From contig CBFFSA010000012.1 of the NCBI GenBank assembly GCA_965644495.1, positions 124,001 to 188,000 on the forward strand: a DNA stretch of 64,000 nucleotides. The letters are read 5' to 3'. Positions 1 to 64,000 of this stretch are shown here, in pieces. Position 1 is the stretch's first letter. Every line of letters starts with the position of its first letter. The translations under genes and the position numbers were made by a program. The notes under the pieces are model-generated. The model did no database searches and was not told the origin of the DNA. It saw only the letters and a list, made by a program, of their open reading frames with translations. Origin of the DNA: Perkinsela sp. CCAP 1560/9 (Eukaryota > Protista > Euglenozoa: Kinetoplastea).

Positions 1-434
1 CCAAAAGGGTGTGTGAACCGAAGTTGTGCACAGGCCGCGGTCCCAGAAAACTATTGTCCAAAGCGTCTGTGCTACGAGGAATAGGAATATTACATCTCCG
101 TGACGAGATGTAGTACCTTGCCTGTCCATTTTGACACGCTTTAACACAGCATGTAAACAGCGTGAGTAGTAAGGAAGCGTTCAGCACCGGGAAAAACGCT
201 TCTATTCATCATCATGGCTCCTAGTGTTTATTGGGATATCTACATCAATCATAGATTGTAGAGGATCGATCTGTGGGCCACTTGCCCGCGTGGTAAAATA
301 GTTTTTGTCTCGGTTCTTGGTCTCCGTCTCAGATTTTTTTTGAGCCCATGTTTGCGTTTTTCTACCCAAGCCGCTGTTTCGCGTTGTTTTGCAGTGGCTC
401 TCCCTCTTTCGCGATGTTTCGGCAAAATGCAGTA

Positions 435-764
435 CTCCCCCTCTCATTAATAATTATAAACCTCCAAAAATCATTAAAGGGATCGCTTATAGAAATTTAA
501 TGAGATTATAATTCTAAGTCTCACTTTTATAAATCTCAAATTCTTCATTTTTTATCTAGAAAGACACCTGTACCACATCCAGGTAGTGTATTTTGCACTA
601 AAAATTGCTTCCAAGTTGAACGAAATGTCTCGAAAATCAAGAATTTGAAGTCCATAATAAGAAAAAATCACTTACCGAATCTCATTAATAATTATAAACT
701 ATAATTATAATTATAATTATAAACGAAAAAGGTTTATACATTATAATTATTAATGAGAGGAGGG
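435..764. mobile_element. MITE, Tc1/mariner-pogo type
   Basis: Imperfect ~24-bp TIRs (CTCCCCCTCTCATTAATAATTATAA ... TTATAATTATTAATGAGAGGAGGG) flanked by TA at 433-434 and 765-766; AT-rich, non-coding interior. Confidence 0.7.
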
Positions 765-851
765 TAGCCTCTTAATTATAAAGAGTTTCGTATTTTATAT
801 ACGAACCGTATATTTTATATACGGTCCAGTTTACCATACCAATACCCCCGT

Positions 852-1760
852 AATTGCGGTGGTTGTAAAACTACCGCTCTACACTCGATTATTGAAAAAA
901 AAGTGAACAAAAACAGTGAAAATATAAAGAGGAACACAGTAATATAATAGAAGAAAAAAATATAAAAGGGGGCTCCGGTGGACCAAAACTGAAAAAAAAA
1001 TTTGAAAAAAATGGGGGGTCCAGGGGGGGGTCCAGGGGGGGGTCCAGGGGGGGGGGTCCAGGGGGGGGGGCATGGTCGAGCAAATTTTTTCGAAAAAATT
1101 AGTTTTCGAAAAAAAACCGCAGAAAGGGTAGCCGGGGTCTTGGCGCGCATTTTCCACCCCCTACCCCGGGGTGACCCCCCCGCGTATCCGCATGACGGGT
1201 CCGCCAAGTTCGGATTTTTTCGGAAAAAACATTTTGAAAAAAAATTCAACTTGGCGAAAAAAATGACAAAAAAAATATTTTTCCAAAATCGTTTCCCCTA
1301 TTGTATTTCGATAGTTTGGGACCTACACTAGCTTTCTCCGCAGTTGTTTTCGCAAGGTATCACTTCTTCGAACCGTGGTGCGCCCCTCAAAATGACCCAA
1401 TTTTGACTAAAAAAGGTGAAAAAGTATTTTTCGGACCTAAAGGGGCATTTTTGTGTCGAACGAATGGTATGGTTGGAGTCGTATTCTCTACCCAATACGT
1501 GCGGTAGGCTTTCATTCATGCCTGCGAGTGATTTCCCACGCGCAAATGTCGGATTTAGTGCTCTGAGAGCAAAAATATGCGAAAATGACCCCATTTGTAC
1601 CCGAAATTCGGCTATTTTTGGCTATAATCTTTCCGTTTTCCAGGCTAAATTTTCTTTTTTTAGGCTCTTCGTTAAACGCGGCGGTAGTTTTCAACGCGAA
1701 GCGCGCAGCATGAGTGACTTCTAAGTTGAAAGCAACCACCGCGTTTAACGAAGAGCCTAA
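852..1760. mobile_element. Hairpin-ended non-autonomous element (Helentron/HINE-like), full-length copy
   Basis: Short hairpin GCGGTGGTT-GTAA-AACTACCGC (856-877) at one end, ~100-bp hairpin (1661-1759) at the other, internal (GGGGGGTCCA)n tract; near-identical inverted copy at 32851-33803. Confidence 0.75.
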
Positions 1761-2645
1761 AAAAGAAATATACCGGGGGGTATATTACGGTGTCCACTCA
1801 GGCTTAATATACCTCCCTCTGACACAAATGCCCAACATCCGAGAAATGGCCTAGCGAAAAGAGTATTTGTAGAAAAAGTAAGGACATTTTTTTGCGTTTT
1901 TGGGCCTAAACAGGACTTTTCTTTGATTTTATAGACACTTTTAGGGAGAAACCGCGCCGCGAAGGGGCGCGATTTCTTTTGTGGAAATTTTGGATTTAAT
2001 AGAGACAAAACACAAAATTGTGTCTACATTAAAGGGGGGGTCACAGTACCTATACCTTAATATACCGTGGGGTATGGTAAGCTGGACAGTGGTTTAGAAA
2101 AAACAATAACATGACACTATTTCGTTTAGCGTTGAACGCACGTTTCCAGTTATTTTTGCGCACCGAAAAAGTAGTTTCTCTATCAGAATTGTTTCCCATA
2201 CCATTCACGCGCGCCAAGGCGCAAGAAGCAGGTGTAGTATCTGTGATTTTGCCTTTTCTAGACCGAATGCCCTGGCCTTCCACTTATCCCCCGCGATGAG
2301 TATGTTTACTTCTTATGCGAGGCATCCGTGTACAGCCTATGACGGTACTGAACACAATCCGCCGTGTGATACAATTTGTAACATGTGCATTGCGTACATT
2401 TTACTTGTCGAGCGTGACCCATACTGTCACACTTAATAGTATTCACGCGGTTCTAGGACGGGGCTAAGCGGTTGGGTCCGTTTAGTTATTGCTTGTTTGG
2501 CCCTACTGCTAAAAGACATAAAATAGATGTTCTTTATAAAATAGGTGTTCTTTATAAAAAAGGTGTTCTTTTATTTTTTATGCGAACATTGTCTAGTAGT
2601 CCGAGTAGTGCTAGTACCGTGTATTAGTACCGAAATAAACTATTA

Positions 2646-2985
2646 CTGTACCCCCCCCCTCCTGTTTATAGTAGCCTCGACCTCTCCCCCCTTTTATAGG
2701 TTCTTTTTTTGGGCAACCTGGGGAATTTTTTATTTTATTTTCTTGCACCGTCTTTAATATTTTGATATTTATTTTCATATGGTTCTTCGAGGTATGGCGC
2801 GTGTTCGTGCTGGACACTTTACTTTGGAAGAGCGCCGGGGCCCACTTAGCGATTGAATAAATCCTGGTTCCTCGCTCCCGAATGTATGGCGATTTATGTG
2901 CCAACTCTTAATCTTCAATCGCCCTCCCCCCTTTATAGGTTCATTTGGGCAAAAGCGAAGCTATTATAAACGGGGGGGGGTACAG
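2646..2985. mobile_element. MITE
   Basis: TIRs CTGTACCCCCCCC..GTTTATAGTAGC / GCTATTATAAACGGGGGGGGGTACAG with TA on both sides. Confidence 0.7.
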
Positions 2986-3205
2986 TAAATTTTTAGCTAA
3001 AATGTAAAGCGTTTTTAGAACTTATTTTTTATATGTTAGAACTTCTAACATTTAAAAAAAATCTACCCAGTTTAGAGGGGTTGCGTGGGCTGATTAGTAC
3101 AAAACGTATAGTGTCTTTTGGTCCAGTGTACTGTTTATAGTAAAATATATGGCATAATCGCATTGCAAACGTCATCAGATCTTCTAGCTTTCAAAAGGAG
3201 TTGTT

Positions 3206-3463
3206 ATGCACAGCTCTGAGCAAATTTTACTCGATCACGAAATACTTCAGCAAATCCTAGAAGAAATTGATACTGAACAAACATTCGTCCTACAGAAAGA
3301 TGCGGAACGATTTTTGAATCGGGAAATAATTCTACCACTAGTAAAAAGAATTCTTATGAAAGCGCAACAGGCGAGTGCTACTGTAGTAGACAAAGCTGCG
3401 TTAGCTGAGGCACTGCATCTTGAGGGTATTTCACTGCCAGTAAGCATGCAAGAAGATATGTAA
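3206..3463 (+). CDS. Small protein, possible histone-fold (TAF12/H4-like)
   Basis: 85-aa ATG ORF on the host-gene strand; helix pattern LQQILEEID..LQKDAERFL..VDKAALAEALHLEG resembles a histone fold by eye only. Confidence 0.4.
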   Translation: MHSSEQILLDHEILQQILEEIDTEQTFVLQKDAERFLNREIILPLVKRILMKAQQASATVVDKAALAEALHLEGISLPVSMQEDM

Positions 3464-3648
3464 ATGTTTTTTGGGCTGCGAATGCTCAGTCACTTCTCCG
3501 TCCACGTAGGCAAAGACAGAAAATTGTGAATTCGTTGCGTTCAAAGTGTGTAAACCGGGAGGCGGAATAGTGTTATGATGCGGTTTATTATTAAGTTGCG
3601 GTTTATTATTAAGTTAGACAGGTTATTATTAAGCTAGACAAGCTACTA

Positions 3649-3885
3649 CACCTCCTCTCATAAATAATGATAATGATAATAATAATTTTTCTGAGATTAT
3701 CATTTTTGATGGAGGCAATAAGGGGAGATCCGAAATACATGTATTATGATATTTTGTCTACGAAGGGAAAAAACAAGACATGATTAAAGAGATCATGGAA
3801 AAAACTCGAGCTGACACGGAGGAGTTATGATAGAATGAAACTTTTTTTATAATTTTTCAATTATCATTATTAATGAAAGGGGGTG
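3649..3885. mobile_element. MITE related to 435-764
   Basis: TIRs CACCTCCTCTCATAAATAATGATAAT / ATTATCATTATTAATGAAAGGGGGTG, TA flanks; interrupts a short TTATTATTAAG tandem repeat. Confidence 0.7.
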
Positions 3886-4561
3886 TATTAATTTGTCAAG
3901 TTATTATTAAGTTTGTGCATTTCTACAGAGCAATGACATGTTCTGGCCCAGAATTTGGAATTTCAATGAATGTATAGGGCAGATTTTGGCCAATATACGA
4001 AGGAAAAACTATGCGCATGTATTGTTATAAACCCCCCACAGCGAATAAGTCACCCCCCTCTTTTTTTTGTACAACGAGGCTTAGGAGGGTTGCGGCACCA
4101 CTTTTTCGTTCAAAATTTTGAGATCTGCACGTTCCCGCTGTTTTTAGACCTCTTCACAGATAAGAAAGTAAAACTCATTTTTTTAATGACGTTTTTAGAT
4201 AGTCATGCCAATATTACCTGAAAAATCTCATGTTCCTCGACCAGGGGGGGAGAAGGGGGTCAACATGAAAATGGTGTCACAGATCTTCGCTAGGGGAACG
4301 AGATCTCTCGATTGCAACAAAAATGATCAAAAACAGATAACAAACATTCAATTTGTCACGTGGTGGAATATTTGTCTTTGATTGGCTCTTTCTTGAAACG
4401 GTGATAAATCAACTTTTTTAAGCTGCTCCCTTTAGTTTTTGCTTGAAGGGGCCTAAGGGGGTTAAGATATCATTTTCTCGTTCAAAATTCTGAGATCTAC
4501 ACGTTACCACCATTTTTAGATCATTCTAGAAACTGAAAAAGAAAATTGTTTTTAGGTTCTA

Positions 4562-6873
4562 CCGTTACCCCCCCCCTTACTTATCCCGCATTTTGACCCC
4601 AAAATCAGTGATTTTGTGATAAGTAGCGTACCTGGATAAGTAGCGTACCTGGATAAGTAGCGTACCTGAGTAGTGTACCTTAGGTTGGTGAGTGGTTTTC
4701 GGAAGCGTCCTGCCATAAATGAAATTAATAACATAGAGAAAACAAAGTTGTACAACAAACAGAGAGAAGTAATCGAAATATACAAGGTAAATAAAAAACA
4801 ACGCGAGTGTGAAACTTGATTCTGACACAAATGAAGGCTAAGAGAATGTCATGCACATTATAAGAACAACATCATAGAACACGAAAAAAAGTAGTGCTAA
4901 TTACATGACAAGAAATAAGCGGGGGGAAAAAGTGTAGTCGTTGCTGGTTGTTGATGGCATGGAAAAACATGGAAAAAAAACCAGAAAAATATAAGGAATA
5001 ATATTTTTATAGAATGACATTCCGACCAGCCCAGGAGTAAAAGCGAATGAAAAATATTCGATATGCCTCAATTGAATCTATTCTCATATTATAAAATTAT
5101 CATATTACGCCCGAGTGCACACAATTTTATATCAAAAAGCGCTCACTGATCAGTGTCCGCATCAATCACTTCCTCACCGAAAGAAAGCTGCTGAAAAGCA
5201 TTGGAGACGACTTCTGTCTCCAAAGCAGCTTCTACAGGCGTTGCGCCAAGCACAAGGGTACTACCACGTAGAGATTGTACCCGTTGGGGGGAAATTGTTT
5301 CTGCGCCTCGTAGAAGGTGGGATGAGAGCTTGCGTTCAAATTCCACACCATAGGCTTCTACTGCAGGAAAGGACTGTAGCGCTTCAGTGACAAAACGCGT
5401 GATTTTCTGACGCGTGGGGCGGCGAAACCCGTTCTGAGAGGCACGCCAGGTAGAAAATTTATCCCGGTAATGGTGCTTGAACGCTCGGTTGACTGCAACA
5501 TCCATGAGTTGGATGAGCGAGGTGCAACCTGAAGGAATGAACAAGACATCAACCTCTCGCTCACGAAGGTAAGAAAGAATTTCGTGAGTTCGATGAGCGG
5601 CATAGAGGTCAATCACAAGTAAAGTTTGTCGCGGAGGATAACGCGCATGGTCTAACAACTCTCTTTGAAGCCATGCCAGAAAAGAGTCGCCATTTGTCCA
5701 CCCCGATGCAGTTGTGGTGGCAGTACAACGGTACTTTACAGCTGCCGCGTTGATTTCCCGAGAGATGGGCCCTGTGGAGGACTGCGCCTGCCAGATGAGA
5801 TGAGGGGGCAACATGGTGTGGTCCCAAACGCCACCTGTGCCTCGAACGGAGCGCGCCGCGAAAAAAGCTGTCGTCATTTGGCGTTCCGTTCCGGCTGTGC
5901 GAACTCGCACCCGCCGCGTCCCACGAAGTTCAATTGTAACACTACTTACAGGTTCCCACACAACTCCGGTCTCATCACCCGTGAGGATGACAGAGTAACC
6001 TCTGCGATCGACGTTCATCAGAGTCATCATCTCGAGAAAGTTTCGGACCCGTTCATCAGCATCTGTCGGAACGAGTTGAGTGCAACCGTTTACACGACGG
6101 CAACAAACGTTCGCAAATCGACAAAAGCGCTGCCAGAACTTTTCCTTCCCATTCTCTGTGAGTTGACTGAAATGGTCAAATGTCCCAAAGTATTGGAACA
6201 TCATCGATTTCGTGACCCCGACGAGCGCGTCACGCAAGACCGCAATCATGCGAGAACCCTGAGTGTACAATTCCTGATTCTGACGCGGCGGGTGGAATTG
6301 ATAGGAACTTCCGTGGCCAAGGCGCACAAGCCTCATCCACTCTTCCTTCTTCAGGACAATTTTTCGCACCGTGGAAGGAGTGATGCGAAACTCTGCGGCA
6401 ACTGTTGCTTCGGGCTTCATAGCTTCTATTGCAGCACAAATATTAAGTTTCTGCTGGATAGTAAGCTCGACCCGACTTTTCCGTGGACGGTCTTGTTCAA
6501 CTTGAGCATGGGCCAGTAGTTCAACGTTTGGGATAACATTGACTACGGCATTCGGATCCGGAATTACGACAACCGCCTCTTGTGGTAGGAGTGCGTTGCG
6601 GACCTGCCCTGCATGAAAAACCAGCCGATTCAAGTCAGACATTCAGAGAGAGAGAGAGAGAGGGAGGATGAGTTGTAGAAAAAAGTATTCAAGAGTTGTA
6701 GATAGATAAATACTTTAAAATAGCAACGCATTGTACAGCTACCTCAAATCTAAAACAATAAAAAAGTTCGGAAAAAAGGCTAAGGTCCAGGTACGCTACT
6801 TATCCTTGCGGATAAGTAAGGTTTGGGATTTTGTGATAAGTAGCGTACCTGGATAAGTAAGGGGGGGTAACGG
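4562..6873 (-). mobile_element. Complete pogo-like DNA transposon
   Basis: TIRs CCGTTACCCCCCC(CC)TTACTTATCC / GGATAAGTAAGGGGGGGTAACGG, TA target duplication (4560-61, 6874-75), subterminal GATAAGTAGCGTACCTG repeats at both ends, intact transposase. Confidence 0.9.
5143..6642 (-). CDS. pogo/Tigger-family transposase (CENP-B-type HTH + DDE_1, DD35D)
   Basis: LTIQQKLNIC..VAAEFRITPSTVRKI HTH; GDETG, VIDLYAAH, IPSGCTSLIQLMDVAVNRAFK motifs; 35 residues between the 2nd and 3rd Asp. Confidence 0.9.
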   Translation of the reverse strand: MSDLNRLVFHAGQVRNALLPQEAVVVIPDPNAVVNVIPNVELLAHAQVEQDRPRKSRVELTIQQKLNICAAIEAMKPEATVAAEFRITPSTVRKIVLKKEEWMRLVRLGHGSSYQFHPPRQNQELYTQGSRMIAVLRDALVGVTKSMMFQYFGTFDHFSQLTENGKEKFWQRFCRFANVCCRRVNGCTQLVPTDADERVRNFLEMMTLMNVDRRGYSVILTGDETGVVWEPVSSVTIELRGTRRVRVRTAGTERQMTTAFFAARSVRGTGGVWDHTMLPPHLIWQAQSSTGPISREINAAAVKYRCTATTTASGWTNGDSFLAWLQRELLDHARYPPRQTLLVIDLYAAHRTHEILSYLREREVDVLFIPSGCTSLIQLMDVAVNRAFKHHYRDKFSTWRASQNGFRRPTRQKITRFVTEALQSFPAVEAYGVEFERKLSSHLLRGAETISPQRVQSLRGSTLVLGATPVEAALETEVVSNAFQQLSFGEEVIDADTDQ

Positions 6874-8097
6874 TATTTTTTTGCATCGTCATACCACACT
6901 AATTTAAGAAAACAAACACTCCGCGGCCAGGGGGCACAAGTGGGTCAATATTAAAAAATAGCGGCAAATATCTTTGCTAGGAGAACGAGATCTCTCGTTC
7001 GCAACAAAAATCAGCAAAAACGGACAAAAATAATTGAATTTCTCATGGGAGGAGAATATTTATTTTGTTAAAGTGTGAGAAATTGCTCTTGAAAAATGTG
7101 AAGAAAGTGATAATCCATCTATCGGATGCACGCATTTGAGAGCCTTGGTTCCATGCTATAACGCGCAAAGTTTTTGTGTTGGGAACAGCAAAATGCAACA
7201 AAAATGAGCTCAAACGGACACTTGGCTGAAAAGTTAGAGGGGGGTGACTTTTCGCTGTGGGGGGTTTATAATCAAAACACACTAACGCTCGTGCGTAAGC
7301 AATGTTTTCTATTGCGACGCGAGAGATGATAAAGTGGAAGAAGCGACATTCCAGTGCGGCTTCTAGTCGGTTTCTAGTCGTACTGGCCCCCAGTGACCGC
7401 CAGAGGCTCTCAGCGATTGTCAGTGACTGAAAGCGACTAGTGTCGCAAAGTTATTTTGTCTCTCTTGAAGGCAGGGTGACGGCCAAGAAGTTACACAGCA
7501 CGTTCAAAAAACGGTTAGCACTGTGTATTGCTGCCGATGGGCATAGGATTCGATTTTAATACGATTTTCTATTTATGCACTCTAGTGCCAAAATTAATGG
7601 GGGTGTCTAATTAATGGTAATTGGGTAAGAATATTTCAGGCACCTGCTAAAATTCATGCTCAGAAATTTACACTTTTTAATGTGAAATTTGACTTTTCAA
7701 ACTATTTTTCAGTGTTCTATTTTATATTCGTTTTGCTTACAAGTATTTTTCCCGTGTTGTCCTCAACACGGGATCTGCACGAATACGCCATTCTTTTGTC
7801 ATTTCTCTCATGTACATGAATGTGGGGATAGTCCCAAAACCACTGGAACGGGGTTGTACTACATTTGAACAACTACGGCCAAAAATTCGTTGTCGATACG
7901 AGTTAATTACAATACTTTTTGGCATGGGTGTAAGTCGGGGGGTGACGATAATTTTAATATTTGGGCTGCTCTTTAAAACTCCATCTTTTCGGCGGAAAAA
8001 AGAGAGATTTGATTAAGATTATTTTCCTGTTGGGGGATCTTTATAACCAGGATGGTATGATATTAAACAAGCCAATAGGTAAATTTTGTTTTCAACA

Positions 8098-8850
8098 ATG
8101 AACACTCCAAATCGGCCAGGTAAAGTAAAAGGTGCTATCCTACCGCAGGAATATGACTTGGATAGGCTTATTTCGGCGACAAACATTGAGAGGAAAAGTC
8201 TTTCTTGGAACATAAGCACGCCTGCGTGTAATTGGAAAAGAGTAAAATGTGATGAAGTTGGGAACGTAAATTCTCTCTCTTGGAATACACTTCGGATCAG
8301 TGGGGTTTTACAATGGAAATATATACCGCACACAGTAGTTCGTCTCGACTTTTTCAAGTGTGACTTGTCAGGAGAGATTGAATTTGAATCTTTACCACAA
8401 TTTTTGCGGTTTTGTAATCTGGGGAAAAATAATTTTGCAGGAACATTAGACGTGAGAAAAATACCTCGAAAGATCGAAGAACTCTACTTGAACGGCAACC
8501 AACTTGAAGGAAATGTGGATATGTGCAATCTTCCGGACAGTTTGCTTCGGTTTTCCCTGTGGGAAAATAACTTTTCTGGCACGTTGGACCTCACGCGCTT
8601 ACCGAGCAGATTGCGTTATCTCAATTTAATAGACAACGCATTCACTGGGACCTTAGATTTCAGCCATTTGCCTCCATTATTGAAGCAACTCCGCTTGAGT
8701 CACAACCGATTCGCGGGTCCAATTGAGCTTGATCGTGGAACAGAACTGAATAAACTGGAACTGGAAGGGAATCATGATTTGACGGGTAATTTGGATGTAA
8801 CGCTGCGCACTGTTGTGGACGCTACAAAAACTCAAATTTCTTTTACGTAA
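8098..8850 (+). CDS. Leucine-rich repeat protein (LRRNT_2-like cap + ~24-aa LRRs)
   Basis: RPGKVKGAILPQEYDL leader, SW..PACNWKRVKC cap, repeated LPxxLxxLxLxxNxFxG. Confidence 0.85.
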   Translation: MNTPNRPGKVKGAILPQEYDLDRLISATNIERKSLSWNISTPACNWKRVKCDEVGNVNSLSWNTLRISGVLQWKYIPHTVVRLDFFKCDLSGEIEFESLPQFLRFCNLGKNNFAGTLDVRKIPRKIEELYLNGNQLEGNVDMCNLPDSLLRFSLWENNFSGTLDLTRLPSRLRYLNLIDNAFTGTLDFSHLPPLLKQLRLSHNRFAGPIELDRGTELNKLELEGNHDLTGNLDVTLRTVVDATKTQISFT

Positions 8851-8966
8851 AGCAGCCTTACCGATCACAACACTATTTTGAACAAGAATATTAACAAACA
8901 ATTTATTGCTATTCTAGAGTTTATTTTGTTACTGGTGAAAGAGTAGTTGGTCGTTTTCAATGTATA

Positions 8967-9040
8967 TAGAAGTCACTGCCCCTTTGCTTTGAAAACTACC
9001 TCCGCGTTTAACGAAGCAACTAAAAAAGTAAAATTGGCCC
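8967..9040. mobile_element. Degraded fragment of the hairpin-ended element
   Basis: GAAGTCAC..GAAAACTACCTCCGCGTTTAACGAAG matches the large hairpin of the family. Confidence 0.55.
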
Positions 9041-9469
9041 AGGAGGGGGAAGAAATCAGTGGGATTTACAAAAAGACAGGGCTGTTCATACCAAAATAAA
9101 AGTGTTCTACAAACGGCTAGAAATTCTTTTTTTTGGAATATTAACTTTGGATAGATCTGGAGTAACATCAGTTGGGAAAATACTTAATTTTCGTTTGAAA
9201 AGCAACATTTAGACGAGAAGGAACTGTGAAAGCAAAAACAGAAATTTAATGAAAATCAAATTAAAGAAATGAAGATTGCGGAAATTAGAGGAAAAGTAGT
9301 GAAACAAAGCAAGCTCGGCTTCGCCTATGGGAAGCATGTTTTGAGACCTTATTTAATCTTAACACGCCGGGGGGGCATGTTTAGATGTTAGAGGGATGTT
9401 AACTAGTGCCCCCGTTTAAGAAGAAATCCTGCACGTCGTATGACTATGTAGGAAATATGCATTGTGGTA

Positions 9470-9921
9470 CTCCCCCTCTGATTAATTTTGATAAATGGAC
9501 TTCCTTTGACTTTATCAAAATTAATGATTTATCAAAAAATTCTATTTTTGATAAATCATTAATCATTAATATAAAGTATAAATCATTAATCATAATGATA
9601 AATGATAAATCAAGTTTTCCCCTCGTTGCAATATAGAACGTTCATAGATTCGTTCTCTAGAACAGCGAAGACACAAAGTTTTTAGTTCGAACACCAAAAA
9701 TGTCCCAAATCGATAACCAAAAATGCCCCAAAGCGACATTAATTCGAAAATTAATTCCAATCCCAAAATGCCCCAAATCGAAAAGGTTTCCTTTTTCGCC
9801 TAAAAATCGTGCATTTTTGTACAAAAGCTGTTTTCGGTTTTTATTTAATTTGATAAATGATAATAATAATAAATCAATTTGATTTATCGTTTATCATTAT
9901 CAAAATTTATCAGAGGGGGGC
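9470..9921. mobile_element. MITE
   Basis: TIRs CTCCCCCTCTGATTAATTTTGATAA / TTATCAAAATTTATCAGAGGGGGGC, TA flanks, internal GATAAAT motif repeats. Confidence 0.7.
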
Positions 9922-10051
9922 TAGTTCTTCAAATTGATCTTTCTTAAAGAATCGGTGGGAGGCAAAGAAGAAATCGTCTTCTAAAAATCCTCCTCTAAAA
10001 GGACATTGTATAAAAGAAATTATATTCATTGTATGCAGTACACTTTTTTCG

Positions 10052-10720
10052 ATGCAATTTTCAGTATTCGTTTCTCCGCTGTCCTTTAAGGACTCCACAA
10101 CGTACCGCGGGAACAAAGTAAGCCGGGCTCTACTTCCAGTGGAATATTCACTAGCTCGATTTGTTGAAGGAGTGTGGGTAAAATCTGGATGGCCCCAATC
10201 CTGGACGACCGGCACGGCGGCCTGTCAGTGGCAAGGCGTGGGCTGCACTGACCAAGTCGTTCGTAGAATTCACTGGACGGGACGAAACTTAAGCGGTACG
10301 TTTATATGGAAGGAAATGCCTCAGACACTTTTGGTGTTTGCAATCTATGAAAATCGGATAGCGGACACATTATCCGTAAGTGTTCTGCCTCGTAAACTAT
10401 TGCATTTTGATATTGGAGGGAACTGCTTCTATGGCACGATAGATTTTATTGCACTTCCACCAGCATTGGCCCACTTTTCTGTCTCACATAATGAATTTAC
10501 AGGTCTGATTGATTTAAGAGAGCTTTCTTCTAACTTGCGGATTCTATATTTGAATTACAATGATTTTGAGACAGTGCATTTCGGACTCCTCCACAAGACA
10601 ATGGAAGAACTTCATCTAGAATACAATAAAAGGTTAACAGGCGAGCTGCCTCTTGAAAATATTCCTCAATCGCTGGCACCTTACTTCTACAGAGACGAAA
10701 CAAAGCTCATCGTTATGTAG
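10052..10720 (+). CDS. Leucine-rich repeat protein
   Basis: KVSRALLPVEYSL leader, SWTTGTAACQWQGVGC cap, LRRs. Confidence 0.85.
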   Translation: MQFSVFVSPLSFKDSTTYRGNKVSRALLPVEYSLARFVEGVWVKSGWPQSWTTGTAACQWQGVGCTDQVVRRIHWTGRNLSGTFIWKEMPQTLLVFAIYENRIADTLSVSVLPRKLLHFDIGGNCFYGTIDFIALPPALAHFSVSHNEFTGLIDLRELSSNLRILYLNYNDFETVHFGLLHKTMEELHLEYNKRLTGELPLENIPQSLAPYFYRDETKLIVM

Positions 10721-10733
10721 AACGTTTGTAATA

Positions 10734-11397
10734 CCCCTCTTATTAAGACAGTGTATCCGACTGTCAACGAAGTGGCCGCCATTTGGTTGACCCGTCAACG
10801 AGTGTGATTTGATCAACGCTAAGACCTGTTACATTCGTGATCTGCGAGACCTTAGAGGGAGGAGGAGCAAGGAAAAAAAAGAAGGCGGAGCTTTCTGCCT
10901 TTTTGCCCTAGAGACGACGACTTCCTCGCATGGGAATCTGTAAGGAGCCCTGGGATCTGCTTTGAAACTACGGAACTGGGAGGAGGGAAAGATAAGGGCT
11001 CGCTGGGGAACCTGGGATCTGCGACGTTCGTGATCTGCAAAACCATAGAGCGAGGAGGAGGAGTAAGGGAAAAAGCAGAAGGCGGATCCTTCTGCCTTTG
11101 TACCGTAGCGACGATTGAGGAGCCCAACAACAACAAGGACCCCTAGGATCTGTTTTGGAAACGCGGAATTGGGGAGCTGTTAGGGTTGGGTGAAAATTAA
11201 GTTTCTGAAAATCTCTCATATAATCGGTCAAAAACGCTTCGATGATTCTCATCGAAAATTTTTCATGGTTGCGTTTCCTGAGCAGAAAATTCACACTCGT
11301 TGACGGGTCAACCAAATGACAGCCACTTCGTTGACAGTCGGGTGCATTGTCAACGAAGTGGCATCCAATTGCTTGACCCGTCAACGAAGTAGAGGCG
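10734..11397. mobile_element. MITE with ~63-bp subterminal inverted repeats
   Basis: 10747-10810 is the reverse complement of ~11289-11351 (GACTGTCAACGAAGTGGC..TTGACCCGTCAACGAGTGTGA); outer ends CCCCTCT/AGAGGCG with TA flanks; ~190-bp internal direct repeat. Confidence 0.7.
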
Positions 11398-11457
11398 TAT
11401 CCTACGATATTATATCGCTAGCCCAGTATAATTTATGATCATCCTTGACAATTATTT

Positions 11458-12322
11458 TTACTTGTGACGCGGTTTCAAATGCGTCAAGAGTTCATTTTGG
11501 TGCCCGAAAGCGATTGACATACTCTTATCTAGCCGTACTCTTAAGGATGGCCGGCTGCAGTCGCGGGCGGTGTGTCCACGTAGTCCACAGTGTCGACAGT
11601 GACCCGGTGGGGCGCTAGGATGATACCAGGGTTTAGAAAACGCTCGCTTTTGAAATTTGGCAGCTGAATCTAAGAAATCGCGAGTGTCACGCAACCCACT
11701 TCCATTTGAACTTTGATCAAGCTGAAGTACCGCTTTCATATGCTGAGACAACATCGACACGATACACTTGTCGGCCGACGTGACTTGTCGGCCGACGCAA
11801 CAACATCTCTTCAATAGACCCATGGTCCACTCTTGTCCCCTGGGTAGCGAGTCTTTTTGAATACAGTGCTGCGCCTAGTTTGCAAAGCAGGGACCAATAC
11901 GTTAGGCGTATCTGTTCCACGTGACTCATGGGTATAGTTTCCTCGGGCGTCAAATCGGCCATCGTCTGTGCGCACATCGCCTTGTCGGGATCTGTCCCCA
12001 CTAGGCTTCGCACAAAGACAAAGACACTACTTGTAAGCCACGGTTCCGTGGACAGTCCTTTGATGGACAGACAGTGACGTAGAAGAGCGCCACAGCGAGG
12101 GTCACTGGGTGATCCAATTAGCAGTCGGAATGCTTCATGCACATCTTTTATCCCCCGAAGAACGCCATTTTGAGCTGAAGGGGCGGGCTCTTCCGCTTGG
12201 TCCTTGGAGCTGTTTTTTGGCGGGATGCCTTCTAGCGCTGCCCATTCGTCACGTAGAGCGAGAATAACATTGTCTGCGACACATGAGGTGGTAAATTCGA
12301 CTTCCTGAAGAGCCCCTATCAC
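11458..12322 (-). pseudogene. gag-like retroelement remnant with CCHC zinc knuckle
   Basis: Two overlapping frames (11717-12322, 11458-11823); CRHCGLRGHTARDC = CX2CX4HX4C. Confidence 0.55.
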
Positions 12323-13007
12323 CTTCTTTATGTGATATACCCCTTTTCCGTGTCCCCATTTCCCCAGAGACTCGCAGCCTTCTCAAGAATAGGGGTGATG
12401 TCCGTTAAGGATTTTGTAGAGCCCCGGCAATAAACTTGAGAGTAATGTTCGAAGACCGACGGTAGGGGCAGGGGGGACCAATCTGAATTCTTACGTCTTT
12501 GTGACTATTTTTTTGGAAAACTCACCTGACACGAAATCGGGCCACAAATCGGGCACGACGAATTAACCTACGGTAGCGAGGGAGTAGTATCTCCCTCAAT
12601 AAAGTGAAGATTGCAACGGTTCATAGGCACATCCTTCCACCACCATTTCCCACGTACATGTGAGTCCCGGGCTTTAAGCAGGATTAAAGGATTCCATAGA
12701 CCGAAAAGTTACCTTTCTTCTTCGTTTTTGATAGGAAATTGACAAGGGTAAGGATGGACGGCCCATAACTCATACCTTGGTGGTTCATGAACCAATGAAC
12801 CACTTCATGAACCATTTCATGAGCCACTGTTTTCATGAAATGGTTCATGAACCAGTACTAACGAGGGTGCTGACAGGAGTGATATCAAGGGTTGATGGTA
12901 CGGCACGGTGACAAGGGGTGAGGACAAGGAGCTCTTACTACTGCTACTAGCATATCATGGAGACGGAATGTAATAAACCACCGTCCGGGTTATTAGACTA
13001 CCTAGGA

Positions 13008-13150
13008 GGTATAATAAGTGTCCCTAGGTATAATAAGTGTCCCTAGGTATAATAAGTATCCCTAGGTATAATAAGTATCCCTAGGTATAATAAGTATCCC
13101 TAGGTATAATAAGTATCCCTAGGTATAATAAGTATCCCTAGGTATAATAA
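13008..13150. repeat. Tandem 19-bp repeat GGTATAATAAGT(G/A)TCCCTA, 7 full copies + partial
   Basis: Direct inspection; no spacers. Confidence 0.95.
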
Positions 13151-13874
13151 CTTTGCTTTGCAAAAAGGGTAAAAAAAAATTCGCGCTGCGCGGCGCGTTT
13201 TTTTCATATTGCCCACAACATGTTATGATCCATTGGCAACTTTCCCTCTTGCGCCTGGGGACGCCTGGGGAAACGCGTGCGAGTGGGGGGGTAAGTTTAT
13301 TTTCTGGGGCTTCAGGGATAAAAGAATAGGAAATGCCACGAATACATGTATTTTCGTGGTTATTATACCCCAACTGGTCAAAACTCTTGACAATATCAAT
13401 CTGATTTCTTGGTAAGTTCTCCTCATTAAAATTGAAATTCACGCAACATTGAAATTTACGCGCAGTGAGGGAAAAGATTGTGTTGCTTCGTAGTCGACAG
13501 CAAAGAGCATGCACCAGCATGTTTTTACGTGTCCAGGCGAAGAAGTAAACCTTTCGGAGTGTTTATGTTAGGGCGATCGTCCGTAATCCCGTCTTTGTGG
13601 CATAAATCAGGGGGAAATCAGAAAAATTGTGAAAAATACAAGATTTTGTCTACCAAAAAACAAAGTGTTCTATGTGCATTCGAAAATCCAAACAACGCAG
13701 ATTCCGTGCCTGCACGTTCATGAGCCCTGTTCGAGAGCTCTTGAATGCGCTATAACTTTCCAAAATGGGCCAAGTTATACAAATTTCAGACCCTTCCTGT
13801 TTTCTCAAATCCTGTTTCCAAAATGGGCCAAGTTATACAAATTTCAGACCCTTCCTGTTTTCTCAGACCCTTCT

Positions 13875-14527
13875 GTTTTTTTTCGAAAAAAAACCCGCAG
13901 AAGCGGTAGCCGGGGTCTTGGCGCGTATTTTCCACCCCCCTACCCGGGGGTGACTCCCCCGCGTATCCGCAGGACGGGTCCGCCAAGTTCGGATTTTTTC
14001 GGAAAAAAAAAATTCAAATTGGCGAAAAAAATGGTAAAAAAGATATTTTTTCAACATTTTTTCCCTATTGTATTTTGAGAGTTTGGGACCTATACTAACC
14101 TTCTACACCGTCGTTTTCGCCAGATACCCCTTCTAGCCGTGGCACGCCTCCCAAAATGGCCCATTTTTGACCAAAAAGTGCGAAAAAGTAATTTTCGGAC
14201 CTAAAGGGGTCTTTTTATGTCAAAAGAATGGTGTGGTTGGAGTCGCATTCTCTACCCAATACGTTCAGTAGGCTTTTATTCACGCCTACGAGTGATTTCT
14301 CACAGGCAAATATCGGATTTACTGCTCTGAGAGCAAAAGTAGGCAAAAATCACCCCATTTTTACCTGAAAATCGGCTAATTTTGGCTATAATCTTTGTGT
14401 TTTCTTTAGCTTTCCATTTTTTCTTTTTTAGGCTCTTCGTTAAACGCGGTGGTAGTTTTCAACGCGAAGGGCGCAGCATGAGTGACTTCTAAGTTGAAAA
14501 CAACTACCGCGTTTAACGAAGAGCCTA
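13875..14527. mobile_element. Hairpin-ended element, truncated copy
   Basis: Homologous to ~1100-1760, including the large hairpin at 14429-14527. Confidence 0.75.
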
Positions 14528-14779
14528 AAAAAGAAAATTATACTTAGGAGGTACAATAGGTGTCCCTAGGTATAACCCGGACGGCGGTTTAAAATATAAT
14601 TACTATTTATAATATACATACTAACTTAAATATATTTTAGATTATTTTTACATGTACATGTAATGCATAAGTTTATACACATATTGTATATATTACTATA
14701 AACTTTATAGAAGAAGAATTAACATGTAAAGTTTTATAAGAATACTAGTACTTACTATACATGCATATTTAGTTAACAC

Positions 14780-17700
14780 ATGCAGGAATCGAGATCTAGG
14801 TTGCAGGAGCTAATTAAACTCCTCCATCAGGCGAGCGCAGCCTCCGCGCAGCATCTAGAAAGTATTGCACGACTGGAAAAGCTTTATCAGGATCCAGCTT
14901 GCGACGTATTGGACACACTAGTATCCCTATTTCGAGCGACTGAACCAGAGGCCGTAGCGGAACTTGAGAGATCCATAACTAGCGGGAATTATGAACAAAC
15001 ACAGCTCTATGCTGGGTACGCAATAAAAGTCCTGCTACGAAAAAGAAAAGAATTATCTAATAGTCGAACACTTCTTCCTGTTATACTCGAGCAACTCAAC
15101 AGCAATTCGTTGGGTATTCAAAAATGTACGAGCTCCATCCTTTCGACTTTACTCGACAATGAACATAGTATGCAGCAAGGGCCTGCGACAACCGGGATCA
15201 TGTTTTCAGAAGTACTGAATCAGATCCTTGACGCGCTTTTATCGCAGAATGTGGACCTGAAGACAGGCTACGTACTTATGCTACAAAAACTCTGCGAAGA
15301 TTTCGGTTATGCCGTGATACTTCATTCAAAAGCAGATGAAGCAGTCTCTTTGTTGTGTATTTTGGTACAGAACCGAACGGATGAAACCTTAATTGCTTTA
15401 CATTCTTTAGTCGCTCTTCTTAGTTGTGCTCAAGACGCAGCGGAAAGAAGCGTCCAAGGTCTCTCTACTGAAACCCAGATAATTCGGGATAGATTGAGAC
15501 TGTACAGCGACCAAATCTTTCAGTCACTTATACAGCTTCTCTCTGTGTCAGACATCACTTCACCCGAAAAGACTATTCCTTGGACTGACTTTACCAAGTC
15601 TGCCTGTACGATTTTTGTGCTACTTGTGCGGTATCCCGGTGCCCAGTTTCTATCCTCCTTGCCTGCTTTAATGGAGTTCGTTCTTCTACAGCTGCGAAAG
15701 CACTTGGCTCAATTCATACCATATTTTAGTCAAATTTTGCCAACGGCGCAGGTTACCTCAACAAGTATTACCTCTGCGCCATCGTACAGTACTTCCGAGG
15801 GCATTGCACTGGAGGCCTGTGAGCTATGGAATGCCCTACTTGCGTGTCATTTAGGAACGGAGCTTTTACATTCAAAGCTTCCGGAAATCGTTCCCGTGCT
15901 TCTGCTGTGCATGGTCTATTCAACAGAGGACGTCTCGATGCGCATGAGTACAAAAGACCACACTCAGGTTCCGGATGCTGAAACACACAAAGGTGGTAAG
16001 AAGACGTCTGGGGCTAACGCTCAGGGACGAAGTATCAAGGAGGAAGAACACTTGGGAGAAGACGAATCTGAGGACGACGATGATAGTGACAACGTCCCTG
16101 ACTGGAATTTGCGTCAGTGCGCCGCACTCGCTTTGGAGGAATGTGCCTCGATGTATGGAGAAGAATTACTCCCTGTGCTCCTTCCTTGTCTGTCAACTCT
16201 GTTGAGCACTCCCCTTGAAAGCATTCCTGCTGAACACGCAGGGTGGAGACTGCGGGAAGGAGCAGTGTTGGCCCTTGGGGCTGTCGCAGAAGGGCTGGCC
16301 AGTATGCTGGAGTCTCAGCTTCCGACATTGCTCCAGTCCGTAATTTCGACTGTGGCTGACACCTCTGTCACGCACCCACTACTACGCAGTACATGCTTCT
16401 GGACCATAGGACAATACGCGTCTTATTTTACGCAACCAGAGCACGCCGATCTATGGCGCACAGTTGGGATGGATTCGCTCTCGGTGCTTCTCTCCGTTCT
16501 CTTCCCATGCCTCCTGGCGGAGAGCAAAACAGTTCAAGAGTCTGCGCTTGCAACGCTTCAAATCCTACTCGAAGAGGTCTCCGCTGATTCTTTGGAGCAG
16601 AATCTAATAACAAATTTGCTTCCTATATTGCCCCGACTCTTTACATTGTACCAAAACAAGAACCAGGTAATTCTACTACAGCTAATTGGAAGTCTGTGTA
16701 GTCGTTGTACCGTGCTAGAATTGTGCCCAATCACCGTGTACAAAGACCTGTGCGCCCTTCTTTATCACCAATTTGCTGCTATTCAAGACACTTCTCCTCT
16801 TCTTGGGGACCTCCTTGCTACCTTGGCTGTCCTTTTCCGGTGGTACCAACCTTCTAGCGCAAGCGAGGAAATAGCTCCTTCCCTAGTCAGCTTTGGAAAG
16901 TCTGTCCTTAGCAGGCTCTTGCCTCTGTTTTCCCATAACCTCCACGTAAGACAGCAATCGATTGTAGCTAAGGAAGAACCCGAAGAGGAGTACATTTTAA
17001 TTAGCATGGGGAAAATGCTTGATGCGCTCACCACAGTGCTGCCCCAGGTCGTATCCGCCATTGTCCTTGAAAATACCACCCACAGCAGTACGTTGCTACG
17101 ACTTCTCCACCTCTGTGCGTGCGATCCCTTAAGCGGTCCCCTTCGAGCACAAGGCCTTGATTCCTTCGAGGCCTTGTTACACACCTTCCCCAACCTCTTT
17201 TCCCACCCCCCAGAGGGTTTCACCAACCGAGAGCTTGTCTACGAAGCCTTATGCAAAAACCTCCTTCTCCCACCCCCCTCCGAGCCCAACAACCCACCCA
17301 CCACCCACCCCACCCTCCCCCTCTCCGAGACCGCTTACCGCTCCGCTACCCACCTTGCGGTTTCTTTCGCCCAATTCGCCCACACAACTTCGAATCCTTC
17401 TCCTTTCCCGACCACCACCACCACCACCACCACCCACAACAACAACCACAACAACCCCACGACCCCTCCCCCCTCCCTCTCCCCCCTCTCCCCCCTCGCC
17501 CTCTCTCTCCAGCACACCCTCTCCCACCCCTCCCACCCCCGGGCCCTCCGTGACAGCGCCGCCCTCGCCTGGGCCCGTCTCGGGAACCTCCCCCCCTCCC
17601 CCCCCCTCCTCAACGCCTTCCCCACACTCTTCCCCGTGTGCTGCCGCGCGATCCGTAGCCGTACTCGTAGTCGCACTCCCCACACAGCGACCACCACGCT

Positions 17701-18028
17701 GGACACCACCGAGGCCCAGCGTGACGCCTTCCTCGGGTTGGTCCAACTCGCGCGACACGACCCGGGGCCGGTGCTGGTGGAGCCGAAGCTCTTCCTCGAG
17801 ACCCTACGGTTCCTGGGGAGGTGCGGGAATGAGGAGGCCACACTGTCCGGGATAAAGGGGTTCCTGGTGGGGGTGTGGGGGGTGGCCGCAGGGGCTACGG
17901 GGGGCACGCTGCGGGAGTTTGTGGAGACGCAGATTCGGGAAGGGGGGGTGGAGCAGAAAGCGTGGGGGAGGGCGGTGGGGAGGTTTCTGATTGAGGTGTA
18001 TAACCTGCCGGTGAGGATGGCGGGGTAG
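14780..18028 (+). CDS. TNPO1: Transportin / karyopherin beta-2 (HEAT repeats)
   Basis: Acidic loop then DWNLRQCAALALE, WRLREGAVLALGAVAEG and HPLLRSTCFWTIGQYA, matching transportin-1 motifs. Confidence 0.85.
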   Translation: MQESRSRLQELIKLLHQASAASAQHLESIARLEKLYQDPACDVLDTLVSLFRATEPEAVAELERSITSGNYEQTQLYAGYAIKVLLRKRKELSNSRTLLPVILEQLNSNSLGIQKCTSSILSTLLDNEHSMQQGPATTGIMFSEVLNQILDALLSQNVDLKTGYVLMLQKLCEDFGYAVILHSKADEAVSLLCILVQNRTDETLIALHSLVALLSCAQDAAERSVQGLSTETQIIRDRLRLYSDQIFQSLIQLLSVSDITSPEKTIPWTDFTKSACTIFVLLVRYPGAQFLSSLPALMEFVLLQLRKHLAQFIPYFSQILPTAQVTSTSITSAPSYSTSEGIALEACELWNALLACHLGTELLHSKLPEIVPVLLLCMVYSTEDVSMRMSTKDHTQVPDAETHKGGKKTSGANAQGRSIKEEEHLGEDESEDDDDSDNVPDWNLRQCAALALEECASMYGEELLPVLLPCLSTLLSTPLESIPAEHAGWRLREGAVLALGAVAEGLASMLESQLPTLLQSVISTVADTSVTHPLLRSTCFWTIGQYASYFTQPEHADLWRTVGMDSLSVLLSVLFPCLLAESKTVQESALATLQILLEEVSADSLEQNLITNLLPILPRLFTLYQNKNQVILLQLIGSLCSRCTVLELCPITVYKDLCALLYHQFAAIQDTSPLLGDLLATLAVLFRWYQPSSASEEIAPSLVSFGKSVLSRLLPLFSHNLHVRQQSIVAKEEPEEEYILISMGKMLDALTTVLPQVVSAIVLENTTHSSTLLRLLHLCACDPLSGPLRAQGLDSFEALLHTFPNLFSHPPEGFTNRELVYEALCKNLLLPPPSEPNNPPTTHPTLPLSETAYRSATHLAVSFAQFAHTTSNPSPFPTTTTTTTTHNNNHNNPTTPPPSLSPLSPLALSLQHTLSHPSHPRALRDSAALAWARLGNLPPSPPLLNAFPTLFPVCCRAIRSRTRSRTPHTATTTLDTTEAQRDAFLGLVQLARHDPGPVLVEPKLFLETLRFLGRCGNEEATLSGIKGFLVGVWGVAAGATGGTLREFVETQIREGGVEQKAWGRAVGRFLIEVYNLPVRMAG

Positions 18029-18479
18029 GGGTGGGGTGGGAAGGGGATGCGGGTTGGGGAGACGGGAGCACGAATTAAGGAGTGTGAAAGTCGTCGCAAT
18101 TGGGCGGTGTAGTTTTTGGGGTAAAAGGACATGAATGTTGAGAATTACGTAAAGTAGGGTCTTAGTTTGTATTACTGTCGTTTAAAAGTAACATGGGGTT
18201 ACGACTCAAGGATTCTAGGTAAGGGATACGAAAGGTAACGCCTCCAAACAAGATACGTGTAAATGATACTTGTACCAGTACAGATAAATGTGATGGAAAT
18301 GAATGCAGGTATTTGTATGAGTTTTGGGTGTCATCACAGAAAGCGAGATTCAATGTTGTCGAATCTGAGAGTTTTGGAAAATAATAGCGCATTGAAGGGC
18401 ATTGACGATCCCACTTGACCATCTATCTGAGAGGGATCGGCTAAGCTCTCTGTGTTCCTCTTCCTCTTCTTGTGTTTTC

Positions 18480-19610
18480 ATGTAGTGCTCCTCCGACTAA
18501 TACTGAAGACACTGAAATCCATCGGTGTGGAACATGCCTGATTGTACGTAGGTCTGCATTTTACGTTGAATAGCGTTTCGTAACAAATTCGGATACTTTT
18601 TCGTGCGGTTCGTTGCAGCCATTTCATGAATGATGGTCAGGTCATGGAAAATCGGCCCAGTGTTCCAGTAGATAACGAGATCGGGGCCTGATCGATGATG
18701 ATTTTTCCCACCGCAGACCTTATGATGACAGTGCTGATTGGAAAAGTCAATGACGTTCCGGCAGGTTAGGCATGCCCAAGTACTGACCGAACGCGTTTCC
18801 TCCTCACAGGGGATTCCTGCTTTAATACATACAGTAAGTCGTAAAGAAGACGAACCATTGCATTGTGCTTGGAAGTTACGTTCAATCCCGTGCATCGTTT
18901 GCTATCAGCCTGAAATGTGGGTTAGTATACTTTTCGAATCACACACAGTCTGACACCCAGAGCGCTGTACATTCTTTGGTAACTTAGGATGCGCTGCTCC
19001 AAATCTTGCCATGATCGTTCGTAATGGGACGCAGGTGCATACCGCGCATTCGATGTAAGCCAATCTGAATTTCCTTTGAATGAGGTTGCCTCTATTATCG
19101 GTCCTATCTCCGGATCCTTCGAAAGGAGTTCGAATTTTTTTTTGATGCATTATTGAGGCTGTTGTGCTTTCTTCATCGGATGGAATATTTGTCGCATTTT
19201 CATTTCCAGATGAGCTGGTTTGAGCAGAACTAGAATTTTTGCCCTCGAAAACCATAAATCTGGAGTTGTGGTACGCGGCAGTACGTGTCTCGTGACAAGC
19301 GGTTAGGCCTAAGCCACCTTTTTTGATCGGCAGTCTTAGTTTGTGCAGTTGCCAAGGTGTGATTGGAGTCATTTGTCGAATTGGTTTGAGCGCCTCTTTA
19401 GCTTGCAGGGCTTTTGCAAACAGCTTTAGTGGAATGGAATCCATGCCCCCCAGGTTCAAAATTTTCTGCATGCTTCTTGCGTGCCCCAACCTTGTCGAGG
19501 GGGTCAGTGGCATCCGGTGAATGAAAGCTACGGCCATGGACGAATCTGGACCGGATCCCTCTGTGCGGCAAAATTCTTCGAGCCTTTTCCATATCCTTGC
19601 TCTCGCTCAA
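18480..19610 (-). pseudogene. Degraded non-LTR retrotransposon 3' part (CRE/SLACS-like; thumb, CCHC, RLE)
   Basis: LRLPIKKGGLGL motif; CLTC..H..C knuckle followed by PDL..DLTI..K..Y restriction-like endonuclease pattern; broken by stops and frameshifts. Confidence 0.65.
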
Positions 19611-19715
19611 AAGGCGATATTAATTCTTAATATTTACTGTCACCCCCCTTTATACTTCAGGGAGGTGAACCTCCCCCTTTGGAAGATGATAGGACGGCGT
19701 AGAAATCTAGTATAG

Positions 19716-19983
19716 GCCCCAAACTCTTAAAATACAATAGAGGAAACGATTTTTAAAAAATTATTTATTTGCCATTACTTCATATTTTCTCTACCCTGAT
19801 CAAAAATAAGGAAAAATGAAAAAGGAAAATGATAATGAAAAAATCAATTTTCTTTTTCGGGATTTTCATTTTCCTTTATTTTTAGCCAGGGAAGTACTGT
19901 GTTCCTCTCTATATTTTTACCAATTTCGTTCCCTTTTTTTTCTGTAATCGAGGGTAGAGCGATAGCTATACGACCACTGCAAT
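19716..19983. mobile_element. Diverged copy of the hairpin-ended element
   Basis: Ends ATCGAGGGTAGAGCGATAGCTATACGACCACTGCAATT, a decayed version of the short terminal hairpin. Confidence 0.6.
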
Positions 19984-19985
19984 TA

Positions 19986-21180
19986 AGAGGGGTGAAACTA
20001 TTCAGGTTCGGGGTCGGTTCGCCTCGGTTCGCCTGGCGCAATCTATTCCCCTTCTACCAATTCTTTATGTTTATTTATTCGTCCTTTTTATTCGTTTTTC
20101 TGTTTTTTCGTGTACGTATTTATCATAAATACATCTGTGGAGCAGTATTTTCTACAATCAGAAAATTTGATGGACAAAAACTGAAAAAGAACCGAAATTT
20201 GCTTCAGTTTCACCTACTTAAGAGAAAAGTTCGGCAGTCGCAGAAAATCACGAATAATACTACTATGAATATTTTATTAAAATATTCGCTAAAATAATTT
20301 TTGCGCGCGTAAATTTTAATAATATATGATCATATCACACTACCACTGGTATGATACGTATGGTGAACTTTGCTCAATAAGATCAAAGCCAAACCGTAGA
20401 AAAGCTTCGATGCAGCTTGCGATCCCGTATACCATGTACGAATCTATATCCGCGCAGAGTTTCCCCCATACCTCGTTAGATAGAACAGCCCCGTTCTCAT
20501 TCCATGTTTTCAGATTTTTTAGTGGGATGGCCATTCTAATGGTGCTGGCAGGTACTTCCGTACTGATCCGCAAAAAAACCGTACAGCTTACTTTATGGTT
20601 GTCAGCCCAAGAGAAGAATGGGAAGTATGGGGCTGACCGCTTGCCCCCACAAGAAATTTTGGATCGCATGGAGGAGTACTTGCTCGACAAGTGCATTGAA
20701 CGGCTGGAGAGTCGTTCTAAAGTGTTGCAAGACAGCGACAACTGCAACATCATTAAGGAAATATACGGAGTTCCTATTGATGGGACTATTCTTCTTGAAG
20801 CATTAGTGCTTATGTCACATGCTCGTGATACAGGGCTATTGTTTCATGAAGATGGAGAAGGATCATACAAACTTTTACATGCATCCGTACTATCACCGGC
20901 ACCTCCATACTGCAAGGAAATTTTCCATGATACTAGAGGTTTTCTCCGTCTTCCAGTAAAGACTTCACTCCTTAGAGCCAGAACTGTGCCTCTACGACTG
21001 CAACGTATAATATGGGAGTATACAAGAAAATCATATAGAAGTGCACATTTTTTTTGAACATGAAAAGCTTGTAACTAGTTTTGAAAAAAGCGCCAAGTAG
21101 AAATCGCCTTTGGTTTCAATGGGATTGGGTCGGTTCGCTTCGGTTCGTCCAGGTGACGTATTTTTAAGTTTCACCCCTCT
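19986..21180. mobile_element. TIR element (hAT-like ends) enclosing a non-transposase ORF
   Basis: Perfect 14-bp IR AGAGGGGTGAAACT / AGTTTCACCCCTCT; subterminal GGTCGGTTCGCYTCGGTTCG at both ends. Confidence 0.55.
20326..21057 (+). CDS. Hypothetical protein (start uncertain)
   Basis: 243-aa open frame; no family recognised. Confidence 0.5.
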   Translation: MIISHYHWYDTYGELCSIRSKPNRRKASMQLAIPYTMYESISAQSFPHTSLDRTAPFSFHVFRFFSGMAILMVLAGTSVLIRKKTVQLTLWLSAQEKNGKYGADRLPPQEILDRMEEYLLDKCIERLESRSKVLQDSDNCNIIKEIYGVPIDGTILLEALVLMSHARDTGLLFHEDGEGSYKLLHASVLSPAPPYCKEIFHDTRGFLRLPVKTSLLRARTVPLRLQRIIWEYTRKSYRSAHFF

Positions 21181-21305
21181 AAAACGACTACTCTCCTGTG
21201 TATTGATCACTCAATCAGTAAACCCCCCTGACGGTTATTCTTCCCTCTTTCCCCTTACCTTTCCCCCCCACACCTTTCCTCTTCTCCCCCTTCCCCCTCC
21301 CTTCC

Positions 21306-23162
21306 ATGCCTCCCTTTCCCCCCCTCCCTCTCCCCCCACCCCTCGCACGTTCCCTCCGTCCCCCCCTCCCTCCCCCCACCCTCTCCCCTCTCCTCACCCT
21401 ACACCCCTCCTCCCCCTCCCGTCGCCTCCACACCTCCCCCTCTTCGCGTACCCCCAACCCCATGGCTTCTCCCTCTTCGTCTTCTCCCACTTCGTCTTCT
21501 CCCCGGCCCCCCCGCCTCAGCCAGCCCACCCCCGCCTCCCACCCCCACCTGGTGGCCCCCGGTGCCCTCACCCCCGGCATCCCCGCCCCCGAGTACGCCT
21601 CCCGTCGCCGCGCCCTCCACCGCGCCCTCCCCCCCAACGCCCTCCTCGTACTCGCCGGGTCCCCCCGCCCCACCCGCACCCACGACATCCTGTGGCCCGC
21701 GCGGCAGGAATCCAACCTGTGGTTCCTGACCGCCGTGGCCCACACGGAGCCCCGGGTCGTCGCGGTGTTCGTGAACAGGACCCCCACGAGTACACGTCGT
21801 CCGAGTTGTAGCCGTAGTCCTAGCCACCGTCCCGGGGGTACGACGCGTAGTGTGACGGGGGAGTCGCCTACGAGGGGTACCGCCGGGACGGTGGCTAGGA
21901 CTACAGATACGGCTACGACGACGGCTACGACGAGTACGGAGTGGTTGTTGTTCGTGGAGGAGAGTACGGCAGAGGGGGAGTTGTGGCATGGGCCTCGGAC
22001 GGGGGTACGGGAGGCGGTGGGGGTGTTGGGGTGTGACCGGGCGTATCCGTTGGGGAGACTGGGGGAGGTGCTGGCGGGGTTGTATGGGGAGTTGAAGATG
22101 GGGATGGGGGAGGGGGGAGGAGGAGGAGGAGAGGTGTCGCAGGAAGGGGGGCTGTATCTTCCGAATGATGTGCCGTGTTACTACCACCGTGGTGGGGGGG
22201 GTAAAGGGGATAGTGTGGATGTGGAGGTGAGGAAGTGGAGAGACTCGCCGCTTGGTCCAGGTACGTTGATGTGTCCAGCCCACCTGTTTTGGGAGTTACG
22301 AATGGTGAAGTCTCAAGCGGCACAGCGTATGATGACGCACGCGGCGGAGATTACCAAGGATGGGTTTCGTGCCGCGATGGGGTGCACCGCCCCTGGGCTC
22401 TCCGAGCACCACGTGGCCTCGGTGCTGGAGTTTGCCTGTCAGCTCCGTGGGGCAGAAGGGTTAGCGTATGTCCCGGTAGTCGCCAGTGGACGCAATGCCT
22501 TATCACTACACTATATTGACAACAACGCCATGATGCAGGAGGGGGATCTGGTGATGGTGGATGCGGGAGCGAGCTACCATTACTATCCCACAGATTGCAC
22601 CCGGGTGTGGCCCGTGGGGGAGCGGTTTTCCCCAGCCCAACGGAAGCTGTACAACGCGCTGCTGGAAGTGCAGAAGGGTTTGATCCGCGAGGTGGTTCCT
22701 GGGCGAAAAATCTCCACCATGCATGGGGAAAGTGAGCGACGTGTGTTGGAGGCGCTGCAGTCTGTCGGGGTGATTGATCCTCAGTGGAGTCCGGCGCAAA
22801 AGACTGCGTTGCTACGGAGGATTTACCCCCACAACTGGGGTCACCCCATGGGGATCGATATTCATGAGAACTACTCTATACAAACGGATTGCTTTGTTCC
22901 GGGGATGATGCACACTGTGGAGCCCGGGGTTTACATCCCAGACGACTCGGTTTTTCCTCCAGAATTTCGCGGCATTGGGTTTCGAATCGAAGATAATCTG
23001 ATTGTTGGGGGATCTGAAACCTCCTCCACTAATACACCGTCGCCACCTATTGTCATTACTGCTGGCATTCCTAAAGAGGTGGATGAGATTGAGGATTGCA
23101 AAAGACGTTTCGCGGAAACGGATCCGTTATATCAAGTAGTCAAGAGACGTCATAGCGTGTGA
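21306..23162 (+). CDS. Xaa-Pro aminopeptidase, M24B (Icp55/XPNPEP3-like)
   Basis: RQESNLWFLT, DAGASYHYYPTDCTRVWP, HNWGHPMGIDIHE, TVEPGVYIP, GIGFRIEDN metal-ligand motifs; start uncertain. Confidence 0.9.
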   Translation: MPPFPPLPLPPPLARSLRPPLPPPTLSPLLTLHPSSPSRRLHTSPSSRTPNPMASPSSSSPTSSSPRPPRLSQPTPASHPHLVAPGALTPGIPAPEYASRRRALHRALPPNALLVLAGSPRPTRTHDILWPARQESNLWFLTAVAHTEPRVVAVFVNRTPTSTRRPSCSRSPSHRPGGTTRSVTGESPTRGTAGTVARTTDTATTTATTSTEWLLFVEESTAEGELWHGPRTGVREAVGVLGCDRAYPLGRLGEVLAGLYGELKMGMGEGGGGGGEVSQEGGLYLPNDVPCYYHRGGGGKGDSVDVEVRKWRDSPLGPGTLMCPAHLFWELRMVKSQAAQRMMTHAAEITKDGFRAAMGCTAPGLSEHHVASVLEFACQLRGAEGLAYVPVVASGRNALSLHYIDNNAMMQEGDLVMVDAGASYHYYPTDCTRVWPVGERFSPAQRKLYNALLEVQKGLIREVVPGRKISTMHGESERRVLEALQSVGVIDPQWSPAQKTALLRRIYPHNWGHPMGIDIHENYSIQTDCFVPGMMHTVEPGVYIPDDSVFPPEFRGIGFRIEDNLIVGGSETSSTNTPSPPIVITAGIPKEVDEIEDCKRRFAETDPLYQVVKRRHSV

Positions 23163-23392
23163 TAACCATCGTATTGATTCCCCACAGTGGTTTTGCAAAG
23201 CATGTAGTATGTTGTAGACAACGCATACCTCTATGCACGATTTTAGTTTGGAGGTATTGTGGAGCGCACATTGGCGCGGCTCTCTCCAACTCACCTCCTT
23301 TACAGATGTACTCCTGCAGATTCAAACCCCCCAATGTTCCGTTACATTCGCTTCTGCCCTCTACTTTTCTCCCTTTTTCTCCTCCCCCCGCA

Positions 23393-24682
23393 ATGTTCCA
23401 CCCCAACCCCACCCTGTACTCCCGCGTGGCCGTCCTCGGACACCGTGGTCCTCTCCTCGACACCCTCTGCCTTCACTTCAAATCCCACGCCCTCCTCACC
23501 AACCTCCACCTCCCCCCCGCCTGCGAGTCCCTCTGTGTGGACCTCGGCCACCTCCCCACCCACTGTGAGGTGCGTCCCTTCCCCCCCTCCCCCCGTCCCC
23601 TGGACTCCATCCGCGCGGTGGTCTGCTGTGTCGACCCCAGCCCAGACCAGCAGCAGGAGAAAGAGGCCAAATTTCGTACCCACCTTCACTGGTACCTCAA
23701 CGCGGCTATGGGGTTTACGAACACCCCCTCCGCGCTACCTCCACTGTTTATCCTCTCCCAGGATGTGAATTACCACACCGCGGTGGCTACAGCGCTGCTG
23801 AAGTCTCACCTCTCGGGTAAAGCCCTGTTTAACCCGCGAAAGCTCATCGGGGTCCCCACGCTTGCGGTCTACAAGGCACGCACGCTGCTCGCCGCGGCCT
23901 GTCGCCGTGACCCGTTTGATATTGACCTCAGCGTGGTGGTGGGGGGGACAGTGCGCAGTGGGGTGCCGCTGTTGCAACCGTTCGGGAACCATTTCGGGAT
24001 GCCCGACTCGTGGCTGCACTGTGTGGCCCGGGATGTGGGGAGTGTGGTGGGAAAAGGCAAAAGGGGGGAGGAAAATGCAAAGGGAAGGTCCGGGGAGGGG
24101 GGAAGACATGACGTGGCAAGCGCGGAAAAGGGGGAAGGGAGAGGGGCAAATCCAGAGAATGGGGAAGATGGACAGGATAGCGAGCAGGAAGGGGATTTGG
24201 AACTTCCCTATGCTTTGGCGTTCTCCGGTTTTGAGTTGGTTGTGTCCTATTTGAAAGCTTTACGAGGAGATCAAGCCATATCGGAGTGTCTGCTACTGGA
24301 GCAAAGTGAGCCTGTGGCGATCGAGATGGAGAATACGAACAAGAGTAATAAGGCTTGGAGTGTAGACGATGCACCTTACAGTGAGGAAGCTTTGCACAAA
24401 GCAAGGAGTGTATTGGCATCGCTGCCGCTACTATGTCGGCGTGTGGCGCTAACCACAACAGGGATAGGGTGTGATGTTCCAATCACTTCACCGTCCGCGT
24501 TCGAGATGGATCAAATGGTGAGCAAGGCAGCGATTCTTCGACAGGATCTTCGCCGCGCCGGATGGGACGTGGCGGAACCGGAGGAAACGACAAGCACAAT
24601 ATGCGAAGCAGGTGAGATAGGCAAATCAAAGGAAACTAGCACGACGAAACAGGTTGAGTCTTTAGAACGAGGTGACAAATAG
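23393..24682 (+). CDS. Malate dehydrogenase-like protein, probably inactive
   Basis: RVAVLG, DLGHLPT and FNPRKLIGVPTLAVYKARTLLA..DP..VVVGG align by eye to mitochondrial MDH; first plausible ATG after a pyrimidine tract. Confidence 0.7.
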   Translation: MFHPNPTLYSRVAVLGHRGPLLDTLCLHFKSHALLTNLHLPPACESLCVDLGHLPTHCEVRPFPPSPRPLDSIRAVVCCVDPSPDQQQEKEAKFRTHLHWYLNAAMGFTNTPSALPPLFILSQDVNYHTAVATALLKSHLSGKALFNPRKLIGVPTLAVYKARTLLAAACRRDPFDIDLSVVVGGTVRSGVPLLQPFGNHFGMPDSWLHCVARDVGSVVGKGKRGEENAKGRSGEGGRHDVASAEKGEGRGANPENGEDGQDSEQEGDLELPYALAFSGFELVVSYLKALRGDQAISECLLLEQSEPVAIEMENTNKSNKAWSVDDAPYSEEALHKARSVLASLPLLCRRVALTTTGIGCDVPITSPSAFEMDQMVSKAAILRQDLRRAGWDVAEPEETTSTICEAGEIGKSKETSTTKQVESLERGDK

Positions 24683-25788
24683 TTGAGTTCTCTGGGACGG
24701 TGATACGCGTCGTAGGCAAGGAGTACATACAATTTTTTTCAAAACGCAATTCTGGTGTAAATGGCAAAAAAATCTTTACTGTGACCCGTAAGGAATGTAA
24801 ACACCCCCTACATACATGCGAAGTGTACATGCGAATGTGCCGCGGGGTACCCCCCACTTACACTGTATAGTGCCGTTTTTCCGGATTTTTGAGTTCAGCT
24901 TTATTGGGGTGTAGGCTGAAACTTGGGAAAATATGCATGTGTCGCGTGATTTTCGAGTAGCATCTTCATTGGCCTAGATTTTTCTATGAATCGTCACAAA
25001 AACTACGTTTTACCACTTACTTTTCTTAGTAGGTAGGCGTCTAGTCCTACCCTAGTCTTAGCAGGTAGAACTTCCTAGAAAAGTTTACAGTGTACATGAA
25101 CTTCAGAGGGGTGAATCTTCGCACCCTTTGTACTTCCGTTTTCAGTCCAGACGATGAGTCAGCACCCCAGTCCAGACAATGAATCAGTAATAGTCTATTA
25201 CTGGGGGGTGTACGGTACCATCGCATCAGCGTGTGCGCGTGATGGTCCTCGTCCAAAGCATGCCTCGACCCAAAACATACCCCTATTATAGAGGTATGCT
25301 TTGGGTCAATATGACCTAACCTCTATTACAACTAATATTAGTATTTTGACTACTGAAGAATTGGGATATTTTTATCTTGCGTTTTTCCGAAAAACGTTTT
25401 CGCCCAAATTGTTTTGCATTGTAGCGCACTGCATGTGTAATTTCTAATCAGTCATCGGGATCTCTTCTTCGCCTTGAAGTCAGTAAAGAATGAAACTTGA
25501 AGACATTGAGGAAACAGAAGAGTCTGGTTTTGATACCCCGTCGAATACATTCCAAAAGGACCTAACTTTAAGCGTGCTGCAACGCTTTTTGAGGTAAATT
25601 AAGCGGAAGGAGCAAGCGAGGTAAAGGGTTTAAAGTAACCCTCCGCAATAAAACATTTCAGTGTATTTGCATTATTATTTTGAAAGTGAGTAGTACGTGG
25701 TCTGTACCCGAAGAAATTAATAGGCCTATACAGTATGTGAGAGGTCTCACATTTACTTCACAATTTATCACAATTCATCTTCTGATAA

Positions 25789-26595
25789 ATGTCGATTATA
25801 ATGGTTCGGCCTGCTGATGATTCAACTCAATCACAGGTAAGTATTTCGAACCATGCGCGTCCTTCTAAAGTCAGGGGTGCTATGCTACCACAAGAGTACG
25901 AGCTAGTCCGACTATTCGCAGATGTGAAGAAGCCACATTACTCCTGGAATGCCAATATACCTGCGTGTGAGTGGTACGGAATTAAATGGGAGAATCGATA
26001 CACCACACAAGCTTACAAAATCAATTTGAAATGGTTTCGTGTTGGGGGTGAACTCCATTTGACCTATCTACCCTACACTGTCACATATTTCTATGGGGCC
26101 ACTAATGATTTCACTGGTACAGTATGTCTAGATTCACTCCCATCTTCGCTTGAATACCTGAATCTTGCCACAAATCACTTCACAGGGCCAGTAAATTTGA
26201 CATCCTTACCACAAAGTCTTCTTTATCTTTTCCTTGAAGAGAACAATTTTTCAGGGGATATTTGCCTTAATCAATTGCCAAGGCGAATCAGTCACATCTG
26301 TCTCAACAATAATACTCTGACGGGCAAGCTGGAATTGCAGCATTTACCACCTACGCTGCACTATCTTGGTCTTTCGGCGAATTTATTTCGCGGATATTTA
26401 AATTTCGACTCTCTTCATGGAATTCTGAGTCTCTATCTGGACAACAACGAAGCACTTCACGGAGAACTACGCAAAGAAGACCTCCCGTGGGGTGCGTATC
26501 TTTCGGTGAGGGGTACTGGTATCACACTGCACCGGCGGAAAAAGCACGTTTCTCCATCGAAAAGAAAAGTGCATTTTCCCTGCATGAAACTTTGA
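25789..26595 (+). CDS. Leucine-rich repeat protein
   Basis: RPSKVRGAMLPQEYELVRL leader, PACEWYG cap, LRRs; intact paralog of the interrupted copy at 37816-39753. Confidence 0.85.
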   Translation: MSIIMVRPADDSTQSQVSISNHARPSKVRGAMLPQEYELVRLFADVKKPHYSWNANIPACEWYGIKWENRYTTQAYKINLKWFRVGGELHLTYLPYTVTYFYGATNDFTGTVCLDSLPSSLEYLNLATNHFTGPVNLTSLPQSLLYLFLEENNFSGDICLNQLPRRISHICLNNNTLTGKLELQHLPPTLHYLGLSANLFRGYLNFDSLHGILSLYLDNNEALHGELRKEDLPWGAYLSVRGTGITLHRRKKHVSPSKRKVHFPCMKL

Positions 26596-26862
26596 CTGAT
26601 TTATATGATTTGTTGCATTGAGTTACCGGTGTGATGCACGGGGATGACCTACCCCTCCCCCATATTGTCTCTTGAATACCCGTCCCGCAATTAACCCGTC
26701 CGGTAATAACATCAGGCACTGTACTCCTAAAACTAGGCTCACCGTGTAATCCTACGCCATTTCGTGCCTAGAAAGTAAAAAGTGTAAAAAGACATGTAAA
26801 TTTATACATACCGGAATAGTTGCCGATAGTTTAACTAGTATTTATCTATTCAACTAGTATTT

Positions 26863-27566
26863 ATTGCGGTGGTTGTATAACTACCGCTCTACCCTCGATT
26901 ATTGAAAAAAAAGTGAACAAAAACAGTGAAAATATAAAGAGGAACACAGTAATAAAATACAAAATATAATAGAAAAAAATATAGAAGGGGGCCCCGGTGG
27001 TCCAAAACTGAAAAAAAATATTCAAAAAAATGGGGGGTCCATGGGGGGGGGCATACGTCGCGAAATTTTTTTCGAATTTTTTGCTTTTCGAAATCGAGCG
27101 TAGGGAAGTGGTAGAGTATACCGCGGCGATAATTTTCCACCCCCCCTGGGGGTACCCCCTGGTACGCGCGGGAGGGGTCCGACAAGGTCGACAAGGACAA
27201 AAAAAATCCGAAATTTTTGGGGTGACCAAAAAAAAAAATTTTAGTCCCAAAAAAAAGTAAAAATCTTACTTTTCCAAAATCGACTCCTAAAACGTGTTTT
27301 AGGAGTTTGGGACGTTTTTTGCGTCAGATTCGCCTCCTACCCCTACTGGTAAGGCATCCAAAACGGCCCAAATTCGGGTTAAAATTTCATATTTTTTGCC
27401 GAAAAATCGAGGTTTTTACCCCAAAAAAATAGATTATGCATGATCTTTTCGCGATTTTTCTTTTTTAGGTTCTTTGTTAAACGCGGCGGTAGTTTTCAAC
27501 GCGAAGCGCGCAGCATGAGTGACTTCTAAGTTGAAAACAACCACCGCGTTTAACGAAGAGCCTAAA
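26863..27566. mobile_element. Hairpin-ended element, second subfamily, both ends present
   Basis: Same termini as 852-1760 with a different middle; inserted in a local AACTAGTATTTATCTATT repeat with no TSD. Confidence 0.75.
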
Positions 27567-29210
27567 TCTATTTAACTAGTGTTTACCTTACTAAGTAAGG
27601 TACAGGGGCGGTTGTTGATCTTCCCCCCTCCTGGGAAATTTTAATTTTTTTATCCGTTTTCGCTTATCTTTGCAGCATTGAAGAGATCTCGTTCCCCTAG
27701 CGAAGCGCTTTGTCGCCTTTTTTTCATAGAGACCCCCTGATGCCCCCTGGGTCGAAAAAACACAGTTTTTTTGGGGAATTTTTTGTGCACACAACCATTT
27801 TTCTCCATACTTTCATGTTTTTGTGGTTTATTTGAATGTGTGCAAGTTTAAATAGTCTTCTAATTTCTTTATGCTCAAGCAATATTTCTGTAGAAACATC
27901 AGTAGCTGCTTAATAGAATTTTTCAAACCTCAACAACACGAATAGAAGACCGACTAACCCTACAAGTTAAGTTACTAATGTAACTGATTCATACGATACT
28001 GTATTACTATTTCGAGTTTGCATACTATTTCGTTAGTTTGTATGCTATTTCGAGTCATGGTAAGGAGTTTTTACTAGTCCTCATCTATTTCCGGTGTGTC
28101 TCGGTCAGAAGGAGTGGTCCGCATGGATTGATGCCCCCGCCGCCTTGACTGACATTCTCGAAGGACCGGCGAGAAGTTCCGTGTTGAGGGAGTGGTGCAA
28201 GGGTACCGTGAGATTTCTTCAGGATGGGCGCGGGATGTCCCGCCTGCTGGTCAGGCCTGCCAGCGGACTTTTCGTCCATAGGGAAAGCCTCAGAATCGAA
28301 AATTCTACGTTAGGTGGAGGCCCACGAACTCTTTCCGCAAGCTGTGCGGTATGGGAAGGAAAAGTATCACCCGAAGAACGAGGACGTTTTGTGTGCACGT
28401 GAGGAGTATAATTGGTTTTGCCCTGCCTGGGGATACGTCGAATGCCGTACACGACACACAGATCATCTTTCTTTCGCGGGCACCAACGTAGAGGCATCAA
28501 AGAAACTATGCAAATGATTTTTTAAGGCTTCATGATTGGGGGATCTGTTAAGACAATTGTTCGTGGAACGTTAATATCCCGTAAGTGCATTCTGCACATC
28601 GATGTAGAGCTTCTGTAATCTTAGCTATAATATCTTCAACTTCTGAATTTCCACATAACTGGTCTCCTCCAATAGTAATTTTGGGCTCAGAACTTTTGGA
28701 GTGTACACATGATGCCCTGAGCACAAGGAATAGCGGGTCAAAAGGGCATATTTTTGTACCAAATAGTTTGTTCAATGAAATTTCTCCCCGACGAGTAGAA
28801 AAAAGTTCTTAAACTAACAAAACGTTTTTACCCTTCCTCATTAATATTGTACAGAAATATTACAAATGCTTGCATTGCGGGATTGTAATCACCTTTCACC
28901 TTCGCATGACGCTGAAGAGTTTTTAAAAATTCTAGGAAGGAATGTTCATTCCGTAAGTCAATGGGAAGATTTTACTCACTCAAATATATCACACCCCTCG
29001 CGGTAGAAGCTCATATTGTTGCACGAAATGTAATTTTAAAGGTGGTGCTAGCTTTCTTTTTATAACGGTCCCTTTGTAATGGAGGACTAATAAATTATTT
29101 AAATTTATTCAAATATTACAAGAATCGTTTTCAGTCAGTCGGAAGAGTTGGTACAAAAATATGCCCTTTTCACCGAATAGCGGTTCGTCATTGGGGCAAA
29201 TATAGTCTAA

Positions 29211-29808
29211 TAGGCTCTTCGTTAAGCACGGTGGTTGTTTTCAACTTAGAAGTCACTCATGCTGCGCGCTTCGCGTTGAGAACTACCACCGCGTTTAACG
29301 AAGAGCCTAAAAAGGAAAATTTGGCCTGGAAAACTGAAGAAAACGGAAAGATTATAGCCAAAAATAGCCGATTTTCGGGTAAAAATGGGGTCAATTTTAA
29401 CTATTTTTGATCTCAGAGCACTAAATCCGACGATTTGCGTGTGGGAAATCACTCGTAGGCATGAATGAAAGCCTACCGAACGTATTGGGTAGAGAATACG
29501 ACTCCAACCATACCATTCTTTCAACACAAAAAGGCCCCTTGGGGTCCGAAAAATACTTTTTCACCTTTTTTAGTCAAAAATGGGCCATTTTCGCGGGCAT
29601 ACCACGGCTCGAAGAAGAGATAGCCTGCGAAACCAACTACGCAGAAAGCTAGTATAAGTCCCAAACTATAAAAATACAATAGGGGAAATTTTGGAAAAAT
29701 ATTTTTTTTCGCCAAGTTGAATTTTTTTTTATAATTTTTTTTCCGAAAAAATCCGAACTTGGCGGAACCGTCCTGCACCGCGGAACTGTCCTTTACAACC
29801 ACCGCAAT
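29211..29808. mobile_element. Hairpin-ended element, internally deleted inverted copy
   Basis: Large hairpin at ~29211-29309; ends TTTACAACCACCGCAAT. Confidence 0.75.
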
Positions 29809-30065
29809 AAATATTGAGCTGAAGCCACTAGATCACTTGCTGTATATTCAATAGCCACATCCTTAAGTTTCTATGCAGAAGTTCCTTTAGATATGCCAAT
29901 TTGTTCCCTTATATTCCCATCATTATTATACATAAGATGATTGACCCTGATTCTATAGGTCTAAACTCACTAGGGTCTAACAATGTAGATCGTACAGACC
30001 CTTTCTAGGGTCTCTCGACTAGCACACTCTCTCGACTAGCACATTGACATGCAAACATCGACATA

Positions 30066-31180
30066 CAGTCAGCAAAAAAACCGTTCGAATGTTTCGGTTT
30101 TTTTTCTTTTGTATAGAGCTATTGATAAAATATCACCGTTGCGCTGGTAATGTGTGCTAGTAGTGTAGGCATGAGTGTCACCTAATAGTACCCGTAGATA
30201 GTTCACCTCAGTTCGTTCTACCAAAGAAATAAAAATGAATATAAAAAAGTCTAGCATTCGAAAGTTTCTTTTGCTACCTATTATAGAGAAAATCTTGTCC
30301 CAAGAAATAGATGAAACGTAATCGCCCAAGAGAGATTATGCCCGTAAAATTAATATTTAGTATTCCCCCCACGAGCCTTCAGCACTGCCTTCATACGGGC
30401 AGGTATACTGTCCACCTGGGCACGACATACTGAGGGTGGTATGTTCGCCCATTCCATTTTTACCCTCTCCCACAGCTCTCGGACCCCGCTTGGTGGATCA
30501 TCGTGCGCTGCAAGGCGCCGCTTGAGTTCCCCCCAAACGTTTTCGATTGGATTTAAGTCAGGGGACTGCGGGGGCCACCGCATGACTTCAAACCCGGTAC
30601 CCCGGAGGTGCCGTTGCGCACAATGGCTTGTGTGCTTGGGGTCATTATCTTGTTGGAAGATGACTATTGGGGGGTCTAGACCCATAGTTTCGATGGAGGG
30701 GGCAAGATTCTCTTCAAGAATCTCGACGTACTGTGTGGCGTTCAGGTTCCCTTGAACTAGACGCACATGCCCCACACCGCTTCGGGACATGCACGCCCAA
30801 ATCATGATGTGCCCCCCTCCGTACTTTACCGTGGGAATTACCCCTCTTTCACCCAGTTCCTCCCCCGGGGTCCCCCATGTCCAAAGACTTCCCCCCGTTT
30901 CAAAGCGCGAGATCTTCGTCTCGTCCGACCATACAACTGGAGCCCAGTCGTGCACTGTCCAGTGCTCATGGGCCGTGGCAAAGTCCATCCGAAGCTTGCG
31001 ATGGCGCTTGGACAGGTAGGGCTTGCGGACACCCTTTCTACCTTTGTGTCCGAAGCGGTGCATCGAAACTCGGATAGACTGAGGAACAACATCAGCAACG
31101 CCCTCGCGGCGCAGCTGAGATGATACCTCTGCAGCTGAGATGATACGCGGCTGGCAAATGATTTGCACTCGCCGTCGGGA
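30066..31180 (-). mobile_element. 5'-truncated Tc1-like element
   Basis: TA|CAGTCAGCAAAA terminus at 30064-30077, repeated at 37588; DD34E ORF; second TIR not found. Confidence 0.7.
30350..31168 (-). CDS. Tc1-family transposase (DD34E), N-terminal HTH missing
   Basis: VVWSDETK, FQQDNDPKHTS, WPPQSPDLNPIENVW; 34 residues between D and E. Confidence 0.85.
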   Translation of the reverse strand: MQIICQPRIISAAEVSSQLRREGVADVVPQSIRVSMHRFGHKGRKGVRKPYLSKRHRKLRMDFATAHEHWTVHDWAPVVWSDETKISRFETGGSLWTWGTPGEELGERGVIPTVKYGGGHIMIWACMSRSGVGHVRLVQGNLNATQYVEILEENLAPSIETMGLDPPIVIFQQDNDPKHTSHCAQRHLRGTGFEVMRWPPQSPDLNPIENVWGELKRRLAAHDDPPSGVRELWERVKMEWANIPPSVCRAQVDSIPARMKAVLKARGGNTKY

Positions 31181-31757
31181 TCAACTGAATTAAAGCCGTG
31201 TTGTGACCTAACAACTGCTCGTAATTCAGTTCCGGCTTCGCCGATGAAACCGTCGCGCACATGTTCTGCTCCAAGCCACCCACCACGATACGTGATGAGG
31301 TCAAGGATTAACTTTGCAACCCCTTCCTCGCGAAGCGTCACCCCGCATACAACGTAGTCGTCGTAGAATGCTACGGCACTCAAACAACGATTTACCACAC
31401 GGTCGATAGCACTGGGATCGCCTTGTGCAAGCACGAGTCGGCCACGAATAATTCGATACTGCTTTAGAGGTTTGTCTATTGCAGCTTTCCACTTCGCTAC
31501 GTACCCCTCCAGGACGCTCAATTTTTCAGAACCTTGATCCTGAAAGCCTGAAGTTTGAACGGCGACGTCAGGCATAGGAAGGGTGTAAGCGGGGTGAAAA
31601 AAATAGTAAACCCGAAGACTTAATGTAAGAATGATAAAAAATGATTCAGTATGAGTCACTAGAATAAATGGAAACAATATTTCAGGTAGCCATATTATTG
31701 TATTAACTTCCATTACTTTCTTAACTTTCCTTCTTAACTACTTTACAGTACTTTCTC

Positions 31758-32825
31758 CTACTTAACTTCTTCTAGTGTACCTTCTGCTTCTTTCTTTATA
31801 ACGTTTCTTGGTCCTTTCTTTGATCTCTTCGTTTTAAGAAAAGGGAACTCTGCCAGGGCTTCCATGTATTGCATTCGAATATTTTCACGATTTTCTTTGT
31901 CAGTTCGGGAAGGGACCTCAAAACGGCAATTACATGTGCGACCCATGGGCCGAACAAAGGCTCGATTTCTGTCATCGTTGGACCAGAATTGTACGGTCCC
32001 AGGGTCCACCAATATTTTTTCCTCAATGGCGAAGAGAAGACACTCAGCATTCCACATAAGTCTAAATAGTTTCGCGACTACGGCATGAGTTCGCGCACAA
32101 AAGTGCATAAACTGATACCTATCAATGTACGCGTTGAAGCGCTCCACAGTTCCGCGCAGGCATGCGAAATATTGATTTAACTTTGCTTCCTGGGTGGGGA
32201 GCGCTGGTTGTTTGTGCGCACGTTTGTACGGGAATATCGTGTGTGAATTAGCGATATACGCTAAATCTGCGGCAATCAAATCGTGATCGCTGTGTGGCAT
32301 TGGTTCTTTAGTGACCCACGCATGGCTTGGGAGTAATGATGGAACAAAACTCTTAGAATCATGCTGTGCGCCAATAGACGGACCTTGGTACCATATAGGT
32401 TGTCCTGCTACATTGAGATACAACTGCATTTGAAGGATTTTTGCATGATGTTTCCCACTGTAAGTGTCCTTATCTCCTCGTACATATATTGGCGTGCCGT
32501 CCACAATCGTAGTAACACGAGTAAACTGACGGTGCTGATACATGAGGCGACGTTCAGGCTGACTAAAATTTTCCTTGAAACACTGATCAAGGGCCTTATG
32601 CATGTGACGACGAGAAGAAGTGTCAGGTTGCACATTACCGAACCATAATCGCATTATATATCTTATCTGATCATCAGTGCAATTCATGTGCATTGCGATC
32701 AATGCTGCGATAACCCCGTATGTATCCACCAACCCAATCTTGTTCATGAGATAGATAATAAGGGTGGAGGTAAAGTCAGTGAATGCCAAGCATTTATCGT
32801 CAGTGCCAATTGGAAAAGTTTCCAT
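31758..32825 (-). CDS. PIF/Harbinger (ISL2EU-like, DDE_Tnp_4) transposase
   Basis: IVDGTPI, YSGKHH, GAQHDS, AADLAY, NQYFACLRGTVERFN motifs. Confidence 0.8.
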   Translation of the reverse strand: METFPIGTDDKCLAFTDFTSTLIIYLMNKIGLVDTYGVIAALIAMHMNCTDDQIRYIMRLWFGNVQPDTSSRRHMHKALDQCFKENFSQPERRLMYQHRQFTRVTTIVDGTPIYVRGDKDTYSGKHHAKILQMQLYLNVAGQPIWYQGPSIGAQHDSKSFVPSLLPSHAWVTKEPMPHSDHDLIAADLAYIANSHTIFPYKRAHKQPALPTQEAKLNQYFACLRGTVERFNAYIDRYQFMHFCARTHAVVAKLFRLMWNAECLLFAIEEKILVDPGTVQFWSNDDRNRAFVRPMGRTCNCRFEVPSRTDKENRENIRMQYMEALAEFPFLKTKRSKKGPRNVIKKEAEGTLEEVK

Positions 32826-32850
32826 GATGTAATAAATAGTAACTTGATAT

Positions 32851-33803
32851 TTTAGGCTCTTCGTTAAACGCGGTGGTTGTTTTCAACTTAGAAGTCACTC
32901 ATGCTGCGCGCTTCGCGTTGAAAACTACCGCCGCGTTTAACGAAGAGCCTAAAAAAGAAAATTTAGCCTGGAAAACGGAAAGATTATAGCCAAAAATAGC
33001 CGAATTTCGGGTAAAAATGGGGTGATTTTCGCGCATTTTTGCTCTCAGAGCACTAAATCCGACATTTGCGCGTGGGAAATCACTCGTAGGCATGAATGAA
33101 AGCCTACCGAACGTATTGGGTAGAGAATACGACTCCAACCATACCATTCTTTCAACACAAAAATGCCCCTTTAGGTCCGAAAAATACTTTTTCACCTTTT
33201 TTAGTCAAAATTGGTTCATTTTGAGGGGCGCACCACGGTTCGAAGAAGTGATACCTTGCGAAAACAACTGCGGAGAAAGCTAGTGTAGGTCCCAAACTAT
33301 CAAAATACAATAGGGGAAACGATTTTGGAAAAACATTTTTTTTCTTATTTTTTTCGCCAAGTTGAATTTTTTTTCAAAATGTTTTTTCCGAAAAAATCCG
33401 AACTTGGCGGACCCGTCCTGCGGATACGCGGGGGGGTCACCCCCGGTTAGGGGGGTGGAAAATGCGCGCCAAGACCCCGGCTACCCTTTCCGCGGTTTTT
33501 TTTCGAAATCTAATTTTTTCTAAAAAATTTGCTCGACCATGACCACCCCCCTGGACCCCCCCTGGACCCCCTCCCTGGACCCCCCCCTGGACCCCCCTCC
33601 TGGACCCCCCCCTGACCCCCCCCTGGAACCCCCCATGGACCCCCCATTTTTTTCAATTTTTTTTCAATTTTGGACCACCGGAGCCCCCTTTTATATTTTT
33701 TTCTTCTATTATATTACTGTGTTCCTCTTTATATTTTCACTGTTTTTGTTCACTTTGTTTTCAATAATCGAGGGTAGAGCGGTAGTTTTACAACCACCGC
33801 AAT
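32851..33803. mobile_element. Hairpin-ended element, full-length inverted copy
   Basis: Reverse complement of 852-1760, with a longer (CCCCCCTGGA)n tract. Confidence 0.8.
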
Positions 33804-34715
33804 TAAGTACAAGCTAGCCTGCTATTACCTATTAAATATTACACGCTATACATCAAAAACGGGGGGACAGTATATCAAAATGTAGTATACATGTACATGT
33901 AAACACTTTATACACTTTATACATATGCATTCAAAACTAATAGTAGTCGCTATATACAGAGTAGCCGCTAGTAACCACTGCCATATAACCGCCAGAGGAA
34001 AGAAAGCTTCTGACCAAAAAAGACCCAGCGGCGCGGGGCCGGTTCCGAAAATAAAGTACGCCTCCAAAGGACGAAACCCCTGCGATCGGCAGAATATGGC
34101 AGAATAGTGCCGCTTTGGCGGTGCCCCCCCTCTTAGTTGACGCATTCATTTTACTTCACATAGAGGAGAAAAAAACATAGAAAAATTAAAACTTATGAAA
34201 AGGGTATACGAATTGTTTTCGCTTTTTTTTTGCAAAAATCTGGTTTTCACGAGACTGTATACAACCGGTATGGGCACTGCGATCTGATTCAAAATATTTT
34301 TCCGGGGTTCTCTTCGTCCTGAAGCGCACAAATCCACTTTTATTTTCCTTCCGCGACTACTTTTTACCTGCTAGACTTTTGTCCCAATATCGATAATATG
34401 GGTCCGTACTATTGAGTGGGGTAAGGGTTTATAGTGTGAAATTGGATCTGAGAACAGAATTTTCGTAATCTGATTCAGTATTGTTCAATTCTAATCTCTT
34501 GACTGAACCAACTCTCACTCTTTCTTCTAATAATTTTTCAAAAGTTAAGTACCTTTGAGATAATGTAAGGTTCTCAAGATCATTAACGTCAGAAATAACA
34601 TACTTATGTTTATTCCTTGAGATATGAAGAACAAGTTCATCCAAATTAGTGTTTTTGGAGCTATTGTTTTTGGAGCTATTGTATCCACCCCTTTATAACC
34701 TTTAGCTTGAAATAA

Positions 34716-35216
34716 TCAAAAAAATGGGCGGTTCATGAGGGGGGGGCGTACGTCGTTTTTTGAAATTTTCAAAATCGAGCGCAGGGAAGTGGTAGAGTAT
34801 GCCGCCGCGATAATTTTCCACCCCCCCCCACCTGGGGGTGACCCCCCCTGGTACGCGCAGGAGGGGTCCGACAAGGTCAAAATTCTCGAAATTTTTGGGA
34901 TGACCCAAAAGAATTTTTTGACCAATAGAAAAATTAAAAATATTATTTTTCCAAAATTGATTCCTAAGTCGTATTTTGAGAGTTTGGGACCTCATCTACC
35001 ATTCTGTGACGATTGTTTCATCAGATGCGCTTCCTAACCCTACTGGTAAAGGAAAATCTAGCTATTTCACCCAACGAAACTAATTCTTCGTGATCTTTTG
35101 GCAATTTTTCTTTTTTATGCTCTTCGTTAAACGCGGTGGTCGTTTTCAACGCGAAGCGCGCATCATGAGTGACTTCTAAATTGAAAACAACCACCGCGTT
35201 TAACGAAGAGCCTAAA
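34716..35216. mobile_element. Hairpin-ended element, second subfamily, truncated
   Basis: Homologous to 27020-27566; large hairpin ends GAAGAGCCTAAA. Confidence 0.7.
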
Positions 35217-35300
35217 TGTGATGTCCAGCTTTACCTGTTTCACCATTCATCCGCAAGCAGCACAATCCTTTTGTATTTTACACATTTTACTCCCCACCCT

Positions 35301-36266
35301 ATGAACGAACACCCTCCCCTCCCCCCTGACCCTCCATTCGACACCGCCCCCGCCCTCACCTCCCGCGAAGCCCTCACCCTCCTCCACGCCAAAAAACGCA
35401 ACTACACCCGGCTGCTCTCCGACAAGGAGTACCGCTCCCACCCCGCCTACCGTGGTCTCGAGAACACCCTCTCCTACCTCGAGGCCATCCATCTCCAACG
35501 TCAACGATCCGACCCTCTCCCCGACTACGAAGCCGCCACCGCCCTCCTCTCCTCCGCACGGCTTCGACTTCTCCACCCCTCCCCCTCCCCTCCCTCTTCT
35601 TCTTTTCCCTCTCCCCCCTCCCCCCTTTCTTCTCCTTTTCCTAATGCATATGATCCATCGGATTCGAATCTTAATCCCAATCCCTCGGATCCCCTATCTA
35701 CTCATCTCTCCCCTGCCCCCCTCTCCGCGCTCCCCCCTTACGAGATCGCGTGTGTTCTCGAGCACAACCCCGGGGGCTATGCCTCGGCGGTTCGTCTCAT
35801 CCCCACCCTGCTGCGGTATCACCCCGGTGATGTCGTGTCGCTCCTGGTGGAGCTCGCAGCGGTGAGGGCAGGAGAGGCACGAAAGCGGGGAGAGCAGGGA
35901 GGGGAAGAGGGGGGGCGAGCACAAGGGGGTTCTTGGGCTTCTTCACGGGAGGAAGTAGAGAGTGTACACGCCCAAGGTGTCACGGCGGTGGAACAGGTGG
36001 TGAGTTACCACCCCCAGGACCCGATCTATTCGGGCTCGGGGGGTGGGGTTTCTGAGTTTGGAGAAACCAACCGATCGGGTGGGGGTACTCCAATGGGGTT
36101 GGAGAGTGCGGTTGAGGGGTTTCATCGACCGGATTTAGGGAGGCATTTGTTAGCGACCCACAGGGAGTGGGGAGCTTCTGGAATGTCCTCTGCTGGACAC
36201 CCGTTTTATGCCTCCTCGAATACAAATGTCTCGGAGGAGAGTATGGCGGAGAGGGAAGGCGAGTAG
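35301..36266 (+). CDS. RPB4: RNA polymerase RPB4/RPC17-like (HRDC) subunit with low-complexity extensions
   Basis: ALTSREALTLL..LENTLSYL and LPPYEIACVLEHNP..AVRLIPTL..DVVSLLVEL follow the Rpb4 pattern. Confidence 0.6.
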   Translation: MNEHPPLPPDPPFDTAPALTSREALTLLHAKKRNYTRLLSDKEYRSHPAYRGLENTLSYLEAIHLQRQRSDPLPDYEAATALLSSARLRLLHPSPSPPSSSFPSPPSPLSSPFPNAYDPSDSNLNPNPSDPLSTHLSPAPLSALPPYEIACVLEHNPGGYASAVRLIPTLLRYHPGDVVSLLVELAAVRAGEARKRGEQGGEEGGRAQGGSWASSREEVESVHAQGVTAVEQVVSYHPQDPIYSGSGGGVSEFGETNRSGGGTPMGLESAVEGFHRPDLGRHLLATHREWGASGMSSAGHPFYASSNTNVSEESMAEREGE

Positions 36267-36747
36267 GGCGTGGTGTTGGGCGAAGAGGTTACAAAGATGT
36301 GTAGGGACCGGGAAAATGAAAAATGAGAAGTGAATACAACACGGAGAAAGTGTAGGGCTCAAAGGGTGGACGTCAGGACAGAAGGCATTCTGTACGAAAG
36401 GGGTAAGAAAGTCGGTGCCTGTTTCTTCCTTCGTGTCTGTCCAGCGCATCTATGCGCCAGCTACTCGCAACTAGTTTCCTCTCTATACGACGGACGTCAT
36501 GGCATTAAAAACTATGCAGTAAAGCCAAGAAAATACGACTGAAGAATATTTGTTCATATTGGCTTCTACGAAACGTCCATCGAATGTTTTCATAAGCCAT
36601 GTTTTCATATACTGCTCTAGCATGCGAGAATAATACTTTCCGGTTGCACATACGAAACTTTAGACTGTATGCACTAATGTAAAGTTTAGATTATAAAATT
36701 TGTATCGAACAATTGTGTATTGAAGTGTATTAATCTTGTTTTTTTCC

Positions 36748-37575
36748 ATGGTAACACTATTTCAATACGTTCATAGTGAAGAGTGTCAACCGACGAACCC
36801 TTCCCGTGCAGCACGACCAGCCAAGATACGAGCCGTGTTGCTGCCACAGGAATACGAACTCGTACGCTTATTCGAAGAGGTGGAAAATCCACATCCTTCT
36901 TGGAACGTAGACACCCCCGCCAATGAGTGGGAAGCAATAAGAGGGTCTCCTTTGGGCACAGCCAGTATGTATTACCTGTACAATAGGGAAAAGTACGGAA
37001 ATGCGGTGCGAAAAATTTTTATTAACGGGCGCAAGCTCCGAGGTAAGCTGAATCTTCAGTACCTTCCATACTCTGTTGCTTGCTTTCACGCGGGAAATAA
37101 CTACTTCACAGGCGGAGCACAGCTAGACTCACTTCCCCCGTCCCTTGAATTCTTATACCTTTCTGCAAATCAGTTTGAAGGGTCGATTGATCTTTCTTCA
37201 CTACCGGAAAAGTTACAAATTTTGTCACTTGAACGGAACCATTTTTCTGGAAGTGTTTGTCTTAACCGTTTGCCAAACTCATTAAAACATCTCAATTTGA
37301 TGGAAAATGCTTTTGCAGGAACTCCTGATTTGCAGCAGTTGCCCTCCACGTTGATTTATCTCGATCTCTCAAAAAATAATTTCCACGGGTATGTGATACT
37401 AGATTCTCTTCCTGAAAGTATAAGTTTACACTTGAATAATAACAACGCGATCCACGGGGAAATCGAAGAGAAAATACTTCCTTGGGGTACACACGTCTCA
37501 ACAATGGGAACTAACGTTACTGTTCATAGACGCCCGAATCACGACAAGATCTCAAAACAGAAGGTACGGTTCTGA
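36748..37575 (+). CDS. Leucine-rich repeat protein
   Basis: RPAKIRAVLLPQEYELVRL leader, LRRs; close to the 25789 paralog. Confidence 0.85.
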   Translation: MVTLFQYVHSEECQPTNPSRAARPAKIRAVLLPQEYELVRLFEEVENPHPSWNVDTPANEWEAIRGSPLGTASMYYLYNREKYGNAVRKIFINGRKLRGKLNLQYLPYSVACFHAGNNYFTGGAQLDSLPPSLEFLYLSANQFEGSIDLSSLPEKLQILSLERNHFSGSVCLNRLPNSLKHLNLMENAFAGTPDLQQLPSTLIYLDLSKNNFHGYVILDSLPESISLHLNNNNAIHGEIEEKILPWGTHVSTMGTNVTVHRRPNHDKISKQKVRF

Positions 37576-37589
37576 ACGACACTGACCTA

Positions 37590-37770
37590 CAGTCAGTAAA
37601 AAAACACTTTCCAAATGTTTCGAATTTTTTTCTTTTGTACAGCCATAGATTCAATACTAGTATCAGCGTTGCGCTGGTAATGTGTGCTAGTAGTGTAGGC
37701 ATGAGTGTTACTTAATAGTACTCATAGTTCATCTCAGTTCGCTCTACCAAAGGATTAAGAATGAATTAAA
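37590..37770. mobile_element. Solo terminal fragment of the Tc1-like element
   Basis: Homologous to ~30066-30240, begins TA|CAGTCAG. Confidence 0.65.
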
Positions 37771-38119
37771 CAAATAGTCGAAAAAAGCACTTTATCACAG
37801 TTGATCTTCTGAGAAATGTCAATTACAATGGTTTGGCCTGCTGATGATTCAACTCAATCACAGGTAAGTATTTCGAACCATGCGCGTCCTTCTAAAGTCA
37901 GGGGTGCTATGCTACCGCAAGAGTACGAGCTAGTCCGACTATTCGCAGATGTGAAGAAGCCACATTACTCCTGGAATGTCAATACCCCTGCGTGTGAGTG
38001 GTACGGAATTAAATGGGAGAATCGATACAGCACACAAGTCTACAAAATCAATTTGAAATGGTTCCGCGTTGGGGGTAAACTCCATTTGACGTATCTACCC
38101 TACACTGTCACATATTTCT

Positions 38120-39250
38120 AAAGATACAGTTTCTTACAATAAAGATACAGTTTATTACCAGATACAGTTTATTACAATAAAGATACAGTTTCTGTACCTT
38201 GTTGGTACATTTTCCCTTTAGTTCATCTTTTCTTTCCCCGGCAACGGGCATAATCTTACTGTTTTATATGCCCGTTGCCGGCCGGCACTAAGGCCGAAAC
38301 TGTCCCTCTTTCTCGGAGAAGTAGGGGACGCGCTTCCACCCCATCACCCCTCCCCGGCTCACTCCTTGAGTGGGTTTTCTTCCCTCCCCGGCTTTCTTCC
38401 CTTCGCGCCCTTTTCTTCCCGGGGAGCCATGCGCCATGGTGGCCTCCCTTGAGGACCACTGGGCGTGGCTCTGCCTCGTCTTATCGCGAGGCAGCGGTCG
38501 GTTGCAGTGCGCCCCTCCGGCTGCGTAAAGAGAGGGCGAGTTGCCTGGACCCCCTCTACCGACAGTCCGAGCTAAACCCCCTTGGTGCGACATCCGTCAA
38601 TACGGAATGTGCCGATGATATCGGCTGTCGCATCAAGGGCTGTATCTCTGCGCCAACGAGCGCATGAACATCAAAAGATACAGTTTCTGTACCTTGTTGT
38701 ACTTTTTCCTTAGTTCATCCTTTCTTTCCCCGGCAACGGGCATACTCTTACTGTATTTTCATGCCCGTTGCCGGCCGGCACTAAGGTCGGAACTGTCCCT
38801 CTTGTCGCTGAAGCAGGGGACGCGCTTTCACCACTTCACCCCTCCCCGACTCACTCCCCTGGAGTGAGTGTGCTTCCCCCTCTCGGCTTTTTTTCGACTT
38901 GCCTTTTTCCTCTCCGAGAGGGCCATGCGTCACGGTGGCCTCCCTTGAGGACCACTAGACGTGTCCTCCGCCGACGAGACTCGGCTCTCTGCACCTGGCG
39001 GTCGCCCAGCTCTCCGCACCTCGGCTCTGTCGCAGCTCTCTGCACCCGGATTGCCCCCGAAACTGTAATATGGGGATTACGCATCCGGCTCTCTGCACCT
39101 GCACATGACAACCGAGCTCTCTGCACCTGGGACGTCAGCTCTCCGCACCCGCACACCTCCGGCGAGGACGAAACCTCACATGATCCACCCGTCGTATGCG
39201 GGATAAGGACATGGTGAGCAAATCTCTGCACTATAAGTGCATGATAAAAC
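38120..39250 (+). mobile_element. SL-headed structured element, two head-to-tail monomers
   Basis: Boundaries defined by the empty paralog; monomers at ~38171-38672 and 38673-39250 share their 5' ~290 bp and a 3' hairpin motif. Confidence 0.8.
38171..38204 (+). ncRNA. Spliced-leader (mini-exon)-like sequence
   Basis: ATAAAGATACAGTTTCTGTACCTTGTTG|GT matches the conserved kinetoplastid SL 3' half (CAGTTTCTGTAC..TTG followed by GT); second copy at 38673-38699. No canonical AACTAACGCT 5' end seen. Confidence 0.7.
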
Positions 39251-40053
39251 ACGGGGCCACTAATGATTTTACTGGTACAGTATGTCTAGATTCACTCCCA
39301 TCTTCGCTTGAATACCTGAATCTTGCCACAAATCACTTCACAGGGCCAGTAAATTTGACATCCTTAACACAAAGTCTTCTTTATCTTTACCTTGAAGAGA
39401 ACAATTTTTCAGGGGATATTTGCCTTAGTCAATTGCCAAGGCGAATCAGTCACATCTGTCTCAACAATAATACTCTGACGGGCAAGCTGGAATTGCAGCA
39501 TTTACCACCTACGCTGCACTATCTTGGCCTTTCGGCGAATTTATTTCGCGGATATTTAAATTTCGACTCTCTTCATGGAATTCTGAGTCTCTATCTGGAC
39601 AACAACGAAGCACTTCACGGAGAACTACGCAAAGAAGACCTCCCGTGGGGTGCGTATCTTTCGGTGAGGGGTACTGGTATCACACTGCACCGGCGAAAAG
39701 AGCTTGCTTATCCATCGAAAAGAAAAGTACATTTTCCTTGCATGAAACTTTGACTGATTTAAATGATTTCCTGAATTGAGTTACTCAGATTAAACGGGGA
39801 CCCGGGGTAACATACTTGTAGCACCATAACATACCAGGGCCTATGTTACCGGGTGGTATCGTGAGCAAGGGGTAGATAACATACCCACCTCTGAATTTCG
39901 GGATTTCGTATGAAAACGACTTCCGCATCGATTAGGTGGTTAAAGGGTTACTTCATAACATTTATGATACTGATTTGCATTTATGGTCACTATTATCCGA
40001 AACATCTATCATTTGCGTTAGTTGTACAGAATTGATATTCTCTTACGTATTCA

Positions 40054-41220
40054 ATGGAGAGCCCTCCCTACAAACGTGCAAGATTGGGTAAGGTGCGTGG
40101 CGCGCTGCTTTGCCAGGAGTCCGAGCTTTCCATTTTCATTAGTAATATTGCTCATACACACGCTTCATGGAATCAGTCACAATCGTGCTGTAGTTGGAAA
40201 GGAATTCATTGCGATGTAAAAAATACGGCACGGGGACTCTCCTGGAATGCTCTGTCACTGCGTGGCAACTTTAGTTGGCATCATTTACCTAATAGTATCA
40301 AAACTTTTTCTTGTTTTTCAAATCCGGAGTTGCAAGGCTTAATACCAACTGACGCTTTGCCTCGAAACTTGACGACGTTTTTTGTTTCAGATTGCCACTT
40401 TAGTGGAAATTTTGTGATGCGAGACCTACCTTCGGATCTCCTACACCTAGACCTTGCGAATAACGGATGCTCGGGGCAGTTTGCATTTACTGAGATTCCA
40501 CGCGCTCTTCGAACATTTCACATTGTTGATAACCAGTTTAACGGCTTTTTCACCGATTGGAACGAATTACCAAGCAACCTAAACTCACTTGAATTGAATC
40601 GGAATAATTTTTACGGTACAGTCGATCTTTCCATGATTCGTGATGTCGCACCAGTGCTCAATTACTTGGATTTAAGCTCAAATAGATTTTCCGGGAATCT
40701 AGATCTCGAAAACCTACCTCATACTATGGCTGAACTTAACCTTGGGTACAACCAATTCACCGGAGAAGTAGTGTTGAGCAATCTACCGCAGAGACTTCTA
40801 GATCTGCGACTAATGAATAACCTATTAATCGGGGAAACAATGTTTTGTGGGCTTCCTCCGAGCTTGCAGAGGCTTGATTTGAGTAAAAATATTTTCCAAG
40901 GTAATGTTGATCTGAGCAGCCTTCCACTCAGTCTCATATATATTGACATAAGCCACAACGAATTTAGTGGCCTACTTGACGTGAGAAAACTTCCGCAACG
41001 TCTGCAAATTATTAATGTTAGTCATAACAAATTTCACGGAGAACTTGATTGGAAACATTTTCCTGAAGAACTAGAAATACTTTTTCTACAGAACAACAGC
41101 TTTGAAGGAGGTTTCGTACTCGAGCAGCTACCACCGTTTTTAGTAGAAATCAATATTAGGAACAACTTGTTTTCAGCTGATTTATGTGAACGTGTTGAGG
41201 AGCATGTGGCAAACGCCTGA
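40054..41220 (+). CDS. Leucine-rich repeat protein (long)
   Basis: RLGKVRGALLCQESEL leader, CCSWKGIHC cap, about 12 LRRs. Confidence 0.9.
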   Translation: MESPPYKRARLGKVRGALLCQESELSIFISNIAHTHASWNQSQSCCSWKGIHCDVKNTARGLSWNALSLRGNFSWHHLPNSIKTFSCFSNPELQGLIPTDALPRNLTTFFVSDCHFSGNFVMRDLPSDLLHLDLANNGCSGQFAFTEIPRALRTFHIVDNQFNGFFTDWNELPSNLNSLELNRNNFYGTVDLSMIRDVAPVLNYLDLSSNRFSGNLDLENLPHTMAELNLGYNQFTGEVVLSNLPQRLLDLRLMNNLLIGETMFCGLPPSLQRLDLSKNIFQGNVDLSSLPLSLIYIDISHNEFSGLLDVRKLPQRLQIINVSHNKFHGELDWKHFPEELEILFLQNNSFEGGFVLEQLPPFLVEINIRNNLFSADLCERVEEHVANA

Positions 41221-41503
41221 AGAGTTCAATCGTCTTCCTGTATAAAATACATTAACAGTTCTTTAAGGTATTTCAGATTCTCAATTCTTATGCAGTATTT
41301 TCACCGTGCTTTTATTTGTAACTTATTTATTTGTGACTTATTCGTAACTACTACGAGTAACAGTGAACAAATAATTCGTTCCACCGCTTTTTCAATATGC
41401 TCTTACGTATGATATGCTTCTTCGTATTCTTAGACCTACAAAAAAAATGTCATATTCATGCTTGAGAGAAAAGTGACTTTTTAAAAATACTTCCTCAAAT
41501 ACA

Positions 41504-44500
41504 ATGGTTGACTCAAATCCTTTCAAAGGCAATAAGATGTCTTCATCGAGCGTATTCTCAGATAAACCAGATGAAAAGTCGAAGGCATCAAATCCATTTT
41601 TGAGTACATCCAGTGTTTCTTCTACAGGCGGATTTCATGGTCTCGTGCAGTTGAAAAACGCTATAGAAAAGAATGAAAACAAGTCAACTAAAAAGTTTAC
41701 ATCGGCCTTTACGAATTTTCCAAAGGACACGCCGGTACTTAGCACACATGATTATGTTGAGGAATTCGATATGCTCTCAGAGTCAGGAAGTGACACATTA
41801 TCTACAAAGTCTTCGAATCTATCACCTTCGGATTCGTTGTCTTTCACGGAGAATCAAATTCCTTCAATTGATCAAAAACTATCGCTGCGTTCCGACTCTA
41901 GCATGTTGTGTAGCACGCCAAATGCGAAGCATTCGACATCAGAAATATTGTTTGACAAAGTCGAAACTTCAATTTCTACCCTCAAAGGGCTTTCAGTAGC
42001 GGATACAGGACTAGGAAAGAGCTGCGAAGAAGGCCCACACATTGAATCAGAAAATGACAAGTGTATCAAATCACAAACTGCAAAGAACTTTGTATCTCAC
42101 GAGACTCTGGATGATATCCATCGGACGTCGAGCATGCCTTTTCAAGCGCCTTCCTCGTCCGCAGGCCTTGGCGGCTTTGGTTTGGCCATGCGGCTTGCAC
42201 AAAACCTTCAAGAGAAGAATAACAATAAAAATAGTAATGGCGAAATCCGGAATACATCGGCTTTTCGAGATTTCCCCCAGGCGGAGTCTGTTGCGTACTC
42301 TCCTCCATTCGGTTCTTTGAGCGACAGTGAGAGTTGCGCTTCCCAAAGTTTCTACGAGTCCGATGAAGATAGGACAACGCGGCACAGCTCTTCGATTTCC
42401 GAATTTATGGATGTCCTGACGCTGAAAGCGAACGAAGCAGAGATCCCAGGGCACGTCCTTGCGAATCCAGATCATCAAAAAACCCCCAGCAGCACGTCGT
42501 CTCAGTCGCTTGTGGGGCTTCATACACCAGAGCTAAGTCCCTATCCTGAATCAATTGAGATGAGCGAAATACGAAAAAGTTGGCTAAACGATACTCGATC
42601 AGGAGTTATTTCTGATTTTGTGCAGCTTTCCAGTTTTGATCAAGCGAATCTACAAGGTTTGGCTTCCGATTTGCAGCAGTCGTACTCCCCTTCGTCTGGA
42701 CATTTCACTGGAGATGCTCTCATAATCGCATCAGAGAATGTTTCCATAAAGAAGGAAATTTTCTCAGAGACAATGCTAGAGCCTTCAACTGAGCAATCAT
42801 TGGGTTCTAAGTGGAGTTCGCAAATAACACACCCTAGTGTGTTACATTCTGCCAACATGGAACTTGGAGAAGGTTCTGTGGAAGATAATCTGTGCAACGA
42901 AGGTATCCAATCTACTGTCTTTGATATAAATTCTATCAACCCTGTTAATAGTGCGAACGATCTTGATGAACGCACCGCATGGCTTGAGAACTTCTTAGAG
43001 ACTCTGTCGATTGATTCATCATCCGCAGAACCCACAGATACAAGGATGAGCTCCACGCTTGTCGATGAAATACGAAAGCGTAGCGTGTCACAGTGCTCGG
43101 AGCTACGAAATGTGTATCCTATCATGGAACAACGAACGGAATCGATGAATGCCCGCCTTGAAGCGGAACGGGACAAACTCCGCGAGACTCTTCGTGAAGT
43201 GCAGCGGATGCGCTCACGTGCCCCCTCGCTAGCCTCTGGTACACAAGCTCACTCGGTACGTAGCGTCAACTCGGCCATTTTAACACCATTTTTGGACGCA
43301 CAATCATCGCCCGCAGACACTAACTCACCTCGTGACAATGTTGTCTCTCGTCCTTTGGAAAAGGACGAAACAGCTACCAAAAGAGATTCCACCTTGCCGA
43401 GCTCTGGTGACTTTATGTTTGGATTTACTCAACTGTACCTTGGATCTGCTCATCCCGAACGTGCAACGACCTGGGAATCGCTAACCGAGGAATGTGGACG
43501 ACTATCGACACGTAGCAGTACGAAGGAAAGTGGGGAAGGCATCAGGAAAAAGCCAATTCCTAAATTTAAAGGCTTTCGAGTCCCTACGTCGGCGCCCGTC
43601 TCAGAGCACTCAAAGGCGACCGTTTCAAAGTCGAAACTACGACCATCGGAAAGCCGGGCCTCACAGACGGATGATGTGGATAAAGGCGTAAGTACAAACT
43701 TTCTGCATTACAAGGACAGCAACCGAAAGTCATTTGAAGAAAGCAGTCTCCAGAAAAGCGAAACATTGCCTTCTGAACAAATCTCGAAAAGTCCGAACGT
43801 AACTCGCAAACCAGACCACTCAGGTCGAGCCGCGATGCCTTCACTAGACGTATCTTCTATCAAGAGTTCACGAGAGGCATCGCCAGATCCTTTTCCACCT
43901 CCTTCGTCTCACTTTCGACAACAATTGGCAGTAAAGGGGTCAAAAATATTTACCGATAAAATACAAGTCGAACAACTGGAAACACGAAGCAACAAACCCG
44001 TGTCATCGTTAGCTTTAAACACGACTCAGGCTTTGGATTCAGCTGGCATGAGTACTCATTCCAGAGAGGATATGCGCTCTATTACTCCAACGGCAATACA
44101 GGGTAAAAAGGATGTCATTGCGCAGGAACTTTATGTCAAATCAGATAAAAAGGCCCCCGAAAAATCCACAGCGAGTACGCTATTGTCATCTTCTAAGGAA
44201 GTTGCTCTTTCTTTTGTTGAAAATACGACCAGTCTTTCGATTGGACAACAACTCGAAAACATAGATGAAACAGAAAACGCGACACCTTTTTCTGACGTAA
44301 ATTTTGCTGCTGGCACTAAAAAGATTTCGACCATTGAATTATCATCACATCTAGAGACGAAGGGTTCCAAGGATTCTGTCAATTCTTTTTCGAACAACCT
44401 AAAAAGTCAACTTAGCATCGCCAATACAGGTTCTTTGCTAGAACAAAAGGCTGAAACTCCATCGTTTTCTTCACAGGTACTATCCACTTTACTCCCAAAA

Positions 44501-46204
44501 TCAAAGGAGGCTGCATCAGGCGATGTCAAGGCTTCATTCGATACGGAAACAAATTTGCCGCAATCAAATCTATTTGAAAAATCTTCTCCCTTTTCCTTTG
44601 CGGTGAAATCTCCAGAGGGAAAGGAGGCGAGCTTAACTCCGAAGGCTTTCGATTTTAAAGTCTCAACAAAAAGTATTGACACTGAAATATCGACCAAAAC
44701 TCCGGAAACACTCAAGAAATCAAATGAAATACCCTCTGTGTTTCAGTTTGACCAGTCGACGAGCGCTTTTTCCAGTGAAAAAAGGCTTGAGTCTCAGATG
44801 ATGTCTGATACAGAAAACGTGGGCTCAAAGCCAAATACCGATATAAATATTTTTAAAGAAAACGTGACTCACGGGACGACAATATCGCCCGTCGTAGACA
44901 AGGACACACCAAAACCCGAAGACACGACTTTGAATCCCTTCACAAACCTTTCTTTCGGGGTAAAACCACCATCCAGCGCTCCACAAAAGCCTGAGCATAA
45001 AATCCCAAGCCCCTCCCCTACCCTCTCCGCCACCGCAACCCACCCCACCCCTCCCTTAAGACCTTCCCTCCCTCCTTGCGCTCCCCCTCCTCCACCCTCT
45101 GTCCCCGAAAACACGACGAAAATGCCCACCCCCTCACCCTTCACCACGGTCTCCACTACCCAACCCACGGGGACGACCACCACGACCACCACTCACCCCT
45201 TTAAATCCCCCTGGGCCACCCAGCCCCCACCCCCCTCCCCCTTTTCTACAATAGCGACAACAACAGGAGAACAAAAAACGAAAACAACAACAGGAGAAAC
45301 ACAAGGGAATGAAAAAATGGTCTCTTCCTCCACAACACCTTTTTCTTTTTCTTCTTCCCCCTTTGTCGCTGACTCCGGAAACGCAAAGGTTCCGTTCTCT
45401 CATCCCTTTGCTAAATTTTCTTCTACGAACCCTCAAACGGGTTCAAACCCCTTTTCTTCTTCCTCTTCCTCTTCTAGGGGGATTTCACAAAATAAGGGGA
45501 ACAACGGAGGAGAAGGAGAAGAACAGAAGAATCTTGAAAGGAATAAGAATAAGGAGAAGAATAAGGAAAATCAGACACTCGGTAATCCCATCGCTGTGGA
45601 GCCAACCACAGCGAAACCCTCTGAAAGCGTATTCCCCACAAATACGGTTTTATCCTCCGCTCCTCATCCCTTTGGGGGGAGTAACCCATTAGGGGAAATG
45701 AATTCTTTAGGGGATTCAAATTCCTTCCCTGGGGGAGTGGGCGGATGGGGAAATGCGAAGACTATGGGAAGTAGTGCCCTCTCCTCTCATGGAGGATTTG
45801 GAGGGTTTGGGCATTCAAATACGATGGGGAACAGTTCCCCTTCCTCCAATGTTGGATTTGGAAGTTCTTCGAATAGCATGGGAAAGAGTTCAACAGGATT
45901 TGGTGCACGTTCTGCATTTTCAGCCTCGGCTGGGTTTTGGTCTCCCGCCGCTGGGAATGCGACAGAGATGAGTACTGGTGGACCAGCACAAACTGAGACT
46001 GCAGTATTTGGGTCCAATACTCGTTTTCAGAGTCCCAATGGACAACATGAAAGGGGAGCTCAAGGCCATGGATGGGGAAATGGTCTTTCGCAGAACAATG
46101 TGAAAACGCAGGAGGGGGGAACCAACAATGGGGGTCGCGGGGGTTTCCCGCCATCGGTACCTCAAACAGGGTTTCGTCCACGTAGTGCGTTTGCGGGAAT
46201 GTGA
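41504..46204 (+). CDS. Large Ser-rich disordered protein, possible FG nucleoporin
   Basis: 1566-aa ORF; SNPF/PFSF/GFG/FG motifs concentrated at the C-terminus; short central coiled coil. Confidence 0.5.
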   Translation: MVDSNPFKGNKMSSSSVFSDKPDEKSKASNPFLSTSSVSSTGGFHGLVQLKNAIEKNENKSTKKFTSAFTNFPKDTPVLSTHDYVEEFDMLSESGSDTLSTKSSNLSPSDSLSFTENQIPSIDQKLSLRSDSSMLCSTPNAKHSTSEILFDKVETSISTLKGLSVADTGLGKSCEEGPHIESENDKCIKSQTAKNFVSHETLDDIHRTSSMPFQAPSSSAGLGGFGLAMRLAQNLQEKNNNKNSNGEIRNTSAFRDFPQAESVAYSPPFGSLSDSESCASQSFYESDEDRTTRHSSSISEFMDVLTLKANEAEIPGHVLANPDHQKTPSSTSSQSLVGLHTPELSPYPESIEMSEIRKSWLNDTRSGVISDFVQLSSFDQANLQGLASDLQQSYSPSSGHFTGDALIIASENVSIKKEIFSETMLEPSTEQSLGSKWSSQITHPSVLHSANMELGEGSVEDNLCNEGIQSTVFDINSINPVNSANDLDERTAWLENFLETLSIDSSSAEPTDTRMSSTLVDEIRKRSVSQCSELRNVYPIMEQRTESMNARLEAERDKLRETLREVQRMRSRAPSLASGTQAHSVRSVNSAILTPFLDAQSSPADTNSPRDNVVSRPLEKDETATKRDSTLPSSGDFMFGFTQLYLGSAHPERATTWESLTEECGRLSTRSSTKESGEGIRKKPIPKFKGFRVPTSAPVSEHSKATVSKSKLRPSESRASQTDDVDKGVSTNFLHYKDSNRKSFEESSLQKSETLPSEQISKSPNVTRKPDHSGRAAMPSLDVSSIKSSREASPDPFPPPSSHFRQQLAVKGSKIFTDKIQVEQLETRSNKPVSSLALNTTQALDSAGMSTHSREDMRSITPTAIQGKKDVIAQELYVKSDKKAPEKSTASTLLSSSKEVALSFVENTTSLSIGQQLENIDETENATPFSDVNFAAGTKKISTIELSSHLETKGSKDSVNSFSNNLKSQLSIANTGSLLEQKAETPSFSSQVLSTLLPKSKEAASGDVKASFDTETNLPQSNLFEKSSPFSFAVKSPEGKEASLTPKAFDFKVSTKSIDTEISTKTPETLKKSNEIPSVFQFDQSTSAFSSEKRLESQMMSDTENVGSKPNTDINIFKENVTHGTTISPVVDKDTPKPEDTTLNPFTNLSFGVKPPSSAPQKPEHKIPSPSPTLSATATHPTPPLRPSLPPCAPPPPPSVPENTTKMPTPSPFTTVSTTQPTGTTTTTTTHPFKSPWATQPPPPSPFSTIATTTGEQKTKTTTGETQGNEKMVSSSTTPFSFSSSPFVADSGNAKVPFSHPFAKFSSTNPQTGSNPFSSSSSSSRGISQNKGNNGGEGEEQKNLERNKNKEKNKENQTLGNPIAVEPTTAKPSESVFPTNTVLSSAPHPFGGSNPLGEMNSLGDSNSFPGGVGGWGNAKTMGSSALSSHGGFGGFGHSNTMGNSSPSSNVGFGSSSNSMGKSSTGFGARSAFSASAGFWSPAAGNATEMSTGGPAQTETAVFGSNTRFQSPNGQHERGAQGHGWGNGLSQNNVKTQEGGTNNGGRGGFPPSVPQTGFRPRSAFAGM

Positions 46205-46496
46205 GGCCATGGTCGAACAGAGGGGGGCGGAAGTGATCGTATGAGTAAGTGTACGGAGATTATGTGATGGACGACGGTGTGCAGTGCAAATGTCAAGTAC
46301 AGCAATCTAAAACTGTGATGTGATGGGAGTATCTAGAGGAAACCGTGCATATTTCTTTCACCCAACTTTTTTTGAGGAAGGATTTTATTAAAATGTGTGG
46401 ATGATTAGAGAGCATACATGTATGTTTGGGATTTATTAGATACTGATGTATTGCTAGACATTTACAATTTTATAAATTAAAATATTTTTAATTACC

Positions 46497-47927
46497 ATGC
46501 CCCTTGCCTTGGCGCACACTGTTCAAAAACTCGAAAAAAGAAAACGTGTACAACCTTGTTACACGAAAGAGCAAAAGATGGAGTTCGCACGGAAAAGTAA
46601 TGCTTATCCAAATACCGAACAAGCTGCAAGAGCACTTGGTGTGTCAAGTACCGCTCTTCGAGAATGGAGAGCAGGTATAGTGAATCCCGTAGCTTGTTTC
46701 TCGAGAGAGAGAAAACTCGACTTTGTTGAACAGACGAAAAAATACGCAAAACTATCAGATGCTGCTAAAGCCTTGGGTATACCTGCTAAGACTCTCTCAA
46801 AGTGGCGCGTGGATCAAAATGGCGCGAATCTTTTAGGAAGTACTGCAAGGGATCGATCGGGCCCTGACAACTCTTGTCTCCCTAAGTCTTCCTCTCCACC
46901 CCAGAAATACAATACAAAGACGCATTCTTCATCTGTTTCTCAAAGTGAGTGCAATACTGAAGGCAATGTGAAGCCCGCAGAAAACAATTGCTATACTCAT
47001 GAAATATTTCAAAATGGCCCTTTGGAAGATGCAACACGCTCTTCTTTCGACACGCATGTCGAGGCTCCCAACCATTACCAAAGTTTGATTCAGTCGGCGG
47101 AACACGTTGAAATTCCATGGCTTCTGCCTGAAATAAATCCCGAATTAGTGCGCAGATTTAAAAACTACAACGAACAGCAAGTTTTTGACCACGTAGACGA
47201 TTTGATTGAAGAAGGAGAGCGAATCCTTCAGGGCTTGGAGGAACAGAAATTACAAGAATTGGCGCTCTTCTGGTCGCCTCACCGAAAATTGCGGTATATA
47301 CTTTGGGAAACCCTCGCGCCTCGCATTTTGTTAGAATCCCTTCACAAGGCCTATGGCTATCATCTTGAGCTAAAGGAGTTCGAGGAACTGTACCACGCGT
47401 CCATTCGAAACACATGGCCCTGGCTTCTCTCCTATCCCTACTCTGTTCGTAGAGATGTTCTTTTCTGGTGTGGAGATGTCACCGACGTGGACTGTAAACT
47501 TCGAGGCTATATGGAATACACGTATTACTTGTACCAGCGAAAAGGGGTATTGTACCCCGTAAATAAGAAAACAGAACTAAAACAAGAAACTGAAAATGAT
47601 ATGAATAATGCATCCGTCCTGTCCTCACAAACACTTGAGGATACGTTGCGTCCTTTTAGGGGTTCCGAACCTCCAACGGATCTTTGGGACTTTTCTTGTC
47701 TAGAAACTCATAGTGATATGGCGGAGCGAGTTCAAACAGAGGCAGAATTCAATGGTTTTCAGAAAAAATGGCACATTGAAATGGCACGAGCCTACTGGAG
47801 ACTGTTTGATCGGTCTCCAGTAGGCTCGTGCCATTTCAATGTGCCATTTTTTCTGAAAACCATTGAATTCTGCCTCTGTTTGAACTCTGAGAATGATACT
47901 CTCCGTTTTTTGGGTATACGTGCGTAA
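46497..47927 (+). CDS. Protein with two N-terminal HTH repeats (psq/Brinker/transposase-type)
   Basis: YTKEQKMEF..AARALGVSSTALREWR and FSRERKLDF..AAKALGIPAKTLSKWR; C-terminus is formed by an inverted duplication. Confidence 0.6.
   Translation: MPLALAHTVQKLEKRKRVQPCYTKEQKMEFARKSNAYPNTEQAARALGVSSTALREWRAGIVNPVACFSRERKLDFVEQTKKYAKLSDAAKALGIPAKTLSKWRVDQNGANLLGSTARDRSGPDNSCLPKSSSPPQKYNTKTHSSSVSQSECNTEGNVKPAENNCYTHEIFQNGPLEDATRSSFDTHVEAPNHYQSLIQSAEHVEIPWLLPEINPELVRRFKNYNEQQVFDHVDDLIEEGERILQGLEEQKLQELALFWSPHRKLRYILWETLAPRILLESLHKAYGYHLELKEFEELYHASIRNTWPWLLSYPYSVRRDVLFWCGDVTDVDCKLRGYMEYTYYLYQRKGVLYPVNKKTELKQETENDMNNASVLSSQTLEDTLRPFRGSEPPTDLWDFSCLETHSDMAERVQTEAEFNGFQKKWHIEMARAYWRLFDRSPVGSCHFNVPFFLKTIEFCLCLNSENDTLRFLGIRA
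47728..47887. repeat. Perfect inverted repeat, 75-bp arms, 10-nt loop
   Basis: 47728-47802 is the exact reverse complement of 47813-47887. Confidence 0.95.
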
Positions 47928-48375
47928 GCGCATTTTTAAAAAAGGCCTTTATAGAATTTTCTTTATGATCATTAGTTTAACTCATTATGCTAACTAAGCA
48001 CTCATTTTTGTATGATATCACTAAGCTTTATACTTTTTTTTAACTAAATATCCTTTTCTCTTCAAATCGAGACTCTGCTTTTCAGTTTCATTTTTGCTAT
48101 TATTCCTTTTTGCTATTGTTCCTTGCGCTTTTATGTGACCAATCTCCTTCACAATCGAGCAACCTTTTTTCTCGCCAGAATGTTGCCCGAACTTTGGGCA
48201 TGTAAAAACCCAACCTGTTATAATTATTTTCTTATCTTCTTTTCTTTTCTTTCTTGACAGAATAAATACATAGAAATAGAGGGAGTGCGCGTGAAATCTC
48301 GATGACATCTCGCGAAACCTCGGTGAAACTTCGCCACCCGCATCCCCTCAATTATTATAGTTATAGCTTTAACTA

Positions 48376-48720
48376 TTTAGGCTCTTCGTTAAACGCGGTG
48401 GTCGTTTTCAACTTAGAAGTCACTCATGCTGAGCGCTTCGCGTTGAAAACGACCACCGCGTTTAACGGAGAGCCTAAAAAAGAAAAATCGGCAAAAGAAA
48501 GATGGGGATTAGATGAATAATCAATTTTTTTGGGTGAAAAAGCTGGATTTTTTGGCAAATATTCCGAAATTTTTTGGGCCGAATTTGGGCTGTTTTGGAT
48601 GCCTTACCAGTATGGGCAGGAGTCGAATCTGTCGACAAAAACGTCGTAGAATGGTAGCTGAGGTCCCAAAATCTCTAAATACGGTTTAGGAGTCGATTTT
48701 GGAAAACTAATATTTTTACT
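48376..48720. mobile_element. Hairpin-ended element, second subfamily, truncated inverted copy
   Basis: Large hairpin from 48378; homology to ~27260-27566 (reverse). Confidence 0.7.
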
Positions 48721-49022
48721 AGATAGAAATTGTGAGTATTAAATGGATACATGTATACAATGTAATACGTGTATATTTGTAATACGTGTATATTCGCATG
48801 ATGACGCAACCTAGTTCCGCTATTGATGGGTGCATGATACCAAAACAATGCTTACCGAAAGAGACTGAAAAACTACCTGTTCTTTTGACTTATTCATTCG
48901 AAAGAAACTATTTTTCTTATTCTTTGTTTCAAGACCACACCTAAATCAGTTTCCGTCTTTTTCACGCTCTATTTTCTACTTTTATCCACTTTTGCCCGTA
49001 CATTTGTTTTACCCTTCTGCTC

Positions 49023-49535
49023 ATGGTTCGGATCCAAGTCCAACGTCCTCCTCTCAAACCCAACGCTACCTCCGTCAGCACGGAAACCACAATCTTAAAT
49101 TCTCCTTCCGGTTTGCCCCTCCAAAACGTGCCAGAAAAATCATCTGAAAGTTCATCAAAGAACACACTTAAACGCACACCATCGACAGCTATATCAAAAG
49201 AAGAAATTTCCGAATTTATGCCAACAAAGGAAAAAAATCTGCAACCACAGAAAAAGACTGCAGCTGAGAAAAAGTGGCAACGTCGAATGGAGGAAAGAGA
49301 ACGTAAGAAGCGTGTGCGACACCTAGCCGACACCTTAAAAGAACAAATGGAGGCACAAAGTCGTCGGGCTCGGGAGGAACGAAAAAAGAGCTTAGAACGA
49401 CGCAAGGAGAGGGAAAGGGACGGAATGGTGCTGCAGAAAATTTCCCGCACGCGGGCGATTAAAAAACTGGCCCCCCACGTACGACGGCGATTGGGTATCT
49501 ATGCCAATCATGAGCTACAGAAACAAATGATGTAG
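49023..49535 (+). CDS. Cgr1/CCDC86-like rRNA-processing protein
   Basis: KKWQRRMEERERKK..ERRKERERDGMVLQKISRTRAIKKL follows the Cgr1/CCDC86 coiled-coil pattern. Confidence 0.65.
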   Translation: MVRIQVQRPPLKPNATSVSTETTILNSPSGLPLQNVPEKSSESSSKNTLKRTPSTAISKEEISEFMPTKEKNLQPQKKTAAEKKWQRRMEERERKKRVRHLADTLKEQMEAQSRRAREERKKSLERRKERERDGMVLQKISRTRAIKKLAPHVRRRLGIYANHELQKQMM

Positions 49536-49693
49536 AACAGAGGCATCGCTTTTTGTGTTTTCATGTGAGTATGTACGCGTGATTCGCTTTCGTGTTTTGT
49601 AAACTGTTCATTTCATGATCATCAATTCCGGAATGGGTACTTTCACGGGTTACTCAAGTACTTTAAAATGCTAATTATCGTGGATGAATTGTC

Positions 49694-49725
49694 AGCTGCG
49701 GGTGAGTCCGGACTCACCCGCAGCT
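49694..49725. repeat. Perfect 32-bp palindrome
   Basis: AGCTGCGGGTGAGTCCGGACTCACCCGCAGCT equals its own reverse complement. Confidence 0.95.
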
Positions 49726-49843
49726 TCTCAGGTGAAAGTTGGTCTAACCATAGTTAACTTATTTAAACTATACATGTATACTTTTAGTTCATTTCACTTG
49801 TCGGACTTGCTTCTATTAAATATCATTTCTATATAGTGGATTC

Positions 49844-50689
49844 ATGCCTATTGAGTGGTTCTATATTTGCGCCTTTATTCTCTGCGCGGAGGAACAACCA
49901 CGCACCAGGTTAGGAAAAGTAAGGCCTGAAGTAATCTCCGAAGATGCTATTATGATGGGACTAGTATCAGAAATAAAGAATCCAGACCCCTCTTGGGTTA
50001 TTACTAACAAGAAAGGATTGCTCTCGCATAAAAGAACCTCAGTTTGTCAGTGGAGAGGTGTTTCTTGCGATTCCCAGTCAAATGTGGAGAGAATATTCTG
50101 GGAAAATCTGGGTATGCGTGGAACTTTAAAAGGCCCATTTCCACGTCGCTTGAACGCTTTCGGGATTTGGAATAATAACCTATTTGGCGAGATACATGTG
50201 TGCCATTTTCCCGATTCTCTCACAGCATTTCACATTGATTGTAATCACTATACAGGCTCACTAGATCTCACACGACTTCCTCCTGGAATGGTAAAGTTGT
50301 CCATGTATCAAAATTCATTTTCTGGGCCCTTGGATATCAGTGCGCTACCCCCTACAATAACACAACTAGGATTCGCGGAAAACAAACTGACGGGAGTTCT
50401 AAACTTTGTGCATCTGCCGAAAGCATTCGAGTTTATATCATTGTTTGGGAATAATATCGTGGCTTACATTCCTCCCTCTTGGTTCCATATGCGGTTATGT
50501 GTCGAGGGAAAAAGTCCTCGCAAGTATGCAAAGCTGGGGGATGCAACGCCCTCATCTCTCATAAGGTGTGAAGCCAAGAAAAATGATTTTTATCAACTTG
50601 ATACACGAAATTCAAAGCCATGTGTAGTAGAAGAAAACACAGACTTTTCAAAATTAAGGTGGAAAGCAATTTGTATTCCTTTTGTATAA
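49844..50689 (+). CDS. Leucine-rich repeat protein
   Basis: Hydrophobic N-terminus, RLGKVR leader, VCQWRGVSC cap, LRRs. Confidence 0.85.
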   Translation: MPIEWFYICAFILCAEEQPRTRLGKVRPEVISEDAIMMGLVSEIKNPDPSWVITNKKGLLSHKRTSVCQWRGVSCDSQSNVERIFWENLGMRGTLKGPFPRRLNAFGIWNNNLFGEIHVCHFPDSLTAFHIDCNHYTGSLDLTRLPPGMVKLSMYQNSFSGPLDISALPPTITQLGFAENKLTGVLNFVHLPKAFEFISLFGNNIVAYIPPSWFHMRLCVEGKSPRKYAKLGDATPSSLIRCEAKKNDFYQLDTRNSKPCVVEENTDFSKLRWKAICIPFV

Positions 50690-50944
50690 AGTTCAAATAA
50701 CATTAAGGCAATTGCGACATAGGAAATATCACCATCAATGATAATGGACGAAAATCAAAACATAAAAAACGGGACAAGAAGTAAAAATTGTCATTAATTA
50801 CCGTTACTATTTCTGTGCTATAGGCTTGGTCTTCCACGAAAAAGTTGAAATTGGCAGAAACAAAGACAATCGTGCGGCAAAGTTCTCCATTACAATTACT
50901 TAGTAGTACAACACTTTATATTGTTAAGACCCACACAGATTACA

Positions 50945-51170
50945 ATGCTTCCCTTTTTTTCTCATGCTTTTCAGGGCTGCGGATCAGTAGCCACGCAGTT
51001 GATTAGGGAAGGTAAGACTTCATTTTATTCTGGAGGACGATATTATGATGGGAGTGATATCAGAAATACAAAATCCAGAACCGTCATGGGTTACAGTCAA
51101 ACCTAAATCAATCTTTGGCAAGAAAAAATATTATCTCCGTGTGCACATTGAGCGGCGTTTCCTGTGATCA
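50945..51170 (+). pseudogene. Truncated LRR paralog of 49844
   Basis: LGKVRLHFILEDDIMMGVISEIQNPEPSWV parallels LGKVRPEVISEDAIMMGLVSEIKNPDPSWV; frameshifted and truncated. Confidence 0.75.
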
Positions 51171-51491
51171 TCATTTCTCGGTTTGGTTTGATGTTATACG
51201 TCGAGGCTAACCCCCGGAGGATGGCTAAATTACAGGACTCCTCGGCTCGACGTCTTGTAGGGCATGAAGCTTTGAAAAATCACTTTTATGCGCTTGAATC
51301 AAATGAAGTCCACAAGTGAAAGGCGTAGAACATTTGTTGAATTCAAAGCGGGAATTTATCTCAATACCAGTTGAAAGATGACGGCAAGTTGAACTTTCGT
51401 AATACGCCCTAGGCATATCAGGGATCAAGAGAGGACCGACTTACGTTGATATATTTCAACCTCTGAACATTTTTATTTCGAATTCAAAGTA

Positions 51492-51670
51492 CTGCTCCCC
51501 CTCCCCTCGAGTTCACCCGGTCGGACCACCCGTTTAAGCGCTTATAGAGTTAAGGTGCAGACTCCGGCGCCGCGAAGCGGCGCCAATTTTTGTATTATGT
51601 ACTGATTCAGACCCCCCCGTTTAAGCGCACTTTTCACGGAAATCGAGATGCGCTTAAACGGGGGGGACAG
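51492..51670. mobile_element. Small MITE
   Basis: CTG..CCCC / GGGGGGACAG ends with TA flanks, repeated CCCGTTTAAGCGC motif, internal GGCGCCGC-GAA-GCGGCGCC hairpin. Confidence 0.55.
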
Positions 51671-51989
51671 TATTTTCAAACTTTCTTATTAATGTGTCGT
51701 TCGTTATTGTTGTATTGCTTACATGCTTTGCAGTGCCATGATGAACCGTTTTTCCTTATTCGCTTTGTTCAAGGACAAAATCTGGTCAAAGTGAAGCATT
51801 ATTGCGCCTTTTTTGGAAAAAAATAAATGAAGATATTTTTTTAGCTTTATGGGCCGCTATTACTTATTTCTTTTGATTTCGCTTTTTTAAAGGTTTTAAA
51901 AAAAGCGCTTTATAAAGGATTTTAAAAAGCACTTTATAAAGGATTTCCCCCGCTTTTTCCGATCTTCAGATCATTGACGACTTCTCCGC

Positions 51990-52209
51990 TAAACTTTGGT
52001 CGATCTTTTCTTTCTTCATCAAAGCACCCAAGGGTCCCATTCCCACGGGATCGTACTGCCTTCTTGAGCATCTCATTCATGAGTTCAACAGTGTTGGTGT
52101 GCACCAAAGATCGTCGATGATTAACTGTCTCATGCCGCAAGTCGTTTCCCAGCGAGCGACTCGATCGCCAACAATCAGTGCGCGTTACGGTTCGGCTTCC
52201 AGCAGACAA
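51990..52209 (-). pseudogene. Merlin/IS1595-type transposase remnant
   Basis: TDCWRS..HETVNH..VHTNTVE..LKK matches the IS1595/Merlin D..H.TVNH..HTN.IE signature. Confidence 0.65.
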
Positions 52210-52465
52210 CTTAATTAATTGTGTTGTTGTGCGCAGTTCATAGTGATAAACCGTGAAAAAAGTTTGTATTTTTAATAATCTGACACACTCTAAAAGAAAA
52301 CATACTTAGTTCAAACCAATATTTGAAAAATGTAAAAAAGTGATTTTTTGGCGCAATAATGCTTCACTTTCACCCAAAATCTTTAAAACACTACAGATAC
52401 ATACACATACTATTGGTTACTATTTAAGGGTACTACGATTAACATGTTAAGATTTCTCTTCTACA

Positions 52466-53242
52466 ATGTTTCGTAGACTGCAGGTTATTCTCTCTGATTC
52501 GCTGCGAGAGAAAATCATTGCCAACCGCTTGCTACGCGCAAAGCTCTCCAAGGATCCTGAGCTCGCTGTTAGGTTTGAAAACATGTCACTTTGGGAAAAA
52601 GATGATTTCCTCTATCTTATGCACAAGGAAGAAAAAACGCGTCACCTGCAGCAGCAGGCGGATCGGACACGACAAGAACAGTGTCAATCCAGTGAGGAAT
52701 CGTTTCAAAAAATGTTAAAGAAAAAACAGCCTCAACGAGGACAGACATCCACAGAACCTTCTCCTGGACGTGATGCTTCTACAAATAGCAGCTCCCCTAT
52801 TGAAGATGTGGAAGACATTTACGCTCAAGCTCTTCGTACTCACCGAAAACGAGAAGAAAGGGAACAAGCATTTCAAATGACGGGGGACGGTGCCGACGAA
52901 GAAGACACAAGAAAAGCGCAAGAGCAATGGAATCAGCATATGGCGCAGTCGCGCGTGTTAATGAAAGAAAGGGGCTTTGCTGAACGCGTCAACCGCAAAT
53001 CACGGAAACTGTTTAATCACCAGATCGAACGGATCGCCTCTCAAGTGGGGCGGTGCGTCATCGTCGATGTGACGCCAAAGGCGAAAACCCCACTACTTAC
53101 CAGAGCAGAGCGAAGGAAAATTGAGCAAAGTACAGCAGAAAATACTGCGTCTCAGGAAAAGGGCAGCAGGAATCATCCCTCCGTTCTTCATGAACGTGGA
53201 AGTTGTACATCTCTTCCAAACACCAATCTTTTTCTTGGGTAG
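52466..53242 (+). CDS. Hypothetical charged helical protein (possible mitochondrial MFRR leader)
   Basis: 258-aa ORF on the host strand; no family recognised. Confidence 0.65.
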   Translation: MFRRLQVILSDSLREKIIANRLLRAKLSKDPELAVRFENMSLWEKDDFLYLMHKEEKTRHLQQQADRTRQEQCQSSEESFQKMLKKKQPQRGQTSTEPSPGRDASTNSSSPIEDVEDIYAQALRTHRKREEREQAFQMTGDGADEEDTRKAQEQWNQHMAQSRVLMKERGFAERVNRKSRKLFNHQIERIASQVGRCVIVDVTPKAKTPLLTRAERRKIEQSTAENTASQEKGSRNHPSVLHERGSCTSLPNTNLFLG

Positions 53243-53872
53243 GAATCCTCGTATCTTTTTTCGCTTAGTACCCATTATGTCAATGGTTGTATTACTGCGG
53301 CTAAGTCCTCGATTATTTAAAGATTGGATTCTAACCATTAGAAGAGTGAAGCACTGATACTTGGACTGGTGCGCTTTAAACGGGAGGGGCAGTACTTAGT
53401 ACTTTCCGAGCTTTGACCGCAATATCCCCTCAGAGAATTCACGGAACGGGTCTTCGTCCAGAGCAGCACTCCTTTGCCACCTTCAGTAGGTCAATGAGCA
53501 GCTCCGCCAAAATGTCTTTGAGGCCAATCGTCTATGAGATACACTCATTAGGGATTTTCAGTTCCGTTTCTTATTTCCAAATCGATACGTACACCGTACT
53601 TACTATGATCTAAAGGATGCTGTACAGCATCATACTCATATCCCCCATTTTCTGTTTAATACCTGCCCCCCTTCCCCCATGCTTTAATTTAATGCTTAAA
53701 TTTTAGTTTCGTAGGCATTGGCCCGAAACCCATTCTCTTGATGGGGGTCGCTGTATCACATTGGTTGTATAACTAACGCACCTCCCTTCGATGTATTTCG
53801 AAGGTTGGCGTAGCAAGCACGCTTCTTATCCATAGTTTACAAAAATTATCGAGTATTAAACATTTCGGCTCG

Positions 53873-54376
53873 ATGCCATCGAAAATGTACCCTTAAATAG
53901 GTTTTTTTGAGTTTTTTATAGTTTTCATTTCTTCACGCCAGATTCATATTGGGGTGCCTTTGCAACGTTTTTTCACCGATTTTTACGTACTTATTCTTAC
54001 CAAGTTTATCCTCAAAGCATAATATCCGATGTTAAAAAAGCCTATTTTTTTTGGAATTTCATCGGTTTCGTTTACTCTTACTTCATTCATAAGAATGAAG
54101 TACTGGTGCTTGCAGCGATTACTTCGCCTTCCATCAGGGCAAGTGCACTTAGTCGTGCTTTCCCTCTATGTAGATTGTAAGAGTGAACGAAACCGATGAA
54201 ATTCCGAAAAAAGAAACTTTTTTGACGTCGGCACTTAGGTATTGAGGATAAACTAGGTAAGCGAAAGCATGTAAAAATGGGTGAAAAAACGTTGCAAAGG
54301 CACCAGAATATGAATCTGGAGTGTAGAAATGAAAACTATAAAACAAAACGTTTTTGGGGTGCATTTTCGATGGCAT
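53873..54376. mobile_element. Foldback element with ~200-bp diverged arms
   Basis: 53873-54080 is an imperfect reverse complement of 54178-54376; ~97-bp spacer; no TSD seen. Confidence 0.7.
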
Positions 54377-54392
54377 TAATCCAACATTTTTT

Positions 54393-55016
54393 ATGCCTTT
54401 AATACTTACACTCCTGTCGTCGGATACACAGCCGACTGTACGTGCAGGTAAGGTTACCGGAGCTTCACTACCAGTGGAATATAGTTTGGAGCGAGTCGTA
54501 CAGAAAGTAGAAAGTCATCACTCTACCTGGAGTACGAATACACCAGCGTGTGAATGGAAACATATCGATTGCGATAAATCTGGCAATGTAGTCGATCTGC
54601 AGTGGTCGCATTTACACCTTCGTGGTGAGCTGAATCTGAAATATTTTCCCGTCACATTGGTGGATCTATTTCCTCATCAAAATGAACTTTCGGGAAATTT
54701 CCCTTTCGAAACATTGCCTCCAACATTGCAAACGATCTCTTTATCTAGCAACCAATTTACGGGCACCCCGAATCTGTGTAATCTCCCGCCAATGCTAGAA
54801 TACTTGTCTATGGGTAGGAACAGATTTGAAGGCAATGCAGATTTTTCTTCACTCCCGCTTACTTTGAGGGAATTATATTTGAATTCTAACGAAAAATTGG
54901 AAGGTTACTTGGACGTAGATGGCGTACTCAAGAATTTGTGCTACAACGTTGAAAAGACGAGAATTACGGTCAGTAATGGAAAAATACATGTAAGAAGAGT
55001 AATATGGTTCACCTAA
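54393..55016 (+). CDS. Leucine-rich repeat protein
   Basis: RAGKVTGASLPVEYSL leader, PACEWKHIDC cap, LRRs. Confidence 0.85.
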   Translation: MPLILTLLSSDTQPTVRAGKVTGASLPVEYSLERVVQKVESHHSTWSTNTPACEWKHIDCDKSGNVVDLQWSHLHLRGELNLKYFPVTLVDLFPHQNELSGNFPFETLPPTLQTISLSSNQFTGTPNLCNLPPMLEYLSMGRNRFEGNADFSSLPLTLRELYLNSNEKLEGYLDVDGVLKNLCYNVEKTRITVSNGKIHVRRVIWFT

Positions 55017-55229
55017 ACGTTTGTACGAAAGTATTCCCCTTTTAATTAATTTTTATAAATGGGTTATTTAGGGGCATTTATAAAAATATATTATTTATAA
55101 AAAAAAAAAAAATTATACATCAAAAATCGATAAAGTACAGTAAACGTCACTATTCTCAGAATGCCCAGTTGTACCGGAGTCCGGCCACCATGTACCGGAG
55201 TCTAGCTGCGGTCTCCCATTCGGGGTCCC

Positions 55230-56000
55230 GCATGTAGTACTCCGGCCTATTTGGCCACGCATTCATCCACTTGGTCGAGTGGATGTTCTGGATCAGGCCG
55301 AGTACAGGTCCGGGTGGCGGGTAGCCACCTTGCACTTAGCCGTGTTGAGCTTTAGGCCCATAAACTTGATTTCCTCTTCCTCGGGTTCCGCGACTATGGT
55401 TATATCGTCGAGATATGCCCATAGCTTAAGGCAACCCGAGTATTTGGCCGCCACGGCCGAGATGGCCCCCTGAATCCCTAAGGCGAACAGGATGGGCGCC
55501 ATCGGATCCCCTTGTTTGACCCCCCGGGAACTAGGGATATACATGTATATCCCCTCCCCCAGGTGGAGTTTACTAGGGGTCCCGTACCCGAAAAGGGGGA
55601 TCCCTATCATAGGGGATAGGTTAGGGTACCTTTTTAATGCGCGGAATATGGCCGCGCGTGAAACGCTGTTAAACGCATTTTCCAAGTGGGCCGCCACGAC
55701 CACCTCGTCGGGCCTGTCACGGAAGTGATCTCTCACCTCGTAAATGACGTGCTCACAGCCTTGGGTGTAGTGAGCTCCAAATTGGAGGCTCTGAAACACT
55801 GCTGGGAGATGGTCTCTGACCTGTTCGAGGTCCAGTCGGGTCCCTCGGGTCATCCTCCTGCAGGATGGGGACCAGGAGTTCCTTGGTCCATCCGGACGGG
55901 CCTGGCGCTCTAAGCGGGGCCAGGCTTGTTGCCTTCCGGGCAACACTGTCAGCGACTGCTATCGACCTCCAGCGACTGTCTACATACTCTCCAATACTGA
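55230..56000 (-). pseudogene. Reverse transcriptase remnant, CRE/SLACS-like non-LTR
   Basis: APGPSGWTKELL, LENAFNSVSR, SRGVKQGDPMAPILFAL, AYLDDITI, GLKLNTAKC; with deletions and frameshifts. Confidence 0.85.
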
Positions 56001-56640
56001 CACACGTAATCCGATCCCTCACGGCCTTCACCCCTGCTTCATTCCACCCATGCACCTTTTCACCCGTACCTGCGATCCATCTATCCTTGACCTTTTCACC
56101 AATTTTAGTTTTTACCCAATGTACAGTGCTCGCAAAAATTAGTAAAACTTTTATTGTAAAATAATAAAAAAGTTTTACTAATTAAAAATTCACTAATTTT
56201 TGTTTTACTAATTTTTGCACTGCCCCCAAAAAATTTGCCAACTTGATAAAATCAATTTTTACAGAAACGGTATTTCTGTCGTTTGAGTAGGTTGTCTCCT
56301 CTAAGGTCGGCGTTAGTACCATCTGCAAAATGGTAATGCTAGGGAAGGCCGCGAGGAGGTCCCGACCATGCTTCCCCATGCTTTATCCCATATTCCCATG
56401 CTTTATTAGAAGAGGAGTAATGGTCCACGAGAAGCATGCGATGCGACGGCTTTACCTTCCCAGGTGGTGAATAGCCATCTCTCTGGAAGGGAAACCGTGA
56501 GGTTCGCTACCGTAGACGTTTCTGAGGCGTTAATTTTTTTAAATACTGTAAACATACTTTTTCTAACATATTTTCAATCATTTGCTTTCAAACATTTGCT
56601 TTCAATCTACATTTATACTGCGTATTACCCAGCACTTTTT

Positions 56641-57263
56641 ATGCCTCTAGTACTTGCACTCCTGACGTCGGATACACAACCGACTGTACGTCCGGGTAAG
56701 GTTACCGGAGCGTCACTACCAGTGGAACATAATTTAATGCGACTCATACATAATGTGGAAAACCATCCCATTATCCCTCTAGTTGGAGTACGAATACACC
56801 AGCGTGTGAATGGGGTTATATGGTATGCGATCGATTAGATACTGTAGTCAATCTACAGTGGTCGCGTTTAAAACTTCGTCGTGAACTGAATCTGAAATAT
56901 TTTCCCGTCACATTGGTGGCTCTATATCTTCATAAAAATGAACTTTCGGGAAATTTCCTTTTCGAGGCATTGCCTCCAGCATTACAAACGGTTGCTTTAT
57001 CTAACAACCAATTTACGGGCACCCCGAACCTGTGTAATCTCCCGCCCACGCTAGAATACTTGTCAATCAGTAACAACAGATTTGAAGGCAATGTAGATTT
57101 TTCTTCTCTCCCGCTAACCTTGAGGGAATTATATTTGAATTCAAATAAAAATTTGGAAGGTTACTTGGATGTAGATGGCGCACTGAAGAATTTGTGCTAC
57201 AATGTTGACGAGACGAGAATTACAGCAAGTAATGGAATAGTAATAAAGGCTTTATTACTATAG
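56641..57263 (+). pseudogene. Frameshifted tandem paralog of LRR 54393
   Basis: High identity to 54393-54985; ~8 extra bases near 56770 shift the frame. Confidence 0.8.
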
Positions 57264-57451
57264 CTTACTAGCTTTAAAAGCTAACCAAGAAAACTAAAGC
57301 TAACTTCAAATTGTTTTAAAGTTCTTTTATTACAATATTGGCATATTTTTCGTGTCCATTATAAATGTTTGGGCTGTTTTATATCCGTAGGTGCATGTCT
57401 TCAGCATGCAGTGTAGACCTCATTGGGGTAGGGAAAAAAATTCTAGGCAAA

Positions 57452-57624
57452 CAGGGTAAAGTGGACGAGGGAGATACCAATAGTGTATGTGCGGCAGTTT
57501 CCACAGGACAAACGGCATCTCTGCCTTCTTAAGCGCTTGTCTTCATGCAATAAGGGAGATACCGTTTTTTGTGTGAAAGCTGCCGTCGTACACTATTGGT
57601 ATCTCCCTCGTCAACTTTACCCTG
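57452..57624. mobile_element. Small MITE with 36-bp TIRs (CAGGG ends)
   Basis: CAGGGTAAAGTGGACGAGGGAGATACCAATAGTGTA vs its reverse complement at 57589-57624, one mismatch; no TSD seen. Confidence 0.65.
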
Positions 57625-58360
57625 GGTTACATAGTAAAAACATGTTCCCTAGGACCGCTTACAGCTTCCCACGCGAGAAAGTCGTCGTCGCCACGGCAAA
57701 AAGACAGAAGGCTCCGCCTGCTGCTTTTTGCCTTGCGCCTCCTCCTTCCTCTACGGTCTTGCGTATTCCGAACAAGTTGAAAAAAGCATATGTGACAAAA
57801 TGGGGTTTGCTAATCGCTTCCGAAGAAGGGGGTCTCGAGTGGTCCAAAAGGTGCGTTTTTTTTTGGTTTTTTGCGAAAAGAACTTCCGGAAATCTTTTTA
57901 CCGGGCCAAATTTTATTAATATGGGATAGCGAGGGAATAGTATCTCCATCAATAAAGATACCGTTTATATAATTCCATGCTCTCACCTTTTCACGAAAAG
58001 GAGTGACTGGTAATTAGGGGGTACACTATTATTTATAAAAAACTTGACTTTTCACTTTTTACAAAAGGGCGAACTTTTGCAATCAGGGGGCACCAGGGGT
58101 CCATATGAAAAAAGGCGGCGATCGTCTTTGCTAGGGAAGCGAGATCTCTCGTCTGCAAATGAACAAAAAAATATAAAAATGTTGATGGGTTCCTTTATAA
58201 TTCCGTGCATGTGGCGGGACTTCCTCATTTTAAAAACTCATTCATGCTTTTGCTTTGCACCATTTCTTATTTCACCCTTTTCTCAAACCATTTTAGTCTT
58301 CTTTTCCTTCTCGTTTTTCCCCCTCCCTCTCCTTTCCCCTTCCTCTCCCTTCTTTCTTCC

Positions 58361-59263
58361 ATGTTCCCGCCCTTCCGGCTCATTTTCCTCCTCCTCCTCT
58401 CCCCTCTCCTCTCCCCCTCCCTTCCCCTCCTCTCCTCCGAGGTCCCTCTCCGGCCCCTACGCTCTTCTCCCCACCTCGACCCCACACCACACGAGGCGAC
58501 TCAACTGCTTGGTTTCGCCCAGCACGTACGCAACCGCCCCGACAACTGGAACCTGCAAACCCCGCTGTGCTCCTGGGAGGGGATCCAGTGTGACCCCGAG
58601 GGAAACGTGCGGGTGCTCTCCGGACGTAACTGGCACGGGAGTTTGGTCTGGTCCGCTCTGCCACGGAGTGTCACCCGGGTCTTTCTCCCGCAGGATTTCA
58701 TACCGAAGGAGGCGGAAAATCGAACCTCGGGGATTCGGTTTCCTAAATTAACCGGACCCCTCGCGCTGCAGCATCTCTCCCCGCTCTGTGAGGTGGTTGA
58801 TTTCACCAAACAGCGGTTTACGGGGGGGTTGCGGATGACCAGTTTGCCTTTGGGGTTGAAGGCATTGTATTTGTCGGATAACGCCCTGCAAGGGGAGTTA
58901 GCGTTGGAAGCGTTGCCTCCGCAGTTGGAGGTATTGGATCTTACAAAAAATAAGTTTCAAGGGGAGTTGAGGCTGGGGAAGCTTCCGTGGGCGTTGCAGA
59001 TGCTGTGGTTGAGAGGTAATTTTTTGCGCACCCCCTCGAGAGGGGTGGTGGATTTTATGTATCTCCCGGAAAATATGCGTAGTCTGGATGTAAGTTACAA
59101 TCAGTTGAGTGGGTGCGCGGACTTACGTCGGCTCCCCGTTAAATGCAAAATTAATCTATCGCACAACTTTTTTAGTAAATTCTTACCGTTACACTTTGAA
59201 TCAAGTAATGTAAGGTTAGATTACCAGCTTCCTAGAATATTCCGTTGTGATTTATTCTCGTAA
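58361..59263 (+). CDS. Leucine-rich repeat protein with probable signal peptide
   Basis: MFPPFRLIFLLLLSPLLSPS leader, WNLQTPLCSWEGIQC cap, LRRs; upstream in-frame starts also exist. Confidence 0.8.
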   Translation: MFPPFRLIFLLLLSPLLSPSLPLLSSEVPLRPLRSSPHLDPTPHEATQLLGFAQHVRNRPDNWNLQTPLCSWEGIQCDPEGNVRVLSGRNWHGSLVWSALPRSVTRVFLPQDFIPKEAENRTSGIRFPKLTGPLALQHLSPLCEVVDFTKQRFTGGLRMTSLPLGLKALYLSDNALQGELALEALPPQLEVLDLTKNKFQGELRLGKLPWALQMLWLRGNFLRTPSRGVVDFMYLPENMRSLDVSYNQLSGCADLRRLPVKCKINLSHNFFSKFLPLHFESSNVRLDYQLPRIFRCDLFS

Positions 59264-59522
59264 TTTATGTGGTGCTGGAATCTTTGCCCTCCGCTATTGG
59301 GCATGAGTGTTTATAAACACTTGATATGCACCTTCAAGAGGAAATCACAACAATACAAAAGAGGGCTCCTTCGAGGGCGATGAGCTTGTGTACACCTTTA
59401 TGCAAAGATAAAATAAGAATAAAGACGGGATTAAAAGCAAGAAATTGCGCTCTAAAGTTGTACTGGAAAGGAGAAACATGAAAACTTAGGTTATTTTCTT
59501 AATTTATGATTACTCTCACCTC

Positions 59523-62500
59523 ATGATTCCGCGTTTTCTGTACAACCGCGCCAACTGTTTTCTAAATCAGGCTGGAAAAGATTACCAAGATTTTTTTCTT
59601 GAATCACTTAGTTCACTTCACAGTGTAATCACGTCTCAACGCGATTCATTTTTGTCGACTAGGCGAAGTATGCATGTTGGACTCTCCTTTCAACGTGGTA
59701 AAGATAATGCAATCGGTGGTTCACGTCCGGTACGTCACCCATCTCCTGTTCAAGTTAAATATCAAAAAAGCAGCACCTTCAAGGAAAGTGACTTTGCATC
59801 TTCTGAAGATACAACAGATCACAAGAAAGGGAATACAGAGACAGCACTGTCTTTTTCCGTCTATCGGCCGACTGACTCGTGTGCCTACTCCAGTCTCCTT
59901 GATCAAATTCGAAAGACCGGACGAAAGGGCCACGCCCCGAATCTTTTACAGGAACTTCGAAGCGCTCCCTATGCCCCTGGGTGCATTGTGCAAGTCGTAC
60001 GTGACGTACAAAATGCCGGAATAGAGCTCACACAACAAGAGGCGCTCTACGCCCTAGAGTTACCTGAGAAAGTTCCTACCGAATCCTTCCCCAACTCCGA
60101 GACCTCCGATAACACAACTCCATCGAAACTACAGCAATTATGGACCGACCCCATAACGAACTTCGACCCCTCCGAATCCGATACCGAGACCACCCTCGAT
60201 GACACCCCGGACCAACTCTGGTCCTGTCTCCCTCCCTCTCTTCAAGCCACCTTCCCGGTGCAGTACGCCTACCTGCGACGAACCTCCAATGTGTTTGGAA
60301 ACCTCTCCGCGTTACAACAAGCGCTGGAGACCCACCCAGGCCTTGTCACCAGTGAGATGGTCGCGAGCTCGATTGCGTTATGTGCAAACACCGACGAGCC
60401 GTTCGCGACCGCCGCCCAGGTTTTATACTGGTACCCCGGTCCCCTCACGGAGTCCATCCTCACCTCCCTGTGTACCACCGTACGACGGGAGAGTGAGCTT
60501 AAATTTGTGCTCGAGCTGATTGAAAAAGGGGTTGAAATGCCGGTGGTAGACGAATCTAACACCGAGGTGTCGTCTGATGAGGGGATGACACATCCACAAC
60601 CCCGAAACACAGAGCTTTGCTCCCTGTCTTCTTCTTCTACTCCTGCATCTTCCTCCTCAAATTTGATGACGAAAACAGATGTGAAAACAATAAATATTAC
60701 GAAAATAACAACAAATAGTGCGAAAACAACCACAAATAGTGCGAAAACAACCACAAATCTTACGAAAACAACCACAAACAGAAGCATAACAACCATGACC
60801 CCCCCTCTCCTCTCCGCTCTCCTCTTTGCTTGTTCCCAATCCACCGACTACCCCCACCGTCTCTCCCTCGCGACGGCCTTATACCGGCAAGCCCGGGATG
60901 AGCTCCACCTCCCCATTACCGCTGCGATGTATGAGTCCCTCATGCATACCGCAGCGAGCCTCGGGGACGTCCACCAGCAACACAGCTTCTTTGTGGAAGC
61001 CCAGGAGAAGGTAAAGGAGGAGCGTTTGAACGCTTGTCGTAATAAAGATAAAAGGGGAAACGCTTTAGACTTTGGTCATAAAGAAAAAGAGGAAAGCTCT
61101 TTGAGCTCTATTGATAAAGAAAAAGAGGGAAACTCTTTAAACATTAAGAATAAAGAAAAAGAGGGATTCTCTTTGAACTTTAGTGATAAAGAGAATGAGG
61201 AAAGCTCTGTAAACTCTTATGGTAAAGAGAACAGGGGAATCACAGCAAAGGTTCGATTGTCCCCTCGAGCCTACGCCTCTCACGTACTCGCCCTGGTAAA
61301 TGGGGGGTACGTGGGGGATGGGATTGCGGTACTGCGGGTGTTACGACAACAAGGGATAATGGTGCCGTTGTCGGTTTACCCCTATGTTTTGGGGAAATGC
61401 GCGGGGCGAGCATCGTCCGCTCGAAGGTTTTGTCGCTCCATCGTGAACCCGTTTGAGGGGATGGACAATCCCGGGAGTGCGCAGTGGGTGGCGATCCAGG
61501 CGGTGCTGGGGGAGATGAGAGAAAGGGGTGTGGCGATGGGGAGTAAAACCACCACGATGGCGGTGTTAGGGGCCTATGCGGGGCTTTGTGGGGCTGTTTC
61601 GGGGGTGGACGCGATGGTGGAGTGGTTGGAGAACTACCCCAGGGTAGCGAACCGGGTAAAACAAGGCGATCAGGGGCTGCGATTGGCACTCTCCCATGTG
61701 TTTGAGAGTTGTGGCACCGTGGCGTTGCATCCAACAACAAAAGGGGGTGATGGTTTTGGGGTTCAAAAGTGTGTGCAACCGTTCGAAATGCTGCGAAATA
61801 CCAAAATTGGGAATACAAAATCGGGCGCCTATGCGGAACAATGTGTAGCAAAGTCTTTGCGTACGCTGCCCGTGTTTTATTTACCCTCTGATGAGGAGAG
61901 CTGGGTACGATTGGCGGAACAAACGATCTGGGAGCTCTATTTCGGGGAAACCGGTGTCTTGTCCAGTGTTTCTCATTTGATGAAAGAACAACCTTGGGGA
62001 ATGCAGCAAGATTCGAGGAATACCTCTTTGAGTGCAAAAAATGATACCAACTCTGTAGGCGAATATTTCCGTGTTGCGTTGCCTCTACAACGTTCACCCC
62101 AATTAATGGGTCGAGCTCTCGTGCTTACGCCTTTAGCATTAGAGAGCACACAGGCAGCTCGAATGTTTATGTATGGTGAGAATCGCCCCGAGGCCCATAC
62201 CAACCTGACACAGAAAGCAGGAAACAACGATACGGAGAGGGGTATGAGCAGTAGTAACCCCTCGTATCGTGGTTCGCCCGTGGAAAGCTATCGCAGGTTG
62301 TTTCGAAGAAGATCTACCAGCCGTAGTGCAGGGACTTCCCCTTCGGCGGGTTTGTACGATATTTTAGTTTTACCCTATACTGTTTTGGCCGAGTTGGCAC
62401 GTAAGTTTCAAGGAAGCCATAATTTGCATCGCCCGGCTTCCTCATACGGTTCGCGAGGAAATACTCATGCTGGATTTCCTCTTCCCATAGAACAAATGTT

Positions 62501-62744
62501 GTGTACGCTGCTCCGGCATGCCCCGCAAGTTTGGTGTCTGACGCTTCAGGAGGAGATGATTCTACGATCTGCTTTTCAAGCAGGAGCTCCGCGAACCACG
62601 CTGGAAAGCGTGCTGCGAGTGACACAAAGTTTAAGCCGACTCGGCTCGCGCGCAGGGCTGTTTTGCGGTTTTGTACAGGGGAAAAATGTTTCACGTTTGG
62701 AAAAGGAATTAAAAACACGTGAATTAAATTGTGATATAGTTTAG
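59523..62744 (+). CDS. Large helical-repeat protein, PPR-like
   Basis: MYESLMHTAASLGD and AYASHVLALVNGGYVGDGIAVLRVLRQQGI..VYPYVLGKC resemble PPR motifs; contains in-frame minisatellites. Confidence 0.5.
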   Translation: MIPRFLYNRANCFLNQAGKDYQDFFLESLSSLHSVITSQRDSFLSTRRSMHVGLSFQRGKDNAIGGSRPVRHPSPVQVKYQKSSTFKESDFASSEDTTDHKKGNTETALSFSVYRPTDSCAYSSLLDQIRKTGRKGHAPNLLQELRSAPYAPGCIVQVVRDVQNAGIELTQQEALYALELPEKVPTESFPNSETSDNTTPSKLQQLWTDPITNFDPSESDTETTLDDTPDQLWSCLPPSLQATFPVQYAYLRRTSNVFGNLSALQQALETHPGLVTSEMVASSIALCANTDEPFATAAQVLYWYPGPLTESILTSLCTTVRRESELKFVLELIEKGVEMPVVDESNTEVSSDEGMTHPQPRNTELCSLSSSSTPASSSSNLMTKTDVKTINITKITTNSAKTTTNSAKTTTNLTKTTTNRSITTMTPPLLSALLFACSQSTDYPHRLSLATALYRQARDELHLPITAAMYESLMHTAASLGDVHQQHSFFVEAQEKVKEERLNACRNKDKRGNALDFGHKEKEESSLSSIDKEKEGNSLNIKNKEKEGFSLNFSDKENEESSVNSYGKENRGITAKVRLSPRAYASHVLALVNGGYVGDGIAVLRVLRQQGIMVPLSVYPYVLGKCAGRASSARRFCRSIVNPFEGMDNPGSAQWVAIQAVLGEMRERGVAMGSKTTTMAVLGAYAGLCGAVSGVDAMVEWLENYPRVANRVKQGDQGLRLALSHVFESCGTVALHPTTKGGDGFGVQKCVQPFEMLRNTKIGNTKSGAYAEQCVAKSLRTLPVFYLPSDEESWVRLAEQTIWELYFGETGVLSSVSHLMKEQPWGMQQDSRNTSLSAKNDTNSVGEYFRVALPLQRSPQLMGRALVLTPLALESTQAARMFMYGENRPEAHTNLTQKAGNNDTERGMSSSNPSYRGSPVESYRRLFRRRSTSRSAGTSPSAGLYDILVLPYTVLAELARKFQGSHNLHRPASSYGSRGNTHAGFPLPIEQMLCTLLRHAPQVWCLTLQEEMILRSAFQAGAPRTTLESVLRVTQSLSRLGSRAGLFCGFVQGKNVSRLEKELKTRELNCDIV

Positions 62745-64000
62745 TTCCGATCAATGATTATATCTTTCGCGGGTCCGGACCTGGGTCCAAAGACCCGCAC
62801 GAACCCGCCTTGCGAAACAAATTGTGATCTACCATGCAAATTTTCATTGCTAAGGAAAGGACATGAAGTACATTTCCGTTTTGTTTAAAGGGCAGTTATA
62901 CTCTCCATCTCCTAATCAATATCTTATCCTTTAGCAAATACAGTAAAATGACTCTTGACTCAACAGATCCAAAGCGCGAAATTCTCCCACAAAGAACATT
63001 CGTGCGCTCGTCTCAACATTTAATGACGGAAAAATTCTGAAATTCAATCACTTCAAACGACTTTCAAAGAATGCAACCACTTCACGATCATCTTGGCGGA
63101 AGCGTCGTGCGTTGCGCTTAGATGTACCAACGTCGAAGGAACGGCGTAAGTTGGTGTGCAGATCGGTCAGATCTCTAGTCCGCAGGATATCGATAAAGAT
63201 AGAATACGTCGAGAGTTCTAGTGGCTCGAAAATACTCACCGCTACGGGCTGGGAGTGTTCCACTTGTGGGTGTTGGAAGCATGCGTTAATAATTCGAATG
63301 TACTTACTAGCCCCCCTATTTAGTAGGGCACCGGTTTTGGTGGAAATGCCCTAATAAGGGGGGGGGGGGGAGTAATTAAGGAGATTAATATAAAATAACG
63401 CACACGAACTTACTTATTGAAACGAACGTATAAAAACAAACATATAGAAACATCGTAGGTCGAAGTCTACATCAAAATCGGATAGCGCACTCGAATTTAT
63501 AACGATACATACATGTATTACTCCCCCCTTCACAATTCTTTATAGGGTCGAGCCCAAAATGATTCATGGTTTTATATAAATTTATATAAATCTTTGAAAC
63601 GCCTGAAAAACGCTAAAAGAGCAGGGTAAAAAACGGAGCGTATTTCTCATTCTCATTAGCGTATCAAATGCATATCTTAAATTTTCTTTTTTAGACATTA
63701 CGCAGTCTAATAGTTTTAGAAACTTTTTTTCGGTTCTTTGCTTCGGTCCTCTTGTTTTATCAAATTCATCAATGTGGTCAAATGTGTGTGACTTTACATA
63801 TCAAATTCGGTCACCTATTCATACAAACACCCCATGAAAGCGCATAAGAACTAGTAGAACTAATGATCATAATTTATATAAATATTTTTATAAGTAAATC
63901 CATCTCGGTACCAAACACTTATAAAGCTTTATATAATAAAGCTTTAAAATAAAATTTATAAATATAAATCGCCGAAACACTTACAGTTTATATTTATAAA

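Follow-up and report, generated by a model that had tools for sequence, protein, structure and literature searches.

Two short non-coding retroposons with partial spliced-leader heads interrupt an LRR gene of Perkinsela and carry the 3' box of R2-like LINEs

We have analysed a 1.13-kb insert that splits an LRR gene in a 64,000-nucleotide stretch of the genome of Perkinsela sp. CCAP 1560/9 (contig CBFFSA010000012.1, positions 124,001 to 188,000), hereafter the window. The insert consists of two units, m1 and m2. Both are probably short, non-coding retroposons of the SINE/SIDE kind that LINEs of the R2 superfamily copy in trans, with a spliced-leader (SL) head that would be an inherited relic.

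Results

The junctions of the insert were mapped by aligning both flanks (37788-38135 and 39236-39760) with an intact paralog located at 25789-26595 on the + strand, a small LRR gene formed by a single ORF of 268 aa that provides the empty-site reference. The insert (38120/1-39250, 1.13 kb) is absent from this paralog: the alignment of the left flank runs to ...CACATATTTCT(A) and that of the right flank resumes at (T/C)GGGGCCACTAATGATTT. The ambiguity at the junction amounts to 0-1 bp, a single A assignable to either flank, and the base after it is T in the paralog and C in the window, a synonymous difference in a Tyr codon (TAT/TAC). Therefore, insertion took place without TSD, deletion or poly(A), in line with the clean insertion of ~1.13 kb that the initial annotation had proposed. 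The 5' half of the interrupted gene (37816-38120, + strand) belongs to an ORF, 37816-38121, which stops within the first codons of the insert, and the 3' half (39251-39753, + strand) begins at ..GATNDFTG.. of an LRR unit and stays open as an in-frame part of ORF 39196-39753. This landing point is the usual phase for the SL-headed family. As both halves of the gene remain open, the insertion appears to be recent, and the data support inactivation of the LRR gene by a recently mobile SL-headed insert; the split gene, together with the dispersed near-identical copies described below, bears out the earlier claim of recent mobility with gene knock-out. An intron starting with GTAAGT at ~37866 was also considered and rejected, since the paralog is one open frame.

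All features of the insert lie on the + strand. At the 5' junction (38120-38178), part of the leader, SL nt ~11/13-31, is repeated three times in degenerate form (21, 19 and 19 nt), each repeat, as read directly, restarting at one leader position, and comparable stutters occur at loci L031, L042, L046 and L020 of the same genome. Then comes m1 (~38177-38676), a non-autonomous retroposon of ~500 bp that represents the short form of a subfamily of ~575 bp and is built from a head of SL nt 11-38, a folded head body of ~265 nt common to m1 and m2, a 3' module specific to m1 and, as its tail, ACATCAAAA. Its leader part, SL nt 13-38, spans 38179-38204 and continues with GTAC, not with the SL RNA intron GTATGAGAAGC. 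The long head hairpin P4 of m1 (38236-38285) is kept across subfamilies and includes a compensatory A-U/C-G pair, and the 3' box (38644-38676) comprises ATCTC, the stem TGCGC/GCGCA and TGA (38645-38667 from ATCTC to TGA), followed by the tail. The second unit, m2 (38674-39250), is a non-autonomous retroposon of 577 bp from a second, younger subfamily, with 99% identity to many solo copies. It shows the order SL nt 13-38, shared head body and m2-specific 3' module, lacks one G at the SL/GTAC joint, and contains the conserved P4 hairpin at 38738-38788 and a 3' box at 39222-39250 with ATCTC, the stem TGCACT/AGTGCA and TGA (39223-39244 from ATCTC to TGA) before the tail TAAAAC. Six spaced RGCTCTCYGCACC repeats were read directly in the 3' module of m2 (38983-39152), with a likeness to the 5' half of the box.

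The sequence AAAGATACAGTTTCTGTACCTTGTTG opens both units (38179-38204 in m1, 38674-38699 in m2), and ATCTC, a perfect hairpin and TGA close them, with a short A-rich tail thereafter. These limits agree with those first described, except around m1, which is preceded by the stutters and whose terminus, judged from solo copies, is ...TGAACATCAAAA; therefore the m1 tail overlaps the first AAA of m2 by 3 nt (38674-38676). The two units are 84% identical over their first ~290 bp and unlike one another towards the 3' end, so that the initial view of one element inserted as a head-to-tail dimer gives way to two subfamilies, each mobile on its own.

Both m1 and m2 are non-coding and non-autonomous. Pfam returned no match for their longest frames, the + strand of the units holds no ATG ORF above 67 aa, and the reading frame is not conserved between them, the shared 'ORF' showing 42% protein identity versus 84% DNA identity; the initial impression of no credible coding capacity was thus correct. 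Neither a ribozyme nor an SL, tRNA, 7SL or 5S family was recognized by Rfam in 37000-40500, and several TTTT runs, which act as Pol III terminators, fall within the first 100 nt of the head. Hence, a classical SINE with a tRNA, 7SL or 5S head and an internal Pol III promoter was discarded.

Throughout the genome, the leader is joined to GTATGAGAAGC at only seven loci, two of them 297 bp apart and beside a 5S rRNA gene. A start of this kind is typical of kinetoplastid SL RNA introns, and from their sequence the seven loci are taken as SL RNA genes, with AACTTTAACGATAAAGATACAGTTTCTGTACCTTGTTG as the putative leader. The exact 19-nt leader end was absent from the papers searched. The elements start at SL nt 8-20, with a mode of 11-13 (but at nt 3 in one copy among 31 full ones), and in all copies the leader ends at nt 38. 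The sequence that follows is GTAC(A/T)TTTT instead of the intron. Elements and SL RNA gene have no more in common than the exon part (nt ~11-38) and GTA, so calling the head 'SL-derived' would describe its leader piece and does not establish an origin from the SL RNA gene. An ordinary SL RNA gene repeat was rejected, as the elements have neither leader nt 1-10 nor the intron and the true genes occupy only those seven loci. Because the host leader matches the element head, and the units, which continue differently after it, are not the SL RNA gene repeat, neither of the two objections foreseen in this respect by the initial annotation, an unrelated host SL or an ordinary SL RNA gene unit, applies.

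When the insert was used as query against the 21-Mb genome assembly, 47 scored places were obtained among 403 candidates, and m1-type and m2-type copies were found separately across the genome. Copies of m2 are mostly 97-99% identical; divergence from relatives is 1.3-4% for m1 and 0.5-1% for m2. Some copies are 5'-truncated (query positions 583, 598, 664 and 696), and no TSD was found at any of 31 full copies. The heads fall into at least five subfamilies that combine a common head with different 3' modules. The leader end followed by GGT occurs 268 times in the genome and the exact pattern of the 3' box 112 times, versus 0 for each in reversed controls, which argues against a chance family; likewise, the head-body start has 53 exact matches and the long head hairpin ~97 intact ones, with reversed controls of 0.

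The 3' box was further defined by a strict search over 72 loci for TCTC, a perfect stem of at least 5 bp and TGA, which gave 48 sites, all of them element ends. In addition to the stems of m1 and m2, TGTAGAA/TTCTACA is found in the LINE box at L005, L041 and L072, TAGTGA/TCACTA in the LINE box at L043, and TACAGG/CCTGTA in the element box at L055, making five different box stems, all complementary. Over ten aligned ends, the outer four pairs of the stem hold in 38 of 38 cells, double changes affect three of these four, and the covariation score of the box was reached by none of 500 shuffles.

LINE copies at L005, L041, L043 and L072 end in the same ATCTC-hairpin-TGA box, placed ~100 nt past the ORF and followed by (TA)n or (TG)n, while other LINE families of the genome end differently, in (ATC)n. 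The best solved relatives of the LINE protein are R2 proteins (8gh6, 1.7e-30), and its C-terminal region with CCHC and endonuclease aligns to R2 residues 980-1152. The genome contains ~1072 RT candidates, and in the (TA)n LINE family the box has five exact copies, all of which follow an RT match. These RT-encoding R2-like LINEs share the 3' box and the target with the elements. The exact hairpin of m1 or m2 was found on no LINE, and the LINE family whose box comes closest numbers only five exact copies. No m-type head hairpin was detected 1-4.5 kb upstream of the best 150 of the ~1072 RT matches, and elements may for that reason share only the 3' box with their drivers.

Two apparent associations between elements and LINEs were examined separately and rejected. 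In C1, an m1 located ~1.5 kb past RT domains is not a part of the LINE, which ends first with its own box and (TA)n/(TG)n; in C2, a hairpin near an RT domain (C2:1133552) is not the LINE's own end and belongs to an m1 copy whose head is at C2:1134070. At L043, an m1 lies within the (TG)n tail of a LINE.

Regarding the target, a strict LxxNxLxG motif is present within 16 codons in 9 of 42 3' flanks read in the orientation of the element, versus 34 among 2880 sites taken at random from the same loci. With a looser match, judged by eye, LRR sequence was recognized in ~40% of the 3' flanks, always in sense, including GATNDFTG in the window, and the target Asn codon lies ~9-15 nt past the junction. 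Only two LINE sites are informative: the L005 LINE sits at the same LRR phase, one LRR unit upstream of an m2, and the L041 LINE directly precedes an m1 at an LRR site. Head-to-tail stacks were found in five cases, namely the window, L002, L007/L009 (three elements), L014 and L041 (LINE, then m1). In all five the upstream tail is complete and the 3' flank is LRR (p ~0.01 if the background is 40%). The upstream partner keeps its exact tail and the downstream partner may be 5'-truncated, as occurs at L007/L009, where the downstream members are cut at ~nt 31 and ~nt 145, each abutting a complete upstream tail.

Several observations bear on the nature of the RNA from which the heads were copied. 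Among the loci analysed, L011/12, L038, L060 and L069 contain the full leader joined at nt 38 to unrelated sequences. That of L011 resembles a processed mRNA, with a G, the full leader, ~640 nt and A13, and is chained to an m2 without the first 28 nt. The near-full leader occurs 245 times, versus seven SL RNA genes, and ~240 other SL-headed copies begin at nt 3, unlike the mode of 11-13 in the m family. Moreover, 13 copies lack exactly the GTAC...polyPy-AG stretch, so that the leader directly abuts TTCATC. This loss affects both m1-type (TTCATCTTTTC) and m2-type (TTCATCCTTTC, TTAATCC) heads, an assignment backed by hairpin types at matching distances, and the stretch has therefore been lost on at least two occasions, at the level of RNA. 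The presence in the head of only the exon part found on mRNAs points to a leader-bearing RNA as source. As to a leaderless source gene with an AG acceptor, none of the 53 exact head-body starts is preceded by non-leader sequence; since every exact head-body copy has the leader, there is no evident master gene without it.

Folding of the head is strong, with z values of -5.5 and -6.2. Comparison of nine subfamily representatives places leader nt 19-26 (ACAGTTTC) opposite a conserved GRAACTGT ~105 nt downstream, with 87.5% of cells paired. Between GTACC in the leader and the GGTAC that comes next, pairing reaches 100%, and the long head hairpin is 97.9% paired and contains the compensatory A-U/C-G position. 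The strand order recalls the nested P1-P2-P3-P1'-P4-P2' fold of HDV-like ribozymes, with the three helices above as P2, P3 and P4, respectively; P1 is weak (68.5%) and P3 atypically long. Rfam gave no match to an HDV-like or other ribozyme in 37000-40500, and the P1 helix is not supported.

Discussion

Our findings lead us to propose that the m elements spread as riders of R2-like LINEs, whose reverse transcriptase, CCHC and restriction-like endonuclease (RLE) would act on them in trans. Where a copy sits in sense within an LRR gene that is transcribed, it would be co-transcribed with the gene, and the LINE protein would bind the 3' box formed by ATCTC, a hairpin conserved in shape and not in sequence, TGA and a short A-rich tail. 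The protein would then nick the fixed phase of the LRR motif and prime reverse transcription there, a mode of integration that leaves neither poly(A) nor TSD, and the cDNA would extend to the RNA 5' end at ~nt 11-13 of the DNA-encoded partial leader. The leader piece itself would have been inherited as a relic of a leader-bearing ancestral RNA and would now form part of the conserved 5' fold. Among the three possibilities offered by the initial annotation, this agrees with an SL-SINE-like retroposon, as the elements are dispersed, 5'-truncated in some copies, and share box and target with LINEs, while an integrated satellite RNA and a rolling-circle element lose ground.

For the pair in the window, two successive hits on one LRR site are most likely. 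The older m1 would have entered the site first and the younger m2 later, between the m1 tail and the unchanged 3' flank. The five stacks at LRR, the exact tails and the larger divergence of m1 with respect to m2 favour a re-used site, and the order of arrival is weakly suggested by divergence and by the counts of LRR stacks. A close second, about half as likely as the re-used site, is that both units arrived in a single integration, in which target-primed reverse transcription began on m2 RNA and, once at the 5' end of this RNA, the enzyme switched to the 3' end of an m1 RNA, the AAA microhomology at 38674-38676 marking the jump. The R2 reverse transcriptase does switch templates in vitro and in vivo, and R2 template jumps leave snU12 and tRNA sequence at R2 5' ends (PMC3414825). 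In our genome, the internally cut downstream members of L007/L009 abutting complete upstream tails, the chaining at L011/L012 of truncated m2 to other RNA copies, including the SL...A13 retrocopy, and the stutters at the 5' junction of the window, which look like repeated jumps, all fit such switching. Against it, upstream partners end at the exact canonical tail, as predicted by protein-positioned priming more than by a jump to a co-transcript whose 3' end is undefined, the five stacks out of five occupy LRR sites with an intact 3' flank, and m1 is further from its relatives than m2 is, although none of these points is decisive.

As for the RNA 5' end of the LINE-copied riders, the stutters that begin anew at leader nt 11-13 point to a template RNA ending at this position, and ordinary trans-splicing cannot re-make the TTG|GTAC joint, since the joint has no AG. 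Most economically, the RNA 5' end would be produced by a promoter within the head or by a processing signal located there. One may go further and regard the partial leader, rather unlikely as this seems at present, as a working 5' module that both generates the end of the RNA at SL nt ~11-13, through promoter activity or self-cleavage, and offers a handle for switching. Under this scheme, an internal promoter or self-cleavage of the host co-transcript would set the 5' end, and the end of the nascent cDNA could switch onto any leader-bearing RNA, mending or lengthening a shortened head; any mRNA might serve, because every mRNA carries the same leader. If true, the universal mRNA leader would be a self-renewing 5' handle of the element, and a repeat motif in protein-coding sequence, rather than rDNA, would become the destination of a rider of R2-like LINEs.

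Our preferred reading of the head, a relic of a leader-bearing RNA, also has to be weighed against an origin from the SL RNA gene itself, exon plus splice donor, in the manner of snRNA-headed SINEs and not through a trans-spliced RNA. SINEU elements gained snRNA heads repeatedly (PMC4494074). The GTAC that follows the leader in the elements is close to the GTAT of the SL RNA intron, and the GTACC/GGTAC pairing, present in 9 of 9 subfamily representatives, resembles the SL RNA exon/intron stem. However, the likeness to the gene ends 3 nt into the intron, and no SL RNA gene variant with an intron running into the head body was found among the exact matches. The many unrelated sequences joined to the leader exactly at nt 38, as by trans-splicing, and the loss of the GTAC...AG stretch at the RNA level at least twice also speak against this origin, which we consider improbable.

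Much less credit can be given to the leader as a landing site, where LINEs of the SLACS/CRE type would cut near nt 11-12 and place new copies before old heads. SLACS, CZAR and CRE insert between SL nt 11 and 12, close to the start of our elements near SL nt 11-13, and head-to-tail stacks are common; nevertheless, the empty paralogous site has no leader sequence, the 5' flanks of solo copies are unrelated, the downstream elements of L007/L009 are cut well inside or past the leader, and the conserved feature of the target, the LRR motif, stands in the 3' flank. A DNA-level tandem repeat, satellite, rolling-circle or recombinase-borne element, which the head-to-tail arrangement without TSD might evoke, is scarcely credible in view of the 84% identity restricted to the head with different 3' modules, the solo copies at dozens of loci (some 5'-truncated), the lack of terminal inverted repeats, Rep, recombinase or any other family-matching ORF, and RNA signatures such as the 5' leader and the GTAC...polyPy-AG loss in 13 copies.

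Taken as LINE-mobilised riders, m1 and m2 have the R2 SIDEs (Eickbush & Eickbush 2012, PMC3414825) among their closest parallels. Both are short non-coding riders of an RLE-type LINE, with a recognised, structured 3' end, no poly(A) and variable 5' junctions, that use the fixed target of the master, in sense, inside a transcribed multicopy sequence. R2 SIDEs keep the 5' HDV-like ribozyme of their master and live in 28S rDNA, whereas m1 and m2 have a partial spliced leader and their own folded head, with no ribozyme detected, and an LRR coding target. The SINEU elements, with U1/U2 snRNA heads and moved by Tx1-Mar (Kojima 2015, PMC4494074), likewise have a head from a small nuclear RNA of splicing and not from tRNA, 7SL or 5S, a LINE partner inferred from a shared unusual target and recurrent 5' additions. 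Their heads derive from the body of the snRNA gene and their driver is Tx1, in contrast to the exon part only and the R2-like driver of m1 and m2.

A DNA-encoded leader at the 5' end as a mark of copying from trans-spliced RNA is also known from dinoflagellate retrogenes, in which repeated processing reportedly leaves altered junctions, as in m1 and m2 (PMC6050394, PMC12014239). The dinoflagellate relics reportedly concern cellular genes and are stacked via an AG inside the leader (PMC6050394, PMC12014239), unlike m1 and m2, which form a mobile non-coding family with a 3' box and a target site. The junctions that characterise SL relics are seen in the m family as a leader extending to nt 38, with an alternative junction after polyPy-AG in 13 copies.

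Within kinetoplastids, the CRE clade (SLACS, CZAR, CRE1/2; PMC12278014) also consists of RLE LINEs tied to the spliced leader. For their insertion, elements of the CRE clade use a single fixed position in SL RNA genes (PMC12278014), and they end in poly(A), whereas m1 and m2 carry the leader at their own 5' end, target LRR sequence and terminate in the hairpin box; a system of the CRE/SLACS type specific for SL genes was in fact rejected here, since the empty site is LRR coding sequence without leader and the insert shows neither poly(A) nor TSD. RIME, NARTc and SIDER are, as m1 and m2, short kinetoplastid non-autonomous retroposons in which a conserved 5' module defines the RNA 5' end; they are reportedly relatives of ingi/L1Tc with the 77-nt Pr77 promoter/HDV-like ribozyme, A-rich tails, TSDs and an APE-type LINE (PMC8190864, PMC4035085). 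None of the Pr77, TSD or APE-type LINE features is seen in m1 and m2. In the papers searched, kinetoplastid retroelement clades comprised only ingi, CRE, VIPER and TATE, and the SL-headed m family was not described; a trypanosomatid mobilome survey and the Diplonema genome paper make no mention of such elements. None of the known systems compared unites a head taken from the leader, a 3' box with a hairpin and the LRR motif as target.

Overall, the m family joins spliced-leader trans-splicing, R2-type target-primed retrotransposition and the use of an LRR coding repeat as a multicopy 'safe' target. It provides retroelement biology with a compact 3' recognition box, ATCTC-hairpin-TGA, that displays natural covariation, and it poses the puzzle of how a defined RNA 5' end arises inside a copy of the leader. 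To kinetoplastid biology, in turn, it adds a young and abundant family of riders that breaks, and perhaps reshuffles, LRR genes of the surface type.

Spliced-leader genes and leader-headed copies

Across the whole genome the leader-intron joint was found at only seven loci, and near-full copies of the 38-nt spliced leader (SL) numbered 245 as against seven SL genes. Two true SL RNA genes form a pair at 297 bp spacing (loci L033/L034, contig G000:C1:~661300-661650), adjoined by a 5S rRNA gene (RF00001, 99 bits). Elsewhere on this contig, near-full leader copies recur every 5092-5093 bp (G000:C1:2477632-2492910), as though an SL-headed element of ~5.1 kb were repeated there in tandem.

Four near-full heads starting at leader nt 3 (loci L014:~706, L038:~2611, L060 and L069:~2612, the positions being leader starts) carry T or TT in place of the AA of leader nt 1-2. 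With n = 4 this is a mere hint that modified cap-proximal bases may have been misread.

Structure and relatives of the m1 and m2 retroposons

Comparison of the window m1 (38177-38676) with L038, L041, L046 and other copies distinguished two forms, of ~500 bp and ~575 bp, the latter with a 67-nt internal tandem duplication. The window m1 is of the short form, yet its sequence identity is higher with long-form copies, where it reaches 98.7%, than with other short-form copies (96-97%). The 3' module of m2 contains six spaced RGCTCTCYGCACC repeats (window 38983-39152), similar to the first, 5' half of the element's 3' box (TCTCTGCAC).

The 3' tails distinguish families of R2-like LINEs, namely (TA)n (L005, L041, L072), (TG)n (L043) and (ATC)n (L062-L064); among these three tail types, the ATCTC-hairpin-TGA box occurs only in the (TA)n and (TG)n families.

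A retrocopy chain was detected in L011 and L012 (contig G000:C29, locus positions ~520-1500, minus strand), where a first retrocopy, consisting of G, the full leader (nt 1-38), ~640 nt and A13, is followed by ~300 nt of other sequence and then by m2 without its first 28 nt. The entire block is present twice, 6.7 kb apart, with 99.8% identity.

DNA transposons in the window

Three ORFs in the window encode DNA-transposase domains: DDE_1 plus CENP-B_N (5143-6642, minus strand), DDE_Tnp_4 (31758-32825, minus strand) and HTH_Tnp_1 (46497-47927, plus strand). DNA transposons and retroelements therefore coexist.
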